A stretch of 64,000 bases of DNA from NCBI GenBank assembly GCA_028714635.1, contig JAQTLZ010000002.1:121841-185840 (forward strand), in the 5' to 3' direction. The position numbers were made by a program, and so were the translations under genes. This document shows, piece by piece, positions 1-64,000 of this stretch. Source of the stretch: Minisyncoccota bacterium. Lineage in GTDB: Bacteria > Patescibacteriota > Minisyncoccia > Phycocordibacterales > JAQTLZ01. The notes beneath the pieces were generated by a model. The model did no database searches, had not been told where the DNA came from, and was given only the letters and a program-made list of their open reading frames with translations. Numbering within the stretch: the stretch's first letter is position 1; every line of letters begins with the position of its first letter.

Positions 1-381
1 AACACTACGGTTATTGTTACCGATCCATCCGCGCCTATCATTACTGTGACTGCGCCAAATGGCGGAGAGAATTGGAAAATAAACGCTACGCGGGCGATAA
101 CATGGAGAGACAGTAACTATAATTCCAGCGCAAAAATTGATTTGTACTTGGGCAAACAATTGCCCGTCGTGTGCGTAAAAGCTCCCTGCGGACCTTTCTT
201 TGAATCATCTACGTACGTACTTGATAAAAATATTCCAAATACCGGTGTCTATAATTGGATCGTAGGAACAGACATCGTTAATAACCCTATTCCGCCAGAC
301 AGTTATGGTCTTCGAATTTGTGTAAGCGGGACTGACAATTGCGACTTGAGCGATGAGCCGTTTACACTTATTAATAATTAA
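1..381 (+). CDS. Hypothetical secreted/surface protein, C-terminal fragment (5' end outside window)
   Basis: Frame 1 is open from nt 1 and continues into the listed ORF 46..381. Thr/Ser/Asn-rich, Cys-containing C-terminus. No start codon in the window. Confidence 0.5.
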
Positions 382-392
382 TTATTCATAGT

Positions 393-1151
393 ATGCCCCT
401 TTTTTTTCTCGTTTTTGTCGTCGTCGTATTATTGTTTCTCTCGCTTAAGGTTTTGAAGGAGTACGAGCGGGGAGTCATTTTCTTTCTTGGAAAATCTACT
501 GGTATGCGAGGTCCCGGACTTATTATTCTCGTCCCCATTTTGGAAAAGATGACGCGAGTGGAGCTTCGTACTATCACGATGAATATTCCGTCCCAGAAAA
601 TTATTACCAAAGATAATGTGTCTATTGATATCGCCGCTGTCGCTTATTATCACGTCGTCGATTCAATAAAATCTGTCATTGCTATTGAAAATGTTGCAAG
701 CGCAGTCAATCAAATCAGTCAGACTACGGTGCGAAATGTCGTCGGGCGATTCAAGCTCGATGAGCTTCTTTCGCAGACTTCAGAGATCAATATAGACATA
801 AAAGATACGATAGACAGCCATACCGAGCCGTGGGGAGTGCAGGTCACCGCCGTAGAAATCAAAGACATTACGCTTCCTGATAACATGCAAAGAGCGATGG
901 CAAAAGAAGCTGAAGCAGAACGAGAAAGACGGGCAAAAATTGTTGCGGCAGAAGGAGAATTTCAGGCGGCGGTAAAGCTTGGCGAAGCGGCAGATATTAT
1001 TTCGGCTCACCCCGTAGCATTGCAACTGAGGACACTTCAAACAATGGCAGAGATTGCTACCGAGAGAAATTCTACAATTATTTTCCCAGCGCAATTCATG
1101 ACGACTGTTGCGGATGCGATGGCGACAATTCGACAGGATAACAAGAAATAG
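393..1151 (+). CDS. SPFH/band-7 family protein (stomatin/prohibitin-like)
   Basis: N-terminal TM helix followed by a typical stomatin core ([11 protein letters not shown]..., [38 protein letters not shown]) and a C-terminal Ala/Glu-rich coiled coil. Confidence 0.9.
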
Positions 1152-1220
1152 ATCGATTCTCCTAGATTAAAGCTCGTAACTCTGGTATAACAAAGGGGCT
1201 CATTTATTGAGTTTTTAAAT

Positions 1221-1292
1221 GGTGGCTATGGTGTAGCGGCAGCACAAGAGCTTGTGGAGCTTTTAGTCTGGGTTCAACTCCCAGTAGCCACC
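1221..1292 (+). tRNA. tRNA-His (anticodon GTG) with genome-encoded G-1
   Basis: Manual fold: G-1 pairs with discriminator C1292; 7-bp acceptor stem GTGGCTA/TAGCCAC; D-stem GTGT/GCAC; anticodon stem AGAGC/GCTTT with loop TTGTGGA (anticodon GTG); T-arm CTGGG-TTCAACT-CCCAG. CCA is not fully encoded. Confidence 0.8.
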
Positions 1293-1301
1293 CAAGGAAA
1301 C

Positions 1302-1326
1302 AAAACAGCCGAAAGGCTGTTTTGTC
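1302..1326 (+). terminator. Intrinsic terminator-like hairpin after tRNA-His
   Basis: AAAACAGCC-GAAA-GGCTGTTTT stem-loop (GNRA-type loop) followed by TTTTGTCTT. Confidence 0.65.
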
Positions 1327-1328
1327 TT

Positions 1329-1466
1329 GGGTGGCTAAGTGAGCAACCAAGGTTGCTCACGTCTGGGAGTTGAAGCCCGATTGAGCACACCGCCCTTTTA
1401 AAACAAAAGGGCGGGGTCCAATCGGGGTACTGCTTCTGTAAGAAGCGACATCCCCAGTAGCCACCC
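1329..1466 (+). ncRNA. tRNA-His-derived, highly structured RNA-like element (138 nt), function unknown
   Basis: A 9-bp terminal helix GGGTGGCTA/TAGCCACCC and the helix CTGGG/CCCAG copy the acceptor and T stems of the adjacent tRNA. Three perfect internal hairpins (1339-1360, 1390-1414, 1432-1446) and an 8-bp long-range helix (1376-1383/1419-1426). The 15-nt block CCCAGTAGCCACCCA is identical to the tRNA 3' end. Confidence 0.35.
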
Positions 1467-1545
1467 AAACAAAACATGTAACCAGTCTCTCGGTATTTCG
1501 TCATTTTGAGTAAAGGTCGCATTACTCAATTCTTAGAAAAAAACT

Positions 1546-1803
1546 ATGTTGGGATATTGCGGAGGATATGGCGGGTATAGTTTTGATCTCTTCGGGCTGT
1601 TTTTGTGGATAATGGTCTGGGTGCTCATCATCGGTCTCGTCGTGAGACTTGTCCGCGAGCATCACTGGTTCCATTGGTTCGGCGCGCATCATTTGACTCT
1701 GAAAAATTCAGCCGCTCTTGAAATTCTAGATTCTCGATACGCGAAAGGCGAGATCAGTAAAAACGAATACGAAGAAAAAAAGGCCGACATTATGAAACAA
1801 TGA
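1546..1803 (+). CDS. SHOCT-domain small membrane protein
   Basis: N-terminal hydrophobic helix, then a C-terminal SHOCT-like motif (ALEILDSRYAKGEISKNEYEEKKADI). Confidence 0.75.
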   Translation: MLGYCGGYGGYSFDLFGLFLWIMVWVLIIGLVVRLVREHHWFHWFGAHHLTLKNSAALEILDSRYAKGEISKNEYEEKKADIMKQ

Positions 1804-1814
1804 ATTTGACGACT

Positions 1815-1952
1815 ATGATCCAGAAAAGAAAAAGCGGATATTACGTGCTTTCGGAAAAAACAAAAAAGAATCTCGGAGGTCCGTATAAAACTCATGGAGA
1901 AGCGGTGAAAAGATTGCGGCAGGTCGAGTTTTTCAAGCACAGAGGGAAGTGA
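1815..1952 (+). CDS. Small hypothetical protein (45 aa, below ORF-track cutoff)
   Basis: ATG 1815 to TGA 1950-1952 translates to MIQKRKSGYYVLSEKTKKNLGGPYKTHGEAVKRLRQVEFFKHRGK. Basic, non-repetitive, 12 nt downstream of the SHOCT gene. Confidence 0.3.
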   Translation: MIQKRKSGYYVLSEKTKKNLGGPYKTHGEAVKRLRQVEFFKHRGK

Positions 1953-2142
1953 TCTTGGATTCTGCCTGTGAACAACTCATTTCGCTTGAAAAAAGTCTTG
2001 ATTTTCAAGCACTTTTTGAAGTGCCTTTTGCACTTTTCTTTTTTGACATACAGATGCTATAGGCATACAATTTTTTTGGGCGTCCCTAGAACAACTGTGT
2101 TCCGGGACATAGCGGGGGTTAGTTTTGCAGGAGGGTTCGGAG

Positions 2143-2610
2143 ATGGACAATGGAACAGAGGCAAAGTACGTGGACGTGGCTGATCGGCTTTGGGAGGAGA
2201 GGAATGCAAAAGACACCATTGTCAGGGACGATGGGTCTGTGATGGCGGTCTTCCGCGTCCTCGAAATCAATGCCCGTCGCAAGGCTCGCCGGGTGATCCT
2301 CGGGATCAAGTTTGTCGGCGGGAAGATTTTCCAGCAGCTCTTCGTGGTCAAGAAGGAGAAGGGTGCCACGGATATCTGTCACGGCGACCGCCTGATCGCG
2401 GTTCATTCCAGTTTCATGGACATCGCCGGGCTCGCCAAGGCTTCGTTGTCAGAGCGTCTCGAGAAGGCACTGGCAATTCTCGAAAACGTCGCTCACAGCA
2501 TCAGGCGCGATCCGGGCCTTCTGGAGAAGATTCGCAATCCCAAGGATTGCCGTTCGGTCAACACAGTGGGCGGGCAAAGGTGGGACAGGCGGCGGATAGC
2601 ATACGCCTAA
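2143..2610 (+). CDS. Hypothetical protein in a GC-rich island
   Basis: Globular-looking ORF (ILGIKFVGGKIFQQLFVVKKEKGATDICHGDRLIAVHSSFMDIAGLA). GGAGG RBS 9 nt before ATG 2143; the ORF track lists an upstream ATG at 2125. Local GC is clearly higher than the flanks. A competing Arg-rich frame (2190..2723) was rejected. Confidence 0.5.
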   Translation: MDNGTEAKYVDVADRLWEERNAKDTIVRDDGSVMAVFRVLEINARRKARRVILGIKFVGGKIFQQLFVVKKEKGATDICHGDRLIAVHSSFMDIAGLAKASLSERLEKALAILENVAHSIRRDPGLLEKIRNPKDCRSVNTVGGQRWDRRRIAYA

Positions 2611-2653
2611 TTCGACTCAACCCTTCGGAGGGAACAGATTTTCGTTTCAGTCT

Positions 2654-2695
2654 CCCACGGCGGTCCGCAAGGATTGTCCGTGGGTTTTTATTTTT
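2654..2695 (+). terminator. Intrinsic terminator
   Basis: CCCACGG ... CCGTGGG stem followed by TTTTTATTTTT. Confidence 0.5.
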
Positions 2696-2726
2696 CATGG
2701 GGTATACTTCTTTATATAGATAATCT

Positions 2727-3809
2727 ATGCATCTTCACAGGATTACCCACACTCTCGAGAAATATGAACGGCATATCTCATCAGGAATGCTCGTTTTTGG
2801 ATTTATTTTCGATTCGCTGACGCTTACTCGAATCGATAAATCTCGCGATCATATTATTCTTGCTTTCTATCTACTTCTCGTTCTTCTCTGTATATTTTTT
2901 GTAAATCTTTTTGAAGAGCGCCAATTAAAGGCGGGATTCCTGGAGAAAGCCCAGCCGTGGCTTCTCTTTGCAATCCAGTTTTCTTTCGGAGGACTTTTCA
3001 GCAATTTTATAATTCTTTACGCAAGAAGCGCTTCTTTTCTCTCAAGCTGGCCTTTTCTTCTCCTGCTTTTCGGGCTTCTTGTTGGAAATGAATTTTTCAA
3101 ACGACATTACGCTCGTTTTGCCTTTCACATGAGCGTGTTTTTTGTCGCTCTTTTTTCCTTCCTTATCTTCTTCATTCCTGTTGTCCTGAAACAGATGAGC
3201 GGAAGCATTTTCTTTTTGAGCGGACTTACTACTGTCGTCCTCTTTTTATTTGTCATGTACGAACTGTCTCGGTTTTTTCCGGAAAGGATTGAAGACAGCA
3301 AGAGGACGCTTACATTTAGCATAAGCATCATTTTTCTTCTCATTAACGTTCTTTATATTACAAATATCATCCCGCCTATTCCGCTTTCTTTAAAGGAGAT
3401 TGGTGTTTTTCATTCCATCTATCGCAAAAGCAGTACTGAATTTATAGTGCTTAGCGAAGAGCAAAAAGGATATGCATTCTTGCGTTCCTCCGACACGGTG
3501 AGTTTGAAGGAGGGCGAACCCGCGTATGTGTTATCGGCCGTTTTTGCCCCGACTGGCCTGTCTGTGAAAATCATCCATGATTGGCAATATTATGATGAGA
3601 AAGAGGGATGGGTATCTTCCGCGAAAATTCCTCTTACTGTGGTCGGAGGTCGGGAAGGAGGGTACCGTGTTTATTCAAAAAAGGAGAACATTTCACCAGG
3701 ACTTTGGAGAGTGAACGTAGAGACAGAGCGCGGGCAGGTGGTCGGTAAGATGAAATTTCTTGTTGAAAGAGTAACGACAAGCCCGCAACTCGAGTCTTCT
3801 TTGCGTTAA
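2727..3809 (+). CDS. Polytopic membrane protein with C-terminal DUF2914-like beta domain
   Basis: Multiple hydrophobic helices over ~230 aa, then a soluble C-terminal domain (WQYYDEKEGW...GGREGGYRVYSKK...GLWRVNVETERGQVVG). Confidence 0.8.
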   Translation: MHLHRITHTLEKYERHISSGMLVFGFIFDSLTLTRIDKSRDHIILAFYLLLVLLCIFFVNLFEERQLKAGFLEKAQPWLLFAIQFSFGGLFSNFIILYARSASFLSSWPFLLLLFGLLVGNEFFKRHYARFAFHMSVFFVALFSFLIFFIPVVLKQMSGSIFFLSGLTTVVLFLFVMYELSRFFPERIEDSKRTLTFSISIIFLLINVLYITNIIPPIPLSLKEIGVFHSIYRKSSTEFIVLSEEQKGYAFLRSSDTVSLKEGEPAYVLSAVFAPTGLSVKIIHDWQYYDEKEGWVSSAKIPLTVVGGREGGYRVYSKKENISPGLWRVNVETERGQVVGKMKFLVERVTTSPQLESSLR

Positions 3810-3851
3810 TTTGAGTATTCAAGAACTATTCAATAGGATATACTTTCTCTC

Positions 3852-5030
3852 GTGAAAGATTTCATTCGCATTCTTAAATCGCTCATCTCGAAAAGAAATA
3901 TTGCCGGGATGTGCGGATTATTTCTCTTCGGCCTTTTTTTCTTTGGTTTTAGCGCGTTTCATCCGAAAGTTCCTGTGGTAGCGGAGCAAAAAGAAATTGA
4001 TCTGGAAAAAGAAGATCCGAAAACGCTTGTGAAAGCGGTGCGATCCGCCCAAGCTGTTAAAAAGGAAAAATATCTGGTTTCAGCCTCTACTCCGCAATTT
4101 GTACTCCTTTCTTTTGATGGTTCGAAATCAGTAGATATGCTTCGCGAGACCTTGGATTTTGAAAGTCTTCTCTCTCAAGAAGGAAAACCGCTTCACTTCA
4201 CCTATTTCATCAACGCTGCCTATTTTCTAGGCCAGGGTTCCGCGTACTTGTATCAAGCTCCGGGACAGCCGGCGGGGAAATCGCTCATCGGTTTTTCTGA
4301 TTACGTGGCAGACATCTCCCTGCGAGTGGAGGGGTTTAATAAAGCGCTTGAGATGGGAAATGAAGTCGGCTCGCATCTTGCCGGGCATTTCAACGGCACG
4401 AGCTGGTCTGAAGCAGATTGGAAGCAGGAATTCAATTCTTTCAATCTGCTTCTTATAAATATGCAGAAAAATAATCCTTCAGTTTCCATACCGCAGGTGA
4501 ATTTCGGTCCCGATACTATCGTCGGACTTCGGGCGCCTGATTTGGGCGTGAATGCATCGCTCTATAAAGTGCTTCATGAGTATCATTTTCTGTATGACGC
4601 GAGCGGAGTAGCGTCGCTTTTGTCCCGAGATAATTGGCCGAAGAAAGATGGCTATGGGCTTTGGCATTTTCCGCTTGGCCGCGTATCTCTGGGGAAAAAT
4701 CATGTTTCGACGATTTCAATGGATTATAATTTATGGATGATGCAGTCCAATGTTCAGGAAGAGGCGGTAAAGGGGACAGAGCTTTGGCAAAAATATAAGG
4801 ATGATGTTGTTTCTGCCTATATGGATTATTTCAATTCTAATTTCGCCGAGAATCGCGCACCTGTTATTATTGGGCACCACTTCAATAAATGGAATGACGG
4901 GGTCTACTGGGAAGCGATGAAGACATTCGCCGAGAGTGTGTGCGGGCGGGAGAATGTGCGCTGTGTGACTTTTAAAGAGCTCGTAGAGTATTTAAATACA
5001 GAAGGTCCTCCACCTCTCGCAACTCAATAA
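3852..5030 (+). CDS. Polysaccharide deacetylase family protein (NodB/CE4 fold), membrane anchored
   Basis: N-terminal TM helix; SFDGS (TFDDG-like) motif, GSHLAGHF His motif, LRAPDLG motif. Start uncertain: GTG 3852 or ATG near 3909. Confidence 0.8.
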   Translation: MKDFIRILKSLISKRNIAGMCGLFLFGLFFFGFSAFHPKVPVVAEQKEIDLEKEDPKTLVKAVRSAQAVKKEKYLVSASTPQFVLLSFDGSKSVDMLRETLDFESLLSQEGKPLHFTYFINAAYFLGQGSAYLYQAPGQPAGKSLIGFSDYVADISLRVEGFNKALEMGNEVGSHLAGHFNGTSWSEADWKQEFNSFNLLLINMQKNNPSVSIPQVNFGPDTIVGLRAPDLGVNASLYKVLHEYHFLYDASGVASLLSRDNWPKKDGYGLWHFPLGRVSLGKNHVSTISMDYNLWMMQSNVQEEAVKGTELWQKYKDDVVSAYMDYFNSNFAENRAPVIIGHHFNKWNDGVYWEAMKTFAESVCGRENVRCVTFKELVEYLNTEGPPPLATQ

Positions 5031-5052
5031 AGAGCGGTGGTATACTTCCGTA

Positions 5053-6720
5053 ATGACTCAAGCAGAAGCGCTGAAAATTTTAAAAACGGGAGCAAATATT
5101 TTTCTCACGGGAGAGCCAGGGAGTGGCAAGACGCATACTATAAATGAATATACGCGCTATTTGCGTCAATGCGGGATTGAGCCCGCTATTACCGCTTCGA
5201 CAGGCATTGCCGCGACCCATATCGGAGGAATGACCATTCATTCGTGGAGCGGGATTGGAATTCGGAAATTTCTCAATGGATATGATCTGGATAAAATTGC
5301 GACCAGCGAATATGTGGCAAAGAGGGTCCGCAAAGCCAAAGTGCTGGTGATAGACGAAGTCTCGATGCTTTCTCCGGAAACTCTCTCGATGGTTGACGCG
5401 GTGTGTCGGGAAGTGAAAGGGAATACTGACGCGTTCGGAGGAATGCAAGTGATTTTTGTCGGAGATTTTTTCCAGCTTCCGCCGGTTGTGAAAGCAGATG
5501 TGGAATCTGAAAGCCAGTTATTTGAAGAAGAAGCTCCTCCTCGCTTTGCATATGGTTCGCCTTCGTGGAGAAACGCGAAAGTGCTTACCTGCTATTTGAG
5601 CGAGCAGTACCGCCAGGATGATAGTGATTTTCTCTCGCTTCTCTCTGCGATTCGGCAAAATACTTTCGGCGACGCGCATAAAGAACATCTTGAAGCGAGA
5701 AAGATTGGAGAGAAGAAAATTTCAAAAGATGTGCCTCGGCTTTTTTCTCATAATGCGAATGTTGATCTTTTGAATGACCAGATGCTCGGAGCACTCTCTG
5801 AAGAACCGCATGTATATCTCATGACCTCGAGTGGGAAACCCTTTTTAATTGAGGCGTTAAAAAAGGGATGTCTCTCTCCCGAAAAACTTTCACTGAAAAT
5901 CGGCGCATCGGTGATGTTTACCAAAAATAATCCCAAAGAAGGATTTGTAAATGGAACACTCGGTACTGTTTCCGGATTTGAGTCGAGTTCAAATTTTCCT
6001 ATTGTACAACTTCGAAATGGAAAAAAGATCGTGGTAACTCCGCTCGAATGGTCCGTGGAAGAAAATGGAAAAGTGCGAGCGCAAATTTCACAGCTTCCTC
6101 TTCGTCTTGCATGGGCGATTACGGTGCATAAAAGCCAAGGGATGAGCCTGGACGAGGCGGTGATGGATCTTTCGCAGGTGTTTGAATACGGACAAGGATA
6201 TGTGGCCCTTTCCCGCGTGCGCCGACTTTCAGGATTGCATCTTCTCGGTTGGAATGCAAAAACATTTCAGGTGCATCCGGAAGTGCTCTCGAAAGATGAG
6301 TCATTTCGAATTGCGTCGGATGAGGCGGCAGAAATTTTCGGGAAAATTTCTGCCGCCGAGCTCGACAAAATGCACGACAATTTTGTGAAAATATCTGGAG
6401 GGAACAGGCCAAAGCCAAAGATCGGTAGCTCGGAAGTGAAAGGTGACCCCAGTAGCGAAGCTATGCTCGCTACGGGGCAAGGAAAGAAAACGCTCGAAAA
6501 AATAAGAGAAAAACATCCGAATGCCTATCGTAAATGGGATGAAGCCCAAGATAAACAACTCAAAGATTTATTTGCAGAAAAGAAATCAATCCCTGATCTT
6601 ATGAAATTGCTCGGAAGGAAAAAGGGTGCAATTCAGATGCGTCTTTTGAAATTCGGACTTATCGAGGATGATGGTTTTTCTTTAGCCTTTCAGAAGAAAA
6701 AAGCAAAAAAGAATGGATAA
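5053..6720 (+). CDS. PIF1/RecD-like SF1 helicase with C-terminal HTH-like extension
   Basis: Walker A GEPGSGKTH, VLVIDEVSML (Walker B), FVGDFFQLPPV, ITVHKSQGMSLD motifs. Basic C-terminal ~100 aa tail looks helix-turn-helix-like. Confidence 0.9.
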   Translation: MTQAEALKILKTGANIFLTGEPGSGKTHTINEYTRYLRQCGIEPAITASTGIAATHIGGMTIHSWSGIGIRKFLNGYDLDKIATSEYVAKRVRKAKVLVIDEVSMLSPETLSMVDAVCREVKGNTDAFGGMQVIFVGDFFQLPPVVKADVESESQLFEEEAPPRFAYGSPSWRNAKVLTCYLSEQYRQDDSDFLSLLSAIRQNTFGDAHKEHLEARKIGEKKISKDVPRLFSHNANVDLLNDQMLGALSEEPHVYLMTSSGKPFLIEALKKGCLSPEKLSLKIGASVMFTKNNPKEGFVNGTLGTVSGFESSSNFPIVQLRNGKKIVVTPLEWSVEENGKVRAQISQLPLRLAWAITVHKSQGMSLDEAVMDLSQVFEYGQGYVALSRVRRLSGLHLLGWNAKTFQVHPEVLSKDESFRIASDEAAEIFGKISAAELDKMHDNFVKISGGNRPKPKIGSSEVKGDPSSEAMLATGQGKKTLEKIREKHPNAYRKWDEAQDKQLKDLFAEKKSIPDLMKLLGRKKGAIQMRLLKFGLIEDDGFSLAFQKKKAKKNG

Positions 6721-7771
6721 AGCGCTTATTCAAAGATTGGAAAAAGCAATTTCAGAAAAAACATTTCCCGGATGCGTCTTGGGAATTGTTTCTCGTGATG
6801 GCAAAAGGAGCATTTTTCCAGTTGGGAATTTTACTTATGAAAAAGATTCTCCAAAAGTTACAGAAAACACGATATATGATCTGGCTTCAATTACGAAATC
6901 AATCCCAACTTCTTGTGTTCTTCTGAAACTCCTTGAAAAAGGGAAGGTGAATATCGAGGATAAAGTTACGGATTTCATTCCCGAATTCGGAAATTTTCCT
7001 GAAAAAAAAGAAGTTACAATCAAAAATCTTCTCACCTATACATTGGAGCTTCAAGTTCCTGGACTTTCGTCGCTTAAAGATAAGACTTCGGAAGAAATTG
7101 TTGCGGAAGTCGTGAATGCACCTCTCAAGTCTCGGCCCGGTTCAAGATTTTTCTACAACAACGCAACAGCGCTTCTCATCGGTTTTGTCATCCAGAAAAT
7201 TATAAAAGAACCGCTCGATATCTATGCTGAAAGGGAATTTTTTGCACCGCTCGGTATGAGTCGGACGACATTCCATCCGGAGCGATTTCCGAAAATGGAA
7301 ATCGCTCCAACAGAAATAGACGACTGGCGGGAGAGAGTAATTCAAGGTGAAGTTCATGATGAAAGCACCTTCACGCTCCAGAAAAAATATTTTTTTGGCA
7401 TTGCCGGAGCTTTTTCTACGGTTCCCGATTTTCTCAATTTTCAAGAGATGCTTTTGAATGGGGGAGTCAAAAACGGAAAAAGATATTTCTCTGAAAATAT
7501 GATTCAAAAAATGCATACCAACATGATGCCGGACGCGAAAGGTGAGCCAGTAGGCCTCGGCTGGAATATTTATAATCCTCTGTATATGGGCACCAAAACA
7601 AGCAAAGAAGTATTCGGCAAAACTGGTTTTACCGGCACTCTTGTTCTGACCGATCCAGTGAAAGGTGTTGGATTTACACTTCTTTCAAACAGAACTTTTC
7701 CAAAACGCCCAAAAGATTCAAATCTCATAAACGCCGTCAGAGGCGATATTGCAGACATAATTTTTTCATAA
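6713..7771 (+). CDS. Serine hydrolase of the beta-lactamase/PBP (class C-like) family
   Basis: SITKS (S-x-x-K), YNNATA (Y-x-N) and KTGFTG (K-T-G) triad. Overlaps the helicase stop by 8 nt. Confidence 0.85.
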   Translation: MDKALIQRLEKAISEKTFPGCVLGIVSRDGKRSIFPVGNFTYEKDSPKVTENTIYDLASITKSIPTSCVLLKLLEKGKVNIEDKVTDFIPEFGNFPEKKEVTIKNLLTYTLELQVPGLSSLKDKTSEEIVAEVVNAPLKSRPGSRFFYNNATALLIGFVIQKIIKEPLDIYAEREFFAPLGMSRTTFHPERFPKMEIAPTEIDDWRERVIQGEVHDESTFTLQKKYFFGIAGAFSTVPDFLNFQEMLLNGGVKNGKRYFSENMIQKMHTNMMPDAKGEPVGLGWNIYNPLYMGTKTSKEVFGKTGFTGTLVLTDPVKGVGFTLLSNRTFPKRPKDSNLINAVRGDIADIIFS

Positions 7772-7872
7772 AAAAACAGCTGAAACTAAACTGTTATCTT
7801 GTCGTGTTATACTAAGGGCCGTTCTGTCCTTTTTGCTGTTTGGCCTCGGAATCTCTCTTGAAAGGAGGGGTT

Positions 7873-8958
7873 GTGAAGAATAAAAGTGTCACACACCCTT
7901 CGGAAAGGGTGGTTTTGAAGCGTGTCGCTTCTGTTGTGCTTCATGTTTACGCTCTCATCATGCTTATTGCGGTGGGGCTTAGCATGCAAGCAGTGCTTTC
8001 CGCTGTTTCAGCGTATCTTTTCATAAGATGCGTTATCGTCATCGTCCAGTTCGAGCGTGAAATAAGAAGAACTGACGAGGGCAAGGAGCGCAAGCATTTG
8101 AAAAAAGGAGACCGGGCAAAGCTCGCTCCCATTAACTGGGTGCGCAGTATCGGTTTCTTTAGCGTACACGTCGTCGGAATTGCAGGGCCTTTTGTGGTTG
8201 GCTGGAGTTGGTGGGCGACAGGCCTTGCGGTCTTTCTCTACTACCTCCGGATGTTTTTCATCACCGGTTTTTACCATCGGTATTTTAGCCACAAAAGTTT
8301 CAAGTCATCTCGTCGATTCGTTTGTATTATGGCGCTCTGCGGGGCAAGCGCTCTTCAGAGGTCCGCCACTTGGTGGGCAGCGGTGCATCGATGGCATCAT
8401 GCTCATTCGGATCAAGATGAGTCAGACAGGCACTCTCCAGTCGTTTGGAATATATTTGAGACGCATTTCGGCTGGCTCAACAGAAAGGGCGCAAAAATAT
8501 TCAAGCCTCTTTCTGATGAGTTCATGCAGGACCCAGTCTTTGTGAAAAGTCAGAAGTATCCATGGGTGTATCTCCCGGCCGTCATTATGGCCCTGGGGTG
8601 TTACATCTTGGGCGTGGTCCTTTCACACTGGTTCTATGATGTGAGCGGTGGGCAATTGCTTATCGCGTTCTTCACAAGCACGACAGCTCTCTATCACGGC
8701 ACAGCCTTTGTGAACTCTATCACGCACATGATGGGCGAACGGTCTCATGATACGAAGGACAACAGCGGAGATGTGTGGTGGCTCGTACTCTTCGTTCTCG
8801 GAGAGTGGAAGCATAATAAGCATCATCACGATCCGAGTGCCGCAAAAGAGAGTGAATGCGATCCGACCTATTGGGGGCTCCTTGTCCTCGAAAGGCTGGG
8901 GCTCATTTGGGATTTGATCCCGGAAAAGGAGGAAAGAGATAAGTTAAGGGCTGCTTGA
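7873..8958 (+). CDS. Membrane fatty-acid desaturase (acyl-CoA delta-9 desaturase-like)
   Basis: Three His boxes: HRYFSH, HRWHHAHSD, HNKHHHD. AAAGGAGGGG RBS before GTG 7873; the ORF track lists an alternative upstream start at 7840. Confidence 0.85.
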   Translation: MKNKSVTHPSERVVLKRVASVVLHVYALIMLIAVGLSMQAVLSAVSAYLFIRCVIVIVQFEREIRRTDEGKERKHLKKGDRAKLAPINWVRSIGFFSVHVVGIAGPFVVGWSWWATGLAVFLYYLRMFFITGFYHRYFSHKSFKSSRRFVCIMALCGASALQRSATWWAAVHRWHHAHSDQDESDRHSPVVWNIFETHFGWLNRKGAKIFKPLSDEFMQDPVFVKSQKYPWVYLPAVIMALGCYILGVVLSHWFYDVSGGQLLIAFFTSTTALYHGTAFVNSITHMMGERSHDTKDNSGDVWWLVLFVLGEWKHNKHHHDPSAAKESECDPTYWGLLVLERLGLIWDLIPEKEERDKLRAA

Positions 8959-9014
8959 AAAAGCGCCCTTTTTTCATTCTCTTTATGATATTCTAAATGC
9001 ATATTTTCATTACT

Positions 9015-9632
9015 ATGCCGGAGAAGAAAAAGAAAAAATCGAAACATATCCACGTCAAAGATGTCTATTTTGCGGATATGGGCGGGAAGATGAAAAAGGG
9101 ATTTGGACGCTCTCTCGTTAGGAAAATTTTTCATCGGCCTGTTTTTAAGCGCGAAATTCATCACAAGACTTTCTCGGCAGATTTTAGCGCTACAAAACTT
9201 CGTTGGTACTCCAATCTTTTGAATATGTTCTACTTGAAGCTCGATGGTACCGCTTCCTGTTTTTTTACCGATGAAGGAACGCTCGTGATTATTTTCATGG
9301 TTTGGGGAGATCCCGATGCGGAAGAATTTTTCGAAATGCCGGAGATGAAAGGTGAATTTGTGGAGGATAGGGAAGCGACCCAGAAGAAAAAGAAAAAGAG
9401 TTTGAAGGTGGATAAGGATTCAGTGAAGGAGGAAGTGAAAGATGACGGGTATCACCTTCAATATGAAGAGACGTATAAAGATCACGGAAAAGAAGTGAGA
9501 ATGTTTGAGCATGTGATTTATTCCGGAATTGATAAGCTGGTTTTCCGGGCGATTGTCCCACCGAAAGTTTTGCCGGAGACTCTTGATGATATTTTGGCGA
9601 TTGCAAAGTCGCTTAGAATAAAGGTAACTTAA
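9015..9632 (+). CDS. Hypothetical Lys-rich protein
   Basis: 205-aa ORF with no recognisable motif. Alternative start at 8997. Followed by a strong terminator. Confidence 0.55.
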   Translation: MPEKKKKKSKHIHVKDVYFADMGGKMKKGFGRSLVRKIFHRPVFKREIHHKTFSADFSATKLRWYSNLLNMFYLKLDGTASCFFTDEGTLVIIFMVWGDPDAEEFFEMPEMKGEFVEDREATQKKKKKSLKVDKDSVKEEVKDDGYHLQYEETYKDHGKEVRMFEHVIYSGIDKLVFRAIVPPKVLPETLDDILAIAKSLRIKVT

Positions 9633-9646
9633 TAAAAGACAGAGAA

Positions 9647-9689
9647 GCCCTGCCCGACGAAGTCGGGCAGGGCTGTTGCGTTTTTTTTT
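9647..9689 (+). terminator. Intrinsic terminator
   Basis: GCCCTGCCCGAC-GAA-GTCGGGCAGGGC 12-bp stem followed by T9. Confidence 0.85.
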
Positions 9690-9770
9690 CGTAACGAGTA
9701 GGGTAAAGAGCGGAAGGTAACGGCGAAAACCTTTAATTTCGCTACTGTTTTTTGTGGGAGGGCTAGTAAT

Positions 9771-10526
9771 ATGTCGCCTGTGAATAGTGATAGGGCATAC
9801 GTGCCAATTTACTTGGCACTGGACAAGAAGGACTGGGAGCAAGCATCTCCGCTCCTTCGCACGCTCGGCAATCGCATTGATGGAGTCAAGATCCATCGCA
9901 TCTGGGATGAGCTTGGCGCGAAATCTGTTTCGATGATTCGCGACCTTGGTGTCCCTGATGCCTGGGTTGATCTCAAGCTTTTTGATACGCCGGACACCGC
10001 GGCCGAACGCGCCGAACAGGTCAAGAAAGCTGGCGCCAAAATTTTGACCGTACACGCCAAGGGCGAAGTCGAAATGATGATGGCTGCGGTCAAGAACGGT
10101 CCGGAACTGGTTCTCGCCATCACGGAACTTACTTCGCTTACGGCGGAGCAGGTGGAAGTGGGCGGTGGCCTCACGCCTAAATCGGCCGTGCTTCATTGGG
10201 CGCGTGTTGCCAAGCTGGGGACTGTTGGTGGAGTCGTTACTTCCGCACTGGAAGTGGGCATGCTCTCGAAACGACCGGAACTCAAGGGTTTCGTTCTGGC
10301 TGTCCCGGGCACGCGCTCTGCGGGCGTGGACGTCAACGACCAGAAGCGTTCGGATACGCCTTACAACGCGGTGCTTGCGGGCGCAGGACTTATCGTCGCT
10401 GGTCGGCAGGTGACTGCCGCGGAAGACCCCGTTACCGCTATCGAAGCGCTTCGGGAAGAAGTCAACAAGGCGAGTGATGAGCGGCTTCGTCTCTTGCAGG
10501 AGATGGGAAAGAAGAAAGTCGCGTAA
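9771..10526 (+). CDS. pyrF: Orotidine 5'-phosphate decarboxylase
   Basis: IYLALD motif; DLKLFDTPDT matches the OMPDC DLKxHDIPNT signature; ILTVHAKGEVEMM matches VNVHASGGARMM. GGGAGGG RBS. GC-rich (~58%). Confidence 0.8.
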   Translation: MSPVNSDRAYVPIYLALDKKDWEQASPLLRTLGNRIDGVKIHRIWDELGAKSVSMIRDLGVPDAWVDLKLFDTPDTAAERAEQVKKAGAKILTVHAKGEVEMMMAAVKNGPELVLAITELTSLTAEQVEVGGGLTPKSAVLHWARVAKLGTVGGVVTSALEVGMLSKRPELKGFVLAVPGTRSAGVDVNDQKRSDTPYNAVLAGAGLIVAGRQVTAAEDPVTAIEALREEVNKASDERLRLLQEMGKKKVA

Positions 10527-10555
10527 CAACCCGGCTCACCCCGCCCATCGGCATT

Positions 10556-11431
10556 GTGCCGACGGGCGGGAAAGCCGAAGACAGAAGACAAAGAAAGGAG
10601 AGTACCTTGCATAAGGACCAAATAAGTCAGACGGCGACGTCTCTGATCCATTTCGATCGAGACACGCCTGTGCTGGAAATCCTCCGTCTCTGTGGTGGAG
10701 TCTACCTCTGCCCTAAGGATGCGGCGGGGAAACGTGTCGGCCCGCTCGTTGGGTACGCTGGAAAAAGCCCGCGCCTGAAGACTAATCTCGTGGGGGATAT
10801 CTACGCGAATTTCTCCACGGCCGAGCGCTACTGGCACGTCATGGCTGAGTTCGCGCGGCGTCTCGTCGAGAACCCGAGATTCCAGGAGATTCTTCCGAGA
10901 CTGGACGGTCTCTGTGGGATGCCCATGGGCGGGATTACATATTCGTCGCACCTTGCGCGAGCATGTGATCGTACGGGGATCTTTCTGGAAAAGCTGGTCA
11001 CCGCGGTGGCGAACCCGATCGAGGGGACGAAGGAAGAGTCCATTCTGGTGGCCGGTCGCTGCGAGATTATCCTTGGAGCCAACTACGCGATCGTCGAGGA
11101 CGTTACCAATAACTTTTCCACCACGCTGAAAGCGATCGGTCTGATCGAAAAAGCTGGCGGAAAGGTCATTGCCATCTGCAGTATCCTGAACCGTTCACCG
11201 AAGCATACGTCTGACTTTCCGCTTCCGGACGGTCGGGAAATTCCGGTCATCTCGGCTTACCAAGAGCCGTTCCCGGAATTTGAGACGGATGACGAGGCCG
11301 TTGCGGCGGACATTGCCGCTGGAAACGTGATCTGGAAGCCAAAGGAAAATTGGCCCAAGCTCATGACCGCGATGGATGCTGCGCGTGAGACGGCGCTAGC
11401 GAATCAGTCGGACAAGCCGTCCGGTTCGTAA
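10556..11431 (+). CDS. Phosphoribosyltransferase-like protein with degenerate PRPP motif (possible divergent OPRT)
   Basis: Type I PRTase pattern: ...GGITYSS... then YAIVEDVTNNFSTT in place of VLIVDDVxTTGGT. GC-rich. True start uncertain (10556 to ~10604). Confidence 0.6.
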   Translation: MPTGGKAEDRRQRKESTLHKDQISQTATSLIHFDRDTPVLEILRLCGGVYLCPKDAAGKRVGPLVGYAGKSPRLKTNLVGDIYANFSTAERYWHVMAEFARRLVENPRFQEILPRLDGLCGMPMGGITYSSHLARACDRTGIFLEKLVTAVANPIEGTKEESILVAGRCEIILGANYAIVEDVTNNFSTTLKAIGLIEKAGGKVIAICSILNRSPKHTSDFPLPDGREIPVISAYQEPFPEFETDDEAVAADIAAGNVIWKPKENWPKLMTAMDAARETALANQSDKPSGS

Positions 11432-11459
11432 GTTGTATTCGAATCAATTGTTTCTTAGT

Positions 11460-11494
11460 GCAGAGTCGCTCGCCCGGACTCTGCGCTTTTTTAT
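11460..11494 (+). terminator. Intrinsic terminator
   Basis: GCAGAGTC-GCTCGCCCG-GACTCTGC hairpin followed by GCTTTTTTATTT. Confidence 0.7.
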
Positions 11495-11522
11495 TTGTCT
11501 GAATTTTGTTACAGTTGCCAGC

Positions 11523-12434
11523 ATGAAATCAGAACTCATGAGTTTCCACACGAAAGACAAGCTTGAATTGCCGGGGCTTTTATATGAACCAGCACGAAAG
11601 AGTAATAAAGTAGCCATATTTCTTCATGGAAACGGCAATGGATCTGTTTTTAATAATCCTGTTTTGCAAAATACTATTGGTGACGCGCTGACGAAAAAGG
11701 GTATTGCTTATTTCCCATTCAACAATCGCGGGTCTGGGTATATCAGGAGTTTCAAAAAAATGGTGGACGGAAAGAAAGTCCGCCGGAATCTTGGCATGGC
11801 ATTTGAGCTTATTAAGGATTGTGTGATTGATATAGATGCCGCGCTTGCGGCCCTGCGCAAGCGCGGCTACTCCGAATTCTACTTACTCGGTGTTTCGACG
11901 GGAGCGAACAAAATCTGCGTCTACAACTACTACAAACCGAAAAATATTTTCTCAAAATTTATTTTACTCGCTCCAGGCGACGATGTCGGCGGGTATCTCG
12001 ATATGTGGGGTCCGCAGAAATTCGGCGCAATGCTTAAGATGTCGAAAGATAAGATCAAAGCAGGGAAGGGCGACGAGCTTGTTCCGCAAAATCTTTCCAG
12101 CTACAACTTTATTTCATTTAAATCTCTGTATGACATGATCAATCCCGATGGGAACTACAATGTTTTTCCGTATTTTGAAGTTTTGCATAATCTCGACCTA
12201 ACGAAAAAGAAAAAAATTTGGCGAGAATACCGGAGTCTCAAAAAACCAACCCTTGTTCTTATGCCAGGAAGGGACGAGTATTGTTATGGAAAGATAAAAG
12301 AAGTAGTGAAAATGCTCAAAGGAAATGGCAGCGCCACGAATTTCAATTTCAAAATTCTTCCCGGCTCATTGCACGGATTCTGGAAAAAAGAAAAAGAATT
12401 GGCAAAAATTCTCGCAGATTGGATTTTTGGGTAA
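11523..12434 (+). CDS. Alpha/beta-fold hydrolase
   Basis: GVSTG nucleophile elbow (GxSxG), HGNGNG oxyanion-region motif. ATG 11523 (MKSELMSF) chosen because the upstream listed ATG 11433 lies before the 11460-11494 terminator. Confidence 0.8.
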   Translation: MKSELMSFHTKDKLELPGLLYEPARKSNKVAIFLHGNGNGSVFNNPVLQNTIGDALTKKGIAYFPFNNRGSGYIRSFKKMVDGKKVRRNLGMAFELIKDCVIDIDAALAALRKRGYSEFYLLGVSTGANKICVYNYYKPKNIFSKFILLAPGDDVGGYLDMWGPQKFGAMLKMSKDKIKAGKGDELVPQNLSSYNFISFKSLYDMINPDGNYNVFPYFEVLHNLDLTKKKKIWREYRSLKKPTLVLMPGRDEYCYGKIKEVVKMLKGNGSATNFNFKILPGSLHGFWKKEKELAKILADWIFG

Positions 12435-12441
12435 AAATAAA

Positions 12442-12481
12442 GCGCGCATAAACATCTGGGAACGTAAGGTGCGCGCTTTTT
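12442..12481 (+). terminator. Putative terminator (long loop)
   Basis: AGCGCGCA ... TGCGCGCT 8-bp stem, 19-nt loop, then TTTTT. Confidence 0.4.
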
Positions 12482-12613
12482 CGGAGTTGTGGCCGCGGGG
12501 GCCTCTCGTCCGGTCATAATACGACTGCAAGCTGATCGAGTGGGACTCGATGGGTCTTGCATTTCTATAAAGTACGAAGTCGCGGCGCTCGTAGCTGGGC
12601 TGCTGTGGGTCAT

Positions 12614-13174
12614 TCAGGCCAGAACGACTTGACCGCGGCGGGCCGTCTCGATTGAGATCGGCTCGCACCTTTGCGTCGGCGCGTCTTCAGGCAACCTCGC
12701 ACAGGTGTCTTCCGGGGGCATCGGGATCGTCTCCACCTTGTAATTCTGGTGGAAGACCACCGATTTAGGCTGAATGATCGTGTCGTCGTCGATGGTGATT
12801 GTCGTCTTCGTGGCCGTGACCGACAACTTCGCATTTACGATCGAGATGAGGACCCAATGGAACTCTGCACCCTGTGGCATGAGAGCGATCCCTCGCTTCA
12901 TGATGGCGTCCAGTTCGGCGTGGAAGCTGGACTTTGCCACGATGAAGACCGGTGGCAACTCCTTCGGCTGAACGGCATTGGACGGCTGATGCGGGTTCCA
13001 GTGTGCGATTTCAACCTGGCACATCCTCGCTTCAGCGGGGACCGTTTCTCCGGCTGCGACCCGAATAGGATCCAGGGTGATGCTTCCCCCTGCACCGACG
13101 CCGATGTGGCGCTCTCCGAGCTTCTTTTGCAGCACTACTGCTTGCTGCGATACGGCTAACGATCGTTCCCGCAT
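12614..13174 (-). CDS. Hypothetical protein in a GC-rich island
   Basis: Minus-strand ORF more protein-like than the Arg-rich + frame. ATG (MRERSLAV) preceded by GAAAGG; the ORF track extends to a TTG at 13201. No family recognised. Confidence 0.4.
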   Translation of the reverse strand: MRERSLAVSQQAVVLQKKLGERHIGVGAGGSITLDPIRVAAGETVPAEARMCQVEIAHWNPHQPSNAVQPKELPPVFIVAKSSFHAELDAIMKRGIALMPQGAEFHWVLISIVNAKLSVTATKTTITIDDDTIIQPKSVVFHQNYKVETIPMPPEDTCARLPEDAPTQRCEPISIETARRGQVVLA

Positions 13175-13301
13175 AACTGCCTGCCTTTCTCCCCATGTCA
13201 AGCATGAGGTACTGTAATCTCCCCGTATCGACGGGGCAAACTTCTCTCATAATTCTATCTTTTTATCTCGCCTCACGCTATAGTAGGGGAAATAAATTTT
13301 T

Positions 13302-13889
13302 ATGCACACGCTTCTTGTTTTTGTTCTCCAGTGGAGTTACCTCGGTATTTTTGTCGTTGTCTTTGCCGAATCAGGATTTCTTCTGGGATTTTTTCTTCCT
13401 GGTGACTCACTTCTTTTTACCGCAGGACTTCTCGCTTCGCAGGGAATTTTTAATATTTGGATTCTCGTTCCTCTGATTGTCATCGGCGCAATTCTCGGAG
13501 ACAGTTTCGGTTATTACATGGGCAACAAATTAGGCCCGAAAATTTTCGTGCGGAAAGATTCATTTTTTTTCAAACAAGAGAATGTTGAAAAGACAAATCA
13601 TTTTTATGAAAAATATGGAGTGAAGACGATCATTCTCGCGCGATTCGTGCCGATTGTTCGCACTTTCGCTCCCATCTTTGCTGGTGTGGGTGGAATGAAA
13701 TACGCGACATTTCTTTCTTATAACGTGATTGGAGGATTTCTTTGGGGTGCTGGAGTGACTCTTGCCGGCTTTTTTCTCGGGCGAGCCTTCCCAGGAATTG
13801 AGCACTATCTCACTTATATTATTATCGCGATTATCCTCCTCTCTTTTGTTCCAATTCTCTTAGAGTATTTCAAGAAGCGAACAGCTTGA
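13302..13889 (+). CDS. DedA/SNARE-associated (VTT domain) membrane protein
   Basis: LPGDSLLFTAG, ARFVPIVRTFAPIFAGVGGM motifs typical of the DedA family. Confidence 0.9.
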   Translation: MHTLLVFVLQWSYLGIFVVVFAESGFLLGFFLPGDSLLFTAGLLASQGIFNIWILVPLIVIGAILGDSFGYYMGNKLGPKIFVRKDSFFFKQENVEKTNHFYEKYGVKTIILARFVPIVRTFAPIFAGVGGMKYATFLSYNVIGGFLWGAGVTLAGFFLGRAFPGIEHYLTYIIIAIILLSFVPILLEYFKKRTA

Positions 13890-13894
13890 AAAGT

Positions 13895-13903
13895 TTTATA
13901 AAA
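13895..13903 (+). promoter_or_regulatory. Extended -10-like element TTGTATAAT
   Basis: TGnTATAAT-like sequence ~45 nt upstream of ATG 13951. Confidence 0.35.
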
Positions 13904-13950
13904 GTTGTATAATAATCTCTTCAAAGAGTCCTTTCAGGAGGGTTGAAGAC

Positions 13951-14166
13951 ATGCCAGTAGACAAAGCGAAGTTGGAAAGAGAGATTCTCGCGGCTCTCCT
14001 CTTCAATCGTTGCATGATGACTGAGGGAGCGCTTCGCCAGAAACTTGGCACCTCTATTCCGTTGCCCGACCTTCTTGAGGTCAAACAAGACCTCATCGAG
14101 CGCGGTCTCATTGAAGAAGATCTGGGTGGGAGAAGTCCTACACTCATCCTTCTCGATGGGAAATAG
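13951..14166 (+). CDS. Small hypothetical protein (71 aa), possible winged-helix fold
   Basis: GGAGGG RBS 7 nt upstream. Helical N-half, conserved-looking LPDLLEVKQDLIERGLIEE. Confidence 0.55.
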   Translation: MPVDKAKLEREILAALLFNRCMMTEGALRQKLGTSIPLPDLLEVKQDLIERGLIEEDLGGRSPTLILLDGK

Positions 14167-14205
14167 TTTCCTCGCCATTCCAGGAGCCTCACCGCTTCTG
14201 GATTT

Positions 14206-14937
14206 TTGTTTTTAGCGTTATACTGGTATAAATTTATGACCACTTTCGGCCTCATCCTTCTTTGTTTTTTTCTTTTTGTCGGCTACATTTCTATTTATCG
14301 AAGAAAAGATCTGTTTACTCCTACGCAGGATCGTATATTTTTCACGCATCTCGTTATCATCGTCTTATTTATTGCAGTGAGTATTGTGAATGCCTTTCAT
14401 CTCGTCGATTCGGTGAATGTGGGAGTCCACGATTTTCTGCAAACGTTTTGGAATTCGAGCTTTGATACGCCGATGATAATGGCTAGTTTCCTCGCCAGTC
14501 CTGAAACGCTTGCGATCCTTTCCTGCCTTCTCCTTATCGTCCTTCACTTTAGGCACGAGCGTACACTTTTCTTTTTCACTTTCATTTCGCTAGTAGGTGC
14601 CTTGGTTTCTAATCTCATTTTGAAAGATCTTTTCAAATTGGTTCGCCCTGCAGTTTCTCTCATTCCTGAAACTTTTTGGAGTTTTCCAAGCGGACATTCG
14701 ACGATGATCGTCGTGTTTCTTTCTTGTTTGTATTACTGCTGGACTCGGATGTATCCGAATGTGGGGAAATGGAAAAAGCAGGCCGCGCTCTTTGCCGTTT
14801 TTCTCCTTTCTCTCCTCGTTGGCTTCAGCAGGCTTTATCTCGGTGTTCATTGGCTCTCTGACGTCGTCGCCGGCTTTCTTCTCGGGCTTTTCTGGGTGAC
14901 TTTTGCATATTTGAGTCCTAGGCCAAAGTCTGTATAA
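14206..14937 (+). CDS. PAP2-family phosphatase (undecaprenyl-diphosphatase/phosphatidate phosphatase type)
   Basis: KLVRPAVS (KxxxxxxRP), PSGHS, SRLYLGVHWLSDV (SRxxxxxHxxxD) motifs. Start may be ATG 14236 instead. Confidence 0.85.
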   Translation: MFLALYWYKFMTTFGLILLCFFLFVGYISIYRRKDLFTPTQDRIFFTHLVIIVLFIAVSIVNAFHLVDSVNVGVHDFLQTFWNSSFDTPMIMASFLASPETLAILSCLLLIVLHFRHERTLFFFTFISLVGALVSNLILKDLFKLVRPAVSLIPETFWSFPSGHSTMIVVFLSCLYYCWTRMYPNVGKWKKQAALFAVFLLSLLVGFSRLYLGVHWLSDVVAGFLLGLFWVTFAYLSPRPKSV

Positions 14938-14946
14938 TCTGGCTCA

Positions 14947-15813
14947 ATGATCCTTCTCGACGGAAAAAAAGTAAGTAAAGACAGGGCTCTTGAGCTGAAA
15001 GCGCAAGTTTCGGCTTTTAGAGTTGCTCCAACACTTGCCATTCTTCAAGTGGGGGATGATGAACGTTCGAGCGCCTATATCCGCCAGAAGAAACTTTTTG
15101 GAGAGAAAATTGGGTGCAAAGTGTTGCATGTTACATTTGAAAGCACTGTCTCGCATTCTGACATTATTGAAAAGGTAAGGGAATTGAATGCTGATATATC
15201 TGTCCATGGAATTATTTTGCAGTTGCCAATTCCTACTAATCTCGATTCGCGCTCTATTATTGAGGCGATTGATCCGAAGAAAGATGTAGACGGACTCCAC
15301 TCTGAAAACGCGAAAAAACTTACGGATGGAGATGTAAGCGGATTTATTCCTGCAACAGCCAAAGGGGTGATATCACTTCTTGATGCGTATAAAATTCCAA
15401 TTGCGGGAAAGAAGGCAACGGTAGTGGGACGCTCGGCTCTCGTGGGTACTCCGACAGCACTTTGTCTTACAAATCGCGGCGCGAATGTGACAGTGGTACA
15501 TCGCGCAACTGTGAATATTCCCGCAAAAACAAAACAAGCTGACATCCTTGTGGTTGCGGCAGGACATGCAAAGCTTATCGACGCTCGTCACGTTTCGGCA
15601 GGTCAGAGCGTTATTGATGTAGGAATCAATTTGGTGACGGGAGAAAAACTTGAGGATGAAATTCCCAAGAAAAAGTTGGTGGGTGATGTGGATTTTGATG
15701 AGGTGAAAGATATCGTTGGGGCTATTTCTCCGGTACCGGGAGGAGTGGGGCCGATGACTGTTCTTTCTTTGTTTGAAAATCTTATCCTCGCCTACGAAAG
15801 GGCTATTAATTAG
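14947..15813 (+). CDS. folD: Bifunctional methylene-THF dehydrogenase/methenyl-THF cyclohydrolase
   Basis: Full-length FolD pattern: YIRQKKLFGEKIG, DVDGLH, VVGRSALVGTPTA, PVPGGVGPMTV. Confidence 0.95.
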   Translation: MILLDGKKVSKDRALELKAQVSAFRVAPTLAILQVGDDERSSAYIRQKKLFGEKIGCKVLHVTFESTVSHSDIIEKVRELNADISVHGIILQLPIPTNLDSRSIIEAIDPKKDVDGLHSENAKKLTDGDVSGFIPATAKGVISLLDAYKIPIAGKKATVVGRSALVGTPTALCLTNRGANVTVVHRATVNIPAKTKQADILVVAAGHAKLIDARHVSAGQSVIDVGINLVTGEKLEDEIPKKKLVGDVDFDEVKDIVGAISPVPGGVGPMTVLSLFENLILAYERAIN

Positions 15814-15817
15814 TCGT

Positions 15818-15826
15818 GGTATAATA
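15818..15826 (+). promoter_or_regulatory. Extended -10 promoter element TGGTATAAT
   Basis: Perfect TGnTATAAT 5 nt after the folD stop, ~90 nt upstream of ATG 15914. Confidence 0.45.
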
Positions 15827-15854
15827 GGAGAAAATATATTAGTAGTTAATTCAC

Positions 15855-15905
15855 CCTGTTAAATATCGCACTTCGCGCGATCCCGTAGACGGGATTTAAC
15901 AGGGT
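15855..15905 (+). promoter_or_regulatory. Structured leader element (three-way junction) upstream of the SIMPL gene
   Basis: Outer 11-bp helix CCCTGTTAAAT/ATTTAACAGGG enclosing two hairpins (ATCGC-ACTTCGC-GCGAT and TCCCG-TAGA-CGGGA). Followed by A7 then ATG 15914. Confidence 0.4.
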
Positions 15906-15913
15906 AAAAAAAT

Positions 15914-16726
15914 ATGGACGAAAATAAAATAGGAAGTGGAACGAGTGTAGATCACTCACGAGTAAAAAAAGCTCTCGCGCTTTTTCTGGTAATTGTTTCG
16001 ATATTCTTTGTTATAAAAACAGTCAATGAAGTAAAGAAGGGTGAGCTTATCGGAAGCGGTACAACAGCGACGAATCTCATTTCAGTTTCAGGAACGGGGG
16101 ATGTTTCGGCAGTTCCAGATATCGCAACTTTTTCTTTGACGGTTACGAACTCGAATAAATCCGTATCTGTCGCGCAAGGAGCAACCACAGAAAAAATGAA
16201 TTCGGTTCTCAAAGTTTTGAAGGATACCTATAAGATTGATGAGAAAGATATTAAAACGACGGGCTACGATATTCAGCCGAATTATGATTATGTCCAAAGC
16301 CTTTGTATTCAAGGAGATTGTACTTCAGGGCGGCAAATTCTTCGAGATTATTCAGTATCACAGAGCATAACGGTGAAGGTGCGTGATACTGCGAAGGCAG
16401 GAGATATTATTGCAGCTGTCGGACAACTCAATGTGAATTATCTAAGTGGCCTTACATTTAGCATCGATAACCAAGATGCGCTTAACGAACAGGCTCGAAA
16501 GAAAGCGATTGATCAGGCGAAAGCGAAAGCAGAAGTATTGGCGGGGGATTTGGGCGTGAAGCTTGTGCGAATCGTGAACTTTAGCGAGAACGGAAATTAT
16601 CCGATTGCATTTGATAGAGGAATGATGGCATCTGCGCCGATGATGGAGAAAGCAGTGGCACCCGACATTCCAAAAGGGGAGAACAAGATCACTTCAAACG
16701 TGACGATTACGTACGAGATACGCTAG
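15914..16726 (+). CDS. SIMPL-domain (DUF541/BP26-like) periplasmic protein
   Basis: N-terminal TM/signal anchor, then a SIMPL-type sequence (VSGTGDVSAVPDIATFSLTV...QSITVKVRD...GENKITSNVTITYEI). Confidence 0.85.
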   Translation: MDENKIGSGTSVDHSRVKKALALFLVIVSIFFVIKTVNEVKKGELIGSGTTATNLISVSGTGDVSAVPDIATFSLTVTNSNKSVSVAQGATTEKMNSVLKVLKDTYKIDEKDIKTTGYDIQPNYDYVQSLCIQGDCTSGRQILRDYSVSQSITVKVRDTAKAGDIIAAVGQLNVNYLSGLTFSIDNQDALNEQARKKAIDQAKAKAEVLAGDLGVKLVRIVNFSENGNYPIAFDRGMMASAPMMEKAVAPDIPKGENKITSNVTITYEIR

Positions 16727-16847
16727 AACTAAGGATATTTTTGATAAGAAAAACTGCCGGTTCTGGCAGTTTTTCTTTGTTGACTTCTTTTTTGAAAAGA
16801 GTACTATATATACGAACCCCGCGGGGTGTTTTTTAATCCAAAAAAAT

Positions 16848-17027
16848 ATGTCAAAACTCACTGAATATGTTAAAGACACACAAGCAGAATTGAAGCATGT
16901 AAGCTGGCCGACACGAAGCCAAGCTATTGCTTTTACTGTTGTTGTTATTCTCATTTCTATCGTCGTATCATTTTTCCTTGGACTTTTCGATTCACTTTTT
17001 CAGTATTTGCTTTCACAAATCGTTTAA
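16848..17027 (+). CDS. secE: Preprotein translocase subunit SecE (59 aa, below ORF-track cutoff)
   Basis: Translated by hand: MSKLTEYVKDTQAELKHVSWPTRSQAIAFTVVVILISIVVSFFLGLFDSLFQYLLSQIV. Sits in the canonical position immediately upstream of nusG. Confidence 0.85.
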   Translation: MSKLTEYVKDTQAELKHVSWPTRSQAIAFTVVVILISIVVSFFLGLFDSLFQYLLSQIV

Positions 17028-17042
17028 CTTTTCCTCATAACT

Positions 17043-17588
17043 ATGGCAAAACAAAAAATAGACGAAGGGCGAAATTGGTATGTCATCCACACCTATGCTG
17101 GATATGAAAATGCCGTTGCTCGAAACCTAAAACAGCGCATCGAATCTCTTGGAATGGAGAACAAGATTTTCAACGTGCTCGTTCCAACAGAAAAGAAGAT
17201 CAAAATTAAAGGAGGGAAGCGAGTAGAGGAGGAAGAGAAAATTTATCCCGGATACATTCTTGTGGATATGATCGTGACTGATGATTCTTGGTACGTAGTT
17301 CGAAACACTCCTCGTGTGACCGGCTTCGTCGGCTCTGGAGTATACCCAGTTCCAATCGATCAGAAAGAAGTAGACGCGCTCTTCAAGAGAATGCAATCCG
17401 ATACCGTAAAGCACACGATTGATCTTGCTCCAGAAGACCATGTGATGATCGTTGACGGCCCATTCAAGGATTTGGACGGCAAGGTAAACGAGGTTGATCA
17501 GGAAAGAGGCAAGGTGAAAGTGCTTGTTTCGATGTTCGGACGAGAGACGCCAGTAGAACTCGACTTCCTTCAGGTCAAAAAGGCTTAA
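17043..17588 (+). CDS. nusG: Transcription antitermination factor NusG
   Basis: NGN domain (WYVIHTYAGYENAV) and C-terminal KOW motif (VDGPFKDLDGKV). Confidence 0.95.
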   Translation: MAKQKIDEGRNWYVIHTYAGYENAVARNLKQRIESLGMENKIFNVLVPTEKKIKIKGGKRVEEEEKIYPGYILVDMIVTDDSWYVVRNTPRVTGFVGSGVYPVPIDQKEVDALFKRMQSDTVKHTIDLAPEDHVMIVDGPFKDLDGKVNEVDQERGKVKVLVSMFGRETPVELDFLQVKKA

Positions 17589-17617
17589 AAAAGTTTAGCT
17601 GAAGCAAACTTTTTTAA

Positions 17618-17659
17618 CGTCGGGCTTTTTTCCTGAAATAATGAAAAAAGCCCGACGTA
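17618..17659 (+). terminator. 15-bp perfect hairpin (bidirectional terminator/attenuator) between nusG and rplK
   Basis: ACGTCGGGCTTTTTT-(12 nt)-AAAAAAGCCCGACGT. Preceded by a second A/T hairpin at 17587-17615. Confidence 0.6.
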
Positions 17660-17709
17660 AACTAGTTCAGTTGCAAATAAGAAGAAATTAAGATAACCTA
17701 CACACACTT

Positions 17710-18132
17710 ATGGCAAAGAAAGTAACAAAAAAATTGAAGCTTGTGATCGCCGGGGGAAAGGCAAACCCAGCTCCACCAATTGGCCCTGCGCTTGGTCAGG
17801 CTGGTATTAACATTGGGGAGTTCGTCACCAAGTTCAACGCTGCAACCAAGGATATGATCGGAGACCTCGTTCCCGTACAGGTTTTTGTATACGAAGACCG
17901 AACATTCTCTTTTGTCACCAAGACTCCTCCCGCATCGAGCCTTATCATGAAGGCGATCAAGATCGACAAAGGTTCAGGCAAGCCAAACACCTCAAAAGTA
18001 GGAAAGATCAGCCGAGCGCAGATCAAAGCAATTGCAGAAAAGAAACTTCCTGATTTGAATGCGAATGATTTGGCTGGGGCTATGAAGATTATTGAGGGAA
18101 GCGCCCGCTCAATGGGGGTTGATGTGATCTAA
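17710..18132 (+). CDS. rplK: 50S ribosomal protein L11
   Basis: Canonical L11: [21 protein letters not shown]. Confidence 0.95.
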
Positions 18133-18185
18133 ATCACATCAACCGACCTTTTGAGACAGAATTCCGCGTATGCGCGGAAATTATG

Positions 18186-18213
18186 TCCAAAAGGTGTACT
18201 GCTCCTGTAAGGA
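18186..18213 (+). repeat. Conserved 25-nt motif AAAGGTGTAC(T/A)GCTCCTGTAAGGAG, copy 1
   Basis: 24/25 nt identical to 45005-45032. Contains the small hairpin CTCCT-GTA-AGGAG. Confidence 0.5.
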
Positions 18214-18243
18214 GTTGATGTGATTGGATAAATAATGATAAAA

Positions 18244-18277
18244 AGCCCCGCGCCGTAAGGAGCGGGGCTTTTCTTTT
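18244..18277 (+). terminator. Intrinsic terminator after the rplK region
   Basis: GCCCCGC-(10 nt)-GCGGGGC then TTTTCTTTTT. Confidence 0.85.
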
Positions 18278-18297
18278 TCCTGTGATATAGTATTTTC

Positions 18298-20943
18298 ATG
18301 GAAAATTTTACTCCTAAAAATCCAGCCGAACTCGAACTTCAGCTCCAGAAGGCCAGCCAAACTCTTGGAGAATCTATTGCCGTTCCTTCTAAAATAGCAG
18401 ATACGCTTGGTATTTCTTTAGAAGACCTTAAGGTCAAGTTTCCTCGACGATACGAGGCGTATCTCAAGCTTATCCGAGCTGAGAAAAACAACCAGGAAAT
18501 TCCGCAAGAAGATCTCGAACATTTTCAAAAATGGATTCGAGCACTTAACAATCTTGATCGTTATATAGAATCACAAAAGACCGAAATCGGCAGAACCCTT
18601 CGTGAAAAACAAGTAGGCGTTTTCGAGGATATGAGGGATTTCGTGGAAGAGGGTGGCCAGGCTGGTTACGTTAAATTACCTACGGGATTTGGTAAGACTG
18701 TCATTTTCTCTCAATTCGTAGAGGCTCTTGGCTTACGTACACTTATCGCAGTCCCCAAGAAGAATCTTGTCCACCAAACAGCAAAAAGCCTTGAACGGTT
18801 CACTGATCTTGATGTTGGAAAACTGTATCAATATGCCAAAGAGCACGATAAGCCAGTGACGGTTAGTACATACCAATCGATGATAAAGGAAACTGAAGAT
18901 GGAGGATTAAAGCCGGAAGAGTACGACTGCCTTATCTTGGACGAAGCGCATAAAGCACTTGGGCCAAAAAGTGTTCACACCATTGAAAAGTTTGATCATG
19001 CGCTCCGGCTCGGATTCACAGCCACTCCGCAATATTCTGAAACAAAAGGAGTGCAAGATCTTTTGGAAACAGAAATCCACAGCATCTCGATCAAAGAGGC
19101 TGTGGACGATGGGGCGCTTTCCTCCTTTTCGGTCATTTTAGCAAGAACTAAAGTAGACCTTTCGAAAGTAAAGGTGAAATCTGACGGAGAATATGATGAA
19201 AAAGATTTGGAAAAAGCCATAAACGTAGCTTCCCGCAATATGGCTGCAATCAATCTTTATAAAAAGATGTTTAATGGAAAACACGCAATGGCCTATTGCG
19301 CTGGTGTCGAACATGCCCGGGAAGTTGCACGACTTTTCAACGAAGCTGGCATCAAAAGCGTAGCGGTCGCAGGTGAAGACCATCTTTCGGAAGAAGAAAT
19401 GTTGGATATCTTTGAAAAATTCCGTTCAGGAGAGATCAAAGTGATTACCAATGCTGATATTTTTGTCGAAGGATTCGATGAGCCGAAAGCTTCTGTGTGT
19501 CTCAATTTGCGCCCAACCGCATCACCGGTCGTGGCAGAACAGCGGGGCGGTAGAGTTTTGAGACTAGATCCTTCCGATGAGAATAAGCACGCGTTTATCG
19601 TTGACTTTGTTGATGAGGATGAGAAGGCAGATTCCATAAATATTTCTTTTGCAGAAGTTGCGGAAGCTTCTGAATTTCCTCCGAGGACAAACTCGCGTCT
19701 CGGAGAGGTCACTCCAGATCAAACTGAATCAGTTTCTCGCGAGAAAAGCGATATTGTCATCGAAGGGCTGGAGCTTGTAACTGATCCGAATGAAGTTATG
19801 AGGCTCGTACAGAACAAGGCGTCCAGAAAAAAAGGAACAAATGCCGAGCTAGAAGCTCAGGAAATACCGAAATGCCCGGAAGGATGGCTTGCCGTTTTGT
19901 ATTTTTCTGATGACCAACATAAAAAATATGGTTTAAAAAGATATATGGAACGTTCCATAATTTCTAGGGTAGAGCGCAAAAACGCGCATCTCTTCGGTCA
20001 ATTTAGAAGCGAGCGAAAAACGCAAGATACAGAGTGGTTTTTGTCGCCTGAAGCGCAGGCTCTTATTGAAAAGGATATGGCTTATCATGCGGGGTGGGAC
20101 TTGAAAGAGAGAGGATATACTTCTGGGCTTGAGCTCAGTAAAAGATTCGCTCTTTTTAGAGAAAAATTTCGACATTTGGAAGATGAAATATCAGAGGCGG
20201 ATCCGCAAGCGATAATTACCCGTACCTATCAGAGATTTTATTCTGCGGATGCAATAAAAGAAATTGAGGCTGTTTATGGCAAGTTTGCTCCAGAGGGATG
20301 GATTTATCGGGCGGATATCTTCCGTAAATATTTTGGCGGTAGTAAAACTGGGGGTGACGCAGGGAACAAGTTGGTGGAAAAGTTGAAGAAAGAGATGCCT
20401 GATGAAGTCGATGTGTTTGTGAATAGGCCAACTGGCCATAGTTTAGAGTTCTATTCGCCTCGTTTTGTTGAAGAGTTTGGGAAGAGAGATATAACCAGTG
20501 TCTACAAAAGCAAAGAAGAAAAAGCAAAGCGCATCGAGGATAAGAAGCGGGAAGGTCCTCCTTCGGGGTGGTTTCCTGTGAAAGATATTGTTATTTTGTG
20601 TCGAATTAAGGAACCTTTCCTCAGGCGCAAATTGAATGATATGGAGTTTTTGCACGATAATGAAATTAAAAATCTCGCTTTCGGCTTTAAGACGAACATA
20701 CTCTGTGCCACGGCAAAAATAATTCGCCAAATTATCCTGGATGATTGTAAACGTATCAAAACGGGAGAGCCGCCAGCTGGCTGGCAATCAACAGATGAGA
20801 TTTTACAGGCAAGAAGCTTAGAACTGCAAGATTTCTACTATAAACTTCTTTCTTTGCTGCCGACTCCAGAGACTATGAAGAGATATACAAAGAAAGGTGT
20901 CACTGACTACTATTTCAGTCCTGATTTTTTGGCAAAGTTATAA
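18298..20943 (+). CDS. SF2 DEAD/DEAH-box-type helicase with long C-terminal extension containing repeated PxGW modules
   Basis: Motif I GFGKTVIF, motif II LILDEAHKA, motif III GFTATP, motif VI QRGGRVLRL. C-terminal ~450 aa has four spaced P(E/S/A)GW motifs. Confidence 0.9.
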   Translation: MENFTPKNPAELELQLQKASQTLGESIAVPSKIADTLGISLEDLKVKFPRRYEAYLKLIRAEKNNQEIPQEDLEHFQKWIRALNNLDRYIESQKTEIGRTLREKQVGVFEDMRDFVEEGGQAGYVKLPTGFGKTVIFSQFVEALGLRTLIAVPKKNLVHQTAKSLERFTDLDVGKLYQYAKEHDKPVTVSTYQSMIKETEDGGLKPEEYDCLILDEAHKALGPKSVHTIEKFDHALRLGFTATPQYSETKGVQDLLETEIHSISIKEAVDDGALSSFSVILARTKVDLSKVKVKSDGEYDEKDLEKAINVASRNMAAINLYKKMFNGKHAMAYCAGVEHAREVARLFNEAGIKSVAVAGEDHLSEEEMLDIFEKFRSGEIKVITNADIFVEGFDEPKASVCLNLRPTASPVVAEQRGGRVLRLDPSDENKHAFIVDFVDEDEKADSINISFAEVAEASEFPPRTNSRLGEVTPDQTESVSREKSDIVIEGLELVTDPNEVMRLVQNKASRKKGTNAELEAQEIPKCPEGWLAVLYFSDDQHKKYGLKRYMERSIISRVERKNAHLFGQFRSERKTQDTEWFLSPEAQALIEKDMAYHAGWDLKERGYTSGLELSKRFALFREKFRHLEDEISEADPQAIITRTYQRFYSADAIKEIEAVYGKFAPEGWIYRADIFRKYFGGSKTGGDAGNKLVEKLKKEMPDEVDVFVNRPTGHSLEFYSPRFVEEFGKRDITSVYKSKEEKAKRIEDKKREGPPSGWFPVKDIVILCRIKEPFLRRKLNDMEFLHDNEIKNLAFGFKTNILCATAKIIRQIILDDCKRIKTGEPPAGWQSTDEILQARSLELQDFYYKLLSLLPTPETMKRYTKKGVTDYYFSPDFLAKL

Positions 20944-21024
20944 TTCTCGTCTTCGTCTATACTTATATAGACCAAGAATTTATCGTATATGTTAAACTAA
21001 TTCCATTATCATCTCTTTATTTTT

Positions 21025-22878
21025 ATGAACAAAAAAGGATTTTTGCCGGTTCTCATTGGAATAATTATCGCACTTCTTTTAGTCGGCGGGGGAATATTCT
21101 ATTTTGTTAAAAAACAGCAAACGGTATCTTCCTCTGTTGATGCTGTTTCTACTGCTGATTGGAAAACATATGGAAACGAGAAAGACGGTTTTGAATTTCA
21201 GTATCCCCCAAAATTTAAAATTGACCCAAATGCTTCCGAAGTATTTTTCGACATAACAGGAGAAGATAATCAGGTATTTTTTAGTGCTTCTGCTGACCCG
21301 ATCGTGGATGCACATGGAGTACCTTTGACTTTCGAAAAGTGGCTCAAATATTATGGCTTTGACGAGGGGTACAAAAGAGAAAACAGAACAATCAACGGGA
21401 ATTCATGGCTACGTTTAGAAGGTTCGGGTCGCGGTAGGACTTTTTATATTCTCGTGAAAGGAAATATGATGTACAGCTTTATTATGGGCTATGGAGCTCA
21501 GAATCGGCCGGACTTGCTTTTGTTGCAGGATAAAATTGTTACCACTTTCAAATTTACCTCTAATTCCATCTCCACTTCCGATTGGAAAACATACAGAAAC
21601 ATAAAAGAAAGATTTCAAATGCAGTATCCTCCCAGTTGGAAGGTGGTTGAAAATGTTTCTGCTCCATATCTTGTAAAATTTGTTGATCCTCTTCGTGAAG
21701 CAAAGCCGGGTACCGATCAGTCGGAAGATATGGTCTTAGTAGGTACGGGCACAATAAAACCCGCTGACTGGGAGAAAGGCTCCGGTTCGGTTTTCTGGAA
21801 GCAGGATTATGTAACGGGGGAACGCTACGTAAGAATGTCAGCCTTTGATGAAACTTCAGAAAAAATTGAAGAAAAAATTCAGTCTAGTTTTAGATTTTTA
21901 GAAGAAAAGGCGGGATGGTCTAGCTATCGAAGTACAACAGATCAATTTGATATATCTTATCCCGGCCTCTCGGCTCTGAATTTTTGGAAATTAAAGCAAG
22001 AACCCATAGAAGTTTATACCAATAAGTTACTTTTCGATTCAAGAGGGTGTCTTATAAGTAATCAAAAAAATCCTCTTGAATATATTGGAAGCCCTCTTCT
22101 TGGTGGTATTCAATTTTGTCTTAATCAAAGCATTGATCGTTCGATGGGAAATGTTTCTCTCGATTATTACTACACTACATTTAAATTCGGGAAATTTTAT
22201 GTAATTCACCTCAAGTCTGAAGGTCTTTGCACAGCCGATTCTTCAAAATCCTCTGATATTTGCAGTCTTGATAACCCCTCTGTCCAGTCGCGCATAAGGC
22301 AAGATGGGGATGAAGTTGCACTGTCTTTCAAATTTTTGGAGCCAGATCAATCAAAAGCTGATTGGGATACGTCCCCGGCAGATTGGTTGGTTTATAAGCA
22401 CCCGATTTATGGGTATTCTCTCAAATATCCTAGGAGTTTCTCGAACCATGATAGAGGAGAATCAGGAGAGAATTTAATTCCGCCCAATGATTATTTTGAG
22501 GGAACCACATTTCATGGCGGAGCCAGTTTTATAACCGGTATAAATGATGTTGATGAAAAAAACTGTTCAATGATACCTTATCGTTCCACTCAAGAGCTGG
22601 CCCGTGTTGTGAAGGATGGGCAAGTCTATTATAAAATTCAAACGAGCACTATCATGGCGGGAGATCCAAGGGACAGAGATCTCACTATTCAATACAGCGC
22701 GTTTAAGAATAGGGTATGCTATCAACTTACATTGAGCATGTATATCGTGAATCCTTCATCTGTTTATTCCAATCCTGAAGAAATTCTCAATGCCCAAAAA
22801 CAGAATATTATAGTGGAAGAGAAGTTGAAAAAACTATTTGATGTGATTGCTCAGACTTTTGTTGTACCGGCTAATTAG
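21025..22878 (+). CDS. Membrane-anchored extracytoplasmic protein with ~4 internal repeats
   Basis: N-terminal TM, then repeated modules each opening with a DW(K/D)TY...F(E/Q)(F/M)QYPP.(F/W)K-like signature. Confidence 0.85.
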   Translation: MNKKGFLPVLIGIIIALLLVGGGIFYFVKKQQTVSSSVDAVSTADWKTYGNEKDGFEFQYPPKFKIDPNASEVFFDITGEDNQVFFSASADPIVDAHGVPLTFEKWLKYYGFDEGYKRENRTINGNSWLRLEGSGRGRTFYILVKGNMMYSFIMGYGAQNRPDLLLLQDKIVTTFKFTSNSISTSDWKTYRNIKERFQMQYPPSWKVVENVSAPYLVKFVDPLREAKPGTDQSEDMVLVGTGTIKPADWEKGSGSVFWKQDYVTGERYVRMSAFDETSEKIEEKIQSSFRFLEEKAGWSSYRSTTDQFDISYPGLSALNFWKLKQEPIEVYTNKLLFDSRGCLISNQKNPLEYIGSPLLGGIQFCLNQSIDRSMGNVSLDYYYTTFKFGKFYVIHLKSEGLCTADSSKSSDICSLDNPSVQSRIRQDGDEVALSFKFLEPDQSKADWDTSPADWLVYKHPIYGYSLKYPRSFSNHDRGESGENLIPPNDYFEGTTFHGGASFITGINDVDEKNCSMIPYRSTQELARVVKDGQVYYKIQTSTIMAGDPRDRDLTIQYSAFKNRVCYQLTLSMYIVNPSSVYSNPEEILNAQKQNIIVEEKLKKLFDVIAQTFVVPAN

Positions 22879-22976
22879 AGTCTCTCCAGTGTTACCCTAT
22901 ATCTATCAACAGAAAATACTATCATATATGATAGTATTTTAGGAAAGGGAAAGGTCTACGTATAAGTGCTTTTTGA

Positions 22977-23882
22977 TTACATAGTGAAACCAGATGCAAT
23001 CATCTCACTAAGTTTCTTGCGCAGTATCTCATAACCATCGGGGATTTTTCTTCCTTGTTTTGTCTCCAGCATATGTTTTATGGGTCTTATAAGACCTGGG
23101 AATTTCGATCTTCTCAAGAGATCTTTGTCCTTTTGACCACTATAGAATGAGAAAGTCTGCTCTGCGAAAAGATTTCCATAATCCCACAAGCCAGCAAAAT
23201 CTGCTGCCGGATCTGCGATGTCGATATCTGAAAAATCAATAATGCCGGTTAAGGCTCCTGTGGTTTGGTCAAAAAGTATATGTTTGTTGTTTAAATCATA
23301 ATGAATTATTTTTGGTTCAAAGTCGAAAGACAGACCGAGATATTCATTGAACTGGTGTTCAACCCAGTCAACCTCTTTGTTTGTCAATTCAGGAAAAACT
23401 TTCTCTCGTAACTCTTTTAAAATTGATTCGATATTTCGCTTTCCCCACCAGTGCCCTTTCGGATCAGCCTTGAAACCGCAGTTTCTCAATATCTCCGTCG
23501 GCGTCGAATGTAAATCCGAAATAAATTTTCCTAATGCTTTGGCGATATCAGTTTTTTGAATTTCACTTTGTGAATTGAAAAGTTCAGGTTGCATTTCAGT
23601 ACCAGTCAGCATTTGATATCCACCAAAGCTCCTGTCTTTAGAAAGATAGATATATTTGGGAATGGGTAGCGTTACTTTTGTGAGTAGGTGTTCTAGGAAT
23701 TTTACCTCCACTTGAAAACGTCGAATATAATTCTCCGATTTAGGAAAACGGAAAATGAGCCTATCGTCCAAGACGATCACATTGTTATCCCATCCATGAG
23801 TGATCAATCTGGAATTTTGAAACGAAACTTCGGGGAATTCCTTTTTTATAAGCTCCAGATATTCTTCTTTTGTTCTTTCCAT
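22977..23882 (-). CDS. APH/choline-kinase-family phosphotransferase
   Basis: HYDLNNKHILFD (HxDxxxxN catalytic loop), GIIDFSD (DFxD). ATG (MERTKEEY) 2 nt downstream of the folA stop; the ORF track's upstream ATG 23906 lies inside folA. Confidence 0.85.
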   Translation of the reverse strand: MERTKEEYLELIKKEFPEVSFQNSRLITHGWDNNVIVLDDRLIFRFPKSENYIRRFQVEVKFLEHLLTKVTLPIPKYIYLSKDRSFGGYQMLTGTEMQPELFNSQSEIQKTDIAKALGKFISDLHSTPTEILRNCGFKADPKGHWWGKRNIESILKELREKVFPELTNKEVDWVEHQFNEYLGLSFDFEPKIIHYDLNNKHILFDQTTGALTGIIDFSDIDIADPAADFAGLWDYGNLFAEQTFSFYSGQKDKDLLRRSKFPGLIRPIKHMLETKQGRKIPDGYEILRKKLSEMIASGFTM

Positions 23883-23884
23883 AA

Positions 23885-24376
23885 CTATTTTTCCAAAGTG
23901 ACCCAAGAATATTTCAAATCGCCAAACATTTTTTCTTCTCGGAAAGTTTCTTTCTTGAATTCGTTTTCGTATTCTGGGAAAAATGTGTCGGCTGGGATTT
24001 CAGAGTGAATGATTGTGAGGTAGAGCCTGTCTGCGAAGGGGAGTGCTTGTTTGTAAATTTCTCCTCCACCGATGACGAAGATTTCGGCCGCGCCTCCTTC
24101 AGAGGCGCGGCCTTTTTCGAGCGCCTCTTCGATCGTATTTGTCACAATGCACCCTTCCGCTTTGAAATCTTTATTTCTGGTGACGATGATATTTGCACGG
24201 CCGGGGAGCGCCCGTCCTATGGACTCATACGTTTTTCGTCCCATGATAATGGGATGCCCCATCGTAAGCGCTTTAAACCGCTTCAAATCCTCTGGAATCC
24301 GCCACAGAAGCTTATTTTCCGTGCCGAGGCCACGGGTTTTCTCGCTTATTCCAGCTATCATGTTTACTTTTGACAT
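23885..24376 (-). CDS. folA: Dihydrofolate reductase
   Basis: MIAGISEKTRGLGTENKLLWRIPEDLKRFKALTMGHPIIMGRKTYESIG...IFVIGGGEIY: canonical DHFR. Confidence 0.95.
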   Translation of the reverse strand: MSKVNMIAGISEKTRGLGTENKLLWRIPEDLKRFKALTMGHPIIMGRKTYESIGRALPGRANIIVTRNKDFKAEGCIVTNTIEEALEKGRASEGGAAEIFVIGGGEIYKQALPFADRLYLTIIHSEIPADTFFPEYENEFKKETFREEKMFGDLKYSWVTLEK

Positions 24377-24446
24377 AGTAGGGTAATTTCTTTTCTTATT
24401 ATTTTCAAACTGTAAACCTCTTACGAAATACTATATACTATTATCT

Positions 24447-25040
24447 ATGTCAGAAGCTAATATAAAAAAGATCTTAAGCAATACTGCTGATCTGAAAACT
24501 CGTTTTATCGGTGATTACAAGGAATTAAAGAAAATCGTCGACACATTTAAAAAAATCGGTTATCGAATTGTTTTGACTCAAGGCGTGTATGACCTTATCC
24601 ACGAAGGCCACGCAGCTTATCTTGAAAAAGCTCGCTCTTACGGAGATCTTTTGATTGTCGGCGTTGATTCTGATGAACTCACGAAGCAGAGAAAGGGGCC
24701 GAATCGCCCTATAGTTCCGCAACAAGAAAGAATGAAGATGCTTGTTCATTTACGGCACGTTGATATTGTGACGATACGCGAAGCGCATCACAAGATCGGC
24801 GATCTTATCCGTCTCGTGAAGCCTGATGTGCTCATTGTTTCGAAAAGCACCAGCGATTTTACGAACAAAATGGTCAACGAATATACGCCGTATTGCAAAA
24901 AAATTGTCTCTCTTATGCCGCAGGCAACCACTTCGACATCAGCTCGCGTTAGAAATCTTACTCTCGAAGGAGCAGAGAAACTGGCCGGAGAGATCTCCAA
25001 ACTCACTGAAAATTTCATATTTAAGATCAGGCAAGCGTAA
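24447..25040 (+). CDS. Cytidylyl/adenylyltransferase-like nucleotidyltransferase (HxGH class)
   Basis: LTQGVYDLIHEGH (HxGH) and a Rossmann-like fold pattern. Stop overlaps the next ATG (TAATG). Confidence 0.8.
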   Translation: MSEANIKKILSNTADLKTRFIGDYKELKKIVDTFKKIGYRIVLTQGVYDLIHEGHAAYLEKARSYGDLLIVGVDSDELTKQRKGPNRPIVPQQERMKMLVHLRHVDIVTIREAHHKIGDLIRLVKPDVLIVSKSTSDFTNKMVNEYTPYCKKIVSLMPQATTSTSARVRNLTLEGAEKLAGEISKLTENFIFKIRQA

Positions 25041-25903
25041 TGAAAAAGGTTCTCGTCGCTTTTGTTCCGGTTATCCATCTCGGGTATCTCGATTTTTTCA
25101 AGAAGCATAACTGTCCGCTCTATGTCATTGGGTCGGAATTTTATGCTGAATTTCCAAAGTTGGAACGAGATGTCCGCGCTCTTTCTCCGGAAATAATTTC
25201 TACGGCACTTAAAGCGATAAAAATTCCGAGAGAAGTAGTTCTTCTTACCAAAAAGGATCTTGGAGATTTGAAAAAAGTTTCAATTGTCATGCCGGATGAT
25301 GAGCTCTCGAGGGAATTTGCAGAAAAGTATCTGAAGGGCACGAAAATTGATTTCGAATCAATCTTTTTGCGCTGGAATAAAATTATTACTACGTCGGAAT
25401 TTACAGTGCCTCCCAATCGAACTATTTCCTACGAAACTTTCGATAGAGAAATGTTTCCAAAGGTAAGAAAGGAAGCAAAAAAAAGTTCTGATTGGTGGAG
25501 GCAAAACGGCGCCATCCTTCTTCGAGACGGGAAAATCCTTGTGGAGAGCCATAATCGTCATCTTCCAACGGATTTAAGCATGGATGTTTTCGGCGATCCG
25601 CGGAGCAATTTTGATGCAGGGGAGAAGCTTACGAAAAAAATCGGAGGAATGGAGATAACTCCGAATGATCTCTCCACCGTCATCCATGCAGAAGCATCTG
25701 TTATTGGGATTGCAGCGAAAAAAGGGATTCCTCTCGAAGGGACATCGCTTTATTGCACCACTTTTCCTTGCCCCACTTGCGCGAAATTAGTTGCCGAAGC
25801 CGGAATTAAAAAAGTTTTCTATGAAAAAGGGTATTCAATTCTCGATGCCGAAAGAATTCTCCAGGCTTTCGGGATTGAAATAATTTTAGTAAAAGAAAAG
25901 TAA
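25040..25903 (+). CDS. dCMP/cytidine deaminase fused to an N-terminal degenerate nucleotidyltransferase-like domain
   Basis: C-terminal zinc-dependent deaminase motifs VIHAEASVI (HAE) and TFPCPTCAKLV (PCxxC). N-terminal ~140 aa with VAFVPVIHLGYL resembling a decayed HxGH motif. Confidence 0.85.
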   Translation: MKKVLVAFVPVIHLGYLDFFKKHNCPLYVIGSEFYAEFPKLERDVRALSPEIISTALKAIKIPREVVLLTKKDLGDLKKVSIVMPDDELSREFAEKYLKGTKIDFESIFLRWNKIITTSEFTVPPNRTISYETFDREMFPKVRKEAKKSSDWWRQNGAILLRDGKILVESHNRHLPTDLSMDVFGDPRSNFDAGEKLTKKIGGMEITPNDLSTVIHAEASVIGIAAKKGIPLEGTSLYCTTFPCPTCAKLVAEAGIKKVFYEKGYSILDAERILQAFGIEIILVKEK

Positions 25904-25905
25904 TC

Positions 25906-26358
25906 TCACTCCTTCTCTTCCCATTTGAACCCAAATTGTTTTTCCGCTTTCAGGTCGGGAGAAATAAGATGAGCGTGCAGATGTTGCACCGATGCTCCCG
26001 TGTATCTCGTGTCCCCGAATCTCATATGAAGTATGCCGCCGGGGGTTTTCTTTTTCTGTATAAAATCTTTCATCATACTGCGCAGTTCCTCCCACGCTTC
26101 TTTGGACATTTCTGTTATATCCGAGATATGTTTTCTATGGATAAAAAGGAGGTGAACTTTGGTATTTTTGTACGGATACATATTATCAGTGGCAATCCAG
26201 TAGGCGCCTTTTTGATGTATCGGCCTCTCGTGATGTTTATGGAGTTCTTCTTCGCAAAAAGGGCACACTTTTTGCTTAGCGATCTTTTTGATCACCTCCT
26301 CGTATACTCCACGCTTTGAGTTCGCGATATTTACGAAAGATTTTTTCGTTTTTGCCAT
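25906..26358 (-). CDS. HIT-family nucleotide hydrolase
   Basis: Histidine triad HLHAHLI near the C-terminus; CPFC zinc-ribbon-like motif. Confidence 0.9.
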   Translation of the reverse strand: MAKTKKSFVNIANSKRGVYEEVIKKIAKQKVCPFCEEELHKHHERPIHQKGAYWIATDNMYPYKNTKVHLLFIHRKHISDITEMSKEAWEELRSMMKDFIQKKKTPGGILHMRFGDTRYTGASVQHLHAHLISPDLKAEKQFGFKWEEKE

Positions 26359-26369
26359 ACAGATGATTT

Positions 26370-27281
26370 TTAAACTGGGGTCGGAATAATCATCGCTGGG
26401 TGAGGCTCGTAGTCGGAGAGCGTGAAATGTTCAGGTTTGAAATCAAAAATGTCTTTTATATTTGGGTCGAGTGTTACTGTTGGGAGTCGCTTTGGTTCTC
26501 GTTTCAAAAGTTCCTCGACATAGCTGTATTGGCTTTCGTAAATATGGGCGTCAGAAAAAGTGTGTACCAATTCTTTCATGGTGTAGCCGAGAAGCTGTGC
26601 CACCATCATACCGAATCCTGCATACTGAATGATGTTAAATGGCACTCCGACAGGGAAGTCCGCGCTTCTTTGGAAGTGATGAATAACAATTTCTTTTGTT
26701 TCGGGGAAAGCAAGAATGTGAATCCAGCCGTGGCATGGTGCAACCACTACTTTTCTTTTGAGGGTACTGTGCTGGATGGCGTATTGCGGGATCCATGGGC
26801 TTATAAAATGGGTTCGCAGGTATGGGCGTTCTTTCAGCTGTTTAATTACGTTTTCAATCTGGTTAAAGGGTGTTCCTTCTTTGGTAGGGAAGCTTGCCCA
26901 TGCCGCTCCGTATGAACCGTCTCCCAAATCTCCTTCGGGAAGTCCGAAGATGTCGCACTTTTCTTTGGTTACCCATCGTCCCCACCATTTACAGCCGAAT
27001 TTTTTCAACTCCTCATTGGTGCGAGCACCGTGAAGGAAAGCAATGTGTTCTGCGAGAGCTCCCTGGAAAAATTTTCCAGACAAGTCGCGTTCGGTGATAA
27101 CAGGAAAGCCGTTCTCGATAGGGTAGCGAAGCTGGACTCCCACGAGCATTTTCGCTTTTTCTCCCATTTTTCCGGTAGGAAGCCGGCTATGAATAGGAAC
27201 AATCTCGCGCCCCTCTTTCATTATCCTCCTTAGAATATCTTGATACTGGCTATCAGGAGTTCGGTCTTTGAGTGGTTTCAT
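26370..27281 (-). CDS. thyA: Thymidylate synthase (ThyA type)
   Basis: VAPCHGW (catalytic Cys), QRSADFPVGVPFNI (Arg and Asn of dUMP-specific ThyA), DAHIYESQ. Start set at MKPLKDR (27281) by homology with ThyA N-termini; the ORF extends upstream to 27380. Confidence 0.95.
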   Translation of the reverse strand: MKPLKDRTPDSQYQDILRRIMKEGREIVPIHSRLPTGKMGEKAKMLVGVQLRYPIENGFPVITERDLSGKFFQGALAEHIAFLHGARTNEELKKFGCKWWGRWVTKEKCDIFGLPEGDLGDGSYGAAWASFPTKEGTPFNQIENVIKQLKERPYLRTHFISPWIPQYAIQHSTLKRKVVVAPCHGWIHILAFPETKEIVIHHFQRSADFPVGVPFNIIQYAGFGMMVAQLLGYTMKELVHTFSDAHIYESQYSYVEELLKREPKRLPTVTLDPNIKDIFDFKPEHFTLSDYEPHPAMIIPTPV

Positions 27282-27288
27282 TGCAAGT

Positions 27289-27294
27289 ATTATA
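27289..27294 (-). promoter_or_regulatory. -10 hexamer TATAAT for thyA (leaderless arrangement)
   Basis: On the minus strand, TATAAT lies 7 nt upstream of the thyA ATG. Confidence 0.45.
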
Positions 27295-27345
27295 GAGGGT
27301 TTTAAAAAGAAAAGAAAATCGCCACAATGGGTGCCCTCGCTATAC

Positions 27346-27373
27346 TTGACAATATAATCATATATGTTAAAAT
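27346..27373 (+). promoter_or_regulatory. Sigma70-like promoter TTGACA-16-TAAAAT
   Basis: Consensus -35 TTGACA at 27346-27351; TGtTAAAAT extended -10 at 27365-27373. ~60 nt upstream of GTG 27435. Confidence 0.55.
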
Positions 27374-27434
27374 AATACAAGATTCCGTCCTTTCAAAACG
27401 GAACATTTTGGGGAAACAAACGTGGAGGTGGAGC

Positions 27435-28235
27435 GTGAGAAAGATTCCGTTTGCTGTTGTCATTATTATGGTGGTTGTGGGGTTTGGTGCAGGCGCTTTC
27501 CTGCTCATCTCCCACGACATGGAGCGCGTGGAGAAAATACAAGCATTGGGGTTCAAGGGAAGGCTTGTTGGGGCAGATCGGCACATCGAAATTGCCGAGC
27601 ATCCGCCGGGCCAGTTTCTTCCAGGCTACACGGTCGGCCATATCATGTGCCGATCCTATTTTGAAAAGGACTGGCGTGTTGCTGGGACAGGCACGCAGTT
27701 TCCCGACGAGAGCGTCGTAACCGCTATGCATGTTTTCGGCAAGTGCGAGGAACAGAAGCGCTATTGGGGATTTCGCCCCCTAACTTCGGATACTATTCGA
27801 GGGAAGGGGCTAATCATACCAATCGTCTCGATGTCTCCTACGAAGGCAGGAGACGATTCAGCAATCTGTGTTCTCGGCAAGCCGGGCGAAGACGAATACC
27901 GAAATCCTTTTTGCGGCCTCTTCTCCGAGAAAGAGGACTTGACGGAGTTTCAAGAAGGTAAGGACGGCAAAATCAACGCCGTACCGTACCAGGTCAAAGT
28001 TCGGTTTCTCTCTCGTCCAGATGTCGTCCTACAGGGGCAATATCTCATGGATGCACGCCCTGGAGCACAGTATCTCCTGTTTCCCGTGCAGGGCGGGGTG
28101 GCATCTGGGGAGAGTGGCACTCTCGGTATCATCGAGGGCGATCAAACCAAGTTCCTTTTGCTTACACAGCAAAGGGCGCGTCGGTTTGGGGTCGCGTTTG
28201 TGGTGAACCGAAACCAACTTGTTCCGAAGAAGTAA
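27435..28235 (+). CDS. Membrane-anchored protein (GC-rich), possible distant trypsin-like serine peptidase
   Basis: GGAGGTGGAG RBS then GTG 27435; the ORF track lists an alternative upstream ATG at 27327. N-terminal TM helix. TAMHVFGKC (His-like site) and GESGT (GDSG-like) are suggestive only. GC ~55%. Confidence 0.55.
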   Translation: MRKIPFAVVIIMVVVGFGAGAFLLISHDMERVEKIQALGFKGRLVGADRHIEIAEHPPGQFLPGYTVGHIMCRSYFEKDWRVAGTGTQFPDESVVTAMHVFGKCEEQKRYWGFRPLTSDTIRGKGLIIPIVSMSPTKAGDDSAICVLGKPGEDEYRNPFCGLFSEKEDLTEFQEGKDGKINAVPYQVKVRFLSRPDVVLQGQYLMDARPGAQYLLFPVQGGVASGESGTLGIIEGDQTKFLLLTQQRARRFGVAFVVNRNQLVPKK

Positions 28236-28250
28236 GAAAGTAGAATAAAA

Positions 28251-28295
28251 TCCGCTAAACAGACATCCGATTTGTTTAGCGGATGTTTGTTTTCC
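28251..28295 (+). terminator. Intrinsic terminator
   Basis: TCCGCTAAACA-(11 nt)-TGTTTAGCGGA followed by TGTTTGTTTT. Confidence 0.6.
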
Positions 28296-28396
28296 GGCGT
28301 TTTTTTATACAAAAAACATGCTAATATGGAAGAAATTAAGCATTTCTATGATTTAACTCCCGAAAGCCGAATATTACTCGATAATCAGCCATTTCT

Positions 28397-29668
28397 ATGA
28401 CTCAAAATTTAAAATTCATAAAGAAACAAGATCCGGCGGTCTATAAAGCGATAGTGGGGGAGGAAAAACGGGAAGCGGAAGGGCTTGAGCTCATTCCTTC
28501 GGAAAACTATGTTTCGCAGGCTGTGCTTGAAGCGAATGGCTCTGTTTTCACCAATAAATATTCTGAAGGATATATCGGGCGAAGATATTATGGCGGACAA
28601 GAATTTACTGATACAGTAGAGAAAATTGCTATCGAAAGAGCTTGCAAACTTTTTGGCGCAAAATATGCGAATGTTCAGACGCATTCTGGCGCACCGGCAA
28701 ACATCGGTCTCTATTTTGCTCTCATGAATCCGGGCGATACGATTCTCGGAATGGATCTCTCACACGGAGGGCACCTCACTCACGGACATCCTGTGACTTC
28801 GATTTCGAAAATTTTCAAATTCGTCCGCTACCAGATGAAAAATATCGAGACAGGTGAGATTGATTACGTGGGACTTCGGGAGACTGCGCTCAAAGAAAAA
28901 CCGAAAGTCATTCTCGCCGGCTATTCTGCATATCCGCGTGAGCTTGATTATGCGAAGTTTGTAGAAATTGCACGCGAAGTCGGCGCAGTCTGTGTGATGG
29001 ATATCGCTCATATCGCAGGACTCATTGCAGGCAAGGCGGTCAAGAATCCTTTTGATTATGGATTTGATGTGATGACGAGTACGACACACAAAACTTTGCG
29101 TGGTCCTCGCGGCGGTTTGATTTTGGTACGCGAGAATGAAGAGCTCGCAAAGAAAATTGATAAATCGGTTTTCCCCGGGCTTCAAGGTGGACCGCACATG
29201 CATACTGTCGCAGCAAAAGCAGTAGCGTTTGGTGAAGCACTGAAACCCGCTTTCAAAAAATATGCCGAGCAGATTCTCAAAAACGCGAAAGCAATGGAGG
29301 CGGTTTTCAAGCGAGAAAAAATTCGAATGATTACAGGTGGAACTTCAAATCATCTCATTCTCGCCGATGTGTGGGGCTCGCTCGACGTTTCTGGTAAAGA
29401 AGCGCAAACAGTACTCGATGAAGTGGGAATTACGCTCAATATGAATATGATCGCGGGGGATACAAGAAAGCCAATGGACCCATCAGGAATTCGCTTTGGT
29501 ACGCCAGCAATCACAACACGAGGATTTAAAGAAAAAGAATGTGCACGTGTCGCCGAATTGATTATTGAAACTCTAAAAAATAAAAGTGACGAAAAGAAAA
29601 AGAAAGCAATTCACACGGAAATAATAAAACTGGCAAAAAAGTTTCCGATACCAGATACATTCGTATGA
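28397..29668 (+). CDS. glyA: Serine hydroxymethyltransferase
   Basis: LIPSENY, YSEGYIGRRYYGG, TTHKTLRGPRGG (PLP lysine region). Confidence 0.95.
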   Translation: MTQNLKFIKKQDPAVYKAIVGEEKREAEGLELIPSENYVSQAVLEANGSVFTNKYSEGYIGRRYYGGQEFTDTVEKIAIERACKLFGAKYANVQTHSGAPANIGLYFALMNPGDTILGMDLSHGGHLTHGHPVTSISKIFKFVRYQMKNIETGEIDYVGLRETALKEKPKVILAGYSAYPRELDYAKFVEIAREVGAVCVMDIAHIAGLIAGKAVKNPFDYGFDVMTSTTHKTLRGPRGGLILVRENEELAKKIDKSVFPGLQGGPHMHTVAAKAVAFGEALKPAFKKYAEQILKNAKAMEAVFKREKIRMITGGTSNHLILADVWGSLDVSGKEAQTVLDEVGITLNMNMIAGDTRKPMDPSGIRFGTPAITTRGFKEKECARVAELIIETLKNKSDEKKKKAIHTEIIKLAKKFPIPDTFV

Positions 29669-29715
29669 TGTTATGATTTATAAGTCACTTTAATAACTAA
29701 TAAGTCAAATTAAAC

Positions 29716-30000
29716 ATGGAAGGTTATGAAATGGATCCAAAAGGATATTTAAAGCCCACGAAAGACCCTGGAGCGCCGTATTATATTCCCGGTCAGACGC
29801 CAAGTGGTGTAAAGTTTTTTATAAGTATGCCACTCAGCCCAGATGAACGAGTAGAAGTTCTCATACCAAAAGGAACAAGAGAGGAGGTGGAAGGTTGTAT
29901 TGAAAAGGTCTTTGCCGATATGAAGACTAAGGGAGTAACGATTAATGCTTATGTGATTCGCGAAATGGATTCGGAGCCTGAATCAAAAAAGCGCTTTTAG
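29716..30000 (+). CDS. Hypothetical small protein
   Basis: 94-aa ORF between glyA and tmk, no motif recognised. Confidence 0.45.
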   Translation: MEGYEMDPKGYLKPTKDPGAPYYIPGQTPSGVKFFISMPLSPDERVEVLIPKGTREEVEGCIEKVFADMKTKGVTINAYVIREMDSEPESKKRF

Positions 30001-30048
30001 ATTATTTCTTTTTTCCCAAGAAGTGTCCATTTTGCTAGTATTTTAGGT

Positions 30049-30723
30049 ATGAACAAACTCGGACGACTTATCATAATCGAAGGGCTTGATGGGGCAGGGA
30101 AAGCTGTTCAGACTAAGCTTCTTACCGAAGCTCTGCAAAAAGCTGGTAAAGAAGTGACGCTTTTTGATTTTCCTCGCTACACCACTTCGATGTTTGGAAA
30201 GTTGACCGGCGAAGCGCTTCAGGGCATGTACGGGGATTTCCGGAATATGTCCCCATTTCTTTCTTCGCTTCCGTTCGTGCTTGACCGAGCGACTGCAAAA
30301 AATGATATTGAGAAAGCGCTCGAGAAAGGAGATGTTATTTGCAATCGCTATACGCCTTCGAATCTCGCCTATCAATCTGCGAAACTCCCACCATCGCAGA
30401 GGAAAAAATTTGTAGACTTTTTAGAGAAAGCGGAATACGGGGAAATTGGAATTCCCAAGCCGGATGTTGTTTTCTATCTCTCCGTTCCCGTTGAGACCGC
30501 ACTTGGGCTCAATGCTCAAAAGCCAAAACGGGTGTATTTGAAAAAAGCTGGAGATAAAGACCAGCATGAAGACGACGAAATGTATCAAAAACAAGTAATT
30601 GAAGTTTATATGTCTTTCGCAAAAGAGAAAAAGAACTGGCATATCGTAGAATGTCTGAAGGGAGGCAAGCTTCTTTCACCGGAAGAAATTCATCTGAAAA
30701 TAATGGCAACACTCGCAAATTAA
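30049..30723 (+). CDS. tmk: Thymidylate kinase
   Basis: P-loop IIIEGLDGAGKAVQ, DRY-like CNRYTPS lid region. Confidence 0.9.
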   Translation: MNKLGRLIIIEGLDGAGKAVQTKLLTEALQKAGKEVTLFDFPRYTTSMFGKLTGEALQGMYGDFRNMSPFLSSLPFVLDRATAKNDIEKALEKGDVICNRYTPSNLAYQSAKLPPSQRKKFVDFLEKAEYGEIGIPKPDVVFYLSVPVETALGLNAQKPKRVYLKKAGDKDQHEDDEMYQKQVIEVYMSFAKEKKNWHIVECLKGGKLLSPEEIHLKIMATLAN

Positions 30724-30738
30724 AGGTATCATCTAGCA

Positions 30739-31329
30739 ATGTCAGACCAAAATCTTCGATTCTTATTTGAAATAGCGACGCTCCGAAATCTCGACCGCTC
30801 ATGGAGGCAGTATATCGGTATGGATGTTGAAAGTGTTCTAGAACATATTGTTCGTGTGATGTTTCTCGCGCTTCTTATCGCCCGTAAAGAAGGGGTGAAG
30901 AATGAAGAGAAAATTATGAAAATGGTGCTTGTTCACGATCTTGCGGAAACGAGAACGAGCGATCATATGTATGTTCATAAGGTATATGTGAAAGCGGACG
31001 AGAAAAAGGCCGCCGACCATCTCTTTTTCGGAACGCTTTTTGGAGATTTGCGAAAAGATATCCTTCATGAGTATGAAGAGCGGAAATCTATTGAGGCGAA
31101 AATTGTAAAAGATGCCGATAATCTTGAATGCGATATGGAACTCAAAGAATTGGAAGCGAGGGGGTCTACAGTGCGAAAGAAACTCGCTTCTGGGAGGAGA
31201 CTGGTGCGAGACAAGAAACTCTACACCAAAACCGCACGGAAGCTTTGGGATGCGATTCAAAAAGCAGATGTGGATGAGTGGCATCTTACGAGTAATAAGT
31301 GGCTTAAGATTCCGAATGCTGGGAAATAA
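30739..31329 (+). CDS. HD-domain phosphohydrolase (YfbR-like 5'-deoxynucleotidase type)
   Basis: H...HDLAE...D metal-binding pattern (VHDLAETRTSDH). Confidence 0.85.
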   Translation: MSDQNLRFLFEIATLRNLDRSWRQYIGMDVESVLEHIVRVMFLALLIARKEGVKNEEKIMKMVLVHDLAETRTSDHMYVHKVYVKADEKKAADHLFFGTLFGDLRKDILHEYEERKSIEAKIVKDADNLECDMELKELEARGSTVRKKLASGRRLVRDKKLYTKTARKLWDAIQKADVDEWHLTSNKWLKIPNAGK

Positions 31330-31332
31330 ACA

Positions 31333-33036
31333 ATGAAAGAGAAATTAGAAATTTCGGTAAAGAAAGCTCTGAAAACACTTTCTATTGAAGCGGAAAGTGT
31401 TTCTTTCGAGCACCCAACAGAAATTTCTCACGGGGATTATTCGACGAATATTGCTCTTGCACTTTCGAAACATTCAAAAGAAAATCCTCGGGTTTTGGCG
31501 GAAAAAATTGTGGGGGAAATTAATAAAAAACTTCCCAAAGAGATTCACAAAGTTGAAGTTGCCGGGGCGGGATTTATTAATTTTTTTCTTTCGAAGGAAT
31601 TTTTTGTAGAGCAAACGGCCGAAATTTTGGCGGAAGGCCAAAATTTCGGCCGAAACAGCTCTCTTAAAAAAGAAAAAGTAGTTATTGAATACACAAACCC
31701 AAATCCTTTCAAGCAATTTCATATCGGTCATTTGATGAATAATGCTATAGGCGAATCACTCTCGAGAATCGTCGATGCAAGCGGAGCTAAACTCACTCGC
31801 GTGAATTATCAGGGAGATGTTGGGCTTCATGTGGCGAAAGCTCTTTATGGAATGATGCACTCTTCACGCCCCCTTCCCAAAGAAGAATCACTCGAAAAGC
31901 AGATCGCATATCTTGGTGAATCCTATGTCGCAGGCGCGACTGCATATGAAGAAAATGAGGAAGCAAAAAAAGAAATTCAGGAAATAAATAAAAAAGTTTT
32001 TGAAAAAAGTGATAAGGAAATAAATAAGCTCTATGAATGGGGGAGAAAAATCAGTCTTGAAGATTTTGAGCGTCTGTATCAGAAACTCGGGACAAAGTTT
32101 GAGCATTATTTTTTTGAAAGCGAAGCTGGGGCGATAGGAAAGAAAATTGTGCTTGAATATCTTGAAAAAGGCGTTTTTGAGAAAAGTGATGGAGCTATTA
32201 TCTTTCCTGGTGAGAAACATGCCCTGCATACACGCGTTTTCATTAATTCACAAGGCTTGCCGACATATGAGGCAAAAGAGCTCGGAGTTTCGCAGATGAA
32301 ATATGACATGTATCGTTACGATCTTTCCTTGGTGGTTGCGGGAAACGAGATCAATGATTATTTCAAGGTACTTACAAGAGTGATCGCAATTTTGTACCCA
32401 GAACTTGCAGACAAAATAAAACATATACCAAATGGAATGCTTCGCCTTGCCAGCGGGAAAATGTCCTCTCGAAAGGGAAATGTGATATTAGGGAATGATT
32501 TGATTTCCGATGTCGAGAAATTAGTGGAAGAAAAAATGAAAGACCGCGAACTTCCAGCTGGTCAGAAAAAAGAAATTGTAGAAAAAGTGGCGATCGGCGC
32601 TATCAAGTATTCGATTCTTCGCCAATCACCCGGCAAAGATATTATTTTTGATCTTGATAAATCACTTTCATTCGAAGGAGATTCGGGACCATATCTGCAA
32701 TACACAGCAGTCCGCGCAAATTCTGTGCTAGAAAAAGCGAAAGAGATGAAAATCAAATCGAGCGCTAAAGATGGAGAAGGAGAAGTGAATCTTGTTGAAA
32801 AAATGTTGTATCGTTTTCCCGAAATTGTCGAGCTTTCTCTTAAAGAATACGCTCCACAATACATTGCGACATATCTCATCGAACTTGCGGGAGCTTTCAA
32901 TTCATATTATGGAAATACAAAAATTATCAATACCGATCCGGGTGTGTCATACAGACTTTCCCTTACGGAAGCTGTAAAAATAGTTCTCGCCAACGGCCTT
33001 AACCTTCTAGGCATACAAGTGCCTGAAAAAATGTAA
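31333..33036 (+). CDS. argS: Arginyl-tRNA synthetase
   Basis: Class I HIGH (FHIGHLMN), KMSSRKG (KMSK variant), C-terminal DALR-type anticodon-binding region. Confidence 0.95.
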   Translation: MKEKLEISVKKALKTLSIEAESVSFEHPTEISHGDYSTNIALALSKHSKENPRVLAEKIVGEINKKLPKEIHKVEVAGAGFINFFLSKEFFVEQTAEILAEGQNFGRNSSLKKEKVVIEYTNPNPFKQFHIGHLMNNAIGESLSRIVDASGAKLTRVNYQGDVGLHVAKALYGMMHSSRPLPKEESLEKQIAYLGESYVAGATAYEENEEAKKEIQEINKKVFEKSDKEINKLYEWGRKISLEDFERLYQKLGTKFEHYFFESEAGAIGKKIVLEYLEKGVFEKSDGAIIFPGEKHALHTRVFINSQGLPTYEAKELGVSQMKYDMYRYDLSLVVAGNEINDYFKVLTRVIAILYPELADKIKHIPNGMLRLASGKMSSRKGNVILGNDLISDVEKLVEEKMKDRELPAGQKKEIVEKVAIGAIKYSILRQSPGKDIIFDLDKSLSFEGDSGPYLQYTAVRANSVLEKAKEMKIKSSAKDGEGEVNLVEKMLYRFPEIVELSLKEYAPQYIATYLIELAGAFNSYYGNTKIINTDPGVSYRLSLTEAVKIVLANGLNLLGIQVPEKM

Positions 33037-33045
33037 TATACATAT

Positions 33046-33378
33046 ATGACTGAAGCAATTCCAGGACAAAATAGTGGGAATCCAAGATCGGCGGATAGAC
33101 AGGAGAAAATTAACGAGATGATTTTGGCACGCAATGGGGTGTTAGGATTAGTGAAAACTCCAAAGCAGAGAGAGATTGTTCGAGAAGAGAATCAGCAATT
33201 TATTATTCAACTCAGGAAAAACAACCCAGGGCGCGACACCCTTGCAAAATATCAAGCATGGCAGATTTTCTCAAGTGGCACAGATATCCAGGATGAGAAA
33301 GCTCCGGAGCTTGATTTCCCGGGAGAAGATTCTCTTATTGAATTTTATAAAAGACTTGAAGAAAAGTTGAAATCATGA
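33046..33378 (+). CDS. Hypothetical protein
   Basis: 110-aa ORF; stop overlaps the maf start (ATGA coupling). Confidence 0.5.
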   Translation: MTEAIPGQNSGNPRSADRQEKINEMILARNGVLGLVKTPKQREIVREENQQFIIQLRKNNPGRDTLAKYQAWQIFSSGTDIQDEKAPELDFPGEDSLIEFYKRLEEKLKS

Positions 33379-33953
33379 GAAAAATAATTCTCGCATCAGG
33401 TTCTCCGCGCCGGAAAGAAATTTTAGGAAGGCTCGGCATTCCTTTTGAGGTCGTGCAAAGCGATTTCCAGGAGTTTATTGATCCCAAAATATCTCCGGGT
33501 GCGTTAGCAGAAAAGCTCGCGATCGGAAAAGCAAAAGCGGTCGCTTTCAAATACCCCGACGCAATTATTATCGGAGCGGATACTGTCGTAGCGCTTCATG
33601 GCGAAGCGATGGGGAAACCCAAGACGCCAGAGGAGGCTGTGGCTATGCTCACGCGCCTTTCGGGAGAAACCCATTCGGTATTTACAGGCTTTACCATCAT
33701 GAGTACAAAGACAGGGAGATCAATCACTGACGTTTGTGAATCAAAAGTTACTTTCAAACAGCTTGATCCCGCTAGTATTGAAAAATATGTTATAAGCGGA
33801 GAACCATTAGAGATGGCTGGAGGCTACGCGATACAGAGTGGAGCGAAAGATTTCGTGGAAAAATACGAAGGAGATTACAATAACATTGTCGGACTTCCTC
33901 TTACTCTCGTGCGGAACGCTCTCAAGATGTTTGATGTCAGTGTGTCCTCATAA
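33375..33953 (+). CDS. maf: Maf-like nucleoside triphosphate pyrophosphatase
   Basis: ILASGSPRRKEIL N-terminus, GADTVV, typical Maf length. Confidence 0.9.
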   Translation: MRKIILASGSPRRKEILGRLGIPFEVVQSDFQEFIDPKISPGALAEKLAIGKAKAVAFKYPDAIIIGADTVVALHGEAMGKPKTPEEAVAMLTRLSGETHSVFTGFTIMSTKTGRSITDVCESKVTFKQLDPASIEKYVISGEPLEMAGGYAIQSGAKDFVEKYEGDYNNIVGLPLTLVRNALKMFDVSVSS

Positions 33954-34000
33954 TATTTTTCTTGTTTGCGCAAGAGGTATAACTTGCTACTATTAATGCT

Positions 34001-34450
34001 ATGGAAGGAGATTACGAAAGAGAAGATGTGGAGAAATCGCTCCAGCCGGAGACGCCTCATTACCCTGCACGACCTCATTACTATGGCGATATTGTAAGGC
34101 AGGCACTTTTTGCTATCGGCATCATTATGATCATCGGCATGCCGATTTTTTCAGACAAAATCAGTTTCAGCGGTTTCTTCATCATTTTGGGAATTCTTGG
34201 CGTAAATCTTTTTGCCGGACTTACCAATCCCAAGCAGGCTGTGAGCATCTGGGGTGATTTCATCATCTCTTTTCTCGGTCTTGTTTTCTTTGAGCTCATC
34301 GCTTTTTTTTACTACGCGGCATATCACAGCGTTCTCGATCTCTATTTCTGGTTTAACCAGGTCATCAGCATTCTTTTCTTCGTTTCTCTATATTTTAGTG
34401 TCAAAACGCTCCGCGGAATGCTCACCGGCTCAATTGAGGAGGATAACTAG
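34001..34450 (+). CDS. Hypothetical membrane protein
   Basis: Four predicted hydrophobic helices, acidic N-terminus. Confidence 0.6.
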   Translation: MEGDYEREDVEKSLQPETPHYPARPHYYGDIVRQALFAIGIIMIIGMPIFSDKISFSGFFIILGILGVNLFAGLTNPKQAVSIWGDFIISFLGLVFFELIAFFYYAAYHSVLDLYFWFNQVISILFFVSLYFSVKTLRGMLTGSIEEDN

Positions 34451-34513
34451 TTTTACCTCGTAGAGAGGCTGTTCTTGTGCTAAAATTGCCTAATTGCAGG
34501 CGATTTTTCATCT

Positions 34514-37500
34514 ATGTCCGAGAAAGAAACAGACAAAAAAGTGAAAAGCCCTTTAGCTCTCCGTGAAGAGGAGATTCTTCGATTTTGGCAGGAAAAGAAA
34601 ATTTTTGAGAAGACAGAAGAGGCAGGCAGAGGGCAGAAGGAATTTGTTTTCTATGAGGGACCGCCGACCGCGAATGGTCGGCCGGGAATCCATCATCTCG
34701 AAGCTCGGGCATTTAAAGACATCATTCCTCGCTATAAAACGATGCGAGGATATCACGTGCGCAGAAAAGGCGGCTGGGATACGCATGGGCTTCCGGTTGA
34801 GCTTGAAGTTGAGAAAAAACTCGGTCTCAAATCAAAAAAAGAGATCGAACAGTACGGCATCGCTAGATTTAACGCGGAGTGCAAAGAAAGTGTTTGGAAA
34901 TACGTGGACGAATGGAAACAATTTACCGAGCGAATGGGGTATTGGATCGATCTGAAAAATCCCTACATCACTTACGAGCCTTCGTATATGGAATCGCTTT
35001 GGAATGTGATGAAGACGGTGGATGAGAAAAAACTTCTCTACAAAGATTATCGAATTGTACCGTGGTGTCCGCGTTGTGGAACTGCGCTGTCGAGTCATGA
35101 ACTTGCCCAAGGCTATGCAGAAGTAAAAGATATTTCGGTTTACGCGAAATTTGAGCTCGTCGATGAGCCGGGTACATTTGTGTTGGCGTGGACGACGACA
35201 CCTTGGACATTGCCGGGGAATGTTGCTCTCGCAGTTGGGCCGAAAATCAAATATGTGAAAGTAAAGATTGGGAATGAGTTCTTTATTTTGGCGAAAGAGA
35301 GGCTTTCAATTCTGAAAGACAAAGCGCACGAAATGGTGGAGGAGTTTGATGCCGGAAAGATTATCGGGAAATCCTACAAACCGCTTTTCAATGCTTTTTC
35401 TGACCCAAAAATCCTAAACAAAGAAAATGCGTGGAAAATTTATGGAGCGGATTTTGTCACAACAACTGACGGAACCGGAGTGGTGCATATCGCGCCCATG
35501 TATGGAGCAGACGATTTCGCACTTGCGACGAAAGTAAATTTGCCGAAATATCATACGGTTACTCCAGCAGGCGCTTTTAATGCAGATAAAAATCTTCCGG
35601 GAAACATTTCAGGCATTTCTATTTCTTCCGAAGAGGATCGTAAAAAAGGGAACATTGAGATCCTTAAATATCTTCAGGAAAAAAATCTCTATTTCGATAA
35701 AGAATCTCATGCGCATGAATATCCTTTTTGTTGGCGCTGTAAAACCCCGCTTATCTATTACGCCCGCGATTCCTGGTATATCAAAATGTCTTCTCTTCGC
35801 GACAAATTGGTAAAAGAAAATGAAAAGATAAATTGGGAGCCAGACTATATCAAAGAGGGACGTTTCGGAGAATGGCTTCGCGAAGTGAAAGATTGGGCGA
35901 TCTCCCGCGAGCGCTATTGGGGCACACCTTTGCCTGTGTGGGAGTGCCAAAAATGCAAAAAACGCGAAGTGATCGGCTCAATCGAGGCTCTCAAAGAAAA
36001 AACATCTCGAAAAAATAAATACTTTCTTGTCCGTCATGGGGAAGCGGAATCGAATTTGACTGGGAAGGTAAGCTGTCGGCCAGATGATCCTTACAAGCTT
36101 ACTGACAAGGGAAGGGAACAAGTCGAGACCACAGCTAAGGCCCTTAAAAAGAAAAAAATCGATGTCATTTTTGTTTCTGATTACATTCGGACAAAAGAGA
36201 CAGCAGAAATTATCCGAGAAGCTTTGAATATTTCTCCTGACAAAGTCATCATCGATGCCCGGCTTCGCGAAGATAATATCGGAGTGTACCAAGGCAAGAC
36301 CTGGAAAGAATATCAGGATGAATATCCGTATCTCGAGCGATTCGTAAAAACTCCAGAAGGCGGAGAGACGCTTGCGGAAGTAAGAAAAAGATCTGGAGAT
36401 TTTCTGTTTGATATTGATTCTCGCTTTGCCGGAAAAAATATTCTGATTGTAAGCCATGATACCCCGATGACTCTGATTCTGGCAGTGGCGCAAGGCTGGA
36501 CGAAGGAAAGAATTCTGCTCGGTCACGAGAGAAAAACTCCCGAACCTTTCTATTTTCTGCCAGCAGAGCTTCGAGAGATTTCTTTTTCTCCCTATCCTCA
36601 CAATGATGACTATGAACTCGATCTTCACCGCCCGTTTATCGATGAAATAAAATTTCCTTGCGACTGTGGCCTGCCCCCTGGCCGGGCAGGCGGCCAGGGC
36701 GGAGAGATGAAACGAGTGAATGAAGTAATGGATGTCTGGTTTGATTCAGGCGCAATGCCGTTCGCCGAGGACCACTATCCATTCGAGAATAAAAAGTGGG
36801 TGGAGAAAGAAGGATTTCCGGCAGACTATATTTCTGAAGCGATTGATCAGACTCGCGGATGGTTTTATACGCTTCATGCTGTGGGAGTGCTTATGGGTTT
36901 CGGCAAGGCGTATAAAAATGTTATTTGTCTCGGGCATATTTTGGATAAGGACGGACAAAAAATGTCCAAATCAAAAGGTAACACGGTAAATCCGTGGGAG
37001 ATGATGGACAAGTATGGCGCTGATCCCCTTCGCTTTTGGATGTATGGCGTCAATCAGCCGGGCGAATCAAAAAACTTCGACGAGAAAACAGTTGATGAGG
37101 GAGTGAAAAAAGTATTCAATTTGCTTTTGAACGTTCTTTCTTTTTACGAGATGAATTCTCCCCAAGAGTTCGAAGTAAGCAAGCCGGGCGCAAGCGAGAA
37201 TGTCTTGGATAGATGGATCGAAGCGAAATTTGCCGAGCTCCTCGCTACAGTAGAAACCGGACTCGATGCGTATCGAGTATTTGAGCCTGCCCGCGCAATT
37301 CGCGATTTTATGGCTGACCTTTCGCAGTGGTATTTGAGGCGTTCTCGTGATCGATTTAAAAGTGATGACGTCTTAGATAGGACGAATGCAGTCCAAACAA
37401 CGCGCACGGTCCTTCTTCAATTGGCGAAACTTATGGCTCCGTTCACTCCGTTTGTTGCGGAAGATGTCTATCGAAGACTCAGGGGCGAGAAGGAGAGTGT

Positions 37501-37984
37501 GCATATGGAAAGCTGGCCAAAGAGAGAAAAAATAGATTCCAAACTTCTGAAAGAAATGGAAGCGGTGAGAAATCTTGTGTCACTCGGGCTCGAAGCTCGC
37601 TCGAAAGCGCTTATCAAGGTCCGCCAGCCGCTCGCGAAGATAACAGTGAAGGCCGAGAAAATGTCTCCAGAACTCGTCGGACTTATGAAAGATGAATTGA
37701 ATGTGAAGGAAGTGATGTTTGATGCGAAACTTTCTTCGAATGTTCTTCTCGATATTGTCATAACTCCTGCGTTAAAAGAAGAAGGAGAATATCGAGAACT
37801 TCTGCGAGTTATCCAAGATTTTAGAAAAGAAAAGAAGCTTCAAGCGAGCGACAAAATTTCGCTTTTTCTGACTGCACCGAAAGAGATCCTGGCAATTGTA
37901 AAAAAATTTGAAACTGAAATAAAAAAGGTTTGCAATGTTACCGGCTTTGAAACGAGGGAAGGCGAGTTTGAGCTTAAGCTGTAA
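34514..37984 (+). CDS. ileS: Isoleucyl-tRNA synthetase (type 2) carrying an inserted histidine-phosphatase (PGAM-like) domain
   Basis: PPTANGRPGIHH (HIGH), GWDTHGLPVE, DVWFDSG, KMSKSKGN. Between CQKC and DLHRPFIDEIKFPCDCG lies a ~200-aa module with LVRHGEAESN (RHG) and IVSHDTPM (second catalytic His). Confidence 0.95.
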   Translation: MSEKETDKKVKSPLALREEEILRFWQEKKIFEKTEEAGRGQKEFVFYEGPPTANGRPGIHHLEARAFKDIIPRYKTMRGYHVRRKGGWDTHGLPVELEVEKKLGLKSKKEIEQYGIARFNAECKESVWKYVDEWKQFTERMGYWIDLKNPYITYEPSYMESLWNVMKTVDEKKLLYKDYRIVPWCPRCGTALSSHELAQGYAEVKDISVYAKFELVDEPGTFVLAWTTTPWTLPGNVALAVGPKIKYVKVKIGNEFFILAKERLSILKDKAHEMVEEFDAGKIIGKSYKPLFNAFSDPKILNKENAWKIYGADFVTTTDGTGVVHIAPMYGADDFALATKVNLPKYHTVTPAGAFNADKNLPGNISGISISSEEDRKKGNIEILKYLQEKNLYFDKESHAHEYPFCWRCKTPLIYYARDSWYIKMSSLRDKLVKENEKINWEPDYIKEGRFGEWLREVKDWAISRERYWGTPLPVWECQKCKKREVIGSIEALKEKTSRKNKYFLVRHGEAESNLTGKVSCRPDDPYKLTDKGREQVETTAKALKKKKIDVIFVSDYIRTKETAEIIREALNISPDKVIIDARLREDNIGVYQGKTWKEYQDEYPYLERFVKTPEGGETLAEVRKRSGDFLFDIDSRFAGKNILIVSHDTPMTLILAVAQGWTKERILLGHERKTPEPFYFLPAELREISFSPYPHNDDYELDLHRPFIDEIKFPCDCGLPPGRAGGQGGEMKRVNEVMDVWFDSGAMPFAEDHYPFENKKWVEKEGFPADYISEAIDQTRGWFYTLHAVGVLMGFGKAYKNVICLGHILDKDGQKMSKSKGNTVNPWEMMDKYGADPLRFWMYGVNQPGESKNFDEKTVDEGVKKVFNLLLNVLSFYEMNSPQEFEVSKPGASENVLDRWIEAKFAELLATVETGLDAYRVFEPARAIRDFMADLSQWYLRRSRDRFKSDDVLDRTNAVQTTRTVLLQLAKLMAPFTPFVAEDVYRRLRGEKESVHMESWPKREKIDSKLLKEMEAVRNLVSLGLEARSKALIKVRQPLAKITVKAEKMSPELVGLMKDELNVKEVMFDAKLSSNVLLDIVITPALKEEGEYRELLRVIQDFRKEKKLQASDKISLFLTAPKEILAIVKKFETEIKKVCNVTGFETREGEFELKL

Positions 37985-37991
37985 GTCTCTC

Positions 37992-38585
37992 ATGCATCAT
38001 ATCTACCAAACAGAAGGGTTTGTTATCGGCGGGACGAATGCCGGCGAGGCAAATCGATATCTCAAAATTTTCACACTTGATTTCGGCATGATCTCTGGTT
38101 CTGCTCAAGGAATCAGACATTTAAAATCAAAACTTCGCTACAGCCTCCAGGATTTTTCCTACAGTTCAGTTTCTTTGGTGAAAGGGAAAGATGTTTGGAG
38201 AGTGGTGAACGCAGAAAAAAAGGAAAATCTCTGGGAACTTTTTCGCAAAGAAAAAAGGAAACTTGAAATTTTCGCCCGCTCTCTTTCGCTTCTCAAAAGA
38301 TTTTTACACGGAGAAGAGAAAAATGAGGCATTGTTTCGTCTTTTTTCTTCCAGCTGTTTCTACCTTGCGAAATCAGAGACTCTTTCTCCAGAGGACCTGC
38401 GTAATTTCGAGTATGTTTTAGTGCTTCGAATTTTGCATAATCTCGGCTATCTCAAAAAACTTCCCATACTTTCGCCTTTTTCGGAGACGGACGCGTGGAA
38501 TCAAGACATTCTTCGAGAAATGGAAGGACACAAAGCGCTTGCACTCGCCGAGATAAATCGCTCATTTACAGAAAGTCACCTCTAG
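37992..38585 (+). CDS. recO: DNA repair protein RecO (short form)
   Basis: N-terminal OB-fold pattern matches RecO (EGFVIGGTNAGEANRYLKIFTLDFGMISGSAQGIRHLKSKLRYSLQDFS), later LRILHNLGY. Confidence 0.65.
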   Translation: MHHIYQTEGFVIGGTNAGEANRYLKIFTLDFGMISGSAQGIRHLKSKLRYSLQDFSYSSVSLVKGKDVWRVVNAEKKENLWELFRKEKRKLEIFARSLSLLKRFLHGEEKNEALFRLFSSSCFYLAKSETLSPEDLRNFEYVLVLRILHNLGYLKKLPILSPFSETDAWNQDILREMEGHKALALAEINRSFTESHL

Positions 38586-38590
38586 ATTTG

Positions 38591-38599
38591 TGGTATAAT
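38591..38599 (+). promoter_or_regulatory. Extended -10 promoter element TGGTATAAT
   Basis: Perfect TGnTATAAT ~25 nt upstream of ATG 38625. Confidence 0.45.
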
Positions 38600-38624
38600 C
38601 CACTACAATCGTTTCTTATTCCCC

Positions 38625-40565
38625 ATGAACCAAGAAAAAGAAGAGAAAAGCAAAATAGATCTGCTTGAGAAAAAGCTCTACAATCGCGATGCGAAACCAT
38701 GGGTTCCGCGCCGAAGAGTTTTACCGCACGAATCTTCAGAAACTCCGAAGGAATGGGATGATTCAAAAGACATAGAGCCGGAGCTCGATTCTCGTGAAGA
38801 TACGCCTGATATGACGCACCGAATTCCAATCTTCCAGAAGATATTCATCGCTTCCGTTCTTTTTTTTATTGTTGCCTCCGCTTTTGGATTTTATATGTAT
38901 TTTCTTGGAGGAAATACTGTTTCTGCGGATAATATTTCCATTTCGGTACTCGGCCCCGTATCAGTCGGAGGGGGAGAGCCGCTTCCGCTCGATGTTACAA
39001 TACAAAACAGGAATAAATCGCCCCTGGAAGCTACAAGTTTGGTCATCACCTATCCTGACGGAACAAAATATGCCAAAGATCTCAGCATCGATTTGCCTCG
39101 GGAGCGCGATGATATCGGTGACCTGGCATCGGGAGACATCTCACATTTTAGAATAAATCCGGTTCTTTTCGGCGAAGAGGGCTCAACGAAAGCGATAAAA
39201 TTCAGTCTCGAGTATCGCATCCGGGATTCGAACGGAATTTTCAACAAGGATTTTACGTATAATGTTGGAATCACTTCGACTCCGATCACCCTTACCATCG
39301 ATTCTTTGAAAGAAATAAATTCCGGCCAGAGCGTGGAAATTACCGCAACTTTGGTTTCAAACTCGCCAGGAGTCATTAATCATTTGCTTTTGAGCGCGAG
39401 CTACCCATTCGGTTTCAGTTTCCAAAGCGCAAATCCAAAGCCGGTGTATCAGAATGCTCTGTGGGATTTGGGTGATGTTGAAACTGGCGGGAAGAGAACA
39501 ATAAAGATACGAGGACAATTGGACGGCCAAGATGGCGAAGAAAGGATTTTTAAGTTCAGTGCCGGACTTCCAAGCGGAAAAAATAATAAATCGATTGGAG
39601 TCGCTTTTCTTTCGGCGTCCGATTCGATAACTATCCAGAAGCCGTTCATCGGTCTTAGCTTAGCTCTCGATGGAAACACATCCAAAGACGCGGTTGTGAA
39701 AAGCGGGCAAACAGTCCGGGCGAAAATAAGTTGGTCAAATAATCTCGCTTCTCAAGTGTTGAGCGGTGCGGTGATAGTGAAATTCAGCGGGAATCTTTTG
39801 AACAAGTCTTCCGTGATTCCGGAACAGGGTTTTTATCGCTCGAGCGATAATACGATTACTTGGGATAAAACAACGAACAACGAACTCCTTGCTCTGGATC
39901 CCGGCGCAGAAGGAAGTCTCGCCTTTCAATTTTCAACATTGCCCCTTGTGCAGGGCGGCGTCTCGATAAGAAACCCTGAGCTTCGCATTGAGGTGAGTGC
40001 GAAGGGGAGCCGCGTTTCCGACAGGGATGTTCCGGAAGAAGTTGATGCGCTCGTTACTCGCAATATAAAAATTTCTACTGATTTGAATCTTTCTTCCCGT
40101 CTCGTGTATTCAATCGGTCCGTTTGAAAATTCCGGACCTCTTCCTCCTCGGGCTGATCAGAAGACCACCTATACCGTGCTTTGGGGCGTGACCAATTCTT
40201 CCAACTCGGTATCTGGAGCGAAAGTTTCTGCTGTTCTGCCTTCGTATGTGGATTGGAAAAATTTGGTAAATCCTTCTTCTGAACAGGTCTCTTTCAATCC
40301 CGTGAGCCGTGAGGTAGTATGGAACCTCGGGAATGTGAAAGAAAATACCGGCGTAACCGCTTCGCCTCGTTCTGTCGCTTTCCAAGTTTTTTTCCTTCCA
40401 AGTGTGAGCCAGATCGGTGCAAGCCCCGTCATGATAGGGGACGCGACTCTTTCTGGAGTTGATGACTGGAATGGAGATGATGTTGGTTCAAGAAACAGAG
40501 CGTTGACCACCGAAATCGTAAGCGATCCAAATTATTCCGAGGGACAGCAGAAAGTGGAGCAATAA
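38625..40565 (+). CDS. Large membrane-anchored surface protein with Ig-like/CARDB-type beta domains
   Basis: Charged cytoplasmic N-terminus, one TM helix, then ~550 aa of beta-rich, Ser/Thr/Asn/Gly-rich extracellular sequence. Confidence 0.8.
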   Translation: MNQEKEEKSKIDLLEKKLYNRDAKPWVPRRRVLPHESSETPKEWDDSKDIEPELDSREDTPDMTHRIPIFQKIFIASVLFFIVASAFGFYMYFLGGNTVSADNISISVLGPVSVGGGEPLPLDVTIQNRNKSPLEATSLVITYPDGTKYAKDLSIDLPRERDDIGDLASGDISHFRINPVLFGEEGSTKAIKFSLEYRIRDSNGIFNKDFTYNVGITSTPITLTIDSLKEINSGQSVEITATLVSNSPGVINHLLLSASYPFGFSFQSANPKPVYQNALWDLGDVETGGKRTIKIRGQLDGQDGEERIFKFSAGLPSGKNNKSIGVAFLSASDSITIQKPFIGLSLALDGNTSKDAVVKSGQTVRAKISWSNNLASQVLSGAVIVKFSGNLLNKSSVIPEQGFYRSSDNTITWDKTTNNELLALDPGAEGSLAFQFSTLPLVQGGVSIRNPELRIEVSAKGSRVSDRDVPEEVDALVTRNIKISTDLNLSSRLVYSIGPFENSGPLPPRADQKTTYTVLWGVTNSSNSVSGAKVSAVLPSYVDWKNLVNPSSEQVSFNPVSREVVWNLGNVKENTGVTASPRSVAFQVFFLPSVSQIGASPVMIGDATLSGVDDWNGDDVGSRNRALTTEIVSDPNYSEGQQKVEQ

Positions 40566-40571
40566 AAAGAA

Positions 40572-41876
40572 ATGGCTGATTCAAAAAAAGAGAATAATAA
40601 AATGGAAAATATTATCGCGCTTTGCAAGCGGCGTGGTTTTGTCTATCAGAGTTCAGAGATTTACGGTGGACTTGCTGGGATGTGGGATTATGGACCCTAT
40701 GGAGTGGCACTTCGAAATAATATAAAAAAGCTCTGGTGGAAGAGGTTCGTGGACGATAGAGAGGATATGTATGGAGTCGATGCTTCTATTTTAATGCGAC
40801 AAGAAGTCTGGCAAGCATCTGGGCATGCCCGTGGATTCGCGGATATGCTTGTTGATTGCACGAAATGCAAGCGCCGTTTCCGTGTTGATCATCTCGAAAA
40901 CAAAGAAGTGTGCCCTGAATGTGGAGGGAAGCTCGGTGAAGCGCGCCAATTCTATATGATGCTCGAAACTCATCTTGGGGCAGTGCAGGACGAATCTTCG
41001 CTGTCGTATCTTCGTCCAGAAACTGCCCAGGGGATGTTTGTGAATTTCAAAAACATTGTTGATTCATTTCATCCAAAACTTCCTTTTGGAATGGCACAAA
41101 TTGGAAAAGCTTTCAGGAATGAAATTGCCCCAAGGGACTTCATTTTCCGTCTTCGCGAACTTGAACAAATGGAAATCGAATATTTTGTCAGGCCTACTGA
41201 TTGGGAAAAATATTTCGAAGAATTCCGCCTACAAATGCACGAGTGGGTAAAAGATATCGGTTTGCAAAAACCTCACGTCCATGAGATTGAGATTAACGCA
41301 GAAGATCGAGCCCACTATTCAAAACGCACGATTGATTTTGAGTTCGATTTTCCTTTTGGCCAGAAAGAACTCTATGGCCTCGCATATCGAACGGATTATG
41401 ATCTTACTGCTCATAAGCTGGATTATTTAGATGAAGAGACAAAAACACGCATTATTCCTCATGTAATTGAACCATCTTTTGGACTTGATCGCACGATGCT
41501 TGCCATTCTTTCTGATGCCTATACTGAAGATGAACTTGGCGGGGAAGTGCGAACGTATTTGAAACTTTCGCCAAAAATCGCACCGGTCAAAGTGGCCGTC
41601 TTTCCGCTTCTCAAAAATAAGCCGGAATTGGTGGCGAAAGCACGAGAAGTATTTGCGATGCTTAAAAAAGAAATCGGCGCAGTTGAATTTGACGACAACG
41701 GCAATATCGGCAAGCGCTACCGCAGGCAAGATGAGATCGGCACTCCGTACTGTATCACGATCGATTTTGATACTATTGAAAAAGATGCTGGCGTAACAGT
41801 TCGCGATCGCGATACTGGAAAGCAAGAAAGAGTCGCACTCGAAGAAATTAGCAAAAAATTACAAGGTATTGTATAA
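40572..41876 (+). CDS. glyQS: Glycyl-tRNA synthetase, alpha2 (GlyQS) type
   Basis: RRGFVYQSSEIYGGLAGMWDYGPYG; class II motifs; C-terminal anticodon-binding domain. Confidence 0.95.
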   Translation: MADSKKENNKMENIIALCKRRGFVYQSSEIYGGLAGMWDYGPYGVALRNNIKKLWWKRFVDDREDMYGVDASILMRQEVWQASGHARGFADMLVDCTKCKRRFRVDHLENKEVCPECGGKLGEARQFYMMLETHLGAVQDESSLSYLRPETAQGMFVNFKNIVDSFHPKLPFGMAQIGKAFRNEIAPRDFIFRLRELEQMEIEYFVRPTDWEKYFEEFRLQMHEWVKDIGLQKPHVHEIEINAEDRAHYSKRTIDFEFDFPFGQKELYGLAYRTDYDLTAHKLDYLDEETKTRIIPHVIEPSFGLDRTMLAILSDAYTEDELGGEVRTYLKLSPKIAPVKVAVFPLLKNKPELVAKAREVFAMLKKEIGAVEFDDNGNIGKRYRRQDEIGTPYCITIDFDTIEKDAGVTVRDRDTGKQERVALEEISKKLQGIV

Positions 41877-41941
41877 CTACTCTAGTTAGTCGTTCCTGTG
41901 ATTTTCCTTCCGTTTACCCGTCTTCTTAAGGAGATTCAAGC

Positions 41942-42484
41942 ATGCCTGCCGCATTTTCCGCTCCAGTAAAGTTTGATCAAAAGCTTTGGTTATACCGCCT
42001 AACCGAATGTGTTCTCGGGGAGATTGGGGCTAACGAAGGCGGAGTAGATACCATAATGGATCAGCAGCTAGCGTTTGTGGCGGCCTTAAAAGAGGTCTGT
42101 CTCACGCACTCTGTGAAGTTTGCTCCCGAACTTAATCTTGTTCGGTCGTTTGAAGTCCTCATATCTGGGCGCTTCTACATTTGTGAAATATTTCGGCTCC
42201 TCTCTAATATCGGAACCGAAGGATTGCTCGAAATCGCCCGGGAATACGAGCGCATCCCCACCGGAATGTTGGGTGCCGGGCTTGTAGCGTTGAAACACGC
42301 TCCACAAGTGCCCACCGACAATTGGGTTGTGTGTCCGGGAGAAAGGGAGTCAGCGCCCGAAGAGGGTGGTCATCTTATGACTTATGTGATTCACCGTGAT
42401 GGTGATGGCGCAGAAGTCTACTTGAACTCTCTTGGTAACGGTTGTACCAGAGGCGCTTACGCGATGTTTCTGCGTGAAAAATAA
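41942..42484 (+). CDS. Hypothetical protein (moderately GC-rich)
   Basis: AAGGAGA RBS; 180-aa globular ORF with no motif recognised. Confidence 0.55.
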   Translation: MPAAFSAPVKFDQKLWLYRLTECVLGEIGANEGGVDTIMDQQLAFVAALKEVCLTHSVKFAPELNLVRSFEVLISGRFYICEIFRLLSNIGTEGLLEIAREYERIPTGMLGAGLVALKHAPQVPTDNWVVCPGERESAPEEGGHLMTYVIHRDGDGAEVYLNSLGNGCTRGAYAMFLREK

Positions 42485-42580
42485 CGTGCTTGACTGTTAC
42501 ATGGCTCTCCCATTCCCGGCAAAAGGATTGAGAGAGTTTTTTTCTTGTCTCTTTCTCTATTTTTCTGTAAGCTGAACACT

Positions 42581-43849
42581 ATGAAATATTCTAAAAAAGT
42601 ACTGCCGAACGGTCTTCGGATTATCACAGTGCCGATGAAAGATAATCCCACCGCGACAGTTATGGTGCTTGTTGAAGCCGGCTCGAAATATGAAACGAAA
42701 GACAAAGCCGGGATTTCTCATTTTCTCGAACACATCTGTTTCAAGGGCACGGAAAAACGCCCATCCTCTTTTCACATCACTCGCGAGCTTGATCAGATCG
42801 GAGCGACGTATAATGCATTCACCAGCCAGGAATTTACCGGCTACTACGCCAAAGCTCGTGCTGAAAATCTTCCAGAGATTCTAGATATTATTTCCGATCT
42901 CTATTTGAATCCTGTTTTTCCCGAAAAAGAAATTGAAAAAGAAAAAGGCGTTATCGTCGAGGAGATTAATATGTACGAAGATACTCCTCAAGATCATGTG
43001 CAGGATATGTTCGTAAAGCTCTTGTACGGTGATCAGCCCGCGGGATGGAATGTCGCCGGGACAAAAGAAGTCGTCACGCGCCTTAAACGCGATGATTTTG
43101 TGAAATATCGGAATAAACATTATGTCTCGAGCGCGACGACCATTGTGGTTGCGGGGCATATTGATGAAGAGAAGGTTATCTCCGAAATAGAAAAGTTATT
43201 TAAAAATATTTCTCGTACTCAAAAAGATGGAAAGCAAAAAGTTATAGAGAAACAAAAAGCGCCGGCAATTTTACTCAAAGAAAGAAAAGGCGATCAAGCG
43301 CATCTTGTGCTCGGCGTGCGCACCTTTGATGTGTATGATAAAAAAAGCAGAGTGGCGAATCTCTTGGCAGGAGTCTTGGGCGGGGGAATGAGCTCGCGTC
43401 TTTTCCAGAAACTTCGGGATGATTTGGGAATTTGTTACTACGTTCACGCCGGGAACGACGCTTCGACTGATCATGGGTATTTTTCTGTCTCGGCTGGGGT
43501 AGATGTGAACAGAGTTGAAGAAGCAATCGGAGCCATACTTGCTGAACTCAAAAAAGCAAAAGAGGAGCTTGTCTCTCTCGAGGAATTAAACCGCGTCAAA
43601 GAATACATCATCGGGCATCTCTATCTCGGACTCGAATCCTCGAATTCTCTTGCGAATTTCTATGGTTTTCAGGAGGTCCTCAAGCGTTCAATCCTTCGTC
43701 CAGAGGAAGTAGTGGCAGAACTCAAAGCCATAACGCCAGAACAGATCCAAACTATCGCAAAAGAAATTTTCCGTGATGAGAGGCTCAACCTCGCTCTCAT
43801 TGGTCCATACTCGGATTCCAAAAAATTCTCTTCGGTTGTAAAGTTCTAA
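42581..43849 (+). CDS. M16-family zinc peptidase (insulinase-like)
   Basis: HFLEHICFKGT (HxxEH inverted zincin motif). Start set at MKYSKK (42581); the ORF track lists an upstream ATG at 42545. Confidence 0.9.
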   Translation: MKYSKKVLPNGLRIITVPMKDNPTATVMVLVEAGSKYETKDKAGISHFLEHICFKGTEKRPSSFHITRELDQIGATYNAFTSQEFTGYYAKARAENLPEILDIISDLYLNPVFPEKEIEKEKGVIVEEINMYEDTPQDHVQDMFVKLLYGDQPAGWNVAGTKEVVTRLKRDDFVKYRNKHYVSSATTIVVAGHIDEEKVISEIEKLFKNISRTQKDGKQKVIEKQKAPAILLKERKGDQAHLVLGVRTFDVYDKKSRVANLLAGVLGGGMSSRLFQKLRDDLGICYYVHAGNDASTDHGYFSVSAGVDVNRVEEAIGAILAELKKAKEELVSLEELNRVKEYIIGHLYLGLESSNSLANFYGFQEVLKRSILRPEEVVAELKAITPEQIQTIAKEIFRDERLNLALIGPYSDSKKFSSVVKF

Positions 43850-43890
43850 ATACCTTTGAAAAGGCCTGTCTTGGGTGATATGATACCCGT

Positions 43891-44961
43891 ATGAACAATG
43901 AGCCCCAAAATACCCTCATTCATATCTCCACGGGCACGATCATTAAAAGTCTCCTGTTTATTATCCTTGTCCTCGCCCTCTATTTTTTAAGAGATATCGT
44001 TCTCATTATTTTGACGGCGATCGTCATTGCATCAGCTATTGAACCAGCGACTCGATATCTTGTAGAGAAAAAAATTCCTCGGACGTTCTCTGTCGTTATT
44101 CTCTATGTACTTGTTATTTTTGCTCTTGCAGCTGTCTTTTATTTCCTTCTACCGACCCTTCTTTCAGAGACGACAAGTTTCTTGGAGAGAATAAACTCCA
44201 TCGATGTCCTCGGATCTTTGAAAGAACAAGGAATACTCTCTCCTGACAATCCGCTCCAAGGCCTTTCTTCGCAGTTTAATCTGCAAGGAGTTATCGGCTC
44301 TGTTCGGGGAGTGGTGAACCAGTTTTCGAGCGGGTTCTTTAATACTGCAAGCATCCTTTTCGGTGGAGCGCTTTCTTTCATTCTCATATTCGTGCTCTCT
44401 TTCTATTTTGCGGTGCAGGAAGACGGAGTGGAAGATTTTCTTCAAGTAGCATCGCCTATTCGGTATAAAAATTATGTAACGGATTTGTGGAAGCGTTCAC
44501 AGAAGAAGATTGGCCTCTGGCTTCAAGGCCAGCTTCTTCTCGGGCTTCTTGTCGGAGTTTTGGATTTTCTTGGCCTTACTATTTTCGGAATTAAGCATGC
44601 GCTTCTTCTCGCGGTCCTCGCAGCACTTTTGGAGATCATTCCGCTTTTCGGCCCAATTCTCTCTGCAATTCCAGGTGTTGCTATCGCGTTTGTGAGCGGA
44701 GGTACCCCGCTTGCGCTTTTAGTGCTTGCTTTGTACGTCATTGTTCAGCAGTTTGAGAATCATCTCATCTATCCTTTGGTGGTAAACAAAATAGTGGGTA
44801 TTTCGCCGATTCTTGTTATCATTTCGCTCCTTGTCGGTTGGAGACTTGCGGGATTCCTTGGGGTGCTTCTTTCTGTCCCGGTCGCGGCGGTATTCATGGA
44901 ATACTATTCTGATGTGCGAAAGAATAAATTCGGGCACCTCACCAAGGTGAGGGAAGGGTAG
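43891..44961 (+). CDS. AI-2E family transporter (PerM/UPF0118)
   Basis: Eight hydrophobic segments; conserved GISPILVIISLLVGWRLAGFLGVLLSVP C-terminal region. Confidence 0.9.
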   Translation: MNNEPQNTLIHISTGTIIKSLLFIILVLALYFLRDIVLIILTAIVIASAIEPATRYLVEKKIPRTFSVVILYVLVIFALAAVFYFLLPTLLSETTSFLERINSIDVLGSLKEQGILSPDNPLQGLSSQFNLQGVIGSVRGVVNQFSSGFFNTASILFGGALSFILIFVLSFYFAVQEDGVEDFLQVASPIRYKNYVTDLWKRSQKKIGLWLQGQLLLGLLVGVLDFLGLTIFGIKHALLLAVLAALLEIIPLFGPILSAIPGVAIAFVSGGTPLALLVLALYVIVQQFENHLIYPLVVNKIVGISPILVIISLLVGWRLAGFLGVLLSVPVAAVFMEYYSDVRKNKFGHLTKVREG

Positions 44962-45004
44962 GGACCCGTCCCGCAAGACCTTGAGTGTTTTGTAATCAAA
45001 AAGC

Positions 45005-45032
45005 GAAAGGTGTACAGCTCCTGTAAGGAGGA
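45005..45032 (+). repeat. Conserved 25-nt motif, copy 2
   Basis: GCGAAAGGTGTACAGCTCCTGTAAGGAGG; 24/25 identical to copy 1 at 18186-18213. Lies in the 5' leader of metG. Confidence 0.5.
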
Positions 45033-45051
45033 ATATCAAAGACATAATTTC

Positions 45052-46482
45052 ATGGCAGAAAAGAAATCCTTTTATATCACGACGACTCTTCCGTACGTGA
45101 ATTCTGATCCACATATCGGTTTTGCCGCGGAAATTGTACACGCTGATATTCTGGCTCGCTACGCGCGTCTCATGGGCCAAAGCGTTTTCTTTAATACCGG
45201 TACGGATGAACATGGCATAAAAGTGTATCGAAAGGCCGAGGAAGAGGGAATTTCTACTCAAAAATATGTTGATGAAAAAGCAACGCATTTTGAAAGCCTA
45301 AAACTTTCTCTCAACTTGAGTTTCAATAGTTTTATTCGCACTACGGACGCGAAGCATAAAAAAGCGGCGGGAAGCTTTTGGGAGGCCTGTGCTGCTTCCG
45401 GCGACATCTACAAAAAAGCCTACAAAATTAAATATTGCGTCGGCTGTGAACTTGAAAAGACAGAATCGGAACTTATAAACGGCAGATGCGCGATACACCC
45501 GAATTTAGAGCTCGAGATTATTGAAGAAGAAAATTATTTTTTTAGATTTTCAAAATATCAGAAAGTGCTTCTGGATTTGTATGAAAAAAATCCAGAATTT
45601 GTTGTTCCGGCAACGCGTCTACACGAGATAAAAGCATTTGTTGAAAGGGGACTTGAAGATTTTTCAATTTCCCGTTTAAAAAGCAAAATGCCGTGGGGAG
45701 TGGATGTTCCTGGAGATGAAGAGCATGTTATGTACGTTTGGTTTGATGCACTTGTGAATTATATTGATGTTATCGGCTGGCCAGAAAATGAAACCGAATT
45801 TGCAAAATGGTGGCCAGGAATTCAAATCGCTGGGAAAGACAACCTTCGTCAGCAATCGGCAATGTGGCAGGCGATGCTTCTCTCCGCGGGGCTTCAAAAT
45901 TCAAAACAAATAATCCTTCGCGGGCACATAATTAGCGGCGGGCAAAAAATGTCCAAGTCCCTAGGCAATGTCATAAGCCCTACTGATCTGGTAAAAGAAT
46001 ACGGCACGGATGCTGTGCGCTATTTCCTTGCTAGGGAAGTGAATCCGTTTGAAGATAGTGATGTAACGCTCGAGCGTATTAAAGAAGCCTATAACGCGAA
46101 TCTTGCGAATGGCTTGGGGAATCTCGTCGCTCGAATAATGAAAATGGCACAAACAAATTTAGAAAAGGCGCCGAAAATTCCAGAGGATCCAATCCCAGAA
46201 ATATTTAAAAAAGCCATTGAAAAATACGATATAAAAACCGCGGCGGACTACGTATGGAAAGAAATCGCGGTGCTTGATTCGATCATTCAAGAAGAAGAGC
46301 CGTTCAAGCTTATAAAAACGAACAAAGCAGAGGCGATAACCATTATTGAAGATCTCTGCGTCCGTCTCTACACAATCGGCAGAATGTTAAATTCAATATT
46401 GCCCGAAACGTCAGAAAAAATTAAATCCGCGGTGAAGGCAAACAAAATGCCCGAAGTTTCTCTTTTTCCGAGGAAGGAATAA
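45052..46482 (+). CDS. metG: Methionyl-tRNA synthetase
   Basis: PYVNSDPHIGFA (HIGH-type), zinc knuckle CVGCE...CAIH, KMSKSLGN. Start set at MAEKK (45052); the ORF track extends to 45010. Confidence 0.95.
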   Translation: MAEKKSFYITTTLPYVNSDPHIGFAAEIVHADILARYARLMGQSVFFNTGTDEHGIKVYRKAEEEGISTQKYVDEKATHFESLKLSLNLSFNSFIRTTDAKHKKAAGSFWEACAASGDIYKKAYKIKYCVGCELEKTESELINGRCAIHPNLELEIIEEENYFFRFSKYQKVLLDLYEKNPEFVVPATRLHEIKAFVERGLEDFSISRLKSKMPWGVDVPGDEEHVMYVWFDALVNYIDVIGWPENETEFAKWWPGIQIAGKDNLRQQSAMWQAMLLSAGLQNSKQIILRGHIISGGQKMSKSLGNVISPTDLVKEYGTDAVRYFLAREVNPFEDSDVTLERIKEAYNANLANGLGNLVARIMKMAQTNLEKAPKIPEDPIPEIFKKAIEKYDIKTAADYVWKEIAVLDSIIQEEEPFKLIKTNKAEAITIIEDLCVRLYTIGRMLNSILPETSEKIKSAVKANKMPEVSLFPRKE

Positions 46483-46572
46483 AGCGAATATTGACAACAC
46501 TTTCTTTTTTCTATCTAATCTATCCAGTGAGCTGATGAATCAGCTTTGGCCTTTTGAGGAAGGGATTCCCCC

Positions 46573-47199
46573 ATGTTAGATAATTGGATCGCGGTGCTTT
46601 TCGTGGTAATGGCTGTTGTTCTATGTCTCGTCGTTCTGTACATTACGATCCTTGCCGTGAAGAATCCGAAGCTTACACTGAAGGCAACATTACGATTCCG
46701 GGAGTACGCAGATCTCGGGGTTCTGCAGGTACCGGCGGATTACAATCATAGGACGTATTTGGCATCCTGTGTTCAAAGGAATGGAGACGAGTGGGATTTC
46801 GATTCAGGTGCAACAGACGCTAATTTCCCGACGCCGAGTCGTATCTTGCGTCCAGGAGACAGGCTTCGTGTCCGAATTTGGGAGCAGATAGGAGGTACCA
46901 ACTCCCATACACGGATGGAGTTTCTCGATAGTCTCGGCGCCGTCTATCCGGGCGTTCAGGGTATTTGTCTCTTGTGTGAGGAGATGGAGCCGAAGTTGCC
47001 ACATCACCATTCCAATTTGTGGTTCGGCTCGTATGATCGGCCGGAGAACCTTTTTCAAGACGAGCGTGGTAATCAGATGTTTATGCGCGCGCTTGTCGTG
47101 AAAGATCCCGATTCGATCTTTCTGTGTCTCTGCTCATTCGGTTCCCCTTCGGATGACAATGAGATGGGACTTATCGTTTGTTTTACCGAAGCGGGCTAA
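46573..47199 (+). CDS. Hypothetical membrane-anchored protein (GC-rich island)
   Basis: N-terminal TM helix; Cys/His-containing soluble domain; no family recognised. Confidence 0.5.
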   Translation: MLDNWIAVLFVVMAVVLCLVVLYITILAVKNPKLTLKATLRFREYADLGVLQVPADYNHRTYLASCVQRNGDEWDFDSGATDANFPTPSRILRPGDRLRVRIWEQIGGTNSHTRMEFLDSLGAVYPGVQGICLLCEEMEPKLPHHHSNLWFGSYDRPENLFQDERGNQMFMRALVVKDPDSIFLCLCSFGSPSDDNEMGLIVCFTEAG

Positions 47200-47340
47200 G
47201 TGTCGCTTTGTGCACGAAACGTTTACTACTGAACCGCCTTTCCGAAAGGAATAGGAGGTTCTTTTATTTATTGGACAAAACTTCAGTTAGATCCTAGTAT
47301 TCTTAATAGGAAACGTGGTGTTTCCGGAAAGGAGTTTGCA

Positions 47341-47619
47341 TTGGAATACGAAATACAGTTGAAAGACAACTCGGTTCCTGGAACGCATCTGACATTACCA
47401 GGTTCCTACGAGTTCTTTGGCCCGTTCGGTTCCATCCAACAGGCTGAAGATCTTCTGAGAGCAAAAGGTTGGAGGCGGACAGAGCGTCTTGATCCCAACA
47501 TTTTGTGCGAGCCGATTATTGTGGAATGGCTGGGGTTGGCACCTCATTTGGTGATGACCATCAATACTATTCCAGAACGGTCTCGCAAATCTCCGGAAGT
47601 TTTGCCTGCTGCCGCGTGA
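47341..47619 (+). CDS. Hypothetical small protein (GC-rich island)
   Basis: 92-aa ORF followed by a terminator. Confidence 0.4.
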   Translation: MEYEIQLKDNSVPGTHLTLPGSYEFFGPFGSIQQAEDLLRAKGWRRTERLDPNILCEPIIVEWLGLAPHLVMTINTIPERSRKSPEVLPAAA

Positions 47620-47634
47620 AGTCTCAATTTTTCG

Positions 47635-47674
47635 AATGCCTGGCGTGAGTTCATCGCGCTAGGCATTTTATTTT
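47635..47674 (+). terminator. Intrinsic terminator
   Basis: AATGCCTGGCG-(9 nt)-CGCTAGGCATT (one G-U) then TTTATTTT. Confidence 0.7.
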
Positions 47675-47689
47675 GTTAAAATTGAGCGA

Positions 47690-48529
47690 ATGAAATTTCA
47701 ATTTGTAGATATTCATACTCATGTCAATTTTGTTGCGTTTGAGAAAGACCGTGAGGAGGTTATTCAACGTGCCTCGGATGCGGGAGTTGCGATGATAAAT
47801 GTTGGTACGCAGGTTGATACTTCAAAAAAGGCTATTGAGATGGCTGAGAAATATGAGAATTGTTACGCAATTGTCGGGCTTCACCCAGTTCATACTTCCA
47901 GATCTTTTCATGATGAAAAGGAACTAGGTGAAGGTGGAAAAGAATTTACTTCAAGAGGTGAGCAATTTGATACGAGCGTTTATCGAAGCATGCTGAAGCA
48001 TCCGAAAGTAGTGGGGATAGGGGAATGCGGACTCGACTACTATCATCTCGATGAGGAATCAATAAAAATCCAGCGGGAGAATTTCGAAATGCAGATTGAT
48101 TTGGCGAATGAAGCGGGGAAGTCCCTGATGCTTCATGTTCGCTCGAATAAAGAATCGGGGAAAAGTGCTTATAAAGATGCACTGGAGATTTTGAAAGCTC
48201 GGGCAAAAGTAAAAGGAAATTTTCATTTCTTTGCTGGCTCATGGGAAGAAGCAAAAGAAATTCTTGATTTTGGTTACACAATTTCTTTTACGGGGGTAAT
48301 TACGTTTGCCAGAGACTATGACGAAGTGATAAAAAACGCTCCGCTCGATATGATTATGTCCGAAACGGATGCTCCGTACGTTTCTCCCGCGCCATTTCGT
48401 GGAAAAAGAAACGAGCCTGCTCATGTGAGGGAAGTGGTGAAGAAAATTGCTGAAATTCGGGGAGAGGATTATGAGAAAGTACCAGCCCAGCTTGCCGAAA
48501 ACGCGGGACGCGTTTTCGGTCTTTGGTAA
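47690..48529 (+). CDS. tatD: TatD-family metal-dependent DNase/hydrolase
   Basis: DIHTHVNF, GECGLDYYH, LMLHVR, ETDAPY motifs. Confidence 0.9.
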   Translation: MKFQFVDIHTHVNFVAFEKDREEVIQRASDAGVAMINVGTQVDTSKKAIEMAEKYENCYAIVGLHPVHTSRSFHDEKELGEGGKEFTSRGEQFDTSVYRSMLKHPKVVGIGECGLDYYHLDEESIKIQRENFEMQIDLANEAGKSLMLHVRSNKESGKSAYKDALEILKARAKVKGNFHFFAGSWEEAKEILDFGYTISFTGVITFARDYDEVIKNAPLDMIMSETDAPYVSPAPFRGKRNEPAHVREVVKKIAEIRGEDYEKVPAQLAENAGRVFGLW

Positions 48530-48672
48530 TTGCAATAGGCCATTTCCTATGCTAATCTAGTGCCAACTCTCGCTAGATACGCCCTTACAGACGTATCTCA
48601 AAGGTCCATGGTGAGGGTCTTTGTTTTGCCAAAATTCTTGTCAAAACAAAATTAATCTTAACGATAAAACTC

Positions 48673-49182
48673 ATGAGTGAAATAGAAAAAGATGAAGCGG
48701 TAGAAAGTGAGGCGCGGATCTACGAAGTGGGCTACCACATCGTTCCGCTTGTAGCAGAGGAAAATGTTCCCAAAGAAGCAGGAGATGTAAAATTTCTTAT
48801 TGAAAAGCAAAAAGGAGTTATAATCTCTGAAGAGCTTCCAAGACTTCATCCTCTTGCGTACACGATTGCAAAAACGGTAGCAGGAAAGAAGCGTATCTTC
48901 GACAAGGCATATTTCGGTTGGATAAAATTTGAAGCAGACGCGACAGCGCTTCCAGCAATTAAGGAGGCGATGGAAGCAAATGAAAACGTGCTTCGGTTCT
49001 TACTTATTAAGACTGTTCGAGAGAACACGCTTGTATCTATGCAGAAAATCATTTCCCAAGCTCGAATGGATAAGGAAGGAGGGGAGAAGAAAGCTCCGGG
49101 AGTTGGCGCTACGGCGGAAAAAGACAAAAAGCCAGTTTCTGTAGAAGAATTGGATAAATCTATCGACGAACTCCTTAAATAA
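48673..49182 (+). CDS. rpsF: 30S ribosomal protein S6 (with acidic/Lys-rich C-terminal tail)
   Basis: S6 core pattern (YE.GYHIVP...RLHPLAYTIAKTVAGKKRIFDKAYFGWIKFEAD...VLRFLLIK). First gene of an rpsF-ssb-rpsR arrangement. Confidence 0.85.
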   Translation: MSEIEKDEAVESEARIYEVGYHIVPLVAEENVPKEAGDVKFLIEKQKGVIISEELPRLHPLAYTIAKTVAGKKRIFDKAYFGWIKFEADATALPAIKEAMEANENVLRFLLIKTVRENTLVSMQKIISQARMDKEGGEKKAPGVGATAEKDKKPVSVEELDKSIDELLK

Positions 49183-49321
49183 GTATGTATCCCGTAGTAG
49201 AATTTCAGGTTGTTCCAAGTTACTGGCAATAATCTACCACGGGAGTACAATGATGTTATTAAACATAAATTGATTTTGGGGAAGTTTTTGGAACAAAAAC
49301 GACCTAAAATTTCACTACGGG

Positions 49322-49798
49322 ATGTATCTCAACAAAGCATTCGTCATTGGAAATCTTACTCGCGATCCAGAAGTGCGTGCGCTTCCTTCAGGAATTCAGG
49401 TTTGCAGTTTCTCTGTAGCTACCAACTCTCGTTTTAAAGATAAAAGCGGAGCGTGGCAGGATAAAGCGGAATATCACAATATTGTGGTCTTCGGTAGATC
49501 TGCAGAGACAAGCGCACAGTATCTCAAAAAGGGAAGTAATGTGCTTGTGGAAGGCAGAATGCAGACACGAAGCTGGGATGACAAGGCAACAGGAGCAAAA
49601 AAGTATCGAACAGAGATCGTTGCAGAAAGAGTGCAGTTTGGGAATCGGCCAGCTGGCGGTGCAGGTGCTCCAATGGGAGGCTCTGCAGCAAGTACGGTCG
49701 CGCCAAAAGGCAAAGCTCCGGCAGGGGATGATGCTCCACCACTCGATACCATTCAGTATCCAGAAGAAGACATCAATACGGAAGATATTCCGTTCTAG
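49322..49798 (+). CDS. ssb: Single-stranded DNA-binding protein
   Basis: OB-fold N-domain (NKAFVIGNLTRDPEVR...), Gly/Ala/Pro-rich linker, C-terminal acidic tip ending DIPF. Confidence 0.95.
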   Translation: MYLNKAFVIGNLTRDPEVRALPSGIQVCSFSVATNSRFKDKSGAWQDKAEYHNIVVFGRSAETSAQYLKKGSNVLVEGRMQTRSWDDKATGAKKYRTEIVAERVQFGNRPAGGAGAPMGGSAASTVAPKGKAPAGDDAPPLDTIQYPEEDINTEDIPF

Positions 49799-49821
49799 TA
49801 TTAAAAATTAAATTTCAGATT

Positions 49822-50025
49822 ATGAATAAGCAATGTTTTTTCACCAGTAACAATATTAAATATATTGATTACAAGGATACAGAAATTCTCAAGAAATTTT
49901 TGAATCCTCATGCTCGAATGATTTCTCGAAAGAAATCAGGGGTGTGTTCAAAGAGCCAGAGACAGCTTGCAGAGGCTATTAAGCGAGCTCGATTTATGGC
50001 GCTTTTGCCGTATTTGACTCGATAA
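49822..50025 (+). CDS. rpsR: 30S ribosomal protein S18
   Basis: IDYKDTEILKKFLNPHARMISRKKSGVCSKSQRQLAEAIKRARFMALLPY: canonical S18. Confidence 0.9.
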   Translation: MNKQCFFTSNNIKYIDYKDTEILKKFLNPHARMISRKKSGVCSKSQRQLAEAIKRARFMALLPYLTR

Positions 50026-50060
50026 TCGTCAAGAGTAGTGAGAGAAAAAGAAAACGGCAC

Positions 50061-50684
50061 TCAGACGAGCTGCCGTTTTTCGATTTCTTCTGCCCATTTT
50101 TCGTAATGTGCTAGGAGAAGTCCGTCTGCCTTTTTATAGTACCAGAATTGACTGTAGAGAGTTAAAACTATTGCTATGACTCCTCCAATCACGCTGGTCC
50201 AGAATGCGGCAGTATGAATGTACTCTGGCGCGGTACTTCGTAGGACACCAACTGCTCCGATGAAAAGGTATTGAAATACTGCTTTCACTTTTCCCGGCAT
50301 GTCAGCATCGAAACTAATTCCGAGCTTCTCCATTCTCCACCTAAGTACCCCTATCTCTACTTCACGCTGCATTATGATTAGCGCAGTAGGTATTACCGGA
50401 AGGGGGTACTCCCAAGAGTAGTCATACAAGAGTTCAGCAGTGAAGATTTTATCCGAAATGGAATCAATCTGACCGCCAGACTTGCACTTTCCTCCCAGGC
50501 GCTTTGCGACTACGCCATCCAGTATGTCGCTCACCACAACTCCGAGCATTACCAGCAACACTTCCTTCCAACCTGCTTTGTGCAGGTTGAGGTAAATCAT
50601 GTAAGGCCCGAAGAAGACGGGCCGAGAGGCTGAGAGCACGAATGCGATCATTACAGCCACTATCCTGCCCGTCTTCCTTAGCAT
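50061..50684 (-). CDS. CDP-alcohol phosphatidyltransferase family protein
   Basis: DILDGVVAKRLGGKCKSGGQIDSISD fits D-G-x2-A-(R/K)-x8-G-x3-D-x3-D. Multiple TM helices. Confidence 0.85.
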   Translation of the reverse strand: MLRKTGRIVAVMIAFVLSASRPVFFGPYMIYLNLHKAGWKEVLLVMLGVVVSDILDGVVAKRLGGKCKSGGQIDSISDKIFTAELLYDYSWEYPLPVIPTALIIMQREVEIGVLRWRMEKLGISFDADMPGKVKAVFQYLFIGAVGVLRSTAPEYIHTAAFWTSVIGGVIAIVLTLYSQFWYYKKADGLLLAHYEKWAEEIEKRQLV

Positions 50685-50745
50685 TTTTTGGTCTCCGTGG
50701 GTTTTCTGAAAACTAATGTATCACAACAAAAAAATTAGTAAAATG

Positions 50746-50779
50746 AAAAAGCCCCGCCCTGAAAAGGGCGGGGCTTTTT
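50746..50779 (-). terminator. Intrinsic (bidirectional-type) terminator downstream of efp
   Basis: GCCCCGCCCT-GAAA-AGGGCGGGGC flanked by A5 and T5. Confidence 0.8.
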
Positions 50780-50786
50780 GTTCGTG

Positions 50787-51359
50787 TTAGTTATTAGCTC
50801 GCTCTACATAATCTCCTGTCTCGGTATTCACTCGGATAGTTTCACCTTCTTTAATAAAGAGGGGAACATTCACGGTTGCGCCATTCTCCAAAATCGCGAT
50901 CTTATTCGCACCGCTTGAGGTATTGCCTCGCACTGCATCAGGAGCTTCTTTTACTTTGAGTTCCACTTTGATAGGGAGCTTCACTCCGATAATCTTTTCA
51001 TCAAAAACCATCGCTTCAATAGTGGAGTTAGCTTTGAGAAATCTCCCGCCAGGGCCGATCATGTCAGCTGCAAGCTGGAATCGCTTTGAGGGGTCGTTTA
51101 CCTCGCAGAACCAGTACTCGCCCTTGTTCAAATAGAGGAATTTTACATCCTTGTAATCAATTTCCGCCTCTTCCACCTTATCTGTGGTGTGGTAGGAAAC
51201 TTCCGTTACTCGGCCGTTGATAAGGCTTTTGATCTTCACAGCATTCACCGGCTTTCGCTGTTGTTTACGGAAAACGTGAGAATCAATCACTTCAAAAGGC
51301 TCACCATCGTGAATAATGTATTTGTGAACTGTCGCTTCGTTGTATTCAAGCATTGCCAT
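50787..51359 (-). CDS. efp: Elongation factor P
   Basis: Three-domain EF-P pattern (KYIIHDGEPFEVIDSHVF...KIKSLINGRVTEV..., C-terminal OB domains). Confidence 0.9.
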   Translation of the reverse strand: MAMLEYNEATVHKYIIHDGEPFEVIDSHVFRKQQRKPVNAVKIKSLINGRVTEVSYHTTDKVEEAEIDYKDVKFLYLNKGEYWFCEVNDPSKRFQLAADMIGPGGRFLKANSTIEAMVFDEKIIGVKLPIKVELKVKEAPDAVRGNTSSGANKIAILENGATVNVPLFIKEGETIRVNTETGDYVERANN

Positions 51360-51472
51360 GGGAATAGGGTAGGCTTAATTCGTAATGCCAAGAGTTTACA
51401 GGAAAAACAGAAAAAGTCCATTAAAAACTCAAACCCAAGCCTTTTTGAATCCGCCGAGTTTGAAACCGGATT

Positions 51473-51748
51473 TCAGAAAAGGGGAAGTGCACTTGTACAC
51501 TCGAAAGCTCCATAAATCGACGTTTCGATAACTCCAAGTATTAAGAAAAAAAGCACTACACTAAGAAGTCCATAGGCAATGGACGTCGGTATATCTTTTC
51601 TCGAAGAGAACATTCCAAAGAAAACTATACCTAAACTCAAACAAGCAGCGAACACTGGCCAACTTGCACAGGAATGAAAAAAGAATTCTATACTTAAGAA
51701 AATCAATGACAATAATCCTCCAATAACTATCACTATCTTGCCTTTCAT
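51473..51748 (-). CDS. Hypothetical small membrane protein
   Basis: 91 aa with three hydrophobic helices, between recA and efp. Confidence 0.4.
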   Translation of the reverse strand: MKGKIVIVIGGLLSLIFLSIEFFFHSCASWPVFAACLSLGIVFFGMFSSRKDIPTSIAYGLLSVVLFFLILGVIETSIYGAFECTSALPLF

Positions 51749-51781
51749 AAATATGCACGTGAATTACATTCCTCTAATAAA

Positions 51782-52852
51782 CTACTCTTCCTTCTCTTCT
51801 GTACCCGTTGTCGGAGCTCCGTGCATCAAGAGGTAATTCTCATCAGCGAGATTTTTTGTGATTTCTTTGAGGATCGCTCCAGAGACTTTTTTGTTTTCTT
51901 TCAGAAATTGCCTTGTTGCATCATATCCTCGTCCGAGCTTTTCCTCGCCGTAGTTGTAGGATGTTCCGCTTTTTTTGATGATTCCCATTTTCTCTCCGAG
52001 TGCGATAAGTTCGCCTTCACGAGAAATTCCTTCATTGTACATAAGGTCGAATTCTGTTTGTTTGAATGGTGCCGCTACTTTATTCTTTACTACCTTTGCT
52101 CGCACGCGTCCTCCGACGATTTCCTCACCTTTTTTGATCTGGGCGATTCGGCGGATATCGATTCGTACCGATGTGTAGAATTTGAGCGCCTTTCCTCCCG
52201 GAGTTGTCTCTGGATTTCCAAACATGACTCCGATCTGCATTCGGATTTGGTTTATGAAAATGACGATGGTCTTTGAGTGGGCGACAATAGCGGTCAATTT
52301 GCGGAGCGCTTGCGACATAAGTCGAGCTTGCTTGCCGACGTGAGATTGTCCCATGTCTCCTTCAATTTCGTCTTTCGGTGTAAGAGCAGCGACAGAGTCG
52401 ATGACAATGACATCGATCTTTCCGCTTCGCACCAGCGATTCTACAATCTCGAGCGCTTGCTCTCCTGTGTCCGGCTGTGAAAGAAGAAGCTCTTTGATGT
52501 TTACGCCAAGCCGAGCAGAGTACTGTGGGTCCATCGCGTGTTCAGCGTCGATGAATGCGCAGATTCCGCCTTTCTTTTGCGCCTCTGCAATAACGTGAAG
52601 CGAGAGGGTGGTCTTTCCAGATGATTCGGGGCCGAAAATTTCGATGATTCTTCCTCGAGGAAGTCCTCCAATACCAAGTGCTGCATCAAGCCCGATAGAG
52701 CCGGTAGAGATAGCGTCTACGCTCACTTTAGGCCTGTCGCCAAGCTTCATGATCGCCTCATCGCCGAATTTGGTGCGAATCGCGTCCAATGTGTCTTCAA
52801 TATTCACCCCTATCTGTTTTGCCTCCTTTTTCTCCTTTTTTACGAATGCCAT
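51782..52852 (-). CDS. recA: Recombinase RecA
   Basis: Walker [10 protein letters not shown], RecA loops L1/L2 ([29 protein letters not shown]). Confidence 0.97.
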
Positions 52853-52949
52853 GTGTTTGTATGATCTGATAATGATAATAAAAGCTGTCGTTACAATCTT
52901 CCACTATTCTATCAAACGCTCGGTTTACCCGCCATAAATTTTTTCGTAT

Positions 52950-53309
52950 TTAATTTACGGCGGGTTTGTAAACTATTTGCAAAATTTTCTCTGCTGTTTT
53001 CTTAAATTGGTTCTCTACGCGGATTTTTATGATATTCAGTCCAGGCATAAGTACCCGCTCTTCTTTGAAGTTTCCGGCTTCGTCCATAACAATCGGATTA
53101 TCGTCGAGAGAAATATTTGTCGCGTCGGACACTTGTCCGGAAATAGTAATGGTCGAAGAGGCAACGGTCTCTCCGTCAATGGGGGAGGAGATTCTGATCT
53201 CGGGCCCGCTTAAAAGTTTTCTTGATTGATACCCTGCGTAGCCGAGAAATCCTGCCAAGAAGAGTATGACAAGGATCAATTTCACATAGAATTCTATCCC
53301 ACGTTTCAT
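52950..53309 (-). CDS. Hypothetical membrane-anchored beta-rich protein
   Basis: N-terminal TM; start overlaps the ftsK stop (TAATG coupling). Confidence 0.6.
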   Translation of the reverse strand: MKRGIEFYVKLILVILFLAGFLGYAGYQSRKLLSGPEIRISSPIDGETVASSTITISGQVSDATNISLDDNPIVMDEAGNFKEERVLMPGLNIIKIRVENQFKKTAEKILQIVYKPAVN

Positions 53310-55558
53310 TACAGTAGTTCTTTGGGAGTGGCTTCTTCCGAAGTATCGTCTTCTCCGATTTCTTCTCCTGCATCACTCGCGTCTCCTCCCATTACTTCTC
53401 TGGCCTTTGCTCCGCTTCCCGCGCCGATTACTCCGTTTTCTTCAAGCATGTCGATGAGGCGCGCTGCTCTCGCATACCCGACTCGCAGTTTCCTTTGGAG
53501 GTATGAAGTGGAAGCTTTCCCAGCTTTGAGCACTATCTCGCGCGCCTCTTCGTAGAGAGGATCTTCGTCGGCAGGATTTTCACCGTCTTCGAGATTAGAA
53601 GAAAAGGCAACATTTTTTTCAAGAGCTTCCGGAGAAAGGTTTATCTCGTTCGGCAATTCATCTTTGTATTGATCGACGATAAATTTCACCACATTCTTCA
53701 CTTCGCTTTCTGAAATAAAAGGAGATTGAAGCCGGAGCGGTTTGGACATTTCTCCTGAAAGATAGAGCAGGTCTCCGGCACCAAGGAGTTTCTCTGCTCC
53801 TCCCGTATCAAGAATGGTTCGAGAGTCAATTTGCGACGAGACCTGGAGTGCTACTCGAGCGGGGATGTTCGCTTTGATAAGTCCTGTGATGACGTCTACC
53901 GAAGGACGTTGGGTGGAAAGTATAAGGTGAATTCCAACAGCTCGGCTCATTTGCGCGAGGCGAACAATAGACGCTTCAAGTTCTCGTGGATAGGTGGTCA
54001 TGATGTCAGCGAGTTCGTCGAGAACAATGACGATATACGGCATTGTTTCTGGGAGCTGACCCGATTCGACTGGAGCTGTTTCGCCTTTATGTGCTTCCAG
54101 CATTTTTTTCTGTGCTGGAGCAAGGATATTTTTATGGTATGACTCAATGTCACGCACAGACTCCGCCTCAAGAATGTCATAACGGCGATCCATTTCTTTC
54201 GCTGCCCATTTGAGGGAGAGGATGGCTTTCTTCGCTTCGGTAATTACGGGAGTGAGAAGGTGGGGAATTTTGTTATACAAAGTGAGCTCAACACGCTTCG
54301 GGTCTATCATAATAAATCGAAGGCTTTCAGGAGAGTTCCGGTAGAGAAGGGAAGTGATGAGCGCGTGGATCGCCACTGATTTTCCAGAACCAGTCGAACC
54401 GGCGAGGAGGAGGTGTGGCATTTTTGCGATGTTTCCAAAATGTGCTTTTCCAGAAACGCTTTTCCCGAGGCCGACGAGAAGAGCTTTTTCAGAAGACTGA
54501 AATTCTTCCGTGCCGAGAATGGTCCCAAGTCCGACAGTTGTCTTATCGCGGTTTGGTATTTCAATTCCAACGAGCGATTGGCCGGGAATCGGTGCTTCGA
54601 TACGGATGCTTTTTGCTGCAAGCGAGAGCGCAAGATCATTCTGAAGTGCGACGATCTTCGAGAGCTTTACTCCTTCGGCGGGCTTGAGTGAATATCGAGT
54701 GACCGAGGGGCCGATCGATATTTCATCCATCTCCACAGTGATTCCAAAGTTTTGGAGGGTTCTTTTTATGATATTCGCATTCGCTTTTATATCTCCCACT
54801 CCAGGCTTTCCCTTGTCCTCCTCAAGAAGAGAGAGTGGGGGAGGGGTGAAGGGTCGCATGCTTATGTATGACTTATGAGGAGCATCCATTTCCTCCTTTA
54901 CTTTTCGCGATAGTGGAGGAGTGTCTCCGGGCTTTTCAATTTTGTAAACCTTCTCGGCGTCATCATCATTTGGCACTTCTTTCGCGAGCTTCATCCGCAT
55001 TTCGTCCTTTTTGGTGAGTCCAAGCACGCTTACCTTAACTTCCTTCTCCTGCACCTCTCTTTTTTTGAACAAAGAAACAAACCAAGACCACTGAAGCGGA
55101 GTATCGAGAATTACGAGAAGGGAAATAATAATGACCACAAAGAGAAGGAAGACGCTTGCGTAGAAGTCAAAAAATGTAAGGAATGGGGTTGAGACGATTT
55201 TCCCGACGATCCCAGCTCGAAAAGGAGCGAGGAGATCGAGGACTCCGAGACCTGCGAAAAAGAAAAAGAGCGAACCAAGTATTCTCGAAAGGACAAAATG
55301 CCCGGTAGCTTTTTTGATCGAAGAAAATCCGAGAAGGATAAAGAGAAGGGGAATAAGAAAATATCCGATGCCGAGGAGGAAGGCGAAGAGTTCATAGATT
55401 GCTTTGCCTACGGGCCCGGCTTTATCCGCACTCGCGAGCAAAAAGAATACAGCTATAGCAAAAAAAACAAGACCAAGTATTGTTTGGGAGGTCTCTTCCT
55501 TTAATCGCAAGGAAGATCTTTTTTCCTCATTTTTTTTCGCCATAATTCTCATCATCAT
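53309..55558 (-). CDS. ftsK: DNA translocase FtsK/SpoIIIE
   Basis: N-terminal 4-TM domain, Walker A LLAGSTGSGKSV, Walker B IVIVLDELAD, C-terminal gamma winged-helix (YLQRKLRVGYARAARLIDMLE). Exact start among MMMRIMAKK uncertain. Confidence 0.95.
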   Translation of the reverse strand: MMMRIMAKKNEEKRSSLRLKEETSQTILGLVFFAIAVFFLLASADKAGPVGKAIYELFAFLLGIGYFLIPLLFILLGFSSIKKATGHFVLSRILGSLFFFFAGLGVLDLLAPFRAGIVGKIVSTPFLTFFDFYASVFLLFVVIIISLLVILDTPLQWSWFVSLFKKREVQEKEVKVSVLGLTKKDEMRMKLAKEVPNDDDAEKVYKIEKPGDTPPLSRKVKEEMDAPHKSYISMRPFTPPPLSLLEEDKGKPGVGDIKANANIIKRTLQNFGITVEMDEISIGPSVTRYSLKPAEGVKLSKIVALQNDLALSLAAKSIRIEAPIPGQSLVGIEIPNRDKTTVGLGTILGTEEFQSSEKALLVGLGKSVSGKAHFGNIAKMPHLLLAGSTGSGKSVAIHALITSLLYRNSPESLRFIMIDPKRVELTLYNKIPHLLTPVITEAKKAILSLKWAAKEMDRRYDILEAESVRDIESYHKNILAPAQKKMLEAHKGETAPVESGQLPETMPYIVIVLDELADIMTTYPRELEASIVRLAQMSRAVGIHLILSTQRPSVDVITGLIKANIPARVALQVSSQIDSRTILDTGGAEKLLGAGDLLYLSGEMSKPLRLQSPFISESEVKNVVKFIVDQYKDELPNEINLSPEALEKNVAFSSNLEDGENPADEDPLYEEAREIVLKAGKASTSYLQRKLRVGYARAARLIDMLEENGVIGAGSGAKAREVMGGDASDAGEEIGEDDTSEEATPKELL

Positions 55559-55759
55559 ATCATATTTTCTTTTTCTTTTGGCGCGGATTTGCTTTATAAC
55601 TTTAAAACTTTACAACTTTATAACAAAATCTCGTCAATAGACGGGTTTGTTTGTCCGATATATAATGGACACTAAGAATCAGAAAAAAATCTCCAAAAAT
55701 CTCCAAAAATTGATAAAGGACAGGTAAGGGAAGTGTAAAAGACAATAAAAGACACAAGA

Positions 55760-56617
55760 ATGGAAGAAAAAAACAATAGTAATTCAAATAACCGAAGTTA
55801 CGATTCTTCACCCAGGAATGAAGAAAATAAGGGATTTTCGGGTAATGAGATTAAAACGCAAGATGGGCACTTTGATTTCTTGTCTCAGAAGTCTCAAAGA
55901 CTTTCCACTGCCCTTTATATGCTCACTAACCTTTTTGAGCAAAACGACCCTCTTCGTTTCAAGCTCCGGGAGATGGCCGTAAAGCTCGTATCGGACACAA
56001 TGTGTCTCATACATTTATCAATAAAAGAAAGAGATCAGAAAATAAAAACAACATATTTTCTCGCGACAGAGATACTCTCTCTGTGCGAGATTGGTTATGC
56101 ATCCGGAATGATGTCGGAGATGAATCACCTCATCTTGAAGAAGGAATTTGGGCTTTTTACAGAGACTTTGCAGTCGAAAAGAGTTCGAAAAGATGAAGAA
56201 AATACTTTCACTATTCCAAGCAATTTTTTCAGCGTGAATGAAATATCGGACAATCATTCCGGGACGCTTCTGAAAGGAGGCAGTTTCGAAAAGGATATAA
56301 TCAAGAATCTTTCCACGGGAGACAAAAGACCCCTCTTGGGTTATAAAGGACATTATAAAAGACATATAGATGTAAAAGACAATAATGTCCTTTATAAAGA
56401 CATCCAAAGGACAGCGCCTGCTGTTGATAGAAGAGAAATGATATTAAAGGCTTTTAGAGATAGAAAAGAAGGCTCGTTGACCATAAAAGACATTGGGGAG
56501 GTTATAAAGGACTGCAGCGAAAAAACTATTCAGAGACAGCTCATTGATATGGTTAAGAATGGTGTCCTAGAGAAACATGGCGAAAGACGATGGAGTTCTT
56601 ATTCTATTAAGAAATAG
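55760..56617 (+). CDS. Hypothetical protein with C-terminal winged-helix-like DNA-binding domain
   Basis: 285-aa ORF, Asn/Ser-rich N-terminus. The C-terminus (TIKDIGEVIKDCSEKTIQRQLIDMVKNGVLEKHGERRWSSYSI) resembles a wHTH. Confidence 0.55.
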   Translation: MEEKNNSNSNNRSYDSSPRNEENKGFSGNEIKTQDGHFDFLSQKSQRLSTALYMLTNLFEQNDPLRFKLREMAVKLVSDTMCLIHLSIKERDQKIKTTYFLATEILSLCEIGYASGMMSEMNHLILKKEFGLFTETLQSKRVRKDEENTFTIPSNFFSVNEISDNHSGTLLKGGSFEKDIIKNLSTGDKRPLLGYKGHYKRHIDVKDNNVLYKDIQRTAPAVDRREMILKAFRDRKEGSLTIKDIGEVIKDCSEKTIQRQLIDMVKNGVLEKHGERRWSSYSIKK

Positions 56618-57399
56618 GATAGCTTAGAATAAACATCTTGATTGCGCGCTCCCTACCATACATGTTCAAAAGTGATCTTGGTCACAATTTACTCTGTTCT
56701 ACGTCATTAAGGGTAGTCATACCCTATTTGGATTGACTTTAAGCCCCTAAATGAGTAGAATCATTGAATGTTGAAATACAACAAAAAAAGGGCCACATAA
56801 GGCCATTTTGGCGTTTTTCAACAATCCTTCTACGGGTGGTTTAATAAGGTCTTATTTTGGGGAAACTGCAGAAATCAGTTATCCACATAAGCCTTATTTT
56901 ACAGCTACGATATGGGGATATATAATTGAGCGGTGAGATAATTTCGCATTCAATTTGCGCAATTTATCCGGATACTGTTCTGTTATATTTGTCCGAGAGA
57001 ACGAAACAGATCATTGACATTTTCATAGAGAGTCCTATTTACAGAATTCCTTATTCTTCCACTCTTTCTATATGAAAGAGGGACACGACATGTTTACGGT
57101 AAGTATTTCAGACCAAAATTCGTTAACTACTTTTTTCATCTTGTGTCGATATATGAGATGGGGAAAATAGTGTAGTTAGAGAGAGTGCTTTGCAAGAAAT
57201 TGCAAAGTTACATATTGAATCATTATCGTTTCCGCATTGAAAAATGTTGAGACGAGATTGATTAAAAGCGCAAATGCATTTTTAGTTCTTAAGTCGAGAC
57301 TGAAATGTGTTTCGCACATTACGCAATCAGGAATAATTTTTTTCTTCATTCATTATTAATAATCTGAAGAGAAAGGTATTTCCAAAAAATTAATAAAAT

Positions 57400-59343
57400 A
57401 TGAATTATAAAACAAAGAGAGTAGTTGCAGGAGTTCTCGGTTTGGCAATGGCAGTCTCAATGGTTGCTGCTGCTGGAGGAGCTCTTACAGCTTTGGCTTC
57501 GTTCGACGTAAACCTTACTGTCGGCTCAACAGGAGCAGATGTAACGGCACTTCAAAACTGGCTTATTGAGAACGGATTTCTCAGTATCCCAGCTGCGACT
57601 GGCTACTTCGGTCCTTTGACCCAATCAGCAGTTGCTGCTTATCAGACAAGTGTTGGTATTACACCAGCAGCTGGTTATGTAGGTCCAATCACTCGAGCTA
57701 AGCTCAACGCGGGCGGTTCAGTTTCTGGAAACTTCCCAGCAGGTTGTACAAGCGCTTCAGGTTACAGCAGTGTAACAGGATTGCCTTGCGCACCGATTGG
57801 TTTCCCAGCAGGATGTACTTCAGCTTCAGGATTTAGTTCAACAACTGGACAGCCATGTTCGGGTGGTGGATCTTTCCCAGCAGGATGTACTTCAGCTTCA
57901 GGATTTAGCACAACAACCGGAATGTCATGTTCTGGCGGTTCATCAGGAGGTGGTTCACTTTCTGGTGGCGCAGGTGAAATAACAGTAACTGCTAAGACAG
58001 CTGGTACAGAAACCACTGTTGGCGAAGGAAAAGAGGAAAAGGTCCTCGGTATGGAGATAGAGGCTGATGATAACTCTGATGCTGAAATCACTTCTATGCG
58101 ACTTATCGCTACTGTTGACACCGATGGAGCAACAAGATTCAACCGATATGTTGACGAAGTAAAGGTATATATGGGAAGCAAAGAGGTAGGTTCATTGGAT
58201 TCATCTGATTTCTCACGAGATGCAGCTGAATTCACTGGAACCATTTCTCTCCATGGTGCCGTCGTACAGAAAGGCGAGAAAGTTCGATTCTATGTCGCTT
58301 TTGTCGCTAACAACATTATTGATTCTGATGATCTAGACAATACGATCAATCTCGTCGTAAGTCGAATCCGATTTACTGACGCTACAGGAGCAATCCTCAC
58401 AAATGAGGACATTGATACTGATGATGTGACCGTATCTTTCGAAGACGCAACAGAAAGTGATGGAGCAAAGGTGCAATCAGACTCTTCTACACCTGATGCA
58501 CAGATTTTGAAAGTTGAAGATAATAGTAGTTCAGAAGAATACCATATCTTCTCATTCAAGATTAAGTCAGACTCAGGCGCATCTGATATGGAGGTCACAT
58601 CGCTTCCTATCAACCTCTCAATCTACAACGCATCTACTACAGCTATCAACACGGAAGACTTGATTGATGATATGTATGTGATGATTGGTGGAAAGAAGTA
58701 TGATGATTACACATTCGACAACACAAGTATTGCTACAGCTAGTACAGAGACCGCTATAGCTACCTTCACCATAGACGAAGGAGATCTAACAGTTGACGGT
58801 GGTACTACTGAGCAAGCTAAGGTGTACGTCAAATTCGGTAGACAAGAAGACAAATACGCTGCTGCTGATACAACAGTTACAGCTTCTGTCGTCGGTTCTA
58901 CTATTGACGCAGAAAACTCTAACGGTGATACCATTGACTTGACTGGTACTGTCACTGGAAAGACAATGACAGCTGCTATTTCTGCTGCTGAAGTCACAGA
59001 CTTCACTTGGGCAGTAGGAACTGGCGGAACATACATAGACTTCTTCTTCACAGTAACAGCTGGCGATGAAGACTTCGATGTTCTTACAGCAAGCATTGCT
59101 TCTTCTACATCTGGTAATGCAACAACATCTTCTGGAACTCTCACAAAGAGCTCTGGCGATGATGTAACTAGCATTTCAGGAGGATTCACTGTCGCTTCTG
59201 GAGATACAACAACGTTCAAAGTTAGATACTTGGTAACAGGTTCTAACGGAACAATCTCAACAGTAACGATTACTTCTGTGGCTGGACAAGAGGTACCTGA
59301 CAACAAACAGGAATCTCCTACAGCAACAAGAAACGTTTACTAA
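57400..59343 (+). CDS. Cell-surface protein: signal peptide + PG_binding_1-like domain + three Cys-containing 20-aa repeats + Thr/Ser/Asp-rich beta region (S-layer-like candidate)
   Basis: Signal peptide. GSTGADVTALQNWLIENGF...GYFGPLTQSAVAAYQ resembles a peptidoglycan-binding domain. Three FPAGCTSASG(F/Y)S..TG.(P/S)C repeats. Translationally efficient codon choice (GCT/ACT/GGT/GAC). Two tandem terminators follow. Confidence 0.9.
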   Translation: MNYKTKRVVAGVLGLAMAVSMVAAAGGALTALASFDVNLTVGSTGADVTALQNWLIENGFLSIPAATGYFGPLTQSAVAAYQTSVGITPAAGYVGPITRAKLNAGGSVSGNFPAGCTSASGYSSVTGLPCAPIGFPAGCTSASGFSSTTGQPCSGGGSFPAGCTSASGFSTTTGMSCSGGSSGGGSLSGGAGEITVTAKTAGTETTVGEGKEEKVLGMEIEADDNSDAEITSMRLIATVDTDGATRFNRYVDEVKVYMGSKEVGSLDSSDFSRDAAEFTGTISLHGAVVQKGEKVRFYVAFVANNIIDSDDLDNTINLVVSRIRFTDATGAILTNEDIDTDDVTVSFEDATESDGAKVQSDSSTPDAQILKVEDNSSSEEYHIFSFKIKSDSGASDMEVTSLPINLSIYNASTTAINTEDLIDDMYVMIGGKKYDDYTFDNTSIATASTETAIATFTIDEGDLTVDGGTTEQAKVYVKFGRQEDKYAAADTTVTASVVGSTIDAENSNGDTIDLTGTVTGKTMTAAISAAEVTDFTWAVGTGGTYIDFFFTVTAGDEDFDVLTASIASSTSGNATTSSGTLTKSSGDDVTSISGGFTVASGDTTTFKVRYLVTGSNGTISTVTITSVAGQEVPDNKQESPTATRNVY

Positions 59344-59387
59344 TCTCTTGTGACTTATTGGGCCCAAAAGCCTAATGAGATGATTAC

Positions 59388-59420
59388 AAAACCGCCCTTC
59401 GGGGCGGTTTTGTTTTGTCT
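59388..59420 (+). terminator. Intrinsic terminator 1 after the surface-protein gene
   Basis: AACCGCCC-TTCG-GGGCGGTT followed by TTGTTTTG. Confidence 0.8.
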
Positions 59421-59453
59421 GGTTTCTCATATAAAGTTGGAAAGGCCTTAAAA

Positions 59454-59488
59454 GCCCCGCCGAGCTTGCTCTCGGCGGGGCTTTTTTG
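59454..59488 (+). terminator. Intrinsic terminator 2 (tandem)
   Basis: GCCCCGCCGAG-CTTGCT-CTCGGCGGGGC followed by T6. Confidence 0.85.
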
Positions 59489-59526
59489 TGGATGTTTTCT
59501 TCCGAGATGGATGGTACACTATTCGT

Positions 59527-59685
59527 ATGTGGAAATACTTCGATAAGACCTTTTTTAAGTTTCTGATAGGTTTTTTGGTCATTCTGACCGCCAGTTTTCT
59601 CCTCCTCATTTTCACCAACGCCTATAAGATAAAAATCGAAGCGCAATCCCAATTCGCCAATCCTCCTTTAGTGCAAGATCAATGA
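59527..59685 (+). CDS. Small hydrophobic protein (52 aa), translationally coupled to the downstream gene
   Basis: Stop TGA overlaps ATG 59682 (ATGA). One TM helix (FKFLIGFLVILTASFLLLIF). The ORF track lists this as 59488..59685 from an ATG inside the terminator T-run; ATG 59527 preferred. Confidence 0.35.
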   Translation: MWKYFDKTFFKFLIGFLVILTASFLLLIFTNAYKIKIEAQSQFANPPLVQDQ

Positions 59686-62600
59686 GACGGCGAGGGTTAC
59701 AAATTTTTCTCCTCATTTTTTCTTCTCTCTGCATTTTCAATATAAACTCTGTAAAAGCGGAGACCGTCATCACCGATTCAGAAATTTCTGTCGATACCAC
59801 ATGGACAAAAGTAAATAGCCCCTATATTATTTCAGGCGATTTGATTATCGATTCAGGCGTGACTCTCACAATTGAACCAGGAGTTATTGTGAAAATGGAA
59901 AACAGCGCTTTGTATGTAGATGGGAAAATCGTCGCGGAAGGCACTGAAAACGAGAAGATATACTTCACCTCGTTTGCAGACGATTCTCTCGGAGGAGACA
60001 CGAATGGCGACGGTGCTCTCACGACACCATCGGAATTCGATTACGACGGCATCAGGTTGTGGGGAAGCGACCCTGGATCACATTTCTCTCATGCAGTTTT
60101 CCAGTATGCTTCAATAGCTCTCGATTTCGATACCACTACTGCCACACTGGATGCTGTCTCCATCGAGCATGGCAATGGAGGAATCTCTGCCTTTAATGCA
60201 GATATTTCTCTTAAAAATTCTCATCTTTTCGATCTTTCATTTGATGCAGTTGATGGATATGGCGCGAGTAAGATACTCGTTGCTTCAAGCATTATCGAAG
60301 ATCTTCAGGGCTCTGCTTTTGGCATGTATAACGACTCGATGCTCATACTCAAAGACTCGACGATAAAAAATCTTCAAGATGGAACTGGTGTGATCTTATT
60401 CGATTCTTTTGCGGATATTCAAGATTCGACTTTTGAAAATATTACTCGGGATGCGGTGGGTGTCTACAATTCGAAGCTTACTTTCAAGGATTCTTCAGCC
60501 AAAGATAATGATTGGGGTTCTGCAATTTATGCGCAAGGCACAAGCGATGTCACCATTTCAGGAAGTTCATTCGACGGCGGTTTCAATTCGGGCGTTGAAT
60601 TTTATGGAAACAGCTGGAGCGGACAACATTCTTCTTTTTCTGTATCAAACTCGACTTTTCAAAATTATCTTTATGCCGGAATAAGTGCGGGGGATATTGT
60701 TTCCGGGAGTATCGCTTCAAGCACAATTCAGAAAAATTTTATCGGTCTTGATGTGTGGAATATCCCGTTGCTCATAAGCGGAAGTGCAATAAAAGAGAAT
60801 GATCTTCTGGGACTTTGGAATGAATCGGATGAAAAAGTAGTTGATGCAAAAAATAACTGGTGGGGAGATGTAGGAGGCCCGTACGAAGAAGTTGGGAATC
60901 CGCTTGGATTTGGAAATGAGGTAATGGGAGCTGTTAATTACACGCCATGGCTTAGCGAAGATCCATTTTTAGTAATAGAGCCGGAGTGCTGTTCAAGCGT
61001 TGCATTTTTGCCGGGAATCGAGGGAAGTAGGTTGTATAAGCAGGGCCTGATTTTTGAAGACCAGCTTTGGGAGCCGAATTACTATAGCGATGTAGAGGCT
61101 CTTCATTTAGATGCAAATGGAAAAAGCAAAGACCCTTCGGTTTACACAAAGGACGTTATTGATAGTGTAAATATTGCGGGTACAAAAATTTACCGAAGTT
61201 TCATGGATGAGATGGATGGTTTGAAAACCGCAGGCACAATATCAGATTGGGAACCGCTTCCGTATGATTGGCGGCTTTCCGCGGATGATACGGTGGCGAA
61301 TCCTGTGAAGCTCGCAGGCGGGGGTACATATTCGATGGTTGCCCAAATTGAAAATCTGGCGGCAAATTCGAAAACGGGGAAAGTCACGCTCATCGCGCAC
61401 AGTATGGGAGGAATTGTAAGCAAAGCGCTTATCAAAGCACTTGAGGCAAAAGGGGAGGCGGGACTTATCGATAAGTTAATTCTGGTCGCCTCTCCGCAGA
61501 TCGGTACGCCACAGACAATTGGTTCGCTTCTGCACGGATACGGAGAAGAACTTTTCCACGGACTTCTGGCGGGCGCAGCCACAATGCGAACATTTGGCGA
61601 GAATCTTTCCGGAGCGTATCAGCTTTTGCCTTCTGCAGAATATTTTACAAAAGTGTCGGATCCGGTTGTTACATTTGATCCATCAATCGATACCGTTTCA
61701 GATTTCAGACAAAAATATGGAGAAAGTATTTCCACCAAAGCAGGACTTCAGAATTTTCTTCTTGGAGCAGATGGCAGAGCAAAACCATCGGCAGAAGATA
61801 TTACCTTGCCGAATATTTTGAATTCTACAATTCTCACAAATGTAAATACACTTCATGACAATATCGATTCATACCAAATTCCGTCGGACATTGCAGTAAC
61901 GCAAATTGCCGGTTGGGGATTGGATACGATAAAAGGAATTAAATATCAGACGAAAGATGTAACAGTCTGCGCCGATAAAGGAGCCTGTCAGACGAATAAA
62001 GAATTGGACATGCGACCAATCTTTACGGAAGATGGAGATGGGACGGTGGTGGTGCCAAGTGCGGCGAAGTTGAATACGAGTAAATATTTTTTTGATTTTC
62101 CCCTCTATAACTCGCAATTTAATATATCTCTTGAACATAAGAACATTCTCGAGTCTTCTGTAATTCTCGATTTTCTAAAAAACAAAATTATCGAAGCGAC
62201 AAGTTCTGCTGATTTCATTACTTCCACAGAACCAGATCCAGTTGATCTTGGCAAACAGATTCGTCTTTCTGGTCACTCGCCGATTTCACTAGATCTCTAT
62301 GATAGCGACGGTCATCACACGGGCCTTATCTCTATTCCTAATTCAGATTTTAATTACGCAGAAGAACAAATTCCGAATAGTTATTATTTTGAACTTGGCG
62401 ATGGGAAGTATGTAGGATTCCCAGATGATAATTCCACAAATGTAAAAATATCTGGCACTGGTATTGGAACTTTTACCCTCGATATTGAACGAGTGGTAGG
62501 AGGCCAGACAACCACAACTTCTTCATACGCGGATATTCCCGTTTTCCCAACAACGCAAGCCTCTCTTCTCGTATCTGCGACTTCCACCACGCTTTCACTA

Positions 62601-62924
62601 GATCTCGATGGGAATGGTGCAGTGGATTTCAATCTAGCTCCGACGCAAGAGCTTGATTCAATCGCGTATTTCAAAGTAATGAAGAATATCATTGCTTCTC
62701 TCAACTTATCTCCTGGCGTTACCAAGCCTCTTCTTGCTAAAATTGATAATGCGATAAAGATGCTTCAGAAAAGCAAGGTGTCAAATGTCCAGAAAAGAAT
62801 TTCTAGTATGTTGCATCAGATAGAAATAAAAAATAAAAAGAAAGTGAATAAAAAAATTGATTCTATCGACGCACAATTCTTGGTTACTATGCTTACTAAT
62901 TTATTAGATAATCTCCCAAAATAA
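59682..62924 (+). CDS. Secreted multidomain protein: N-terminal right-handed beta-helix repeats + C-terminal alpha/beta-hydrolase (LCAT/PGAP1-like lipase/esterase) domain
   Basis: Signal peptide. ~430 aa of parallel beta-helix-type repeats (Gly/Asp/Ser/Asn-rich, repeated 'S.F.' rungs). Lipase-like region with LIAHSMGGIV (GxSxG) and LVASPQIGTPQ. Confidence 0.9.
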   Translation: MRRRGLQIFLLIFSSLCIFNINSVKAETVITDSEISVDTTWTKVNSPYIISGDLIIDSGVTLTIEPGVIVKMENSALYVDGKIVAEGTENEKIYFTSFADDSLGGDTNGDGALTTPSEFDYDGIRLWGSDPGSHFSHAVFQYASIALDFDTTTATLDAVSIEHGNGGISAFNADISLKNSHLFDLSFDAVDGYGASKILVASSIIEDLQGSAFGMYNDSMLILKDSTIKNLQDGTGVILFDSFADIQDSTFENITRDAVGVYNSKLTFKDSSAKDNDWGSAIYAQGTSDVTISGSSFDGGFNSGVEFYGNSWSGQHSSFSVSNSTFQNYLYAGISAGDIVSGSIASSTIQKNFIGLDVWNIPLLISGSAIKENDLLGLWNESDEKVVDAKNNWWGDVGGPYEEVGNPLGFGNEVMGAVNYTPWLSEDPFLVIEPECCSSVAFLPGIEGSRLYKQGLIFEDQLWEPNYYSDVEALHLDANGKSKDPSVYTKDVIDSVNIAGTKIYRSFMDEMDGLKTAGTISDWEPLPYDWRLSADDTVANPVKLAGGGTYSMVAQIENLAANSKTGKVTLIAHSMGGIVSKALIKALEAKGEAGLIDKLILVASPQIGTPQTIGSLLHGYGEELFHGLLAGAATMRTFGENLSGAYQLLPSAEYFTKVSDPVVTFDPSIDTVSDFRQKYGESISTKAGLQNFLLGADGRAKPSAEDITLPNILNSTILTNVNTLHDNIDSYQIPSDIAVTQIAGWGLDTIKGIKYQTKDVTVCADKGACQTNKELDMRPIFTEDGDGTVVVPSAAKLNTSKYFFDFPLYNSQFNISLEHKNILESSVILDFLKNKIIEATSSADFITSTEPDPVDLGKQIRLSGHSPISLDLYDSDGHHTGLISIPNSDFNYAEEQIPNSYYFELGDGKYVGFPDDNSTNVKISGTGIGTFTLDIERVVGGQTTTTSSYADIPVFPTTQASLLVSATSTTLSLDLDGNGAVDFNLAPTQELDSIAYFKVMKNIIASLNLSPGVTKPLLAKIDNAIKMLQKSKVSNVQKRISSMLHQIEIKNKKKVNKKIDSIDAQFLVTMLTNLLDNLPK

Positions 62925-63337
62925 TGAGTCATCGAAAAATTCTAGGGACACTGGTAGTCATAATAACTTTATTGTTTGGCATCGGTTTGTCATTGATGTA
63001 TCCGAATAATATTGGATTGTGTTCTATTGGAGAAAGGTGTGTTTACGATTCAGTATTTTATCTCTGGAAACCTCTACTCTTCAGTCTAATACCTGTTCTT
63101 TTAGTATTGATCTTATTCCTATTTCTTTCAGATAAATTTTTCAATATTTGGTGGAAATTTGCCCTTGTTTATTTTATTCTCGCTTTTTTGTGGATTTCGA
63201 CAACACCCATAATGTGCCGCAGTCTTATCTGTTTTGACCGTGAATATGTGGCGATAGTTTCTGGAGTCGGATTTCTTATCGTTAGTTTCATTATAATCAT
63301 TACAAAAACTGTTCTTCTTCGCAGGAAAAAGATTTAA
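62924..63337 (+). CDS. Hypothetical membrane protein, coupled to the beta-helix/lipase gene
   Basis: ATG overlaps the upstream TAA by 1 nt; four hydrophobic helices. Confidence 0.55.
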   Translation: MSHRKILGTLVVIITLLFGIGLSLMYPNNIGLCSIGERCVYDSVFYLWKPLLFSLIPVLLVLILFLFLSDKFFNIWWKFALVYFILAFLWISTTPIMCRSLICFDREYVAIVSGVGFLIVSFIIIITKTVLLRRKKI

Positions 63338-63389
63338 AACTCGTACCAAACTTTTGCGCTCAAAGGTTCTTTGTTTGGGTGGGTGAGCG

Positions 63390-63438
63390 TAGTTAACATA
63401 TGTTAACTATTGCAATCTTAGTTAACATAGCATATAAT
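63390..63438 (+). promoter_or_regulatory. Operator/promoter: 20-bp perfect palindrome TAGTTAACATATGTTAACTA + third half-site + TTGCAA-16-TATAAT
   Basis: Palindrome 63390-63409; half-site TAGTTAACATA at 63419-63429 inside the spacer; -10 TATAAT at 63433-63438 only 6 nt before ATG 63445. Confidence 0.6.
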
Positions 63439-63444
63439 CGACCC

Positions 63445-63711
63445 ATGGAAAATAAAGGAACCAAGAAACTCTTATCGACCGCTGAAGTGGCTAAAATCCT
63501 TGGAATTAGTCGTGTTGCTGTATTTAAGAAGATTCAAAGTGGTGAAATAAAAGCCCAAAAAATCGGCCGAAATTATGTTATCGAAAGCACTGATTTGAGT
63601 GCAGCTCTCGGTGTTATTTTATCTCCTGAAAGGAAAAAAGAGATTGAGAAATCAGTTGACAAAACAGTGAAAGAATACGGTGAAGCTCTCAAGATGCTGG
63701 GTAAAGAATAA
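63445..63711 (+). CDS. Excisionase/MerR-like helix-turn-helix DNA-binding protein (putative antitoxin/autoregulator)
   Basis: LLSTAEVAKILGISRVAVFKKIQSGEIKAQKIGRNYVI: typical Xis-type HTH. Leaderless ATG 63445 preferred over the ORF-track ATG 63400, which lies inside the palindrome. Confidence 0.75.
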   Translation: MENKGTKKLLSTAEVAKILGISRVAVFKKIQSGEIKAQKIGRNYVIESTDLSAALGVILSPERKKEIEKSVDKTVKEYGEALKMLGKE

Positions 63712-63716
63712 TTGCC

Positions 63717-64000
63717 ATGAGAATACTTTCAGTCGCCGATGTTGAATATATTGGTTACGATCTGGCAAAGAAGCTTATGGCGTTTGATGAGCCCATTCCC
63801 GATTTTGTCACTCGTTATCCAGATGTTTTGGAACGATGTCTTATTGCCCCTTTCCAAACATATGATAATCGAGATTTGTATCCGACCCTCATAAAGAAAT
63901 CAGCCATTCTTTTTTATCTCATGATTAAAAATCATCCTTTTCAAAATGGGAATAAAAGAATTGCTGTAGCAACATCACTTTTCTTTTTAGCTGATAACGA
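63717..64000 (+). CDS. Fic/Doc-family toxin (death-on-curing type), 3' end outside window
   Basis: HPFQNGNKRIAV matches the Doc/Fic HPFx(D/N)GNKR motif. Starts 5 nt after the HTH gene. Confidence 0.8.
   Translation, partial: MRILSVADVEYIGYDLAKKLMAFDEPIPDFVTRYPDVLERCLIAPFQTYDNRDLYPTLIKKSAILFYLMIKNHPFQNGNKRIAVATSLFFLADN

Follow-up and report, generated by a model that had tools for sequence, protein, structure and literature searches.

A predicted exported LCAT/LPLA2-family lipase and two small membrane proteins in a probable three-gene module of Patescibacteria

Enzymes of the LCAT family (PF02450), among them LCAT, LPLA2 (PLA2G15) and PDAT, act as transacylases as much as hydrolases. Some bacterial lipases are encoded with a dedicated partner, as in the LipA-Lif operons of Pseudomonas and Burkholderia, in which the gene of a secreted lipase is followed by that of a membrane-anchored protein that the enzyme needs. 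[quoted passage not shown] Outside lipases, the right-handed parallel beta-helix, variable between lineages, is the fold of phage tailspikes and receptor-binding proteins and of NosD-type proteins (PF13229, PF05048).

The CPR, or Patescibacteria, account for much of bacterial diversity, and we know of no enzyme identified in them for acquiring or remodelling foreign lipids. Although most CPR bacteria are unable to make fatty acids or phospholipids, their membranes consist of ordinary acyl lipids (PMC7242380). They are enriched in lysolipids, for which a phospholipase A was suggested as the source, with no enzyme named (PMC7242380). In Vampirococcus, a secreted phospholipase has been proposed for the harvesting of host lipids (PMC8080830). 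Our literature search returned nothing on LCAT-like or lipase enzymes of Patescibacteria.

Here, we describe a locus of a Paceibacteria (Patescibacteria/CPR) bacterium, located in a window of 64,000 nucleotides (the whole stretch of DNA that was analysed). Three genes on the forward strand encode a single-pass small membrane protein (U; 52 aa, positions 59527-59685), a predicted secreted beta-helix/LCAT-LPLA2-like lipase (1080 aa, 59682-62924) and a membrane protein with four transmembrane helices (D; 137 aa, 62924-63337). These open reading frames and both of their overlaps are present as described in the initial annotation. U, lipase and D probably form a three-gene module transcribed as one leaderless operon.

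The catalytic domain and its family

The alpha/beta-hydrolase domain occupies residues 432-845 (60975-62216, + strand). Over residues 491-792, it scores 55.2 bits with the Pfam LCAT model (PF02450; positions 54-354 of 392; E 9.4e-15), well above the gathering score of 21, and nearly all of 120 lipase homologues carry a precomputed PF02450 annotation. The PGAP1 model (PF07819) reaches 27.2 bits (cut-off 24.3; E 3.9e-6), over 59 of its 233 positions around the nucleophile elbow. This second match is short and of the generic GxSxG kind, which makes LCAT the better choice of family; the LCAT/PGAP1-type lipase first proposed thus narrows to the LCAT/LPLA2 family. The motifs cited for the proposal, AHSMGG (residues 572-577) and LVASPQIGTPQ (601-611), are both found in the protein. 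Some sources label the homologues as generic carboxylesterases.

The landmarks of the hydrolase are YDWR (residues 528-531), the elbow AHS574MGG, D786 within DGDGTV, and H819. In profile alignments, AHS574xGG lies opposite AHSMG of LPLA2, in a column where the entry for the S165A mutant reads AHAMG, and DGD786GTV lies opposite GDGDGTV. The codons of the catalytic Ser574 (61401-61403, +) and Asp786 (62037-62039, +) were assigned from conservation together with this alignment, and that of the putative catalytic His819 (62136-62138, +) from conservation in homologues. S574 and D786 are invariant in the family alignments; H819, which follows the Asp in the canonical order, is invariant in alignments of 49 and 65 sequences and present in 97% of the 120 homologues. 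Across those 120, the three residues and YDWR are invariant or nearly so. The catalytic Ser and Asp expected of the hydrolase therefore have counterparts in the catalytic residues of LPLA2, and the lipase is predicted to belong to the serine hydrolases of the LCAT/lysosomal-PLA2 family, its triad consisting of Ser574, Asp786 and, putatively, His819.

The domain combines an alpha/beta-hydrolase core with the inserted subdomains of the LCAT family (membrane-binding and cap), and its fold is also that of Tle4-type lipases, Tle4 being the second-best structural relative. Identity to LPLA2 and LCAT is only 13-18%. In contrast to both, the window lipase is bacterial (Patescibacteria), has the genes of two small membrane proteins beside its own, and carries a long beta-hairpin (residues 738-782), an N-terminal beta-helix of ~400 aa, and a C-terminal beta-sandwich and basic helical tail of ~230 aa. 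Tle4 lacks a beta-helix and a Sec signal and is delivered by the T6SS, whereas the window lipase has a beta-helix and a Sec-type signal. LipA belongs to lipase family I.1/I.2, in contrast to the LCAT-like enzyme of the window.

Export signal, beta-helix arm and C-terminal regions

Residues 1-26 (59682-59759, +) read as a signal peptide: in the N-terminal stretch MRRRGLQIFLLIFSSLCIFNINSVKA, which precedes ETV, a basic n-region leads into a hydrophobic core, Ala occupies position -1, and cleavage is predicted between VKA and ET. This Ala (A26) is conserved in 92% of homologues, and a signal-like N-terminus with no other transmembrane segment occurs in 103 of 116. The signal peptide initially annotated thus has Sec-type features that extend to the family, and the lipase is a predicted Sec-exported protein.

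The right-handed parallel beta-helix proposed for the N-terminal region spans residues 27-430 (59760-60971, +), as delimited by Pfam and the conservation profile. It is supported by two stretches matching Pfam Beta_helix (PF13229, E 3e-12) and by profile matches to solved beta-helices (8egr_A, 7o0y_A and 2pyg_A), the best of them a receptor-binding tail fibre of a phage (8egr_A, 2.3e-13), followed by NosD (5e-7) and AlgE4 (2e-4). Conservation is concentrated in the cap (residues 27-120, including DDSxGGDTNGDG) and at the end (NNWWGDxGGP, residues 390-400). The middle (residues 120-360), which is the least conserved part, differs between homologues in both sequence and length and has no evident conserved catalytic residues; many homologues carry different N-terminal modules altogether. 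Its variation between lineages and its likeness to phage receptor-binding fibres make this arm a probable binder of glycans on the surface of a host or neighbouring cell. In contrast to tailspikes, it occurs outside any virion and is fused to a lipase instead of a glycanase.

Beta-helix domains typically belong to enzymes that act on polysaccharides, and the matches to NosD and to AlgE epimerases would also suit an esterase of non-lipid substrates. Such an enzyme would deacylate or deacetylate polysaccharides or other polymers held by the beta-helix, in the manner of a carbohydrate esterase or depolymerase tailspike, and U and D would be unrelated neighbours kept by operon drift. The carboxylesterase labels of some homologues speak for this alternative as well; we regard it as very improbable.

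The catalytic domain is followed by a beta-sandwich (residues 858-985; 62253-62636, +), delimited by DSSP of the structure model and by conservation, with HSP, D874, G881 and D974xxGxG as its conserved residues. A basic tail of four helices closes the protein (residues 993-1077; 62658-62912, +; 16 K/R against 5 D/E). Some homologues show faint FIMAH (PF22888) matches, listed with the evidence on the tail. The presence of D was considered as a correlate of tail length and the idea was dropped: the tail occurs with and without D, in no discriminating pattern.

Gene arrangement and the partner proteins

Two intrinsic terminators precede the module. The first (59386-59421, +), with a 12-bp GC-rich stem and a T-tract, follows the gene of the upstream surface protein; the second (59450-59491, +) has a 15-bp stem, AAAAGCCCCGCCGAG/CTCGGCGGGGCTTTT, and a T-tract. 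The folding energy of the region is -59 kcal/mol (z = -6.6). In a scan of these upstream hairpins, all Rfam matches stayed below the gathering score, and a riboswitch or small RNA was rejected, as the matches were terminator-like. Because both terminators intervene, the module is insulated from the surface-protein gene. That gene does lie directly upstream in the window, as initially noted; its membership of the unit was considered and rejected, since it is also missing upstream of the module in L002 and L088. A -10-like box, TACACT (59515-59520, +), preceded by TGg, lies 6 nt before the U ATG. A TAyAmT box 6-7 nt before this ATG is kept in the window and in loci L001, L002, L003 and L088, and the sequence farther upstream diverges; the box is the probable promoter of a leaderless U-lipase-D transcript.

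Translated from a GTG, U has 65 aa; the conserved ATG at 59527 gives 52 aa. Its TGA stop lies within the ATGA of the lipase start (...caATGAgac), and the last A of the lipase TAA is the first of the D ATG (...aaaTAATGagt), overlaps from which translational coupling of the lipase to both neighbours is predicted.

The arrangement extends well beyond the window. Among 600 pattern-matching stretches listed from 185,579 species genomes, tblastn confirmed at least 205 relatives of the lipase. Of 81 loci of diverse Patescibacteria, about 65 are informative, and at about 59 of these the lipase has U and/or D as a same-strand neighbour, which upholds the proposed three-gene unit, in the orders U-L-D, L-D, U-L and L-D-U (L, lipase). 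D lies directly downstream of the lipase at 45 of the 81 loci, and matches to a U-family HMM occur at 25, on the lipase strand every time; L088 holds a second U-lipase pair in a separate genomic context. Starting from the small proteins, a lipase adjoined in the one lookup made from U and in both made from D. This recurrence is far beyond chance. Together with conservation at the protein level and pN well below pS, it establishes U and D as genes, in keeping with the initial annotation, found beside the lipase in dozens of distant genomes. However, D is missing from about one third of the loci, including the entire U-L group, and U from about two thirds; because each is absent from many loci, neither is obligatory for the lipase. 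The module is chromosomal, often beside rplJ/rplL, in a conserved position and not on mobile islands, and it is not universal in Patescibacteria.

U has an amphipathic, basic N-terminus (KYFDKTFFKF), one transmembrane helix and a short external tail, and is under purifying selection (pN 0.12-0.23 against pS 0.55-1.0). Members of its family are mostly unannotated as genes. U as SecE, YajC or a pilin was rejected, as no family matched and inspection revealed none of the characteristic motifs. Homology between U and D was likewise rejected: KYFDKTFFKF resembles DKFFNIWWKF of D, yet the hhalign probability is 2%. Nor is either protein a detached domain of the lipase, as a search for Rosetta-stone fusions gave no D or U HMM matches inside the 120 homologues.

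D is a four-helix membrane protein, as first suggested: its structure model consists of four long helices (pLDDT 93.8), and the predicted topology places basic N- and C-termini inside and two short loops with Cys pairs outside. Its conserved motifs are an FxxWxKFA loop and ISL in TM4, and selection is purifying (pN 0.28-0.39 against pS 0.68-0.75). For the two small proteins, word-indexed searches gave only 3 and 2 relatives; an exhaustive HMMER scan was needed for D and found at least 452 cluster representatives at 50% identity. The family has no Pfam entry (best Pfam E for the window D, 0.56), and no solved relative was significant in the PDB (best Foldseek E 3.3). About 17% of its members match DUF202 or DUF4418 weakly (best E 9e-7 and 4e-5, respectively); DUF202 (YidH-like) and DUF4418 are also small multi-pass membrane proteins of unassigned function, but the window D matches neither. 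D is thus a previously undescribed family of four-helix membrane proteins. Four transmembrane helices and two external Cys pairs suggested a DsbB/VKOR-like thiol oxidoreductase, which was rejected because the pairs are lost in close relatives, that of loop 1 in L001 and L002, and that of loop 2 in L006, L011, L014 and others; the Foldseek comparison with VKOR was insignificant (E 5.9). The Cys pairs are probably structural disulfides. Lif, with ~340 aa, one transmembrane helix and a large periplasmic helical domain, differs from D, which has 137 aa, four such helices and almost no external domain.

Homologue P0046 has a C-terminal transmembrane helix of its own and still keeps D. D as a stand-in for a missing anchor was therefore rejected, and its retention by an anchored lipase argues that D is more than an anchor. 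The same retention, and the immunity gene that accompanies the second-best structural relative, Tle4, suggest an immunity-like reading of D. Taken strictly, this reading would make the locus a toxin-immunity pair: a contact-independent antibacterial or host-lytic lipase, comparable to Tle effectors and bacteriocins, with D as its dedicated immunity protein and any lipid gain incidental. Such a protein would be expected at every locus, unless encoded elsewhere, and the loci without D speak against it. The form of D also weakens the immunity-like reading in general: D is an integral protein with no detectable similarity to Tli4, which is soluble, periplasmic and made of two domains, and with its very short external loops it is unlike soluble or lipoprotein Tli immunity proteins. 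The lipase is under ordinary purifying selection (dN/dS 0.11-0.17), its chromosomal position is conserved rather than on mobile islands, and no secretion-system or polymorphic-toxin context is found. To our knowledge, Patescibacteria have no T6SS, and no T6SS genes occur among the neighbours in the window, L001-L003, L086, L087 and L089. A toxin-immunity pair is consequently unlikely.

Possible roles and significance for CPR membranes

The best explanation of the locus, to which we give a probability of about 0.5, is a surface phospholipase A or acyl-transferase acting on glycerolipid membranes, with D and U as its membrane partners. The lipase would sit on or near the cell surface; its most likely role, judging by its sequence, is to gather lipids from outside the cell or to remodel them, and D would protect the cell or regulate the enzyme. 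The beta-helix may hold glycans of a host or neighbour cell while the catalytic domain cleaves or transfers acyl chains of host phospholipids, yielding lysolipids and fatty acids. In the producer membrane, D could protect against or gate the lipase, in an immunity-like manner, and possibly dock it too, and U would be an accessory membrane subunit. A phospholipase A activity towards host membranes extrapolates from the LCAT family, whose members can be hydrolases or transacylases with various acyl acceptors. A more ambitious form of this explanation is tentative: the module would be the missing lipid-acquisition machine of Paceibacteria auxotrophic for lipids. In it, a host-specific beta-helix would direct a surface-displayed LPLA2-like enzyme to the host envelope, where host phospholipids would be turned into lysolipids and fatty acids or be transacylated directly, with D shielding the producer membrane and/or receiving the products.

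The position of the catalytic domain, near the C-terminal end that is membrane-anchored in P0046, would fit an enzyme that acts on the membrane of the producer no less than one that acts on that of a host. Remodelling of the own envelope is a possible, if doubtful, alternative, in which scavenged diacyl lipids of the outer leaflet serve as acyl donors, giving lysolipids or passing acyl groups to a glycolipid, lipoprotein or wall polymer, with D and U positioning or regulating the enzyme and the beta-helix as a spacer or wall-binding stalk. The transacylase side of the LCAT family favours it, as do the tight coupling of the lipase to integral proteins of the producer membrane and a chromosomal location, often by rplJ/rplL, that suggests housekeeping over an accessory gene. 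The lysolipid enrichment of CPR cells (PMC7242380) would fit as well. However, remodelling leaves the hypervariable, lineage-swapped N-terminal module unexplained, as it does the phage receptor-binding fibre that is the closest solved sequence relative of the beta-helix, and the patchy occurrence of the module in Patescibacteria counts against it.

As a surface phospholipase A or acyl-transferase, the lipase offers an expressible and assayable candidate for lipid uptake or remodelling in the CPR: it is widespread and predicted to be exported, has the fold and active site of LPLA2/LCAT, and is genetically tied to two uncharacterised families of small membrane proteins, with a lineage-variable targeting arm. 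Should the link to lipid harvest fail, the locus would still be a conserved operon of a lipase and its membrane partners, giving a genomic context to two new small-protein families. Should it hold, the lipid question of the CPR would become directly testable, and the LCAT/LPLA2 fold would be in use at a bacterial cell-cell interface. Lipid acquisition by this module, if true, would account for both the membrane supply of CPR bacteria and their richness in lysolipids.

An exported LCAT-type hydrolase

The 1080-aa lipase encoded at 59682–62924 on the forward strand belongs to the LCAT family, as indicated by its sequence score, fold, and active-site motifs. Pfam matched it to LCAT (55 bits, cut-off 21; 9.4e-15) and Beta_helix (3e-12); a PGAP1 match is limited to a short stretch at the nucleophile elbow. 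The motifs AHSMGG and LVASPQIGTPQ, highlighted in the initial annotation, are both present. A typical Sec signal forms the N-terminus, in which MRRRG precedes a hydrophobic core and a predicted cleavage site between VKA and ET. The Ala at −1 of this site is kept in 92% of homologues, and 103 of 116 Met-starting homologues have a Sec-signal-like N-terminus without any other TM-like segment. An AlphaFold model of residues 425–1080, built from 65 sequences (pLDDT 91, pTM 0.89), comprises an alpha/beta-hydrolase (residues ~439–839) with a long beta-hairpin insertion (738–782), a beta-sandwich (858–985), and a strongly basic four-helix tail (993–1077; 16 K/R versus 5 D/E).

When a hydrolase-only profile was aligned to PDB sequences, the lipase matched the motifs of lysosomal phospholipase A2 (LPLA2). 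PYDWR pairs with PYDWR, DGD786GTV with GDGDGTV, and AHS574xGG with AHSMG. Because the LPLA2-S165A entry reads AHAMG in exactly that column, S574 can be assigned as the nucleophile. Alignments of 49 and 65 sequences show no variation at S574, D786, H819, Y528-D529-W530-R531, or K581, and these residues are 97–100% conserved in 120. The initial annotation had considered that a Ser-Asp-His triad might be absent, which would speak against a lipase; this conservation, together with the LPLA2 motif pairing, indicates otherwise. Judged from its sequence, this is a serine hydrolase of the LCAT/LPLA2 type that is exported and has an apparently intact active site.

The organism is a Paceibacteria ('Pacebacteria') MAG, and NCBI holds a near-identical protein (P0001; 1078 of 1080 residues) named 'right-handed parallel beta-helix repeat-containing protein'. 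The two differences are D110G and D529Y. Since D529Y alters the invariant YDWR Asp, the NCBI copy may contain a sequencing error or represent an impaired allele.

Within the beta-helix module, the cap (residues 27–120) and the terminal NNWWGDxGGP (~390–400) are conserved, and the middle (120–360) shows the lowest conservation and the greatest length variation of any part of the protein. In many homologues the similarity begins only at residue ~430, and different modules occupy the N-terminus. Among solved structures, a phage receptor-binding tail fibre (8egr_A, 2.3e-13) is the best sequence relative of the beta-helix module, with NosD next and alginate epimerases after that. We infer that the beta-helix is a variable binding or spacer module and not a conserved enzyme.

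Two small membrane proteins linked to the lipase

On the same strand, the lipase gene is flanked by genes for a single-pass membrane protein of 52 aa (U), which starts at a conserved ATG at 59527 and ends at 59685, and a four-TM protein of 137 aa (D; 62924–63337). The three ORFs, the length of U, and both junctions agree with the initial annotation: at the U/lipase junction (ATGA) the U stop lies inside the lipase start, and at the lipase/D junction (TAATG) one base is common to the lipase stop and the D start.

U is conserved in the three closest relatives (L001–L003; 62–66% lipase identity) as MxK[YF]FDKTFFKFLxGF..., including L002, despite its different upstream neighbours. Nei-Gojobori counts gave pN 0.12–0.23 and pS 0.55–1.0 for U (dN/dS 0.05–0.15 where computable; pS saturated in 3 of 6 pairs), pN 0.28–0.39 and pS 0.68–0.75 for D (dN/dS 0.12–0.20 where computable; pS saturated in 1 of 3 pairs), and pN 0.19–0.24 and pS 0.65–0.70 for the lipase (dN/dS 0.11–0.17). 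By these measures, U and D are real genes. Their lack of conservation, which had been named as evidence against a three-gene unit, was not observed; both are conserved and linked to the lipase.

Relatives were sought in one genome per GTDB species, yielding at least 205 that were confirmed; 80 loci, nearly all in Patescibacteria MAGs, were kept and scored with HMMs for the hydrolase, U, and D, the D HMM being derived from database sequences and not from the loci. Across 81 loci, including the window, the arrangements were L-D (32), L-D-D (2), U-L-D (6), L-D-U (5), U-L (14), and L alone (22), where L denotes the lipase, and all U and D matches lie on the lipase strand. Nine of the 22 loci with L alone are truncated contigs and seven belong to a distant subfamily at 24–26% identity; with these set aside, U and/or D are present in ~59 of 65 informative loci. 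Linkage is kept where gene order has changed to L-D-U (L011, L015, L022, L057, L063), and U is retained on the lipase strand where an extra gene separates it from the lipase, as in L004 (region 1855–2854; 222-aa ORF) and L032 (region 1545–3001; 372-aa ORF). Approached from the D side, two of two arbitrarily chosen family members lie directly 3' of C-terminal fragments of the lipase family. From the U side, the sole additional database match marks another U-lipase pair, located behind polysaccharide-synthesis genes in the MAG that also contains L003. Gene order thus shows genetic coupling of the lipase to two small membrane proteins.

An exhaustive HMMER scan placed at least 452 cluster representatives in the D family at E ≤ 1e-3 (79 at ≤ 1e-10), almost all of 120–155 aa. 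The window D matched no family in Pfam or NCBIfam, and ~17% of D-family members have weak matches to DUF202 or DUF4418. Its model consists of four long helices (pLDDT 93.8), and a Foldseek search of PDB structures returned none similar (best E 3.3). Because the termini are basic and the TM2-TM3 loop is K-rich, both ends would be inside under the positive-inside rule, and two short loops with Cys pairs would face outwards. A DsbB/VKOR-like redox function was rejected, as the Cys pairs are too poorly conserved. U and D share no detectable homology, neither was found fused to the lipase among its homologues, and the lipase has its tail whether or not D accompanies it.

In L020 (5331, 5767) and L024 (7495, 8278), the lipase is followed by tandemly duplicated D-family genes, and D of L086 (6580–7107) has a Cys-rich insertion of ~45 aa in the first external loop; the external face of D therefore seems to diversify. 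In L003 (7079–7471) and L008 (2479–2757), the ORF 3' of the lipase starts D-like (MSHRKILG in L003), then diverges, and ends ...F(E/D)NFMSLS. As the D HMM does not recognise it, this ORF may encode a partner that has been replaced or frameshifted.

Transcription and genomic neighbours

Two tandem intrinsic terminators, each a strong hairpin with a T-tract (59386–59421 and 59450–59491, forward strand; fold z = −6.6), separate the surface-protein gene from U within ~100 nt. Their stems of 12 and 15 bp are very stable, and no Rfam match to their span (59386–59491) exceeded the threshold. L001 and L003 have equivalent hairpins. Given these terminators, the surface-protein gene is a neighbour outside the unit. 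In five loci (the window, 59515–59529, and L001, L002, L003, and L088), a −10-like TAyAmT box lies 6–7 nt 5' of the U ATG, a gap too short to hold a Shine-Dalgarno sequence; the surrounding sequence otherwise differs upstream. The proximity of this conserved box to the ATG suggests a leaderless U-lipase-D transcript with U as first cistron.

The surface-protein gene (57400–59343, forward strand) encodes a secreted protein of 647 aa in which a PG_binding_1 domain (aa 44–102) precedes three copies of a Cys-containing repeat (FPAGCTSASG[FY]S[ST]xTGxxC) and a long stretch rich in Thr, Ser, and Asp. This gene is also the 5' neighbour in L001 and L003, and not in L002 or L088. Further upstream, at 55760–56617 on the forward strand, is a gene for a 285-aa protein that has no family match beyond a faint winged-helix-like C-terminus; its position is conserved in L001. 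Directly 3' of the module lies a gene for a 103-aa HTH_17/excisionase-type DNA-binding protein (63400–63711, forward strand); L003 has an equivalent gene followed by a Fic-domain gene. The module often lies just upstream of rplJ-rplL, encoding ribosomal proteins L10 and L7/L12 (L001–L003, L023, L026, L028, L030, L049, L068), and this conserved chromosomal position suggests vertical inheritance in this class.

Possible roles in Patescibacteria

An immunity-like or gating role for D is suggested by analogy with the T6SS phospholipase effector-immunity pair Tle4-Tli4 (PMC4832377), by the position of D downstream of and overlapping the lipase gene, and by one homologue that has its own C-terminal TM anchor and still keeps D. 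A strict immunity role is nevertheless at odds with the absence of D from about a third of loci and with its lack of resemblance to known Tli proteins. Because it carries a Sec signal, lies in no T6SS context, and lacks a Tli4-like partner, the lipase itself falls outside the Tle4 effector class.

Our literature search found no paper on the combination of beta-helix, LCAT-like domain, beta-sandwich, and basic tail, its near-restriction to Patescibacteria, the conserved operon that includes two families of uncharacterised small membrane proteins, or a possible tie of the lipase to lipid acquisition in these bacteria (CPR); all four appear to be undescribed.

At the cell surface, the lipase would work on membranes, either as a phospholipase A or as a transacylase. 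CPR bacteria have no lipid synthesis of their own, presumably obtain their acyl lipids from other cells, and show enrichment in lysolipids, for which a phospholipase A, with no enzyme named, has been suggested as the source (PMC7242380); a secreted phospholipase has been proposed to harvest host lipids in Vampirococcus (PMC8080830). Against this background, a role in lipid harvest or remodelling is attractive, and we give lipid harvest by this enzyme a tentative probability of roughly one in four.

Follow-up and report, generated by a model that had tools for sequence, protein, structure and literature searches.

A winged-helix HTH_17 protein as the probable antitoxin partner of a Doc-family toxin in Patescibacteria

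At the end of the 64,000-nt stretch of DNA analysed here (the window) we found a gene encoding a small helix-turn-helix (HTH) protein directly followed by a gene encoding a Doc-family toxin. The HTH gene (63445..63711, plus strand, with the stop codon TAA at 63709-63711) encodes 88 aa with an HTH_17 domain and is the putative antitoxin and autorepressor gene. The Doc gene begins with the ATG at 63717, leaving the 5-nt gap between both genes that a first-pass annotation of this DNA had described. Only its 5' part of 94 codons (63717..64000, plus strand) is present before the window end cuts it, and the codons of the catalytic loop HPFQNGNKR start at 63933. No further copies of this module were found in the 64-kb window. 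Between 62800 and 64000 neither intrinsic terminators nor structured RNAs with an Rfam match at E<=1 were found.

The HTH gene is preceded by a promoter and a set of inverted repeats. Operator site 1 is a perfect 20-bp palindrome, TAGTTAACATATGTTAACTA, at 63390..63409, identical to its own reverse complement and given without strand. It consists of two GTTAAC half-sites in inverted orientation, 10 bp apart, and directly adjoins the -35 hexamer TTGCAA (63410..63415, plus strand). Operator site 2 (63419..63429, plus strand) is a third half-site, TAGTTAACATA, which lies in the promoter spacer as previously noted, and its GTTAAC begins 29 bp after the first GTTAAC of the palindrome. The -10 hexamer TATAAT follows at 63433..63438 on the plus strand, and both hexamers together match 10 of the 12 consensus positions. 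The promoter spacer had been given as 16 nt, which has to be corrected to 17 nt (TTGCAA-17-TATAAT). If position 63445 is taken as +1, the palindrome TAGTTAACATATGTTAACTA covers approximately -55 to -36 and the third half-site -26 to -16.

These features of the promoter/operator sequence exceed chance. The window contained two perfect palindromes whose arms measure 10 bp or more, while 0.115 were expected. The sequence GTTAACAT occurred three times in 64 kb, all within 37 bp at the HTH promoter. GTTAAC was found four times in the window versus 9.3 expected, with three of the four at the HTH promoter.

The program-made list of open reading frames opened the HTH gene at another in-frame ATG, at 63400, within the centre of the palindrome. 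We rejected this start (103 aa): it would lie in the palindrome, ahead of the -10 box, and the majority of homologues have a length of 84-88 aa and begin with M-[ED]-[NK]-K. The start at 63445 is favoured because homologues and promoter position agree on it.

With this start 6 nt separate the -10 box from the ATG and a Shine-Dalgarno (SD) sequence is missing, a geometry from which a leaderless transcript had been proposed. A good sigma-70-like promoter whose -10 box stops 6-8 nt short of the ATG was present in 30 of 67 related loci, and just two of the 67 had an SD-like motif. Within the window itself, an SD-like motif was present at only 9 of 49 long ORFs, and 9 of 50 gene starts had a strong -10 box 6-8 nt upstream, a distance that stood out clearly from other offsets. 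The geometry thus stands as described, but it is a common trait of this genome and not special to the HTH-Doc operon.

The complete Doc gene was recovered from L001, a contig of GCA_028711105.1 (a Candidatus Pacebacteria MAG) with two mismatches to the window over 4475 nt. There the ORF is intact and encodes 140 aa (L001:4192-4614). The protein scored 54.6 bits against TIGR01550 DOC_P1 (cutoff 38.65) and also matched the Pfam family Fic (PF02661, E 1.3e-10). Its AF2 model (pLDDT 85) had its best PDB matches in P1 Doc (3DD7, 3K33 and 3KH2; Foldseek, TM 0.61-0.74), with AMPylating Fic proteins ranking below. A missing Fic/Doc core is ruled out, since the complete ORF passes TIGR01550 and matches the P1 Doc fold. 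The kinase-type loop of Doc proteins reads H-x-F-x-(D/N)-(A/G)-N-K-R, where Lys replaces the second Gly of the Fic motif. HPFQNGNKR fits this motif, with Lys before Arg, and not that of the Fic AMPylases. In an alignment of 33 Doc sequences H73, P74, F75, N77, G78 and R81 were invariant and N79 and K80 nearly so. These results support the original assignment to the Doc family; public annotation names the protein 'death-on-curing family toxin'.

For the HTH protein, publicly annotated as 'helix-turn-helix domain-containing protein', the best Pfam assignment was HTH_17 (PF12728, E 5.9e-10), and it scored above the cutoff of TIGR01764 'excise' (excisionase family DNA-binding protein). A Pfam scan at E<=0.1 yielded HTH families only, with no match to Phd/YefM (PF02604). 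The AF2 model (mean pLDDT 80) showed a strand-helix-helix-hairpin winged helix (residues 9-47) with the recognition helix at S22-I30, a short helix (48-58) and a long C-terminal helix (61-84). In a fold search the best structural neighbours of the core were mycobacteriophage Pukovnik Xis, BldC, RdfS and RacA, with an rmsd of 1.0-1.6 A over 47-51 residues. When the long helix was included, MerR-family regulators (HiNmlR, SoxR, MtaN) were matched. A PDB sequence search with the HTH profile gave marginal matches only (E ~0.1). The partner of Doc is hence the small Xis/MerR-type protein that it had been taken for.

The C-terminal helix of the HTH protein has the consensus ..KTVKEYGExLKxLGxE and ends with KTVKEYGEALKMLGKE. 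In the alignment of homologues T74, E77, Y78, G79, L82, L85, G86 and E88 were invariant, which makes this tail, situated outside the DNA-binding domain, one of the best-conserved regions of the protein. No similarity to Phd or its C-terminal element Phd-C was detectable at the sequence level.

The pair belongs to a large family. Relatives of the HTH protein were found in 381 species-representative genomes (one genome per species scanned), nearly all of Patescibacteria. The protein had 616 matches in 90%-identity protein clusters, again nearly all from Patescibacteria, and 417 clusters at E<=1e-10 in a 50%-identity library, while the Doc fragment had 5276 relatives. Among 71 parsed loci, 65 carried a Doc ORF with the motif HPF[QKEL]NGNKR directly after the HTH ORF, and the motif was present in 65 of 65 paired relatives. 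The Doc ORFs of paired loci were 118-154 aa long with one shorter exception, most of them 137-149 aa. The commonest spacings between the two genes were -4 (32 loci) and -1 (7 loci), together 39 of 64, and the commonest junction was an ATGA stop/start overlap. Three more distant Doc relatives came from metagenome contigs and MAGs labelled Eisenbacteria and Actinomycetota, with GC contents of 27-58%. Doc was preceded by an HTH_17 gene in all three that were looked up; these distant relatives in other phyla kept GTTAAC palindromes and had SD-containing leaders. Related tandem HTH_17 proteins with 3-8x repeats also exist.

The genes flanking the pair vary between loci, two MAGs (MGIN01 and DATDWI01) carry two copies of the module each (L012/L013 and L022/L034), and in L088-L091 the pair is adjoined by an RHH-ParE pair. 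[quoted passage not shown] Relatives of the HTH protein were absent from 50,697 phage records and from IMG/VR contigs, and on sequenced plasmids none was found at full length, with only partial matches to the HTH domain (Amycolatopsis). Doc relatives on plasmids were at most 39% identical and had AbrB-type or unannotated partners. We therefore rejected a phage or plasmid origin of the module, and a classical addiction role on mobile elements is likewise unsupported because relatives on phages, IMG/VR contigs and plasmids are lacking. Two related loci were located ~60 nt downstream of tRNA-His, which is not systematic, and tRNA adjacency was not retained as an integration signal.

The operator is conserved together with the genes. 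Within 100 nt upstream of the HTH gene GTTAAC occurred at 19.9 per kb versus 0.106 per kb in the other 358 kb of the loci, an enrichment of the half-site of about 190-fold, and a palindrome of the same class preceded homologous pairs in 49 of 67 loci. Aligning the upstream regions at the ATG revealed a GTTAAC-N4-GTTAAC palindrome adjoining a TTGACA-like -35 box and another GTTAAC in the spacer, 29 bp downstream of the first. The -35 box read TTGACA or TTGCAA and had a constant position with respect to the half-sites, and position and spacing of the third half-site were kept in related loci, e.g. L012, L027 and L076. A second layout had a half-site upstream of the -35 box and the full palindrome downstream of it. 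Since around half of the related loci have a different promoter layout, the exact geometry of repression is not universal.

The sequence of the half-site also varied together with the recognition helix. The 51 loci with GTTAAC encoded a helix of the ISR[VI]AVFKKI type. All loci with CTTAAC carried K28Q, and these fall into two groups, neither of which is nearest to the other when the helix is left aside. All loci with GTTGAC carried V24Q, and the two loci with GTTGTC carried V24Q and F27L. As a check, three further V24Q proteins with previously unseen upstream DNA were fetched afterwards, and GTTGAC arms were found in three of three. The covariation pairs residues 24, 27 and 28 of the recognition helix with positions 1, 4 and 5 of the half-site. 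Conserved sites and covariation are strong in-silico evidence that the HTH protein binds GTTAAC repeats and represses its own promoter, and they lend comparative support to the autoregulated operon suggested at first pass.

Taken together, we consider it likely that the pair is a chromosomal TA-type operon of type II, in which a Doc toxin is combined with an antitoxin that has a winged-helix DNA-binding domain instead of Phd. Two small, adjacent and co-oriented ORFs (88 and 140 aa) stand with the antitoxin first, and the toxin is homologous to an established toxin family (DOC_P1). A leaderless bicistronic mRNA would most likely start from or beside the ATG at 63445 and be transcribed from the sigma-70-like promoter. 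The HTH protein would recognize the GTTAAC half-sites, with one dimer on the 20-bp palindrome directly upstream of the -35 box and further HTH protein on the spacer half-site; this would exclude RNA polymerase and make the operon self-repressing. Such exclusion is to be expected from the position of both sites relative to +1, and repression is what we infer from it. Doc would probably be translated by coupling or re-initiation, across the 5-nt gap here and from the ATGA overlap in most relatives. The conserved C-terminal helix of the HTH protein would bind and neutralize Doc. We take it as the Doc-binding element because it is highly conserved yet outside the DNA-binding domain, and its neutralizing role is modelled on the C-terminal helix of Phd and on the transplantable Phd-C element described with NetFlax. 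Once the antitoxin is lost, the 140-aa Doc, a predicted Fic-fold enzyme with a kinase-type loop, would phosphorylate EF-Tu and halt translation; EF-Tu as the target is inferred from motif and family alone.

Among the known systems close to this arrangement is Phd-Doc of bacteriophage P1, a type II TA system in which Doc phosphorylates EF-Tu Thr382 and Phd represses via two palindromic sites. Common to both are the tight linkage with the antitoxin gene first and the toxin gene second, an operator of several inverted half-sites at the promoter, and a toxin that passes TIGR01550 DOC_P1, superposes best on P1 Doc and has the kinase-type loop H-x-F-x-N-G-N-K-R. Sequence identity to P1 Doc was, however, only ~18-21% in the structural alignment. 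The antitoxin differs, being a MerR/Xis-type winged helix (HTH_17) and not of the Phd/YefM fold, and so does its tail, which is without detectable similarity to Phd-C. The mRNA, unlike that of P1, is probably leaderless, and P1 Phd-Doc resides on a plasmid prophage whereas the module described here is chromosomal and found in uncultured Patescibacteria. As the antitoxin lacks PF02604 and has a different fold, a canonical Phd-Doc pair was rejected. The partner had been called non-canonical, and the departure from the P1 paradigm holds; the pair is nevertheless no local oddity but a member of a large conserved family. The phosphorylation of EF-Tu by Doc goes back to Castro-Roa 2013, in the account that PMC10440598 gives of it. 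In P1, conditional cooperativity arises when Doc bridges antitoxin dimers on operator sites (PMC4803016), and by analogy, though this is speculation, Doc may bridge antitoxin dimers on the two sites described here.

Among solved structures, the closest Doc by sequence (E 5e-07) was that of a chromosomal Phd-Doc system of Enterococcus faecalis (PDB 9VZC; PMC13034048). That system is regulated via a single palindromic operator, compared to a palindrome and an extra half-site here, and has a Phd-type partner with a beta-sheet DNA-binding arrangement, compared to a winged helix here. That a truncated MerR-like HTH protein can be the antitoxin of a classical TA toxin has been predicted before for the MerR(truncated)-PIN family, with PIN toxins only (Makarova et al. 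2009, PMC2701414). The toxin of that family is a PIN nuclease and not Doc; the family shows that TA antitoxins make use of this DNA-binding fold. For Fic/Doc, the same study listed only AbrB/MazE, PHD and YhfG as partners (PMC2701414), and Leplae et al. 2011 gave three antitoxin superfamilies for Doc and named no HTH_17 or MerR type (PMC3141249). Full-text searches, which covered part of the literature and no TA databases, turned up no account of Doc being partnered by an HTH_17, excisionase-type or MerR-type antitoxin. The NetFlax study reported that a short Phd-C element on an unrelated scaffold suffices to neutralize a Doc toxin (PMC10440598). In its PanA(Phd-C)-Doc system of Corynebacterium doosanense a C-terminal helical element is likewise placed on an unrelated N-terminal domain, which is the logic proposed here; that domain is, however, Panacea and not a winged helix, and the tail of the HTH protein is not demonstrably homologous to Phd-C (PMC10440598).

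A role in abortive infection or phage defence might be layered on the TA mechanism, rather than being a different mechanism: shut-off by a phage would deplete the antitoxin and Doc would stop translation. Many TA systems act against phages (PMC10440598), and Doc matched two candidate defence proteins of PADLOC, PDC-S23 (E 1.6e-19) and PDC-S05, in their C-terminal region. As these matches are at the domain level only and to candidate systems, and the window offered no defence-island context, we regard such a role as possible but rather unlikely.

Somewhat less probable is a regulator and an enzyme without TA function, where the HTH protein would control transcription only and the Doc-like protein would be domesticated, non-lethal and not neutralized by binding, for example as a tunable translation brake in host-dependent Patescibacteria. 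The identity of 55-90% of the HTH and Doc proteins across many candidate classes is unusual for a TA module and could point to such a domesticated regulatory function. The module is also chromosomal and absent from the phage and plasmid collections, and in the window its neighbours are housekeeping genes, with those for L10 and L7/L12 a few kb downstream. Gene order, gene sizes, the stop/start overlap, the variable flanks, multiple copies per genome and the neighbouring ParE pair, on the other hand, fit mobile TA modules, and the conserved HTH tail would be hard to explain without contact to a partner.

A related, non-selfish reading, which we consider improbable, would see the pair as a translation switch widely kept in Patescibacteria, where the invariant E-Y-G tail would inhibit the Doc kinase in a way unlike the fold complementation by Phd, e.g. 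through an inhibitory glutamate like that of class I Fic antitoxins, and where a GTTAAC regulon would extend beyond the operon, perhaps via the tandem HTH_17 proteins. The class I Fic systems themselves (VbhT-VbhA, FicT-FicA) have the loop HxFx(D/E)GNGRxxR and the antitoxin motif [ST]xxxE[GN]. The pair differs in both, with NKR instead of NGR in the loop and a tail that does not fit the inhibitory motif, T74-V-K-E77-Y-G79 being one residue out of register.

It is very unlikely that the HTH protein is a MerR-like activator, a winged-helix protein that would activate the promoter by remodelling its DNA instead of repressing it. The fold matches to regulators with a winged helix and a long helix and the half-site in the spacer would agree with this, but MerR-type activation needs an over-long spacer of 19-20 bp with the palindrome centred in it. 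Here the spacer has the optimal 17 bp between hexamers that are already close to consensus, the full palindrome lies upstream of the -35 box with a half-site only in the spacer, and the 88-aa protein is without an effector-binding domain. BldC, Pukovnik Xis, RdfS and RacA have the winged-helix core in common with the HTH protein, and BldC and Xis-type proteins typically occupy head-to-tail direct repeats or function in excision. The sites of the HTH protein, by contrast, are inverted repeats at its own promoter, and it is extended by a conserved C-terminal helix and paired with a toxin. An excisionase or recombination directionality factor of an integrated element with Doc as cargo, as the TIGR01764 match, the similarity to Xis and RdfS and the two tRNA-His loci might suggest, is hardly credible, given that an integrase was absent in 10 of 10 gene neighbourhoods with Pfam calls, that the sites are inverted repeats overlapping its own promoter and not att-type arrays, that strict Doc pairing and a conserved tail serve no excision role, and that relatives were lacking in IMG/VR viral contigs and phage records. 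Because the defining features of class I Fic systems, MerR-type activators and excisionases were looked for and did not apply, we assign the pair to none of them.

HTH_17-Doc, read as the TA-type operon preferred here, is an uncommon combination of partners within a known kind of system. It is a modest conceptual advance, since mix-and-match between toxins and antitoxins is already accepted as a principle, and the added value lies in the size of the family, its conservation and the clean covariation of operator and recognition helix. This natural covariation represents a ready-made specificity code for HTH_17 domains. If confirmed, a MerR/Xis-type winged-helix antitoxin would join the known partners of Doc, and the pair would count among the largest and most strongly conserved TA-type families in uncultured Patescibacteria, present in hundreds of their species.

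The half-site core of the HTH-Doc operator, GTTAAC, was found at four positions in the window (57122, 63392, 63402 and 63421), the last three of which lie within the operator itself. This leaves a single occurrence outside the operator in 64 kb, compared to an expectation of about 9 for the whole window. One possible reason for this rarity is that spurious operator sites are avoided; another is that an HpaI-type restriction site is. The closely related loci L015 and L022 encoded an intact HTH-Doc pair and showed no GTTAAC-type site within 100 nt upstream of the HTH start; their operator may be located farther upstream or may have been lost.

Among the matches to the HTH protein in the representative protein library were proteins composed of 3-8 tandem HTH_17 domains (P0241-P0260, P0262 and P0270), for example proteins of approximately 235-250 aa with 4 repeats. 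These proteins, known as library sequences without a locus, scored higher than the single-domain antitoxins in this library, and every repeat carried the recognition-helix signature LGISR[VI]AVFK[KR]I that is common to the antitoxin. The tandem HTH_17 proteins might read arrays of GTTAAC-like half-sites. Besides the operator palindrome, the only perfect palindrome in the whole window whose arms reached 10 bp or more was an AT-rich 28-bp sequence, AAAATACTATCATATATGATAGTATTTT, at 22913-22940. It is situated between two convergent ORFs (21025-22875 on the plus and 22980-23882 on the minus strand) and could serve either as the hairpin of a terminator or to bind a protein.

The genes neighbouring the HTH-Doc pair were also inspected. 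In two related loci a tRNA-His gene (L008:2865-2940 and L009:2859-2933) was encoded about 60 nt upstream of the start of the pair, an adjacency that was not seen in most of the other loci. Loci L088-L091 encoded a distant HTH_17-Doc pair and, about 250 nt upstream of it, an RHH-ParE toxin-antitoxin pair (e.g. L088:531-999), the two together forming a small TA cluster. In L001, the Doc stop codon was followed after 31 nt, just past the window end, by a gene (L001:4646-5170) for a 174-aa P-loop protein with weak similarity to ATP-binding proteins of the Gar/GrdA family and to nucleotide kinases, which was not kept beside the HTH-Doc pair in other loci. The Doc protein itself (L001:4192-4611) matched PADLOC PDC-S23, candidate single-gene defence proteins of about 312-331 aa (E 1.6e-19). 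This match lay in their C-terminal third, so related Doc domains also exist fused to larger candidate defence proteins.

Across the whole window, an SD-like motif preceded only 9 of 49 long ORFs, and a -10 box (at least 5/6 matches) ended 6-8 nt upstream of the ATG at 9 of 50 gene starts. Based on these two observations, leaderless mRNAs look common in this Patescibacteria genome.
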